DNA of 29,803 bases from a virus (lineage: Duplodnaviria; Caudoviricetes). The notes beneath the pieces are model-generated. The model had not been told where the DNA came from. It made no database searches and saw nothing but the letters and a program-made list of their open reading frames with translations. This document shows, in pieces, positions 1-29,803 of the stretch. Position numbers and translations under genes: made by a program. The stretch spans positions 1-29,803 of the IMG/VR virus record IMGVR_UViG_3300005804_000117, one strand, 5' to 3'. Numbering within the stretch: the stretch's first letter is position 1; each line of letters starts with the position of its first letter.

Positions 1-252
1 ATCATCCACTACGCGCGCATCGAGAATTCAGACCGGCTCCGGCGGGTGCTGGCGGTGCTGTCCGATGGGCAGCCGCACAGCACCCTGGAGATCATCCGGG
101 AGGCGGAAGTCTGCGCGGTCAACTCGGCGGTCGCCGAATTGCGCATGAACGGATTCCGAATCGAATGCCGGCAGGTGGGCCGGGAGCGGTTCGAGTACAC
201 GCTGATCGAGCGGATGGTGACTCTTGCCGACCCGCCGCCGGAGGCCGCATGA
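1..252 (+). CDS. Small winged helix-turn-helix protein, 5'-truncated by the window edge
   Basis: Frame is open from base 1 (IIHYARIENSDRLRRVLAVLSDGQPHSTLEII...NSAVAELRMNGFRIEC), an HTH-like pattern. The stop overlaps the next ATG (ATGA). Confidence 0.65.
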   Translation: MIHYARIENSDRLRRVLAVLSDGQPHSTLEIIREAEVCAVNSAVAELRMNGFRIECRQVGRERFEYTLIERMVTLADPPPEAA

Positions 253-374
253 TTAATTTCGACGACATCGACAAGGAAATTTTGAAAGACCTGATAGTGC
301 CGTTCGTTGTCGTCGCGCTGCTTGCGGCGGCCGGTTTTGCGGGGCTCTGGCTGTGGGCCTGCTATGGAGGGTGA
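249..374 (+). CDS. 41-aa single-TM protein
   Basis: ATG at 249 is coupled to the previous stop, with GGAGG upstream. Hydrophobic run LIVPFVVVALLAAAGFAGLWLW. Confidence 0.6.
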   Translation: MINFDDIDKEILKDLIVPFVVVALLAAAGFAGLWLWACYGG

Positions 375-375
375 C

Positions 376-471
376 GTGGGAGACCCGAGAGAGACGGTCT
401 TGTGTTTGTGCGCGGGGATCGTGTTGCTGGTCATTACCCTCACCGTGATTATGCAGCAGTTGGGGCGGTGA
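376..471 (+). CDS. 31-aa single-TM peptide (not in the ORF track)
   Basis: GGAGG at 366-370, GTG at 376; reads MGDPRETVLCLCAGIVLLVITLTVIMQQLGR*. It fills the gap exactly and the next ATG follows at 472. Confidence 0.55.
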   Translation: MGDPRETVLCLCAGIVLLVITLTVIMQQLGR

Positions 472-684
472 ATGGCGGCCTGCGGGGAATGCAAGTTTTT
501 CGGGTGGAGGGGGCTGGAGAGGCATTGCCGCCATCCGGAGCATCCGCTGCCGATTGTGAAGTGGCCGGCGAAGTGTAAGGACTTCGTAGATATCGACCGG
601 AAGATTATGCCGGGAGGGATACAGGGGTGGCCGGAGCCGGTGAAACTGGAAAAACAGGGGCTGGGGACTGGGGGCTTGGGATGA
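472..684 (+). CDS. Small Cys/His-rich putative zinc-binding protein
   Basis: CGEC...HCRHPEH...C motif; coupled on both sides. Confidence 0.55.
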   Translation: MAACGECKFFGWRGLERHCRHPEHPLPIVKWPAKCKDFVDIDRKIMPGGIQGWPEPVKLEKQGLGTGGLG

Positions 685-1085
685 CGAAGGAAGAGTGGGG
701 AAAGGTTGAGAAGGCGCTTAGCGGGACTTACGGCTATGCCAAGCTCCAGGTCGACGGGCGGGCGGTACTGTTTCAGCGGCAGCTTGTTTCCAACAATCAG
801 CTTGGAATCGTCACCTTCATCGATGGAGAATTCAAGGGCGCCTGGATCTCCGCAAAAGAAGAACGCCCTAAGCAGAAGTTTCTACGTCGGGTGGAGAGAT
901 TTTCTTGGCCGTCAAAAACAAGAGCCGAACTGAAGAAGTGGCCGAAAAAGATGCTTAAGAAATCCGGCTACGACCCTGACGAAAAATACCATTTCTTTTC
1001 CCCTATCTGGCCCAACGCCACCGCGTTGCGCCGGCATTACCTGAAGACGTTTGCCAGCATCGAGCTGGTCGAGGTGTGCGGATGA
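681..1085 (+). CDS. Hypothetical Mu-like phage semi-essential-region protein
   Basis: ATGA-coupled start at 681 (MTKEEWGKVEKALSG...); 134 aa. Confidence 0.7.
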   Translation: MTKEEWGKVEKALSGTYGYAKLQVDGRAVLFQRQLVSNNQLGIVTFIDGEFKGAWISAKEERPKQKFLRRVERFSWPSKTRAELKKWPKKMLKKSGYDPDEKYHFFSPIWPNATALRRHYLKTFASIELVEVCG

Positions 1086-1528
1086 AAATCACCTGCACCA
1101 GCTGCCACACCATCATGCACCTGGAGGCCGCAATGGAAGAAACAGCCGGCCGCGAGTTCACGGCGTTCCTGGCCGGGCTCGGCGAGCTGGCCCGGCCGCT
1201 GGTGGCGTATCTCGGCCTTTTCCGCCCCGCTACCCGGGCGCTGGCGTATGAGCGGATGCTCCGTCTGGCCCGGGAGGTGGTGGAGTTGTCAAACGACAAC
1301 ACACGGCTGGCGGCGGCTCTGTCCGAGACGGTGGAGTCGCTCAGGCAGAAACGGGATGCCGGGGATGTGCGGCCGTTGAAGGGGCACAACTATCTGAAGC
1401 GGGTGCTGGAGAACACCAGGTTCGAGGAACGAGGTTCGAGGAACGAGGAAAGCCAATTACCCCAGGTTCACAGGCAGAGTCGCCGCGCCCAGGGGATAAC
1501 CGCCCTGGAGGAGTGGCAGCGTGAATAA
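1082..1528 (+). CDS. Hypothetical Mu-like phage protein with N-terminal CxxC
   Basis: MKITCTSCH...LVAYLGLFRP...PLKGHNYLKRVL; ATGA-coupled with GAGGTG RBS. Confidence 0.75.
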   Translation: MKITCTSCHTIMHLEAAMEETAGREFTAFLAGLGELARPLVAYLGLFRPATRALAYERMLRLAREVVELSNDNTRLAAALSETVESLRQKRDAGDVRPLKGHNYLKRVLENTRFEERGSRNEESQLPQVHRQSRRAQGITALEEWQRE

Positions 1529-1898
1529 TGCCTGGCTGAAGAGGGAGATCGCCTCCGGCCTTCAGGCCCTGGTGGCCCTGTCACTGGAGGGCCAGCCCTC
1601 GGCCGATACACTGCCCCTCACCGCCGACATCTGGCTGAAGGCCATGGAGCGGCGGCTCTGCATCGAGGCGGTGGATGCCGAGCGGCTGAGGAAGGCGTTT
1701 CTGGCGTTCTTCCCGGTGGCGGTCCGCTGGCCCGCGCCGGCGCAGATCCTGGAGCTGCTCCCGCCCCGGCCCGAGCGGGTGAAGCTGCCGGAGCCGGAGG
1801 TGAGCGCCGAACAGCACGCCGAGAACGTGAGCAGGGTCAAGGAGATGGTGGCCAGGTTTATGAATTCCTGGGGTCCGAAAACCACAAGGAAGGGGTGA
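1521..1898 (+). CDS. Hypothetical Mu-like phage protein
   Basis: GTG start after GGAGGAG; WLKREIASGLQALVALSL...RWPAPAQIL pattern; overlaps the previous gene. Confidence 0.75.
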   Translation: MNNAWLKREIASGLQALVALSLEGQPSADTLPLTADIWLKAMERRLCIEAVDAERLRKAFLAFFPVAVRWPAPAQILELLPPRPERVKLPEPEVSAEQHAENVSRVKEMVARFMNSWGPKTTRKG

Positions 1899-1904
1899 TT
1901 CAAT

Positions 1905-2393
1905 ATGGCTTCAAGCCGGAATAAAAGATGGAATAAAAAACAGTCCACCCCCGAGGATCGCCGCCGGGCCGAGCTGGCCAAGATCCACATCGCCAAGGCG
2001 GAAAAAGGGCTGTCCGAGGACGATTACCGCCTCATGCTCAAGAACGTCGCCGGCGTCGATTCGGCGGCCGACCTTGACGCCAGGGGCCGGCGGGCCGTGC
2101 TGGATCATCTGTGTGGAAATCCCCCCCGGCCCCCCTTTCATAAAGGGGGGAGTTCCTACCCCAACCGGCCGAAGAACATGGACCGCCCCTCTTCCCGGGC
2201 CGAGCAGCTCAAGAAGATCGAGGCATTGCTCACCGTCGGCGGGAAGCCGTGGGCGTATGCGGATGCTATAGCACGTGCGATATGCCGGGTGGACAAGGTG
2301 GCATGGGTCAAGGATGGGGACCTCTACAAGGTCATCACCGCGCTACGGAAACAGGCGCAGCGCGAGGGGTGGGATCTGAGCGGGGAAAAATGA
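1905..2393 (+). CDS. gemA: GemA / Mu gp16 family (DUF1018) regulatory protein
   Basis: LAKIHIAK..GLSEDDYRLML...SAADLD motif; directly upstream of the mor-like gene as in Mu. Confidence 0.9.
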   Translation: MASSRNKRWNKKQSTPEDRRRAELAKIHIAKAEKGLSEDDYRLMLKNVAGVDSAADLDARGRRAVLDHLCGNPPRPPFHKGGSSYPNRPKNMDRPSSRAEQLKKIEALLTVGGKPWAYADAIARAICRVDKVAWVKDGDLYKVITALRKQAQREGWDLSGEK

Positions 2394-2986
2394 TGAAACC
2401 TGAGTTTATGGAAAAATATCCCGAGCTGCTGGAAGACGCCTGGCGCAAGCTGTCCGAACGCCTTCAGGAGGTGGGCTATGCCCGCGAGCAGGCCGACGAG
2501 GCCGCGTTCCGGATGACCGAATACCTGCGCCAAGAGTGGTCCGGCAGGATGCTCTACATCCTGAAGAAGAAAGACGTACCCCGGGAAAAACAGGATGATC
2601 TCTTCCAGAACCAGGCGGCGCCGGCCGCGGCCGAGGCAACCTCGAACGTCCTCACCGAGGCCCAGCTCACCGCCATAGCGCGGAGTTTTTCCCGTATTCT
2701 CGGCGAGGCGGCGCCAGAACGGGCCGACAGCCTGGGGATGAAGCTGCTGGAGCTGCTCCGTTCCGATTGGGCGGGCACTTCGCTGTTCGTGCCCAAGGGA
2801 GTGGTCTACGAGACCACCCGGCGTGATTATGTCCTCTGGCGGGCGTGGGACGGATCATACCGGTCCAAGCTGGCGCTGATGCGTCAGTACGGCATCGGCG
2901 AACAGGCGTTCTATGCGGCTATCCGGCGTATCCGGAAGGCTCACCTGTTGAGGACTCAGATGAAACTGCCGGGGGTGGAGGGATAA
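2390..2986 (+). CDS. mor: Mor/C family transcription activator with duplicated N-terminal domain
   Basis: ATGA-coupled start. YPELL...EWSGRMLYILK and DWAGTSLFVPKG motifs, then C-terminal HTH RDYVLWRAWDG...LMRQYGIGEQAFYAAIRR. Confidence 0.85.
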   Translation: MMKPEFMEKYPELLEDAWRKLSERLQEVGYAREQADEAAFRMTEYLRQEWSGRMLYILKKKDVPREKQDDLFQNQAAPAAAEATSNVLTEAQLTAIARSFSRILGEAAPERADSLGMKLLELLRSDWAGTSLFVPKGVVYETTRRDYVLWRAWDGSYRSKLALMRQYGIGEQAFYAAIRRIRKAHLLRTQMKLPGVEG

Positions 2987-2991
2987 CGGCT

Positions 2992-3048
2992 GTGCGCGGT
3001 GGCCGGGGGGTGTGCAGGTGGTTGATGCGCTGCCCCGGTCGCTGCCAC
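2992..3048 (+). other. Long hairpin with G-U pairs after the mor stop
   Basis: GCGGTGGCCGGGG (2996-3008) pairs with CCCCGGTCGCTGC (3033-3045) using 3 wobble pairs; no U-tract. Confidence 0.55.
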
Positions 3049-3098
3049 GATAACGATCAAGTGTGACCCTCTTGCGGGGTCCGCAGCGCTGATTATAG
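3048..3098 (-). mobile_element. attC-like site A (one core box is ATT instead of GTT on the + strand)
   Basis: + strand: CGATAAC-GATCAA-GTGTGAC-CC..GG-GTCCGCAG-CGCTG-ATTATAG. Confidence 0.55.
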
Positions 3099-3124
3099 CG
3101 CACATACACAGAAGGAGGAATCAC

Positions 3125-3355
3125 ATGCATTACAAGAACGGAAGAGAAGCAAAGAATGGTGACAAGGTTGTTTTAATTCCCAGCTATGGCGCTCCGGTAA
3201 TCGGTATCCTGTACGATGCTCAGGCCGGAAACGACTACTGCAACGGGAAGATCGCGCCCGTGTCGCCGAACGACCCCTGCCCGAACCTCAAAGAGTGCCT
3301 GCACCTGGATGACGTGCTGGCGGCGGTGAAGGCATCCGAAGGAACGGAGCAATAA
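3125..3355 (+). CDS. Cassette 1 ORF, 76-aa hypothetical protein
   Basis: Strong RBS GAAGGAGG; MHYKNGREAKNGDKVV...NDYCNG...CLHLDD. Confidence 0.85.
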   Translation: MHYKNGREAKNGDKVVLIPSYGAPVIGILYDAQAGNDYCNGKIAPVSPNDPCPNLKECLHLDDVLAAVKASEGTEQ

Positions 3356-3358
3356 GTC

Positions 3359-3484
3359 ATGGCGCACGGCCAGCACCGGAACTCGATAAGCCTGGAAGAG
3401 CCGAAACCGTCCGAACCTTTGGAGTCGGGTAGCGCTGGAGGCAAGTCACTGTCGGCAGGTTGGTCAAAGCTGGCCGTGCGCTAT
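3359..3484 (+). ncRNA. Candidate structured RNA inside cassette 1
   Basis: Perfect 13-bp closing stem GCGCACGGCCAGC (3362-3374) / GCTGGCCGTGCGC (3469-3481) around ~95 nt with no convincing ORF. Confidence 0.4.
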
Positions 3485-3543
3485 AACGACTTGTAAATCA
3501 CCTGCAAGCGAAGCGCAGCCAGAGTGCATTTTTCTGGTTATGC
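3481..3543 (-). mobile_element. attC-like site B (best preserved)
   Basis: - strand: GCATAAC-CAGAA-AAATGCAC-TCTG...CAG-GTGATTT-ACAAGTC-GTTATAG. This matches R''/5-nt spacer/8-nt L''/7-nt L'/R' with two extrahelical bases. Confidence 0.75.
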
Positions 3544-3564
3544 GCTCCTTGCCACGGAGCGATC

Positions 3565-3780
3565 ATGAGAAATCACATTGTAGCAGGGCAACACGGTGAT
3601 ACTAAACTTTGGCACGGCTTGTACTACGTCAATCATCCTACTCCGAGCGGCTGTGACAGGCCGATTCTCAGACTCTCGACAAAGGTCGGATTCAGCACGG
3701 AACGGGAGGCTGTGGAGGCCATGAAAGCGGCGTTCACTCCCGAGCAATTGGCAGAAATAGACGTGCCGGAATTTAGCTGA
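3565..3780 (+). CDS. Cassette 2 ORF, 71-aa hypothetical protein
   Basis: GGAG RBS; lower-GC codon usage; the stop falls inside site C. Confidence 0.7.
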   Translation: MRNHIVAGQHGDTKLWHGLYYVNHPTPSGCDRPILRLSTKVGFSTEREAVEAMKAAFTPEQLAEIDVPEFS

Positions 3781-3815
3781 CCCGCCAAGGGTCGGTGTCG
3801 AGCGGCTGGTTATTT
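3763..3815 (-). mobile_element. attC-like site C (left core box degenerate)
   Basis: + strand: GCTGAC-CCG..CGG-T-GTCGAGC-GGCTG-GTTATTT; the expected left AAC is missing. Confidence 0.55.
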
Positions 3816-3839
3816 TGCCGCTGAACGGAGGAGGCGATT

Positions 3840-4016
3840 TTGAAACTGTCATACAACCAGTCACGGATATTAGACAGCATTGGTGATGAGTGGGCAACTG
3901 TATCGGCTGTATTTCGCAGCATCACACGGACTACAGACGCATTGCGGAAAATGGGGTTGATCGAGACGCGGCTAGATAGATTTGGACAAGTTCAAGCCCG
4001 TCGGATAGCAAAATAA
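3840..4016 (+). CDS. Cassette 3 ORF, 58-aa putative winged-HTH-like protein (not in the ORF track)
   Basis: GGAGGAGG RBS, TTG start; MKLSYNQSRILDSIGDEWATVSAVFRSITRTTDALRKMGLIETRLDRFGQVQARRIAK*. The TAA lies within the AAATAAC box of site D. Confidence 0.7.
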   Translation: MKLSYNQSRILDSIGDEWATVSAVFRSITRTTDALRKMGLIETRLDRFGQVQARRIAK

Positions 4017-4063
4017 CAGTCCCCGCCGCTGAGCGGCTTGCCCGCTCGTGCGGCACGTTATCT
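4011..4063 (-). mobile_element. attC-like site D
   Basis: + strand: AAATAAC-(10 nt)-GCTGAGC-GG..CC-GCTCGTGC-GGCAC-GTTATCT. Confidence 0.6.
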
Positions 4064-4073
4064 CCAGCCCCTC

Positions 4074-4104
4074 AAGGCCCGTCACCCGGCGGGCCTTTCA
4101 TTTT
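4074..4104 (+). terminator. Rho-independent terminator closing the early/middle transcript
   Basis: AAGGCCCGTC-ACCC-GGCGGGCCTT followed by TCATTTT. Confidence 0.75.
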
Positions 4105-4147
4105 ATAAAGCCCTTTACTATCTAGCAAATCCCTCCCCTGTTACCGT
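4100..4147 (+). promoter_or_regulatory. Activator-dependent late promoter (Plys-like)
   Basis: 23-bp box ATTTTATAAAGCCCTTTACTATC (dyad TAAAG-CC-CTTTA), identical to 12555-12577; -10 TACCGT at 4142-4147. Confidence 0.75.
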
Positions 4148-4184
4148 TGTCCCCGCCGTGACGCAACTCCTCCTTTCTTGTGAT

Positions 4185-4209
4185 GGCGGGCTTCGGCCCG
4201 CCCCGTTTT
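4185..4209 (+). terminator. Terminator/attenuator-like hairpin in the lysis leader
   Basis: GGCGGGC-TTCG-GCCCGCC followed by CCGTTTT. Confidence 0.55.
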
Positions 4210-4349
4210 CCACCAAAATACACCGGGCGCCCACGACCCCAGCCTCCGTGATCCTGGGCAGGCGCCGTCTATGACGGGGGCGGACTGTAAATCCGCCCAT
4301 AGCAGGCGGGGGCCGGGATAGTCCGGCCCCCACATTCACAGGAGTCCAG

Positions 4350-4817
4350 ATGCCCCACCTTATCACCGAACACTTCACCCTGGAGGAGCTGACCCGCTCG
4401 GCCACGGCCCTGCGCCTCGGCCTGGACAATACCCTCCCGACCCAGCATTTCCGCAACGTGGAGCTGGTTGCCAGTGCCCTGGAGAAAATCCGCGCACACT
4501 TCGACAGGCCGATTCGCGTGACCAGCTGCTTCCGCTCCAAATCCGTCAACAAGGCGGTTGGGGGTTCGCCGACCAGCGCCCATTGCGCGGCCATGGCCGT
4601 CGATTTCGAGGTCGTAGGCGTACCAAATATCGCAGTTTGTCTGGCCGTGCCCGGGCTCATCCCCGAGTTCGACCAGGTCATCTACGAGTTCGGCCCCACC
4701 GGCTGGGTCCACCTGGGGCTGGCGCACAAGGCCCCGCGTCATCAGGAGCTGACAGCGGTCAAGGTGGGCGGCAAGACGGTGTATAAACCGGGGATATTGG
4801 ATTTGTGGAAAATATAA
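4350..4817 (+). CDS. Endolysin, peptidase M15 family
   Basis: HFTLEELTRS...RVTSCFRS..VNKAVGGSPTSAH.AAMAVD...WVHL zinc-peptidase motifs; first late gene. Confidence 0.85.
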   Translation: MPHLITEHFTLEELTRSATALRLGLDNTLPTQHFRNVELVASALEKIRAHFDRPIRVTSCFRSKSVNKAVGGSPTSAHCAAMAVDFEVVGVPNIAVCLAVPGLIPEFDQVIYEFGPTGWVHLGLAHKAPRHQELTAVKVGGKTVYKPGILDLWKI

Positions 4818-4891
4818 ACCAGGGGCTCGGGGCTGGAGGCTAGGGGCTGGTGTTTCCAGTTTCCAGTCCCCAGTCCCAAATCCCCAGCCCC
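4818..4891. repeat. Inverted heptamer-repeat (GGGGCTN / CCCCAGN) REP-like element
   Basis: Tandem 7-mers forming a hairpin; related runs at 656-680 and 8918-8944. Confidence 0.65.
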
Positions 4892-4910
4892 CGCATCTAG
4901 GAGGTATGAC

Positions 4911-5558
4911 ATGAAAGACATCAAACCCTGGCTCGGCATCATCACCTTCATCGGCTTCATCGTCTGTATCGGCCTGCTGTTCTACGTTCCCCCACCCTCG
5001 GCGACCCGGGACATAATCCTGGTGGTCATCGGCACCATGGTTACCCTGGTCAAGGAGGTTTACGGGTTCTACTTCGGGAGCTCCGAAGGGAGCGCCCGCA
5101 AGACAGAGCTGATGAGCGGCGCGGACCTGCCTCTCGCGCCGCCACTGATTCAGGGCGCGGCAAGCGGCGCCCCTACGGCCGCCGTCAAAGAAGGCGGGTT
5201 TGTCCGGCTGTCCATCCTGCTCATCCTGGCCGCCCTGCTGATTATCGGCTTGAGCGCCTGCGCCACCACCGAGACCCCGCAGAGCATCGCCGTGAAGACG
5301 CTTCTTTCCACTCGCCAGGGCATTATCGCCGCGGCCACGACCGCCGACGAGCTCTGCACCCAGGGGGTTCTGCGACAGGCGGACTGCGACAAGGCCCTGG
5401 CGTTATACAAACAGGGCCAGGCTGCGTACCTCGTGGCCTCCGACGCGTTCCAGGTCTACCTGGACACCGGTCGTTCCGGGGGGTACGACCTGGCCCTGGC
5501 CCGGCTCCGGACCCTGCTGCTCGATCTGCAGGCACTCACGGGAGCGGCAAGCAACTAG
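4911..5558 (+). CDS. Holin-like membrane protein fused to a lipoprotein (spanin-like) domain
   Basis: Two TMs ending YFGSSEGSARK, a third hydrophobic segment with lipobox LSAC (Cys117), then a helical domain. Confidence 0.65.
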   Translation: MKDIKPWLGIITFIGFIVCIGLLFYVPPPSATRDIILVVIGTMVTLVKEVYGFYFGSSEGSARKTELMSGADLPLAPPLIQGAASGAPTAAVKEGGFVRLSILLILAALLIIGLSACATTETPQSIAVKTLLSTRQGIIAAATTADELCTQGVLRQADCDKALALYKQGQAAYLVASDAFQVYLDTGRSGGYDLALARLRTLLLDLQALTGAASN

Positions 5559-5581
5559 GGCGCGGCAAGCGGCGCCCCTAC
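5152..5581. repeat. Pair of exact 25-bp direct repeats (GTAG-family REP halves)
   Basis: AGGGCGCGGCAAGCGGCGCCCCTAC at 5152-5176 and 5557-5581. Confidence 0.8.
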
Positions 5582-5590
5582 AGGAGGTAA

Positions 5591-5788
5591 ATGATGGACC
5601 CGGCAACCGCACAGCTCATTCTCATCGGCTTGACCCTGGCTGAGAAGATAATCTTCTCGGTGGGCGGGAAGCTCTTCGAAGTGAACACGGCTGATTTCAC
5701 CGACTCGGCAAAGATCGTCAAGGCCCTGGAAGACGCACGGGCAGACGGCTTTCCGGATATGAAGTTCGTTTCTTCCGCCAAAGGGTAG
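5591..5788 (+). CDS. Small hypothetical lysis-module protein
   Basis: GGAGGT RBS; 65 aa with a hydrophobic N-terminus. Confidence 0.7.
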   Translation: MMDPATAQLILIGLTLAEKIIFSVGGKLFEVNTADFTDSAKIVKALEDARADGFPDMKFVSSAKG

Positions 5789-5793
5789 GCCCT

Positions 5794-6084
5794 GTGGGTG
5801 ACGAGATTGACCGCGCGCAGCAGCGGGACGAGTTTTTTCTTAACCTCGCATTGGGCGAACATGCAAGGCGAAATCCCCCCCAGCCCCCCTTTTACAAAGT
5901 GGGGAGCGCCCCCGACCCAGAGGCACCCAACCCCACTTTGAAAAAGGGGGGTGCGAGTGAAACGAGCGGGGGGATTTGTGAAGACTGCGGCGACCCCATC
6001 CCCGAAGCCCGTCTCCGGGCGATGCCGGGCGCCACCCGCTGCGTAGCCTGTCAAACCATGCATGAAAACTGGAGACCACTGTGA
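5794..6084 (+). CDS. TraR/DksA C4-type zinc finger protein
   Basis: DEIDRAQ...CEDCGDPIPEARLRAMPGATRCVACQ. Confidence 0.9.
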   Translation: MGDEIDRAQQRDEFFLNLALGEHARRNPPQPPFYKVGSAPDPEAPNPTLKKGGASETSGGICEDCGDPIPEARLRAMPGATRCVACQTMHENWRPL

Positions 6085-6410
6085 CCCAACAGCCCGTCAT
6101 CAACTATCAGTCCCTCAACTTCTGGTTCCAGGTCTTCCAGTTCCTGCTTACGGCCGCCATCGGTATCTACGTCTGGTGGACGAACCGGGAGAAGGTGACG
6201 AACAAGAGGTTTTCCGCGGCGGAAAACCGGCTGGCGCAACTGGAAAACGATGTGAAGCACCCGCCTGCCTGCACCTATCATCCGCGCCTGGAGGAACGAA
6301 TGGACGCGGTCCAGGGTGATACAAGGGAGATTAAAGGGTCGCTCAAGGGCCTCGCAAAGGCCGTGGATCTGATCAACGAGTTCCTCATAAACCAGGGAGG
6401 CAAGCGGTAA
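6081..6410 (+). CDS. Mu gp25-like (DUF2730-like) TM plus coiled-coil protein
   Basis: N-terminal TM, coiled coil, position before gp26/gp27. Confidence 0.7.
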   Translation: MTQQPVINYQSLNFWFQVFQFLLTAAIGIYVWWTNREKVTNKRFSAAENRLAQLENDVKHPPACTYHPRLEERMDAVQGDTREIKGSLKGLAKAVDLINEFLINQGGKR

Positions 6411-6715
6411 TGGAATACTGCGATCTCAAGGCACAGCACCACCGCCTTATAATCCTCCGGCTGCTGCAGGAGGATAGCGCGGCCTATACCCTGAACGATT
6501 CCATGCTCCAGGACGGTATGGAGATGGTCGGGCAGAAATGCTCCCGGGATTGCGTCAGGACGCATTTGTCGTGGCTGAAGGAACAGGGGCTCATCACCCT
6601 CAAGACGGTACTGGACGGCGCGGTCTACGTGGCCACCCTCACCGCCCGCGGGCTCGACGTGGCCACCGGCGCGGCCGTGGTCCCGGGGGTGAAGCGCCCC
6701 CGGCCGGGGGAATAG
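6410..6715 (+). CDS. Mu gp26-like winged-helix protein
   Basis: RLIILRLL...LSWLKEQGLI...LTARGLDVATG...PGVKRPRP. Confidence 0.85.
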   Translation: MEYCDLKAQHHRLIILRLLQEDSAAYTLNDSMLQDGMEMVGQKCSRDCVRTHLSWLKEQGLITLKTVLDGAVYVATLTARGLDVATGAAVVPGVKRPRPGE

Positions 6716-6716
6716 C

Positions 6717-7283
6717 ATGGGGCGTCAACCGTCAACCATCGACATGCTTCCGGACGACATTAAGGAGCAACTCCAGGAGCTTCTGCGCAATCCGCGCTGC
6801 AGCCAGTTGGAGGCGACCCGCCGGATCAACGCCATCCTGGAGGAGGAAGGGCACGAGGAGCGGGTCACCAAGTCGAGCGTAAACCGCTACGCCCTCAAGA
6901 TGGAGGAGGTGGGCGCCAAGATCCGCCAGGGCCGGGAGATGGCCGAGATGTGGATCGGCAAGTTCGGCGCCTCCCCCCAGGGGCAGCTCGGCCTCCTCAT
7001 CACCGAGATGCTGCGGACACTTGCCTATGACCTGTCGCTCAAGCTCCAGGACGCCGATATCGAGAGCCCGGAAACCCTGGCCGCCACCATCGACCAGGTC
7101 AAGGCCCTGGCCCTGGGCGTTCAGCGGCTGGAGCAGAGCACCACCTTGAATGTGAAGAGGGAGGCGGAGATTCGGAAACAGGCATTGCAGGATGCGGCGG
7201 AAGCACTGGAAAAGACAGACACCTTGCAGCTGAAGCCTGAAACACTCAACTACATCAAGACGGTGATCTATGGCCTGGCGTAG
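6717..7283 (+). CDS. Terminase small subunit, Mu gp27 / DUF3486 family
   Basis: STIDMLPDDIKEQL...VTKSSVNRY motif; directly precedes the large terminase. Confidence 0.88.
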   Translation: MGRQPSTIDMLPDDIKEQLQELLRNPRCSQLEATRRINAILEEEGHEERVTKSSVNRYALKMEEVGAKIRQGREMAEMWIGKFGASPQGQLGLLITEMLRTLAYDLSLKLQDADIESPETLAATIDQVKALALGVQRLEQSTTLNVKREAEIRKQALQDAAEALEKTDTLQLKPETLNYIKTVIYGLA

Positions 7284-8916
7284 CCCGCTACAGATATTCC
7301 TGCTGGCCATCGCCTTTCTGTTCCTCCTGGCCACCATCCGGCCCGACGCGGTCCTGGCCGCGGCCAAGGCGGCTCAGTCGCCCAGCCATGTGCCGGCCAC
7401 GGAAGACCAGCACAAATGCGCCACGTTTCCTCCCGGGTTCGAGCCGCTGATAAAGCTGACCGAGTACCAGAAACGCTGGATCGAGGACAAGAGCCGTTTC
7501 AAGATCGGCATGATGAGCCGCCAGGGGGGGAAGAGCTTCGGCACCTCCCTGGAAGCAGTCATCGACTGTTACGAGCATAAGACCAAGTGGGTCTTTCTCT
7601 CCGCCGGCGAGCGCCAGTCCCGGGAGCTCATGTCCACGGCCGCCATGCACGCCCGCGCCATCGGCCTGGCAGTCATCGAGTTGGAAGGAACCTTCAAGGA
7701 AGGCGACTCCGAGTACAAGCAGCTGGAGATCGTCTTTCCCAACGGCAGCCGCATTATCGGCCTTCCGGCCAATCCGGCCACGGCCCGCGGCCACTCGGCC
7801 CACATCCTCCTGGACGAGTTCGCGTTCCACAAGGATTCCCGCGCCATCTGGAAGGCCCTCTTTCCCACCGTCACCCGGGGCTACAAGATCCGCATCATCT
7901 CCACCCCCATGGGGAAGAAGAACAAGTTCTACGAGCTCTGGACCGCCAAGACCCTCCAGATCTTCAACGGCGTGGAACACGAGTTCAAGGGGGAACGTGG
8001 CGGCTGGTCCAAGCACAAGGTCGACATCTTCGACGCCGTGGCCATGGGGCTCACCCTGGTCGACGAGGACGGCAACGAGATAGAGCCCGAGGATCTGCGC
8101 CTGGCCCTGGCCGATGACGAAGCATGGCACCAGGAATACCTCTGCGAGTTCATTGATGAGACCACCGCCTTCCTCCCCTACGACCTGATAGAGACAGTGG
8201 AAGACGTCAAGATCGACTACCTCCCCCAATGGGCCGAGGACCTGGTCAACGCGGCCATCGACTTCCACGAGGAGCACAAGTCCGATGAGAATCCTCCTCC
8301 TTTCACGGCGGGTAGAGAAATCCTTTCTGATGTCCTGTTTACGGGAGATCTGTACGCAGGATTTGACGTTGCCCGAAGAAGAGACCTTTCCGTCATCTGG
8401 CTTGATGAGGATTCGGCTGCAATTGCCCGAGCCCGAGCCGTCATTGACCTTAAGAAGCAGCCGTTCGGGGTGCAGCGCCTGGTTCTGTTCTCGCTCCTCA
8501 GGTTGCCGCGAATGCGCCGGGCATGCATCGATGAAACTGGCGTCGGCATGCAGCTTGCCGAAGAGGCCCTTGAAATGTTCGGCAGCCACCTGGTCGAGCC
8601 AGTTACGTTCACGCCCAAGAGCAAAGAGGCCCTGGCCAATGGCATCAAGAAGAGCTTCGAAGACCAAAAAGATCGGATACCGGCGGACACTACAATCAGG
8701 CAAAGCCTGCACACGGTGAAAAAGATAGCCACCAGCGCCGGAAATTTCCGCTTCGACGCGGACCGGGAAGAGGCCACCGGCCATGCGGATCATTTCTGGG
8801 CCAAAGCACTGGCGGTGCAGGCGCGGTCGAATCCTTCCGCTCCCATCGAATTCAAGACCGCCGGGCCGCTCCGGCCCGGCTACGGCGGCGCGATGAACAA
8901 TTACATGAGGACCTGA
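7270..8916 (+). CDS. terL: Terminase large subunit (Mu gp28-like)
   Basis: Walker A SRQGGKS, Walker B ILLDEFAF, ISTPMG, nuclease motifs GFDVAR / IDETGVG / HADHFWA. Start uncertain; hydrophobic N-terminal extension. Confidence 0.93.
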   Translation: MAWRSPLQIFLLAIAFLFLLATIRPDAVLAAAKAAQSPSHVPATEDQHKCATFPPGFEPLIKLTEYQKRWIEDKSRFKIGMMSRQGGKSFGTSLEAVIDCYEHKTKWVFLSAGERQSRELMSTAAMHARAIGLAVIELEGTFKEGDSEYKQLEIVFPNGSRIIGLPANPATARGHSAHILLDEFAFHKDSRAIWKALFPTVTRGYKIRIISTPMGKKNKFYELWTAKTLQIFNGVEHEFKGERGGWSKHKVDIFDAVAMGLTLVDEDGNEIEPEDLRLALADDEAWHQEYLCEFIDETTAFLPYDLIETVEDVKIDYLPQWAEDLVNAAIDFHEEHKSDENPPPFTAGREILSDVLFTGDLYAGFDVARRRDLSVIWLDEDSAAIARARAVIDLKKQPFGVQRLVLFSLLRLPRMRRACIDETGVGMQLAEEALEMFGSHLVEPVTFTPKSKEALANGIKKSFEDQKDRIPADTTIRQSLHTVKKIATSAGNFRFDADREEATGHADHFWAKALAVQARSNPSAPIEFKTAGPLRPGYGGAMNNYMRT

Positions 8917-8996
8917 AACCGGGGGCTAGGGGCTAGGGGGCTGGAAAAGTCATTAAAACCTGAAGAAGTTACATAAAAATATGAACAGGATGTCAA

Positions 8997-10508
8997 ATGG
9001 CAACTGACAGGCAAAAACCCATAACCGACGAGATAGCCAGCGCGGCGAGCGACTTCGATATCTTCCAGGGGTTCCTGACCCACCTGGCCAACCCGGACAA
9101 GGTGCTGGCCCTGGAGTGCGGCGGCGACATCACGGTCTATGACGACATGAGCCGGGACGACCGCATCGGCCCGTCGCTCCGCACCAGGGCGCTGGCGGTC
9201 ATCGGCCGGGAGTGGGAGATCACCCCATACTCCGACAAGGCCGAGGACATGCGGCGCGCCGAGTACGTGAAGCAGGTCTTCCTCGGCTTCCCCTTCGACC
9301 TCGCCCGCCGGGCGCTGCTCAGGGGCGGGACCCTGAAGGGGTTCGCACTGTCCGAGGTGATGTGGGATTACAGCGAGGGGGACGTGTTCATCAGGGACAT
9401 GCGCCACCGGACGCAACGGCGCTTCAGGTTCGACCTGGAGAACAACATCCTCCTCATCACCCGCGATAACCCCATGGGCGAGAACGTGAGCACCCGGGAC
9501 GGCTTGCCGCTTCGCAAGTTTCAGCACGTGACCTTCGGCGACGAGGTGGAGACCCCCTACGGAGTGGGCCTGGGCCGGGAGCTGTACTGGCCCTGGTGGT
9601 TCAAGAAGAATGGCATCAAGTTCTGGCTCATGTTCTGCGACAAGTTCGCCGGGCCGACCGTGACCGGGGAATACCCCAGCGGCAGCAAGAAGGAACAGCA
9701 GGACGCGCTCCTGGCGGCCGCCCAGGCGGTCCACTCCAACAGCGCCGTGATCTACCCCCAGGGTATGAATCTGAAGCTCCTGGAGGCGGCCCGCAGCGGC
9801 TCCATCACCACCTACAAGGAGCTGGTGGAGTACATGGACGGCGCCATGACCGTGGTGATCCTGGGCCAGACCGCCACCACCGAAGGGACCCCGGGCGCGC
9901 TGGGCAACCAGGACGCCCAGGCGGACGTGCGGGGCGACCTGGTCAAGGCGGATGCCGATGCGCTGTGCGAGGCCCTGAATAGCGAGAACGGCGTGGTGCG
10001 CTGGCTGGTGGACTACCAGTTCCCGGGAACCAAGAACTATCCACAGATGTGGATCAAGACCGAGGACGAGGAAGACGAGCTGGTCGTGGCCGAGCGGGAC
10101 GAGAAGCGGTCCAATGCCGTGGCCGCGTCCGGGGCGCGGCTCACGCCGGTCTACTTCAAGCGGCGGTACGGGCTGGAGGATGATGAGATAGAAATCGTAG
10201 GCACGGGGACCGAGGATCGAGGAACGGGGAAAAACAACACCCTGCAGTTTGCCGAGCCCGGCGACGACCCCACCGCCACGGTGTCCGCCCTTTCCGAGCG
10301 ACTCGGCTCGGCGTCCGGCCCGGAGACCGGCGCATGGATCGACGCTTTGAGGAAGAGGATCGACGCGGCGGAAGACATCAAGGAACTGCCGGAGATCCTC
10401 CTTGCCGCCTACCCCGACATGAGCGTGGAGGCCCTGGCCGGGATCATCGGCGAGGAGACCATGCGGGCCGTGATGGCGGGGAGGATTGACGTGGAGAGCG
10501 GCGAATGA
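8997..10508 (+). CDS. Portal protein (Mu gp29, DUF935)
   Basis: PYGVGLGRELYWPWWFKK...FCDKFAGP..GEYP...ILGQTATT motifs; follows terL. Confidence 0.92.
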   Translation: MATDRQKPITDEIASAASDFDIFQGFLTHLANPDKVLALECGGDITVYDDMSRDDRIGPSLRTRALAVIGREWEITPYSDKAEDMRRAEYVKQVFLGFPFDLARRALLRGGTLKGFALSEVMWDYSEGDVFIRDMRHRTQRRFRFDLENNILLITRDNPMGENVSTRDGLPLRKFQHVTFGDEVETPYGVGLGRELYWPWWFKKNGIKFWLMFCDKFAGPTVTGEYPSGSKKEQQDALLAAAQAVHSNSAVIYPQGMNLKLLEAARSGSITTYKELVEYMDGAMTVVILGQTATTEGTPGALGNQDAQADVRGDLVKADADALCEALNSENGVVRWLVDYQFPGTKNYPQMWIKTEDEEDELVVAERDEKRSNAVAASGARLTPVYFKRRYGLEDDEIEIVGTGTEDRGTGKNNTLQFAEPGDDPTATVSALSERLGSASGPETGAWIDALRKRIDAAEDIKELPEILLAAYPDMSVEALAGIIGEETMRAVMAGRIDVESGE

Positions 10509-11701
10509 CCAGAGAAGAGTTCGACGCCGTCTTTAAATTGCCCTTCAACGAGGCTTCCAGGTTCTTTCAGCAGAAGCTGAACATCCCCACTTCAGCCTGG
10601 GACGACCTGTGGAAGGAGCAGCACGCCAGGGGGTTCATGTCCGCCGGGGCGGCAAAGGCGGCCCTGCTCACGGACCTGCGCGGCGCGGTTCAGAAGGCGA
10701 TAGACGGCGGGCTCACCCTGAAGGAGTTCCGGGAGCAATTTGATGCCATCGTGGACAGACACGGCTGGGCCTACAAGGGGGGGCGCAACTGGCGCAGCCG
10801 CCTGATCTGGGACACCAACATCACCACCTCATACCAGGCGGGCCGCTGGCAGCAGTTTATCGAGAGCCTGACCGAGTATCTCCGCTACGTCCATGCGGAC
10901 GGGGTCATCAATCCCAGGCCGCAGCATCAAGCCTGGGACGGGACCATCCTCCCCATCGGTCATCCCTGGTGGGACACCCATTATGGCCCGAACGGCTGGG
11001 GATGCCACTGCCGGGCTGTCCGGGCCTCGGAAGAGGAGTACCGACAGGCACAGGCGGACGGTCGAGGTGAAGCGCCGCCGTCTCCTATCGATCCTACGAC
11101 CGGTGCACCGGTCGGCATAGACAAGGGGTGGGATTACAACGTCGGGAAGGCGGCATACGGCCAGAACATCCAGGCGCGGCTCATGGAAGACCAGGGGCCG
11201 TGGAAAGACCTGTGTCCGGGACGGCCGGAGGATTACAACCGCCCGCCAAAGATGCCGGTCGACGCGCCGAAGGCGAAGCTCGGGACCAGGCAGCGTACCG
11301 AGGACGGATTGCGCGAGGAGCTGAGAAGGTCCGTGGGCGGCGACTCGGTATCCATTGCCGACCCGACCGGCGAACGGACGCTGATTACCCAGGGGATAGT
11401 CGACCACATCCTGGCCAAGCCGGACACTCGCTGGGACGGCAGGGAGGAGTACTTCCCCTTCATCCGGGAGCTGCTCGAAGAGCCGTATGAGATCTGGGTC
11501 AACTTCGCAAAGAGCGAGGTCTCCGGCCGGGTGGGCCTGCGCAAGAAGTATGTGAAGACCATCCGGCTCGACAAGGATCGGGTTCTGGGGCTGTACGCGG
11601 AAATACAGGACGGGGTCTGGGTGAGCGGAGATTTCTTTCGTGGTGGATCGAGTGCGGCGAACAACCTGCGGAAGGGAAAGCTTCTGTACGGTAGGGATTG
11701 A
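10505..11701 (+). CDS. MuF (gp30) minor head protein with C-terminal putative PBECR-type nuclease domain
   Basis: MuF motifs RPQHQAWDG...GPNGWGCHC...GIDKGWDYNVG, then ~160-aa extension HIL...GREEYFPFIRELLEEPYEIW...RKKYVK...RKGKLLY. Confidence 0.85.
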   Translation: MTREEFDAVFKLPFNEASRFFQQKLNIPTSAWDDLWKEQHARGFMSAGAAKAALLTDLRGAVQKAIDGGLTLKEFREQFDAIVDRHGWAYKGGRNWRSRLIWDTNITTSYQAGRWQQFIESLTEYLRYVHADGVINPRPQHQAWDGTILPIGHPWWDTHYGPNGWGCHCRAVRASEEEYRQAQADGRGEAPPSPIDPTTGAPVGIDKGWDYNVGKAAYGQNIQARLMEDQGPWKDLCPGRPEDYNRPPKMPVDAPKAKLGTRQRTEDGLREELRRSVGGDSVSIADPTGERTLITQGIVDHILAKPDTRWDGREEYFPFIRELLEEPYEIWVNFAKSEVSGRVGLRKKYVKTIRLDKDRVLGLYAEIQDGVWVSGDFFRGGSSAANNLRKGKLLYGRD

Positions 11702-11774
11702 GACTATGCGCCGCCGTCCCGACGCACGTCCTAAATCCGGCGGTTATGGGGTCGGCCCCACCGGATCAGCGAAT
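11695..11774 (-). ncRNA. Candidate antisense structured small RNA
   Basis: Starts ~7 nt after the -10. Two hairpins, AUCCGG..CCGGAU and UGCGUCG/CGGCGCA; the G-U pair forms only on the - strand. 3' end unknown. Confidence 0.5.
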
Positions 11775-11780
11775 GAATCA

Positions 11781-11809
11781 ACTATACCGCACCCGGACTG
11801 GAATGTAAA
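11781..11809 (-). promoter_or_regulatory. sigma70-type promoter pointing back into the muF 3' end
   Basis: - strand TTTACA (11809-11804), 17-bp spacer, TATAGT (11786-11781). Confidence 0.65.
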
Positions 11810-11822
11810 CAGGGTTTAATCC

Positions 11823-12359
11823 ATGGACACCAGGATAATCGTACATGACGAGCAGGTTAAGGCGGTTCTGGCGCGGCTGCAGGCCGCGACCGGCGACATG
11901 TCCCAGGCAATGCACGAGATCGGCCAGTACTACGAGCGGCGGGTCCTGGAGAACTTCGCGGCACAGACCGATCCGGAGGGGCGGCCCTGGCCCAAGCTCT
12001 CCGCCACCACCCTGGGGCTTGGTCTGGCCAAAGGGAAGCGGCTGAAGAAGAGCGGCTACCTGACCCGGGCGGGCCGGCAGTACCTGGTAAACAAGAAAAT
12101 CCTGGTGGAGCACGGGGATCTGCGGGGCTCGGTCCACTACCAGGCCGAGCGCAACCAGGTCACCATCGGCACCGGCGGGCATATCCCCTACGGAGGCATC
12201 CACCAGTTCGGCGGCCTTGCCGGCAGAGGACGCAAGGTCAGGATTCCGGCGCGTCCTTACCTGGCCGTAAACGACGGGACAGGCATGAAGTTGGCGGCCC
12301 GGGACCGGCAGCGCATCATCGAGATCGTGGAGAGGCATATCGAGGAGGCGAAGGGGTAA
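11823..12359 (+). CDS. Virion morphogenesis protein (Mu gpG/gp31-like)
   Basis: NFAAQTDPEGRPWPKLS...ILVEHGDLRGS...IHQFGG...IPARPYL. Confidence 0.9.
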   Translation: MDTRIIVHDEQVKAVLARLQAATGDMSQAMHEIGQYYERRVLENFAAQTDPEGRPWPKLSATTLGLGLAKGKRLKKSGYLTRAGRQYLVNKKILVEHGDLRGSVHYQAERNQVTIGTGGHIPYGGIHQFGGLAGRGRKVRIPARPYLAVNDGTGMKLAARDRQRIIEIVERHIEEAKG

Positions 12360-12554
12360 AAGCCCAAAACGCCAAATTTGCCCTGTGAGCCGTTTTGGTT
12401 GGGGCTGGGGTCTAAAGGGTGGCGGTCGGGACGGAAAGCCCGGCACGCAAAAATTTAAAGATGGTTTAAACGGGGTTCCGTCCCATGGTCCGACCCCAAA
12501 AAATCCGGATTTTGAATTCGGACTGTTTCCCTCGAACCTCGAACCTCGGTCCTG

Positions 12555-12602
12555 ATTTTATAAAGCCCTTTACTATCACTTCTCCGGACGCCTTTGTATG
12601 GT
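12555..12602 (+). promoter_or_regulatory. Activator-dependent late promoter (PI-like)
   Basis: Second exact copy of the 23-bp box; -10 TATGGT at 12597-12602, same spacing as at Plys. Confidence 0.78.
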
Positions 12603-12623
12603 GGGCCGGAAACAGGAGGCCGC

Positions 12624-13634
12624 ATGAAGAAGAGAATCAAAATGCTGAAGCCGGGCAGGTTCACGGCCATGAACGGCAAGGTGGTGAATTTCACCGAGGC
12701 GGACCTGAAGGCCACGGCCGCGGCCTACAACCCGGAGATTTACGCGGCCCCGTTCGTCATCGGCCACCCGAAACACGACGACCCGGCGTACGGCAGGATC
12801 GGTATCGCCGATTTCTCCGAAGGGTTCCTGATGGGCGAGCCGGACCAGGTGGACCCGGCCTTTGCCGAGGCGGTCAATTCCGGCAAGTTCAACCGGGTGT
12901 CCCTGTCCCTCTACGAGCCGGACAGCCCTAACAACCCGGTACCCGGGGTGTACTACCCCCGGCACCTGGGTTTTCTCGGGGCCATGCCGCCGGCGGTGAA
13001 GGGCCTTGGGACCGTGAGCTTCTCTGAGGGCGAAACCGGCATCATCGAGCTTGGCGACTGGAACGACCGGACCATCGCACGGCTGCTCAGGAGCCTGAAA
13101 AACAAGCTCATCGAGAAGTTCGGCGCGGACGACGCCGAAGCGGCCCTGCCCGAATGGGATATCGAGTATGTCCAGGAAGAGGCCCTGCGGCCCGAGACAA
13201 AGACCGAAGTGACGCCGGAACCGGCGTTCGCTGAATCGAACAAGGAGGGGTCGACCATGTTGACAGCCGAGCAGCTTGCCGCCAGGGAGGCGGACCTGAA
13301 GAAGAGAGAAGATGCGCTGAAAGTGAAGGAGAGCGCCGGCGTCCACGACGGTAACGTGGCCTTTGCCGAGGGCCTGGTCCAGGCAGGGAAACTCCTGCCG
13401 GCAAACAAGGCAGAAGTGATTGCCGTACTCGACTTCGCAGCCGGCTTCACCTCGGGCGAGACCATCGAGTTTGGCGAGGGGGACGCTAAACAGACCTTGT
13501 CCCCGTCGGACATCCTGAAGGACCTGTTCAACGCCATGCCCAAGGTCATCGAGTTCGGCGAGCTGGGCGGCGGCCGGGTCGAAACCGGCCAGGAGACAGG
13601 GAAGATACCGGCGGACCTGGCGAAACACGTGTAG
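12624..13634 (+). CDS. Prohead protease/scaffold (Mu gpI-like)
   Basis: GGAGG RBS before ATG 12624; APFVIGHP...PAYG...RHLGFLGAMPPAVKGL. Confidence 0.88.
   Translation: MKKRIKMLKPGRFTAMNGKVVNFTEADLKATAAAYNPEIYAAPFVIGHPKHDDPAYGRIGIADFSEGFLMGEPDQVDPAFAEAVNSGKFNRVSLSLYEPDSPNNPVPGVYYPRHLGFLGAMPPAVKGLGTVSFSEGETGIIELGDWNDRTIARLLRSLKNKLIEKFGADDAEAALPEWDIEYVQEEALRPETKTEVTPEPAFAESNKEGSTMLTAEQLAAREADLKKREDALKVKESAGVHDGNVAFAEGLVQAGKLLPANKAEVIAVLDFAAGFTSGETIEFGEGDAKQTLSPSDILKDLFNAMPKVIEFGELGGGRVETGQETGKIPADLAKHV
13257..13634 (+). CDS. Nested in-frame scaffolding protein (Mu gpZ-like)
   Basis: Internal AAGGAGG RBS before in-frame ATG (MLTAEQLAAREADL), a coiled-coil segment; same I/Z nesting as Mu. Confidence 0.6.
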   Translation: MLTAEQLAAREADLKKREDALKVKESAGVHDGNVAFAEGLVQAGKLLPANKAEVIAVLDFAAGFTSGETIEFGEGDAKQTLSPSDILKDLFNAMPKVIEFGELGGGRVETGQETGKIPADLAKHV

Positions 13635-13666
13635 CCCCCCTCAAACGACTGAAAGGAGTTTGACCC

Positions 13667-14260
13667 ATGACCATCAACGGACAAGTCGGGAGCTTCTCCC
13701 GAGACGAAGAACGCGCACAGATCCCCGGGCATGACCCGGTGATACTGTCGGGCAAGGTGAAGGCGAATGACGGAACGTATCCGACCGGTTTGCTCCTTAC
13801 CTGTAAAGCCGGCGAACTGATCCCCCTTGCAGTCGTGGCAGCCGAGGTGATCGAGACCGGTGACGGCGCCACCAAGGTATTCACCGGCAACCTGGCCTCG
13901 TTCCCGGTCGAGCCGGGCACCCTCGCCATCACCGACGGTGTGGAGGCATTCGCAGACGACGGCAGCGGCCGTTTGGTGGGTGATGCCGGCGGCAGCGGCA
14001 CCGTCAACTACATGACCGGCGCTTATGCCGTAACCTTCAACGCCAACGTCGTCAACGAGGTCGATGTGACTGCCGATTACGTGACCGCCGTGGACGGGGT
14101 CCTGGATGAGGAGACCGACACCACCAAGAGCGGTTCCGGCCTGTATGTCGGGCACGGCACGGTCAACAGCACGGTGCTGAAGGTCGGCGCGGTGGCCAAG
14201 GCGGAACCCTCCTCGGCGCTGCTGATGCTGTTGCAGAAGAAGGGGATTTTCCCGAAGTAG
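13667..14260 (+). CDS. Head decoration protein with inserted beta-rich domain
   Basis: Lies between protease and capsid genes; YPTGLLL...GVLDEETDT...HGTV...LQKKGIF frame. Confidence 0.65.
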   Translation: MTINGQVGSFSRDEERAQIPGHDPVILSGKVKANDGTYPTGLLLTCKAGELIPLAVVAAEVIETGDGATKVFTGNLASFPVEPGTLAITDGVEAFADDGSGRLVGDAGGSGTVNYMTGAYAVTFNANVVNEVDVTADYVTAVDGVLDEETDTTKSGSGLYVGHGTVNSTVLKVGAVAKAEPSSALLMLLQKKGIFPK

Positions 14261-14274
14261 CCAAACCGTAACCC

Positions 14275-14342
14275 GTAGGGGCGGGGTTCTCCCGCCCTCA
14301 TCAACATTGTTTGAACCCAGGGCGGGATGACCCCGCCCCTAC
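14275..14342. repeat. GTAG-family REP inverted pair
   Basis: GTAGGGGCGGGGTTCTCCCGCCCT ... AGGGCGGGATGACCCCGCCCCTAC. Confidence 0.75.
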
Positions 14343-14355
14343 AGGAGACCCAACC

Positions 14356-15474
14356 ATGAAACGATTTTTCGCTATTTTCTCAGTCTGGCTCGGCCTGCTC
14401 CTGCTGGCCGTCGTTCTGTTTCCCGGAGCCCCGGCCATGGCCTCCAGCGGCAAGGGGGCCGTGGCAACCCTGCCGCTCCTCGCCTTCGGCTTCATCAACA
14501 TCCGCGGCCTGTTTACCCGTGAGGCCATCATCCGATATCTGACCGAGCTGCCGGTACTCGAGACGCCGGTCATGGACTCCATTTTCGCCGTTCGTCCCCA
14601 GCAGCCGCTGGCGCTCATCGGCTCCGACCTGTTGCAGTCCGTGGCCAAGGCCATGCCCCTGGCCCGGCGCGGCGGTCGATCCATCACCATTGCCGGCGGT
14701 ACCGCCTCGACCGGCTTTTACGAGCCGTTTCCGATCCGTCCGGACATCGGTGTCACCGGCGCGGACCTGAACAACCTGAAGGTCATCATGGGGGACCAGG
14801 CGTCCCTCGGTATCTGGGCGCAGGGAAAGACCGACATCCTGCGGCGCACGGTCCGGGCCACCACCGAGGCACTCTGCTGCGTGGCCATCACCGGGAAGAT
14901 CCAGTGGCCCGTGCAGTTGGAAGGAGGCGGCTTCGAAACCTACGAGGTGGACTTCGGCGCCATCCAGGCATTCGTTCCCGCCAAGAAGTGGGACGCCGCC
15001 GACGCCAAGCTGAAGGATGTATTTCTCTCACTGAGGGGGATGCACAAGAAGCTGAAGGAAAAAGGGTACGGCGGCAAGGTCGAGGCCTGGGCCGGCGAGA
15101 CCGCGTACAACGCGTTGTTCGCCCTGGCAGAGGGTTTTCAGTCCACCGCGCAGTTCCGGGTCGAGATCACCGAGCAGGGGATCAACGTCGGCGGTTACCT
15201 GGTCAAGCCCCGGGACGAGCAGTATTACAACCCGCAGACCAAGGCAATGGTCCCGGTGGTAGGGGCCAAGGTCTGCAAGATGATCGCCCTGGACGCCGGG
15301 CACCAGATGCCGTACTGCGCCATCGACGACCTGGACGGCAACCTGCAGCCACTCCCCTTCTTCGTCAAGCCACTCAAGACCGACAACCCGAGCGGCTTCC
15401 AGTTGGTGGCGGAGTCGAAGCCGTTCCCGATTCCGAACGTCAACGGCATCTGCGACGCCACGGTGACCGCGTAA
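14356..15474 (+). CDS. Major capsid protein (lambda gpE-like) with signal-peptide-like N-terminal extension
   Basis: AGGAG RBS before ATG 14356; LRRTVRATTEALC..AITGKI...YEVDFG...LVAESKPFPIPN capsid-E pattern. Confidence 0.85.
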   Translation: MKRFFAIFSVWLGLLLLAVVLFPGAPAMASSGKGAVATLPLLAFGFINIRGLFTREAIIRYLTELPVLETPVMDSIFAVRPQQPLALIGSDLLQSVAKAMPLARRGGRSITIAGGTASTGFYEPFPIRPDIGVTGADLNNLKVIMGDQASLGIWAQGKTDILRRTVRATTEALCCVAITGKIQWPVQLEGGGFETYEVDFGAIQAFVPAKKWDAADAKLKDVFLSLRGMHKKLKEKGYGGKVEAWAGETAYNALFALAEGFQSTAQFRVEITEQGINVGGYLVKPRDEQYYNPQTKAMVPVVGAKVCKMIALDAGHQMPYCAIDDLDGNLQPLPFFVKPLKTDNPSGFQLVAESKPFPIPNVNGICDATVTA

Positions 15475-15487
15475 GGCCAAGGCAGAA

Positions 15488-15526
15488 AAGGGGACAGGCC
15501 CTGAGACGTAAAGGGCCTGCCCCCTT
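15488..15526. terminator. Hairpin after the capsid gene (REP-like; U-tract on - strand)
   Basis: AAGGGGACAGGCCCT...AGGGCCTGCCCCCTT; related palindrome at 21306-21347. Confidence 0.5.
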
Positions 15527-15538
15527 CGGGAGATTACA

Positions 15539-15967
15539 GTGTCTTACTGCACTCTGACCGACATCAAGAAGCAGCTCCCGGAGTCGGTCATCACGAGCCT
15601 TACCGACGATTCCCTGACCGGGAGCGTCGATGAGGCCGTGGTGACCGAGGCCATTGTCGACGCGGACGCGGAGATCGACGCCTGGGTCGGGGGACGCTAC
15701 CAGGTCCCCTTCAGCCCGGTTCCGGACGTGATCCGGAAGGTCTCCACCGATATCGCCGTCTACAACCTGTTTTCCCGCCGGGACAGCGAACCGCCCGAGG
15801 TGAGAAAAGACCGGTACCGGAACGCAATCAAGCTCCTGGAAAGCATCGCCAAGGGGACCGTGACCATCGGGGAACAGGAAGTTACCGCACCGTCAGGCCC
15901 GGCGGATCTCCCCAGACACACCACTCCGGAGCCTGTCTTCACCAAGGAAACTTTGAAGGGGTTCTGA
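15539..15967 (+). CDS. Head-tail adaptor, Mu gp36 / DUF1320 family
   Basis: YCTLTDI...DADAEIDAWVGGRYQVP...DIAVYNL...RYRNAIKLLESIAKG. Confidence 0.9.
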   Translation: MSYCTLTDIKKQLPESVITSLTDDSLTGSVDEAVVTEAIVDADAEIDAWVGGRYQVPFSPVPDVIRKVSTDIAVYNLFSRRDSEPPEVRKDRYRNAIKLLESIAKGTVTIGEQEVTAPSGPADLPRHTTPEPVFTKETLKGF

Positions 15968-16383
15968 TGTACGTCCACGAAATCGTCGACAAAATTGTGG
16001 AGCGCTTGAAGGCCTATATAACGGGCCTTGAAATCAAGCCCTTCCCCGCCGAACCCGGCAAATACCGGTTGATGCATCCACGCGGCGCGCTCCTGGTCCA
16101 CTATGCCGGCAGCAATGCAGAGAAAGGTCGGCAGCCTGTCCTCGCAGTCCGGGCCGTGGCCAGGTTCGAAGGTGATGCCCTGCTCTTCCTGGAGGCGGCG
16201 CGCGTCATCATCAACGGCTGGCAGATACCGGGCTGCAGCCGGTTCGAGTATGACGGCGACGAGTATCTGGACGAAAAACAGGGGACCTGGGAATACGACA
16301 TCATGTTCAGGACCTCGACGCCGGCGCCGCCGGTGGCCGAGGGGCAGATCAGGGAGAAGTTGACGGAGTTGGGAATAACGTAA
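15967..16383 (+). CDS. Mu gp37-like tail terminator/neck protein
   Basis: FPAEPGKYRLMHPRGALLVHYAGS...WEY; follows gp36. Confidence 0.8.
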   Translation: MYVHEIVDKIVERLKAYITGLEIKPFPAEPGKYRLMHPRGALLVHYAGSNAEKGRQPVLAVRAVARFEGDALLFLEAARVIINGWQIPGCSRFEYDGDEYLDEKQGTWEYDIMFRTSTPAPPVAEGQIREKLTELGIT

Positions 16384-16396
16384 AAAGGAGGCACAC

Positions 16397-17188
16397 ATGC
16401 CCGCGCAGAATCTCGTTGAATCGAAGTATTACTCCGGCCAGGGGGCGCTGTTGATCGCGGAACGCGATGCGACCACAGGGAAACCTAAGGGGTTCAGCCA
16501 CGTGGGGAACGTCCCGGAACTCAAGATCTCTATCGGCGTATCCGTTGACGAACACAAGGAGGCCACCACGGGGCAGAGGGCCGTTGACAAGCGCCGGACC
16601 ACAGAGACCAAGGTCGGTGTATCCGCAATCCTGGAGTCGCTGAACAAGGAAAACCTGGCCACGGCACTCAGGGGTACCGCGGCAACCGTGGCGGCGGGCA
16701 ATGCGGCCGACGAGTCGGTCACGGCGTATCTCGGCAAGACCGTGGCCCTGGCCCACGTCAAGGTGAGCACCGTTGTGGTAAAAGACGACACCGGCACAGT
16801 TACCTACGAGGCTGACAAGAACTACACGGTCAACGCCGAAGCCGGGTCCATCAACATCCTTACCGCGGCCGAGCAGACCGCCCGGGGCGCGGCGGCGAAC
16901 ATCGATGACGAGGACGACCTGAAGGTCAGTTACTCCTACGCCGCCCAGGAGACCGTGGAGGCCATGACCGAGGCGGCCAAGGACTACTGTCTGCGCTTCG
17001 AGGGGCTGAACACTGCCGAGGACAACAAGGCTGTGGTGGTGGAGATCTTCAAGTTCTCCAGCGACCCGCTGAAGGAACTGTCCCTCATCGGCGACTCGCT
17101 GGGGCAGATGCCGCTGGAGGGCGCCGCGCAGATGGACCTCACACGCACCACCGGCAGCAAGTTCTTCCGGGAGATCCTGGAGGCGTAA
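16397..17188 (+). CDS. Major tail tube protein (non-contractile tail)
   Basis: YYSGQG...VGNVPELKI...LRFEGLNTA...LSLIGD; strong AAGGAGG RBS; no sheath gene in the window. Confidence 0.8.
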   Translation: MPAQNLVESKYYSGQGALLIAERDATTGKPKGFSHVGNVPELKISIGVSVDEHKEATTGQRAVDKRRTTETKVGVSAILESLNKENLATALRGTAATVAAGNAADESVTAYLGKTVALAHVKVSTVVVKDDTGTVTYEADKNYTVNAEAGSINILTAAEQTARGAAANIDDEDDLKVSYSYAAQETVEAMTEAAKDYCLRFEGLNTAEDNKAVVVEIFKFSSDPLKELSLIGDSLGQMPLEGAAQMDLTRTTGSKFFREILEA

Positions 17189-20100
17189 TGCCCACTCAAC
17201 TCCTCATAGCCCACATTGATTCAGTGCTCGCCGGCGCGGAGGTTTCCGCCTCGGCCGTGCTCCCCTCTTCCAGCATCCGGTCCCTCGGCATGACCCGCCA
17301 GGGGACCGGACTCGTTGTCCTGGAAGGGGAATACGTTGGACACGAATCGGCGGACTATGACGTTGAGATCGTCACTGGCGACGGCACCGGCAGGGCTTCA
17401 ACGCCGACATTCAGCGGCGTGGGGAGCGGCTCGCTGAATGTCGGCGCGGCGGACATCCCGGCGCAGGAGGTCGCCGTTACCCTGGTGCGGCCGCCGTTTG
17501 CCGGGACTCCTGCCGAATGCCTGGTGGGATCGGACGCGCTGCGGGCCGTGCCTGCGGGAGCGGCCGGCAACCGCATCCGGATTGACGTGGACGTCTCCGG
17601 ACTCTCGCTCGCCCCCTCCGGCGCGGCGACCCTGGAGGAAGTGGCCGCGGAGCAGGATGAGCTGACAGGCTACCTGTGGGACATCGAAGGGGTGGTCACC
17701 TCGACCGACCTCTCCGGCAACGTATCGGCCGATGCTCCTCGGGTGCGTTTCGGCAGCGATCCCCAGGTCTACCGGGTGGTTCGGGACTATCGCGGAGGGC
17801 AGATCCGTACGCTGCTCACGCCCGCGGCGGTCCGGGTCATCCCCAAGGGCACGCCGATAATCATCGTTACCGGTTATTACTCAGTGACCGTTACCGGAGA
17901 GGGGCTCGGCGCCGGCGGAGCCGACATCGTCGAGAGCTACGGCCCGGTTGCCCAGATTGTCACCGGACACGACCTGCTGCTGGCGCTGATCGCCTCGGGA
18001 CTGCTGCGTCCGGCCTATACGCCGGCGCCGGTTACCACTCCGGGCGGCAACGCCCGCACCGATCTGCCAGTGGCCACGGGAGCCTATGCCCTCATCGAGG
18101 AGGCCAGCGTCGCCGGCGTCCGGCCCCTGGACCTCTCCGCCCGCCCCGCGGCACTGGCGGACACCATCACGCTGCAGTGCCGGGGAAACGGTTCCTGGAG
18201 CGTCTCCGGCGCGGCCCTGGGCGCTCTGCCCGACGCCAGGGAGGGAGAACGCTACGCCCCGGCAGCCTCGCCGGTGCTGTTGACCATCCCGGTCCGCCCG
18301 GCCATAGGTGGCGCCGGCGCTGTCAGGGATGTGGAATTGAGCGAAGTGTCGCTGGTCAGCCGGACGGAAGGTGAGCTGATCCCGAATATCTGTATCGAGG
18401 GACGGCTGGGGATCAATGCGTCGCCGCGGACCATCACGGCGACCTACACCAAACGGCCGAATCCGAACGACTGCCCCTGCAGCGACGTGGATGCGCCGCG
18501 CTGGAGTTCGTCATGTCTCGGGCTGGATCTCAACAACGACGAAGGGGGTGATATTTTGGATGCGGATTATCAGTCCCGCCTGAAAGATCTCTACGAGTGG
18601 CAGAGGGATTTCATTGCGGGGAATACCGAGCTGCGGCCGATTCAGACCTTTAATTTCAACGGGTCGTCCTGGCTCACGGCCGACCAGGCCCTAAACATCT
18701 GGACACCGCGGATAGCGTCGGCAGCAGAGGGTACAGACTTATTCGGAGCCAACTGGCTCGGGACCCTATCACCGATAAACACAGAAGTCGGGATGGTTGC
18801 GGAAGATCTTAAGCGCGCCTTTCCTGCCGCCGTGACGGGGAACTATGCCGGCGCCTTTGTCTCCGGCAAAGCAGCGACAGACGCCTCCGATATCCACCTG
18901 TGCAAAATCATCACGACTATCCTGGCCGATTGTCTGGCCCAGGTGTACACCAGCGTCGACGGCCGCACCGCCTGGGACGCCATGTTCCTCGCCGTACAGG
19001 CCGAGCTGGAGGCGTTGGCCTCCGATAGCGGCATCCTGGGGACCGACGCGACGACCGATTTTACCGAGAAATATTTTGCTGCGGCGGATTACGTGCTTAC
19101 CTGCGCCGGCATAGTGCCGGGAAAAACTAGCCCTGTCAGCGGTGTTGTAACCGGCTGCTGGCAGGATATCGATGGAGAGGAATTCTGGTGGGTCCTCTCC
19201 GACGGTTACGCCCCGGCGTTTAGCGGTGTGGAGTATTACTCCACCCGCTTGGGGAGCTACGAAAACACCAAGGAGTTTGCTTTTCAGATCCGATGCGGGT
19301 GCGAAGAACGCCTCAAAGAGGGCGATCGGCTCACCATCAGCATCGGCGGGGCTCTCGCTTCAACCGTCTGGAGCAGCTCGGAGCGGCTGATGATAACGGT
19401 TATCCCCTCGCGGCCATTGTACGCCGTGGGGGGACTGGATGCCGACGACACCGAGTCGTGGACCGTGGCGGCCCGAGACGGCGCCAACAACCCGCTCCCG
19501 GCCGCGAATCTCACCGCGGCAAACCGGCACTATGCCGCCGGGGGGTTGGTGTTCGATTTGCCCTCCGGCGGTATTCCGTTTGCCATCGGAGACAAATTTT
19601 CGTTTTCGGTTGAAGGGGGCACCTTCCGCTGGCGCAAGGGCGGCGACGCCTGGTCGGCCGCCATTCCCATCGCCGACGCCACCCTCCTGGAGCTGGGGCT
19701 CTCCGTCTCGTTTCTGGCCGGGCAGGCTCCGTCATTCGCACCCGGAGACCTGTACCGGTTTCGAGCCCTCCAGGATGCGGCTCCGGACCTGGTATTAACG
19801 CCCGACGCCTACGCCTGGCAATGGCAGGCCGGTCCGGCGGATATCACCATGCTTTGGGGTACTGCCCGTGATATCACCGCCATTGCCATCACCCACGCCC
19901 TCCCGGCAGGCGCTACCGTCACCGCGGAAACCACTTCCAATGGAATTGACTGGACCCCGCTCCCCTGGTTGTCGGCAGTGCCGCTCCGGGACTGGCTGCA
20001 TGTCGCATCGGGCGCGGCGGTCGCCGTTGTCGGCCTGCGCCTCACCTTCAGTACAGCCGGCGCGGTCCGCTGGATATGGGCGGGTAAACCGTTCCAGCCG

Positions 20101-20451
20101 GACGTGAACGCGGCTCTGCGACTGCGCCATGTCTACGACATGACCCGGGCCAGGGTAGCCGGTGCCTCCGCGCTGATGGCGGAGGGGACCGGCGCCACCA
20201 TGGATTGGGTCATGCTCTCTCCGGACGATGCGGCCAAATTGACCGCCCTGGTCCGCGGCCAGAAAACGATCGGCGACGTGCCGCTGATCCTAGTTCCGCA
20301 GGAGCTTCATCTGAACGAGGCGTATCTTTGCCGTGTCGACGGCGATGAATTCGAGGTCACGGACGAATTCAACTATGAGCCTAACGATATAGCCCATCGA
20401 TCTATCGCCGCCTCGCTGGAGCTGGCTCCGGAATGGAGGTCCGTGGGATGA
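17188..20451 (+). CDS. Large (1087-aa) virion tail/baseplate protein
   Basis: Beta-rich, G/A/T/V-rich sequence with Cys clusters; coupled to the tail tube gene. Family not recognised. Confidence 0.65.
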   Translation: MPTQLLIAHIDSVLAGAEVSASAVLPSSSIRSLGMTRQGTGLVVLEGEYVGHESADYDVEIVTGDGTGRASTPTFSGVGSGSLNVGAADIPAQEVAVTLVRPPFAGTPAECLVGSDALRAVPAGAAGNRIRIDVDVSGLSLAPSGAATLEEVAAEQDELTGYLWDIEGVVTSTDLSGNVSADAPRVRFGSDPQVYRVVRDYRGGQIRTLLTPAAVRVIPKGTPIIIVTGYYSVTVTGEGLGAGGADIVESYGPVAQIVTGHDLLLALIASGLLRPAYTPAPVTTPGGNARTDLPVATGAYALIEEASVAGVRPLDLSARPAALADTITLQCRGNGSWSVSGAALGALPDAREGERYAPAASPVLLTIPVRPAIGGAGAVRDVELSEVSLVSRTEGELIPNICIEGRLGINASPRTITATYTKRPNPNDCPCSDVDAPRWSSSCLGLDLNNDEGGDILDADYQSRLKDLYEWQRDFIAGNTELRPIQTFNFNGSSWLTADQALNIWTPRIASAAEGTDLFGANWLGTLSPINTEVGMVAEDLKRAFPAAVTGNYAGAFVSGKAATDASDIHLCKIITTILADCLAQVYTSVDGRTAWDAMFLAVQAELEALASDSGILGTDATTDFTEKYFAAADYVLTCAGIVPGKTSPVSGVVTGCWQDIDGEEFWWVLSDGYAPAFSGVEYYSTRLGSYENTKEFAFQIRCGCEERLKEGDRLTISIGGALASTVWSSSERLMITVIPSRPLYAVGGLDADDTESWTVAARDGANNPLPAANLTAANRHYAAGGLVFDLPSGGIPFAIGDKFSFSVEGGTFRWRKGGDAWSAAIPIADATLLELGLSVSFLAGQAPSFAPGDLYRFRALQDAAPDLVLTPDAYAWQWQAGPADITMLWGTARDITAIAITHALPAGATVTAETTSNGIDWTPLPWLSAVPLRDWLHVASGAAVAVVGLRLTFSTAGAVRWIWAGKPFQPDVNAALRLRHVYDMTRARVAGASALMAEGTGATMDWVMLSPDDAAKLTALVRGQKTIGDVPLILVPQELHLNEAYLCRVDGDEFEVTDEFNYEPNDIAHRSIAASLELAPEWRSVG

Positions 20452-20723
20452 GAGTCACTGTGCGGACAACGCCGCCCATCGTGATGACCAGGCCCGGCCG
20501 GCTCCTCGGTGTCGGCGCGGTCCATGGGAAGCTCTCCCCGGGGGCCGAAAACACCACCTCCTCTGTTTCCCTGGACAATGGAGACGGCTATTTTTCCAGG
20601 TTGTGGGCGGTACCGCCGCTGGGGTTCGAAGTGGCGATTGAGCACGGTGGCGAAGTCGTATTCAGCGGAGCCGTTACCCGCTGCAGCCTGTCCGCGGTCT
20701 GCGAGCTGGAGTGCGAATCATGA
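20448..20723 (+). CDS. Small tail-tip protein
   Basis: ATGA-coupled with GGAGG RBS; SVSLDNGDGYFS and VFSGAV motifs. Confidence 0.65.
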   Translation: MRVTVRTTPPIVMTRPGRLLGVGAVHGKLSPGAENTTSSVSLDNGDGYFSRLWAVPPLGFEVAIEHGGEVVFSGAVTRCSLSAVCELECES

Positions 20724-22048
20724 GCCTGCTGCTGCCGCTGTCACGCCCGGTGCCGCTGCGCGACACCACCGCCTGGGGCAGGTTTGCGTCCGTGCAGGCG
20801 CTCCCCAGGGTGTACGGACGCGCCACCCTGAAAGCGGTGCCGTATGACGACACCGGCCGGCGCTGGCTCGTTGCCGACCACCCCATCGGAGGCATCGTTT
20901 CCGTTTCCCTCGAGGGTACGCCGGTCACGGCATACCGTCTGCGACATGAGCCGGATGCCACCGGTAAGACGAACGCGCTCCTGGAGGTGCAGACCGCCCT
21001 GCAGATCGGCAAAGAGACCCTGACCGCCACCATTGACGGCCTGTTGCACCCCATCAGCGGCCATCCCATGGTCAACCCGGCAGACGTGGCCTGGGACCTG
21101 CTCCAGTGGGCCACCGGCCGCGCCATCGACCGGGGCCGGTTCGCTCTATGGTCCGCTGCCTGTCAACGCGAGGGCATCGAGGCCCACGGCGTGGCGGGTA
21201 ATGCTTCTCAGACCATCCGGTCGCTCCTGGACGCAATTGCTGCGAGCAGCGGATCTCTCTGGTCCGGGAGCATGCCCGGGCTGGGACGGCTGCTCCCTGA
21301 GCTTGAAGGGGACAGTCCCTCTGGAGTCCTTAAAGGGACTGTCCCCCTCTCGCGTGCCGCCATCTCCTCGGTCTCCAGTGACGCCCGGCTGAACGACATT
21401 GCCACCGTTGTCACGGTCCGGTTCGGTTTCGATTGGGCAAAAAATGACTACGCCGGGAGCGTTACCTATCACGCTCCAGAGGCTATCAAGGTCCATGGCC
21501 GTATTGAAGAGGTCATCGAGGCCGCTTGGTGCCCCACCCCGCGCCAGGCGGCCCGGCTTGCCGAGGCGCACTGCAGGAGGCGCTCCGGAGCACGCTGGGA
21601 AATCACGCTGGACGGCGACCGTTCCCTGTCCGCGGTCAACCCGGGTGATACGGTTTCGACGGTCCACCCCCTGCTGCCCGGCGGGGCCGTGTCCGGAGCC
21701 CTGGTCACCGGCATCGACCGGGATCACGGGGCAGGCGCCATGACCCTGACCCTGGACCACCCGGCCGGGCCGGTCGTGGCCGTGGAGATAGCAGGTTGGT
21801 CCGGCCGGTTCACGCCTCAGGCGCCGACCGTTACGCGGGTGGCCATCGGTAATGGGACTATACCCCTGATCATCGCCGATGACGCCGGGAAACCGCTGGC
21901 GGGCGCAATTGCCACCCTCGACGGTGAGAAAACGGCCATTGCCGACGCCAGCGGCCGGGTGACGTTCAGCGGGGTCAAGGCCGGGAAGCATGTCGTTGAG
22001 ATTCGGGCCTCAGGCTATGCGCCGTTCTGGGTAGAGGTAAACGTATGA
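20720..22048 (+). CDS. Tail hub / tip-attachment protein with C-terminal carboxypeptidase-regulatory-like (Ig-type) domain
   Basis: LPRVYG...NPADVAWDLL...VNPGDTVSTVHP hub motifs; GKPLAGA...ASGRVTFSGVKAGKHVVEIRASGY. Confidence 0.7.
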   Translation: MSLLLPLSRPVPLRDTTAWGRFASVQALPRVYGRATLKAVPYDDTGRRWLVADHPIGGIVSVSLEGTPVTAYRLRHEPDATGKTNALLEVQTALQIGKETLTATIDGLLHPISGHPMVNPADVAWDLLQWATGRAIDRGRFALWSAACQREGIEAHGVAGNASQTIRSLLDAIAASSGSLWSGSMPGLGRLLPELEGDSPSGVLKGTVPLSRAAISSVSSDARLNDIATVVTVRFGFDWAKNDYAGSVTYHAPEAIKVHGRIEEVIEAAWCPTPRQAARLAEAHCRRRSGARWEITLDGDRSLSAVNPGDTVSTVHPLLPGGAVSGALVTGIDRDHGAGAMTLTLDHPAGPVVAVEIAGWSGRFTPQAPTVTRVAIGNGTIPLIIADDAGKPLAGAIATLDGEKTAIADASGRVTFSGVKAGKHVVEIRASGYAPFWVEVNV

Positions 22049-22533
22049 AAACACTGATTGTGCCGGGGCCAAGCCGGGAAGTGGGGGTGCGATTGACCAG
22101 GGAGGCTGTCCCGACCGCTACGGAGACGCCTGCAGCGTGCATCCCCGAGATTGCCGGTCTGGTGCTGCCGATGGATTACAACGCCACGGAGATCTGCCGG
22201 GCGGCTCAGAGAGCGTCGAGCTTTTCATGCCCCTACGACACATTCAATTTTATCCCGGTCCAGTTGAGCGGAAACACCTGCGGACTGCCAGTCACCTGGC
22301 GCTACGACTGGGAGCCGGGTGATTATGTCTACCCGATGACCCGTCCGTACTTTTTTGAATATGGCCAGACGGCTGTTGTCGCGTGGACGCACAAGTACTC
22401 CTTGGACGCCGAATCGGGGCTCTACTACTACAAAGCCACGCTCCAACCCGGTGTATTTCGGGTCTGGGCCACCTGCGACGGTATCGAATTCGGCCCTGTT
22501 ACCATCACTTTCGCGGCCGCCCTGCCCCAATAA
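22045..22533 (+). CDS. Hypothetical tail-associated protein (Cys/aromatic-rich)
   Basis: ATGA-coupled with GAGGT RBS; 162 aa. Confidence 0.7.
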   Translation: MKTLIVPGPSREVGVRLTREAVPTATETPAACIPEIAGLVLPMDYNATEICRAAQRASSFSCPYDTFNFIPVQLSGNTCGLPVTWRYDWEPGDYVYPMTRPYFFEYGQTAVVAWTHKYSLDAESGLYYYKATLQPGVFRVWATCDGIEFGPVTITFAAALPQ

Positions 22534-22543
22534 CGGAGTTGCC

Positions 22544-22738
22544 ATGAGGCTATTATCCAGATTTATCTGGCCAAGACGAGTTGTTGTCCCGACCACACCG
22601 AAATCCCCCCCGGCAGCGCCTACCCCCGTCCGGTCCGGAGACGATTATCTTCGCTGGCTGGCGGACGCCAAGCAGCGCGGGCTCAGGCTGCCGGGAGGTT
22701 GCTGTGACCGGCCATCGAACAGGGAAATTAAAAGGTAG
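22544..22738 (+). CDS. Small hypothetical protein ending PGGCCD
   Basis: GGAG RBS before ATG 22544; 64 aa. Confidence 0.5.
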   Translation: MRLLSRFIWPRRVVVPTTPKSPPAAPTPVRSGDDYLRWLADAKQRGLRLPGGCCDRPSNREIKR

Positions 22739-22778
22739 GTGCGGGGTCATCCCGCCCGCAACCACAAAGGAGACGTAA

Positions 22779-23177
22779 ATGCGCAAGCACGAAGTAATCG
22801 AAGTCGACGGCAAACGGATCACCGTCTCGGAACTGAAGGTCAAGGATATCCTCTCCCTCATCACCGGGGAGGGCGGCAAGCTCGGGGCAGTGAAGGTCTC
22901 GGAAATCGTCCGCCGGGCCCAGGATGTCATCCCTCTGGCGGTGGATTGCCCCCTGGAGGAGTTGCAGGAGCTGGCGCCGTCCGAGCTGGAGGAGGTGTGG
23001 GAGGCGTTCAAGCGGGTAAACGCGGTTTTTTTCAGGCTCGCGGACGCGCTGGGGCTGGCAGGCGTCCTCAAGGAGCTGAAAAATTCAGCCGCGAAAGTCT
23101 TCTCGGGGCTGTATGTCTCGTCATTGAGCGCGGCCATGGACCGGGCGCCTGGGATTACGGATACGGCCACTTCATAG
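22779..23177 (+). CDS. Tail assembly chaperone (gpG-like)
   Basis: AAGGAG RBS; ITVSELKVKDI...ELAPSELEEVWEAFKRVNAVFF; overlapped by an open -1 frame. Confidence 0.7.
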   Translation: MRKHEVIEVDGKRITVSELKVKDILSLITGEGGKLGAVKVSEIVRRAQDVIPLAVDCPLEELQELAPSELEEVWEAFKRVNAVFFRLADALGLAGVLKELKNSAAKVFSGLYVSSLSAAMDRAPGITDTATS

Positions 23178-23293
23178 AGGTTTTACAGGCTATTTACCGG
23201 CGCGATGAAGAGGCATTAAAGAGGCTGGCGATTGCGGTCCGCACGGCGTATCACGCGGACGCGAAGGGGTTCGAACAGTGGGTGAACCGATAA
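23027..23293 (+). CDS. -1 frameshift extension of the chaperone (gpGT-like)
   Basis: -1 frame is open to 23293 (VCLVIERGH..AWDYGY.HF...LAIAVRTAYHAD) with no start of its own; candidate slip site T TTT TTC at 23027-23033. Confidence 0.6.
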   Translation, partial: FFQARGRAGAGRRPQGAEKFSRESLLGAVCLVIERGHGPGAWDYGYGHFIEVLQAIYRRDEEALKRLAIAVRTAYHADAKGFEQWVNR

Positions 23294-23601
23294 TTACCAT
23301 CGTACAAGGTGAGACGCTGCGGCTGCGGGTAACGGTGCGGAATAAGCGGACCGGTGCGCCCATCGACCTGACCGGCGCAGCCATTACGGGAGATGTTCGG
23401 AAGGCATTCAACGGAGCCTCTCTGAAGGCGTTCACCATTGAGCCCGGTGTCCTGGCCGAAGGCGTGTTTCGCCTGCTGCTCGATAAAACCGCATCCGAAG
23501 CAATCCCCTCGGGGGATCACGTGTTCCAGGCGCGGATCGAGACCGCCGACGGGACCGTGAAGAAGCGGCCGCGTGGCAAATTCATCGTTTTACCGGGGTA
23601 A
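23278..23601 (+). CDS. BppU/fibre-adaptor-like small Ig-fold protein
   Basis: IVQGETL...PIDLTGA...VRK...G.F.V.PG pattern, just before the fibre gene. Confidence 0.65.
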   Translation: MGEPIITIVQGETLRLRVTVRNKRTGAPIDLTGAAITGDVRKAFNGASLKAFTIEPGVLAEGVFRLLLDKTASEAIPSGDHVFQARIETADGTVKKRPRGKFIVLPG

Positions 23602-23606
23602 GTGAC

Positions 23607-24332
23607 ATGGAAGACGAGATAGTCGTACTGATAGAGGACGACGAGACCATCATTGCCGAGATGGCCGAGCAGGGACCGCCCGGGCCACCGGGAGACAGTC
23701 TGATTACGGACGAGCAGCGCGCCGCATTGGCTGGAACGGCGGGGGCTCCATCCGATGTGAACAGATTTGTCACGGATGAGGATGCGCGGATGTCCGACAC
23801 CAGGACTCCGACTGGCCACGCGGCGAGTCACTCAGCCGGCGGTGAGGATGCCCTGACGCCGGGCGACATCGGGGCGGCAGAGTCGGGACATGATCACGAT
23901 GGCACGTATGCCCCGGCAGCGAAAGGCGTAACCGGCGGCGACACTCACGACCATTCCGATGGAGACGGCGCCCCCATCCTGAAAACCATCTCCATCGGCG
24001 TCACCGTCGACGGCGCAGGAGCAGTCATAACAGCCGGGAGCAAGGGATTCCGTCCCCTGCCTGCGCCGGCCACAATCCTGGGCTGGCGGTTGGTGGCAGA
24101 CCAGGCCGGGAGCGTGGTGATGGACGTCAGGAAATGCTCTTTCGCGGAGTTTCCAGCGTCGGTTTCCATTGTCGGCGGTAACAACCCTGCCCTGGTCGAC
24201 CAACAGAAATCCGAGAATTCTGATCTCACCGAATGGGATGCCGCGCTGGCTGCCGGCGACGAGCTGGAGTTCGTGGTTGTGTCGGCGGCCGCGGTGACCT
24301 GGGTGAGGTTGTCGTTAACCATCAGCTATTAG
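23607..24332 (+). CDS. Tail fibre-like protein
   Basis: Collagen-like QGPPGPPG, HAASH / HDHD / HDH metal-knot motifs, beta-sandwich C-terminus. Confidence 0.7.
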   Translation: MEDEIVVLIEDDETIIAEMAEQGPPGPPGDSLITDEQRAALAGTAGAPSDVNRFVTDEDARMSDTRTPTGHAASHSAGGEDALTPGDIGAAESGHDHDGTYAPAAKGVTGGDTHDHSDGDGAPILKTISIGVTVDGAGAVITAGSKGFRPLPAPATILGWRLVADQAGSVVMDVRKCSFAEFPASVSIVGGNNPALVDQQKSENSDLTEWDAALAAGDELEFVVVSAAAVTWVRLSLTISY

Positions 24333-24341
24333 GAGGATATT

Positions 24342-25238
24342 ATGGCCGCAGTAATCCACAGACAGGACGGCTGGACAACTTCGGGTCCGCTGGCGACCCA
24401 GATAATAAACGATCTGCGAAATAACGGTTTCACCGTCAAATACGTCAACAGCGGGCTGATAACGGACAACCCGATAACCGCGACCATCGCCACCCTGGAG
24501 GCAGGGCCGGACGTTGACCCACTCGCTGCAACCCAGCCGTGGAGGATACAGGTTGACGGTTCGGTTGCGTCGACCGTGACGCTGTATTTTGGCACTGTAA
24601 ACCAGTTGCCGGATGGAGCCGCTAGGACCGGTTCTCCCGTGTCGGTGGTCGTTGCTAACAGTCAAATCTTGGGAGCGGCCGCGCTCTGCAACTATAATCT
24701 CGTAATTTCGCCCCGGGGAGTATTTGTCCGTACTTACACCCAAGGTAAAGGGAACGGCTATTACGGCCTGGCGTGCTGCCAGCGCCCGGTTGACCGAGCC
24801 ACAGGCGCCGCATTAACCACTGGGTATGCACCGGTGTTTGTTATTACACTGGCCGGCGCGGCCACACCAGTCACGTTGCAGCGCGGGGTGGTGCGCGAAT
24901 CGGATTCACTCACCCCTATTGCCGGGTCGAATATTTATTCTCCCGGCGAAACAGGGGTGAACGCCTACAACTTAGGCGGCCCTCAACCCCCATCGCTTGA
25001 CTCCGCCGGAAATTACGTTCTCACCCAATTCACGGGGTTCTCCACAGCCAGAATGGTGTTCTTGTATGACATGGATTTGATGCTCATCGCGCCAACAGTA
25101 GGGTTTACTGATGGCGGAGAGGTGATCCTGTCCATGTATGGCGGGAACAGGGTCTATACTGCCATGAGGGGTGTGGGAGTTACTCAAACATCCTCGGCAT
25201 CCATCCTATTCCTGACCTCGGGCGGGGGGCTTCCGTAA
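24342..25238 (+). CDS. Putative receptor-binding / virion structural protein
   Basis: AGGAGG RBS; T/G/V-rich; visibly lower GC than its neighbours. Confidence 0.6.
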   Translation: MAAVIHRQDGWTTSGPLATQIINDLRNNGFTVKYVNSGLITDNPITATIATLEAGPDVDPLAATQPWRIQVDGSVASTVTLYFGTVNQLPDGAARTGSPVSVVVANSQILGAAALCNYNLVISPRGVFVRTYTQGKGNGYYGLACCQRPVDRATGAALTTGYAPVFVITLAGAATPVTLQRGVVRESDSLTPIAGSNIYSPGETGVNAYNLGGPQPPSLDSAGNYVLTQFTGFSTARMVFLYDMDLMLIAPTVGFTDGGEVILSMYGGNRVYTAMRGVGVTQTSSASILFLTSGGGLP

Positions 25239-25498
25239 TGGCCTATACTCCCGGTGTTGATACGGTAATTCTTAATGGCGTCCATGAGCTGCTGCTAGCT
25301 GTCCCGGCTCCCGGCCTGGCGCCGGAGAATACTATTATCTGGCGGCACCCAATCCTGATCCAGAATGCACGGGCACCCGGCACCGGCTACCCTGCCGCCG
25401 CGGACGTCCGTGACGGTGTGGTGTACGGCGACCTGGAGCAGTACGAGGGGGTGATGGTTGCGGGCGGTGGCAGCGGTGAAGTGAGTGTGGTTTTTTAA
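25238..25498 (+). CDS. Small hypothetical virion protein
   Basis: TAATG-coupled; PAAADVRDGVVYG motif. Confidence 0.6.
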   Translation: MAYTPGVDTVILNGVHELLLAVPAPGLAPENTIIWRHPILIQNARAPGTGYPAAADVRDGVVYGDLEQYEGVMVAGGGSGEVSVVF

Positions 25499-25535
25499 GG
25501 AAGGTTCGAGGAACGGGGATCGAGGGAAAACCTGA

Positions 25536-28500
25536 ATGGGTGAGAATAAGGTTCAGATTGTCATAGAGGCCCGGGACGCCTTCAGTCGCATTTTTAATGC
25601 GGCCGTCGAAGCGTTCAACGAATTGGTGCGCGTCGGCGATCGCGTCAGTAACCGGTTGAGTAACGACTTCAAAACTCTAAACCTCGGGACCGCATTAGAT
25701 ATTGAGAAAGAGAAGGTCAAACTCACGTCTGACTTCGGTCAGATCGAAAAAGCAGGGGTAACCTCCGCACAGGAGATCAAACGTGAGCAGCAGGCTCTGA
25801 AGGGTCAACTCTCCGAAGTGGATAAGGAGCTGAAGGGCAACGTCGGCAGCGTTCTGTCCCTGAAGGGCGCAGCCGGCGCATTATCAGGGGCGCTTGCCAC
25901 CGTGGGGATAGGCGCGCTGGCAAAGGACGCCATCAACGCCGCCCTGCAGCTTCAGAAAATGGAGACCGCGTTCCGCTCCGTTGCCGGGGTCAATGCCGGC
26001 AGGGAGCTGGCTTTCGTTCGCGAGGAAGCGAACCGTCTCGGGTTAGACCTCGGGTCGGCTGCCGGTGAATACGGCAAGCTGGCCGCCGCCGCCAAAGGTA
26101 CGGCCCTGGAAGGGGAAGAGACCCGCCGGGTCTTCACGGCGGTTTCCGAGGCTGCCACGGCCCTGGGTTTGTCCGGTGAGGAGACCTCGGGCGCGCTCAA
26201 TGCCCTTCAGCAGATGATCTCTAAGGGTAAGGTTTCCGCCGAGGAGCTTCGGCAGCAACTGGGCGAGAGGCTTCCCGGCGCGTTCCAGCTCGCGGCCAAG
26301 GCCATGGGGGTCTCAACGGCCGAACTTGACAAGATGATGGAGCAGGGGCAACTCACCGCCGACGACCTGCTCCCCAAGCTGGCGGCGGCCCTGCACGATA
26401 CCTACGGTGTCGCCGCGCTCGAGGCGTCTGAAAAAGGCCAGGCAGCCATTAACCGCTTCAATAACGAGCTGTTGCTGACAAAGGCAGCGGTCGGTGAGTC
26501 GCTGATGCCGGCACTTACTGATATTTTGAAGGGGATGAAGCCGATTTCCGAAGGGCTTATGTGGCTGTTGAATGGTTTCGCATCCCTCGGACCTTTGTTG
26601 GGGATGATTATAGACAAGATGTCGGCACTGGCCAGGGCGCCCCTTGATGGTTTTGACGCGACCAAGAAGCGGATGGAGGAAATCGAGAATAACTTTTATG
26701 CCATTGTTGGCGACATCCAGAGACGATACAACGGTCATGTCGAAAGCTCCAAGAAGACCGACAAGGAACAGACTGACGAGCAGGAGCGCAATGCCGAGCG
26801 CCGTGCCGAGGCCGCTAAGAAGTCGGCCATATCGCAGGCGAAGTCGGCCGAAACGTACGCCAAGGCGATAGGAGACACCGACAAGGAACTGACCGCGGTA
26901 TATGAAAAGGCGTATCAGGACCGGGTGGCCAAAGTCGAAGCGTTTTATGACGAGCAGATTAAGACGGCCGGGAATAATAAGGCCTTGCTCCAGGATATCG
27001 AAATCGCCAAGTTCAACGATTTGAACCGTCTGGCCGAGCAGCATAAGGCAGACGATGTACTGAAGGAATTGGACAAGCAGTCCGCCGTTCTTGCAACGGC
27101 CCGGAAGGGCGGCGAGGACCGCATCGCACTCATTGAACTACAGATCGCGCAGAGGATAAGATCTGAGGCCGATGGCGCTGCCGAAATCCTGGGAATCCGG
27201 CGCAAACAGGCGGATGACGAATACAAGCTGGCTGAAGCCAGGTTCAACAAGGTGGCTGAGGTATATGACGCCGACTCCGAGCAGTACGTCAAGGCCCAGG
27301 AGGCCAAGCTGCAAGCCGCTACGAATTTGACCCAGGCGGAAAACGACTTGGCACGAGAGGCGGCCGAGGCCCGGCGCGAAGTATTGGAAAAATCCTCTCT
27401 GGACTACGAGCTCGAGCTAAAAAAAAGGCTCGACTGGCTCCGGGACTCGGAGCGGGATGGGCTCATCACCCATCAGCAGGCTGTCCGTGACAAGTTGGAG
27501 GCGGAAAGGGATTACCTCGCCAGGATAGCCGAACTGCGCGGCCGGGAGCTGGCCAATGAATTGCCCGACACGGTCGAATACAAGCGAGCCCTCGCGGAAA
27601 AATACCAGGCCGACCGTGAATACTACGAGGCAAAGAAGGCCTTGGACGACCAGATCAATGCCGAGATCCTCGGCAGGTACCAGCGTGAGGCCGCCGAGGC
27701 CGAAGCGACATCCAAGAAAGAACAGACATCATTCCATTCGTTCGCCGAATGGTTCTATGCGCAGTGGGACGGAATAACGAACCGGGTGGTATCGCTGGGG
27801 CCGAAGGTTGCCGCGGCATTCGGCGTGTCGGTCAAGCAAACCGCCCTGGATACGGTCGACGGGCTCCGGGTCAAGCTGGAAGAGGTTGCCGCTGCTGTCC
27901 GCAAAGCTGACGAGGCATCCCGGGACTGGTTCCAGTTTGGCAGGATGCTTGGGGACCACGCTGAGAAGGCCGAGCAGCTTACCTACCGCTACTACTCCCA
28001 GCGCCTGGCCGTGGCGGAACTGACCGAACAACTGAAGGCCATGGGGCTGGCCACCTCGTGGCAAGTCGAGCGCGCAAACGGTCTCATCAGGCAGATGGAT
28101 CTGCTGGACGAGGCAGACCTGGCCGGGGTCCGCTCGGAGGTGGACCGGCTGACGGAATCCTTGAAGGAGGCCCAGGAGCAGGCCGAAGACACGGTTGACA
28201 GCCTCAGGGACGAACTGGACGAGATGCTTGGCAACAGGACCGCCATCGAAGAGCGGGACTACCAGGCCAAGAAGGATGATCTTATGGCCAAGCTGGCTGA
28301 TGCCCAAGCCGCCGGCAACCTGGCGATCGTCCAGGAGTACAATGAGGCATTGAGACTTCTGGAGGAGATTCACCAGAGGAAACTGGCTAACATAAAGGCC
28401 GAGGCTGAGGCTGCCAGGAAGGCCCGGGAGGAATCGGCCTCCGGCTCTGCGTCGTTAGGGACGATCCCTGGCTTCGCCGGCGGCGGTCGCTTTCCGGGAC

Positions 28501-28883
28501 CGGATTCTCCGGTGGACAACCTGATAGTTGCGGTACGCTCCGGAGAGTGGGGCATTAGGAACGAGGCGGTCAAGTTCTGGGAAAGCAACGTCGGCCGGGG
28601 CTTCATGGCCGGGATAAACGACCCGCTCTCGGCGGCGGGCCGCCAGATTTGGGAGCGGCTGAAGGCAAGGGCCTCGGGATGGAAGGATTATCTGTACATC
28701 CCGACTCCTCGGGTCAGCTTTGCGACCGGCGGCTCGTTCGCAGATGCGGCCTCGCTCCAGGGAGGCAGAGGGGCGAGTGGCGGGCATACGTTCAATTTTT
28801 ACAACACTGGCCCGGTGGACAAGAAGTTTGTTCGGCGGGAAGTGATTCCGGAGCTGGAGCGGCACGAGAGGTTGAAGAAATAA
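25536..28883 (+). CDS. Tape measure protein
   Basis: Tape-measure domain ALQQMISKGKVSAEELRQQLGERLPGAF, long coiled coil, C-terminal FAGGG / FATGG motifs. Confidence 0.92.
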   Translation: MGENKVQIVIEARDAFSRIFNAAVEAFNELVRVGDRVSNRLSNDFKTLNLGTALDIEKEKVKLTSDFGQIEKAGVTSAQEIKREQQALKGQLSEVDKELKGNVGSVLSLKGAAGALSGALATVGIGALAKDAINAALQLQKMETAFRSVAGVNAGRELAFVREEANRLGLDLGSAAGEYGKLAAAAKGTALEGEETRRVFTAVSEAATALGLSGEETSGALNALQQMISKGKVSAEELRQQLGERLPGAFQLAAKAMGVSTAELDKMMEQGQLTADDLLPKLAAALHDTYGVAALEASEKGQAAINRFNNELLLTKAAVGESLMPALTDILKGMKPISEGLMWLLNGFASLGPLLGMIIDKMSALARAPLDGFDATKKRMEEIENNFYAIVGDIQRRYNGHVESSKKTDKEQTDEQERNAERRAEAAKKSAISQAKSAETYAKAIGDTDKELTAVYEKAYQDRVAKVEAFYDEQIKTAGNNKALLQDIEIAKFNDLNRLAEQHKADDVLKELDKQSAVLATARKGGEDRIALIELQIAQRIRSEADGAAEILGIRRKQADDEYKLAEARFNKVAEVYDADSEQYVKAQEAKLQAATNLTQAENDLAREAAEARREVLEKSSLDYELELKKRLDWLRDSERDGLITHQQAVRDKLEAERDYLARIAELRGRELANELPDTVEYKRALAEKYQADREYYEAKKALDDQINAEILGRYQREAAEAEATSKKEQTSFHSFAEWFYAQWDGITNRVVSLGPKVAAAFGVSVKQTALDTVDGLRVKLEEVAAAVRKADEASRDWFQFGRMLGDHAEKAEQLTYRYYSQRLAVAELTEQLKAMGLATSWQVERANGLIRQMDLLDEADLAGVRSEVDRLTESLKEAQEQAEDTVDSLRDELDEMLGNRTAIEERDYQAKKDDLMAKLADAQAAGNLAIVQEYNEALRLLEEIHQRKLANIKAEAEAARKAREESASGSASLGTIPGFAGGGRFPGPDSPVDNLIVAVRSGEWGIRNEAVKFWESNVGRGFMAGINDPLSAAGRQIWERLKARASGWKDYLYIPTPRVSFATGGSFADAASLQGGRGASGGHTFNFYNTGPVDKKFVRREVIPELERHERLKK

Positions 28884-28987
28884 GGAGAAGAGGCAGCGAC
28901 GGGACCATGCGCCAACATGGCCCCGCCGCCAGCACACTGAGCAAAGCAGTGAGCCGACCCAAGGCTGCCCCACCACGTCGACGCGGC
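28880..28987 (-). ncRNA. Candidate ~105-nt antisense RNA to the methylase leader
   Basis: Three hairpins; the A-C mismatches on + become G-U pairs on -. Ends in a long stem plus pyrimidine tail (CUCUUCUCCUU). Confidence 0.55.
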
Positions 28988-28993
28988 GGAGTG

Positions 28994-29022
28994 AGCCTAA
29001 CAAATCTTGTTTGGTTAATCAA
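28994..29022 (-). promoter_or_regulatory. sigma70-type antisense promoter overlapping the methylase RBS region
   Basis: - strand TTGATT (29022-29017), 17-bp spacer, TGn-extended TAGGCT (28999-28994). Confidence 0.6.
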
Positions 29023-29032
29023 GGGGGCTCAC

Positions 29033-29803
29033 ATGAAACATTATCCTATACTGGCCTGGCCCGGCGGCAAGCGCAGGCTGGCCAAGAAGCTGTTGCCGCT
29101 GATTAACGGCAGGCCGCATACCTGCTACGTCGAAGAGTTCGCCGGCGGCGGCTCGATGTTCTTTCTCAAACAACCGAGTGAGGTCGAGGTCCTGAACGAT
29201 ATCAACGTCGACGTGGCCAACCTGAACCGGGTCGTTAAACACCACCTTGAAGAACTGTTAAAGCAGTTCCGATGGGCGCTGGCAAGCAGGCACCTGTTCG
29301 AGCTGGAAAAGGCGACTCCGCCCGAGGTTCTGACAGACATCCAGCGGGCAGCAAGGTTCCTGTATATTCAGAAGCTCTCCTTCGGCGCGAAAGTTACCGG
29401 ACAGACATTCGGCATATCCCCCAGCTCGCCACCCCGGTTCAATATCCTCCGCCTCGAGGAGGATCTCAGTCAGGCCCATGTGAGACTGTCCAGGGTTTGG
29501 ATAGAAAACCTCGATTGGCACACGTGCCTGAAACGGTGGGACCGCGACTATACATTGCATTTCCTTGACCCGCCCTACTGGGAAACCGAAGGCTACGGCG
29601 TCCCGTTCCCCCTGGTGGAATACGAGAAGATCGCCGAGGCCATGCGCACCATGAAAGGCAGCGCCATCCTGACAATCAACGACCACCCTGAGATGCGGCG
29701 CATCTTCAAAGGCTTCCCGGCTGATACTGTGGGAATCAATTACACCATCGGCGGTGCCGGCACCGGCAAAGGCAGGCGGGAATTGATATACAGGAACTGG
29801 TAG
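29033..29803 (+). CDS. DNA adenine methyltransferase, D12 class (Dam-like), at the mom position
   Basis: WPGGKRRLA, YVEEFAGGG, EVLNDIN, FLDPPY, INDHP motifs; AAGGGGG RBS. Confidence 0.93.
   Translation: MKHYPILAWPGGKRRLAKKLLPLINGRPHTCYVEEFAGGGSMFFLKQPSEVEVLNDINVDVANLNRVVKHHLEELLKQFRWALASRHLFELEKATPPEVLTDIQRAARFLYIQKLSFGAKVTGQTFGISPSSPPRFNILRLEEDLSQAHVRLSRVWIENLDWHTCLKRWDRDYTLHFLDPPYWETEGYGVPFPLVEYEKIAEAMRTMKGSAILTINDHPEMRRIFKGFPADTVGINYTIGGAGTGKGRRELIYRNW

Follow-up and report, generated by a model that had tools for sequence, protein, structure and literature searches.

Integron integrases acting in trans can place cassettes outside an integron, at secondary sites known as attG. In phage genomes, clusters of attC sites lacking an integrase (CALINs) have been described, and phage attC sites recombine with IntI1 (Qi et al. 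2023, PMC9892861); in phage P12002L, attC sites point in divergent directions (PMC9892861). IntI carries out the crossover at AA/C on the attC bottom strand, the slash marking the point of exchange (Nivina et al. 2016, PMC5027507). Here we analyse a stretch of phage DNA of 29,803 nucleotides, from now on referred to as the window, in which three small genes follow a phage mor gene. Judged from sequence, these genes (ORF1 to ORF3) occupy 963 bp inserted at a hairpin, site D, that is conserved among relatives; they are probably integron-type cassettes that reached this position through an integron integrase acting in trans.

The window covers part of a Mu-like phage genome, without its left end, with the gene order GemA, Mor, gp27, Mu portal, F, gp36 and gp37, and further encodes a peptidase M15 lysin and a terminase. 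The closest annotated phages have terminases less than 42% identical to that of the window. Between the mor stop codon at 2986 and a hairpin at 4074-4097 lie three ORFs of 76, 71 and 58 amino acids, each with a ribosome-binding site and with a G+C content of 0.47-0.55 compared with 0.62 for the whole window. The original prediction had read this interval as an integron-like cassette array in a Mu-like phage, ending before a terminator at 4074. Both the phage assignment and the terminator agree with the gene order and the 4074-4097 hairpin, and the three ORFs, their ribosome-binding sites, four hairpin sites and both pairs of complementary cassette ends could all be located as predicted. Elsewhere in the window, a PBECR2 nuclease-like domain is fused to the Mu F-like head protein (10505-11701), and a 25-29 bp repeat occurs in the lysis region (5152-5180 and 5557-5581) as well as at other places in the relatives L094 and L095. 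The features of the interval are:

2390 to 2986, plus strand: mor, late-transcription activator (PF08765, E 9e-22), with its TAA stop inside the first AAC box.
2981 to 2987, plus strand: first AAC box, GGATAAC, which holds the mor stop; a second breakpoint.
2988 to 3053, plus strand: site 0, a fifth site whose hairpin (2992-3048) is rich in G:T pairs; likely a cassette without a gene that has collapsed.
3048 to 3098, plus strand: site A, with left box CGATAAC, insertion point 3053/3054 and a decayed right box.
3054 to 3486, plus strand: cassette 1, consisting of site A, ORF1 and a 120-bp tail, with ends complementary over 11 bp.
3125 to 3355, plus strand: ORF1, 76 aa, a widespread viral protein found in ESM Atlas viral clusters.
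3481 to 3543, plus strand: site B, running from AAC over 7 nt to a 7-nt box and, past the loop, from an 8-nt box (C unpaired) over 5 nt to GTT.
3565 to 3780, plus strand: ORF2, 71 aa, in cassette 2, which starts at 3487 and whose right-end box is missing.
3776 to 3815, plus strand: site C, which keeps its paired core, the unpaired G and the GTT box but has lost the left AAC box and spacer.
3840 to 4016, plus strand: ORF3, 58 aa, in cassette 3, whose stop codon falls within the AAC box of site D.
4011 to 4063, plus strand: site D, crossover 4016/4017; the fixed phage-side target.
4074 to 4097, plus strand: intrinsic-terminator-like hairpin closing the gemA-mor-cassette unit, kept in the relatives L092, L094 and L095.

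On the plus strand, the left arm of the sites comprises AAC, a spacer of 7-10 nt and a 7-nt box; after the loop, the right arm comprises an 8-nt box in which one base is unpaired, 5 nt and GTT. Canonical attC geometry had been claimed for all four of them. This holds for B, C and D, which share the 8-nt right-arm box with its unpaired base, the 5-nt spacer and GTT, but not for A, where an A at 3092 stands in place of the G of GTT and the register of the unpaired base is ambiguous; the left spacer of D is atypical in that it spans 9-10 nt compared with 6-8 in 105 bacterial sites. The unpaired base of these bacterial sites is G in 87 and C in 17 cases; here, it is C in B and G in C and D. Complete complementary R boxes with AAC and GTT are found in sites B and D. 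Site D has one mismatch (T:T) and folds about equally on both strands (-15.0 and -15.8 kcal/mol). The partial decay proposed for A and C is borne out by the substitution at 3092 and by the missing left AAC box of C. A copy of site A with G at 3092, and thus with GTT intact, is found on a contig of public run X2, where it has a different upstream neighbour, breaking at the AAC box, and a different gene after the ATG. For site C we infer a deletion of about 15 bp, because the ORF2 homologue at another phage locus, L320, ends in an AAC box complementing its start and the same locus carries an intact look-alike of C. Lastly, all four predicted sites are present but their count has to be raised, since a fifth, collapsed one, site 0, occupies 2988-3053. 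It is also found in the empty-site relative described below and in L097; on an X4 contig, AAC and GTT flank its hairpin, and a ribosome-binding site with a start codon comes next. The tail of cassette 1 is enclosed by a 19-bp inverted repeat (3356-3374 and 3469-3487). In this segment (3349-3487), a GTT-like box comes after the stop of ORF1 and may mark a further collapsed site around a unit that codes for 45 aa or has no gene. Xer/pdif modules were considered for the hairpins and rejected, as no second arm was seen by eye in a comparison with the consensus.

Relatives were collected through a Mor alignment (three viral relatives) and through the site-D pattern (three records); L095 and L096 are identical over the compared stretch and are counted once. 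Mor identity is 40-68% in the relatives with a detectable Mor. Mor alone as query had no match in viral contigs, and the Mor alignment had none in genome contigs and one in a short metagenome contig that lacks the downstream region. The site-D pattern gave 57 matches in genome contigs, which were taken as chance as none had AAC and GTT flanks by eye.

The landing pad predicted downstream of gemA-mor is seen in both empty and filled form. Rather than the same three ORFs in a fixed order, the relatives L092 to L096 carry an empty site or different cassettes. In L095/L096, whose terminase is 93.5% identical to that of the window, the hairpin ending at window position 3053 joins D directly, and the window equals this allele plus 963 bp (3054-4016) with borders at AA/C on both sides (3053/3054 and 4016/4017). 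One different gene is located between the mor stop and D in L094 and yet another one ahead of D in L092, both ending at the same AA/C of D as the insert of the window. On a second contig of public run X1, possibly the sample from which the window comes, D is preceded by yet another sequence ending in AAC. The contigs of the public runs contain no excised circle, a negative that contigs by their nature do not establish; no RNA dataset was listed as containing this DNA, the one candidate RNA run being probably DNA. Site D itself is identical at 42-44 of 47 bases in four relatives, and the sequence ahead of its AAC differs. Natural junctions at AA/C are thus available from L092, L094, L095 and runs X1 and X2, and these define the unit as a site together with the gene downstream of it, D staying in place. 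A crossover at the right G/TT, with a gene and its downstream site as the unit, was rejected because D would then vary.

The outermost boxes, 2981-2987 and 4057-4063, had been proposed to mark the empty parent site. Box 2981-2987 is indeed a breakpoint, as L093 and L094 have another site and gene after the mor stop, but the empty site actually observed uses 3048-3054. An older empty state at the mor-stop box is possible, since 2981-2987 exactly complements the right box that D has in L092 and L094. In L093, a site and a C5 methylase gene directly follow the mor-stop AAC, and D is absent; after this methylase cassette, D and the terminator are replaced by about 3.7 kb (2940-6700) of ORFs that are not phage-like and lie mostly on the minus strand. 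L092 has a Rha-family gene between mor and the cassette (5185-6350), behind a structured leader that we take to resemble C4/Ash modules. In L097, site 0 and D are found as a block (4929-5036) in the early region, before a homologue of the window ORF at 1082-1528, and the region ahead of the lysis genes carries no cassettes.

Individually, the sites are weak. Compared with shuffled sequences, only D folds better than expected (z of -3.8 on both strands; on the plus strand, B -1.9, C -1.6 and A -0.5). A geometry scanner allowing left spacers of 5-8 nt only found just B in the interval, with an equal score reached 0-2 times per shuffled window (5 shuffles). With E allowed up to 10, Rfam returned 10 matches, all of them well short of its cut-off. 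A first covariance model, narrowly based on 19 bacterial attC sites, had 229 matches in 97 phage loci, with scores of up to 61 bits; on the window, it scored D at 7.5-8.2 bits, within background, and left A, B and C unlisted. A second model, trained on 45 matches in 19 other phage loci, a close look-alike of C among them, gave eight matches in the 29.8-kb window, the top three being C (33.1 bits, E 1.5e-5), D (18.7 bits) and B (15.6 bits, E 0.17), all on the plus strand. Site A was missed by both the bacterial and the phage-trained model. With the latter, D was the sole match in four of six loci searched; a whole-record search did not recover D. Automated attC finders may miss sites as worn as those of the window. 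Cassette ends provide a further measure. Across 103 adjacent phage site pairs, they pair beyond the core over 4.9 nt on average, compared with 2.2 nt within one site and a shuffled maximum of 2.3 nt (2000 shuffles). In the window, the 11-bp end match of cassette 1 was reached in 2 of 1000 shuffles, and the ends of cassette 3 are complementary over 10 bp. What places the sites beyond chance is the comparison of alleles, namely the empty site and the alternative inserts breaking at AA/C. Site B, put forward earlier for an integrase assay, is weak, and the conserved target is D instead.

The three cassette genes of the window are found on the strand showing attC bottom-strand geometry, the reverse of bacterial integrons. 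One site pattern was scanned in viral contigs, with at least 124 loci matching, and in a single bacterial order, where 22 out of 401 genomes had a match; genome G031 has one match to this pattern. Among the phage matches listed, 88 of 120 distinct ones are structured, divided into 64 inverted, 4 canonical and 20 unclear, as compared with 5 inverted, 16 canonical and 7 unclear among 28 sites in the bacterial order. Three bacterial genomes, two of them from this order's matches, encode long canonical arrays of the same site family adjoining an intI above cut-off. Based on the presence of a ribosome-binding site and start codon, 191 sites in 136 phage loci have a gene start on the inverted side only in 125 cases, on the canonical side only in 1, on both in 2 and on neither in 63, whereas the same script returned 5, 21, 0 and 80 for 106 sites in the three bacterial integrons. 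The predicted inversion of sites relative to ORFs thus holds against the bacterial control (125:1 in phages versus 5:21 in bacteria), in counts where gene calling is crude and loci from shared samples are non-independent. Using the longest ORF alone, phage cassettes are inverted in 61, canonical in 22 and tied in 20 cases, and bacterial ones in 10, 72 and 12.

The window was also predicted to be integrase-less, and neither it nor the relatives encode a detectable IntI: the best match in the window, itself a partial genome, has an E of 0.089, and TIGR02249 has no match at E 0.001 in five records of Mu-like relatives, of which two are 89% and 94% complete. IntI above cut-off is likewise missing from five other phage records with such sites, four of which have an ordinary tyrosine integrase. 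Full IntI proteins were identified in 2 of 227 sequences searched, L227 and L085, scoring 371 and 345 bits against a TIGR02249 cut-off of 265. Both align with five bacterial IntI over a stretch that presumably includes the integron-specific insertion region. At both loci (L227, 1174-4554, record G416; L085, 284-3440), an inverted attC array has IntI encoded at its downstream end, and the array genes point towards intI. In the last cassette, the start is complemented by a terminal AAC box, behind which comes an attI-like stretch, without a detected site, ahead of intI. Site and integrase polarity are as in bacterial integrons and the genes alone are turned. Record G416 represents a complete 43-kb temperate tailed phage, its phage nature resting on PHROGs matches, and carries a second, ordinary integrase; PF03237 had no match in the L227 or L085 records. 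At another phage locus, L190, a 43-aa C-terminal IntI fragment (2035-2163, 72% identical) adjoins a phage site and could be what is left of a decayed phage integron.

ORF1 to ORF3 are most likely accessory genes that would be read at the end of the mor transcript. Relatives of ORF1 are found in 169 viral stretches, and among the best 80 of these a site adjoins the gene at a single locus, L026. None of the three ORFs could be assigned to a family. No ORF1 match was found in Pfam or PHROG, and the ESM Atlas look-alikes DUF7205 and YdfZ, with scores below 0.9, are leads at most. ORF2 has three homologous proteins at two loci, one of them in a cassette (L320) and the other without an adjacent site. 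The L320 cassette keeps the right-end box that cassette 2 of the window has lost; because this box between them is gone, cassettes 2 and 3 would now be mobile only together. ORF3 has a single homologue with 71% identity. The expectation that homologues elsewhere are flanked by the same sites came true for ORF1 in L026 and ORF2 in L320, both located between sites in unrelated phages, but failed at the other 79 of the 80 ORF1 loci.

We propose that cassette circles, folded as single strands, would recombine at AA/C with D or with a site brought in by an earlier cassette, and that the enzyme would be an IntI of either the host or another temperate phage. Owing to the inversion, the mor transcript would cover a gene inserted upstream of D before reaching the terminator, and subsequent decay of sites 0, A and C would fix the genes in place. 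This decay is also what would be seen if the cassettes had been made by IntI elsewhere and the locus were a relic, with the 963-bp block entering a single time or D being carried in passively, and with D kept as an RNA element beside the terminator instead of as a target. The odd spacer and strand-symmetric folding of D, its position abutting the terminator and the block of site 0 and D at another position in L097 fit this scenario as well. However, at least four different sequences end at the AA/C of D (window, L092, L094 and L095/L097, plus the second X1 record), which requires repeated site-specific events, and D has no terminator behind it in L097. A relic is thus an unlikely explanation.

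It is rather improbable that a recombinase other than IntI, such as a phage tyrosine integrase or an Xer-like enzyme, acts on the hairpins. The same site family adjoins bona fide intI in bacteria and two phages, the crossover point and unpaired base fit IntI rules, and the Mu-like relatives are without any TIGR02249 match at E 0.001. Such an enzyme would account for the tyrosine integrases in four of the five other site-bearing phage records, none of which has IntI above cut-off, and for the divergence of the window sites from the bacterial model. Homologous or illegitimate recombination at linker hairpins, that is, ordinary mosaicism without a site-specific enzyme, has been raised for phage CALINs by Qi et al. 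(PMC9892861), and D plus the terminator could act as a conserved right-hand linker. We give this very little weight: homology starts or stops at the AAC itself, A and D share no sequence beyond AAC, and cassette-specific complementary ends would not be expected. Chance palindromes would agree with single sites scoring near background, but are hardly credible given the empty and differently filled alleles and the fact that the top three phage-trained matches are C, D and B, all on the plus strand.

Integrons have been treated as bacterial devices with genes facing one way. Under the preferred reading of cassettes delivered by an integron integrase in trans, the same site chemistry likely serves the exchange of phage accessory genes at this locus, with the genes reversed and no integrase in cis. 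This would represent a site-specific route to phage mosaicism, with D as a short, assayable target and the IntI of L227 and L085 as candidate enzymes. As ORF1 is mostly a plain phage gene, the locus also bears on the question of cassette origin. Tentatively, and with some doubt, we suggest that phages may run their own mirror-image cassette pool, in which some temperate phages carry IntI and, at the array end, an attI that all array genes face, integrase-less phages such as this Mu-like group draw cassettes via one selected landing hairpin and plain genes like ORF1 become cassettes. If so, phages would be a place to study cassette birth. A phage cassette entering a bacterial integron is predicted to land antisense to Pc.

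The window resembles classical integrons in its AAC and GTT boxes, unpaired base, 5-nt spacer, AA/C crossover and complementary cassette ends, but has no intI, attI or Pc, and its target is an attC-like hairpin. Because the gene is located on the bottom strand, it follows its own site, unlike in classical integrons. Insertion of the top strand (PMC5027507) flips a whole cassette, whereas in the window the gene is flipped relative to its site. In Treponema integrons, as far as described in the available text of Wu et al. 2013 (PMC3607928), intI is co-directional with the cassette genes as in L227 and L085; there, however, intI precedes the cassettes and its transcription runs towards attI, while in L227 and L085 the genes read towards attI and intI comes after the array. 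Insertion at attG differs in that the window has one conserved, structured site reused across phages and carries inverted genes.

Like the window, the phage CALINs of PMC9892861 are attC clusters without an integrase, and methylase cassettes are found both there and in the relative L093. Their type example, TJE1, has all three sites detected here in canonical orientation relative to the annotated ORFs, unlike the window, and the available text of PMC9892861 describes no gene-versus-site inversion, fixed target or empty and filled alleles. In the cultured Polaribacter phage P12002L (L339, 29960-38960), several methylase genes are preceded, on the coding strand, by hairpins with AAC and GTT at their borders. 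These hairpins are possibly of the inverted type; neither scanner nor model classified them. No description of gene-versus-attC inversion or of a reused landing hairpin was found in the mostly open-access literature searched, and the accessible text of PMC9024848 and PMC8618304 makes no mention of the inversion. The locus probably works like an integron cassette array. By anatomy and junctions it is a CALIN, that is, it has at least two attC sites and no neighbouring intI; it differs from classical cassettes, where a top-strand gene precedes the attC belonging to it, and from a complete integron, which has intI and attI in cis. Integrase-less phage attC arrays were already known, and what the window locus adds is a series of empty and filled alleles at one fixed target.
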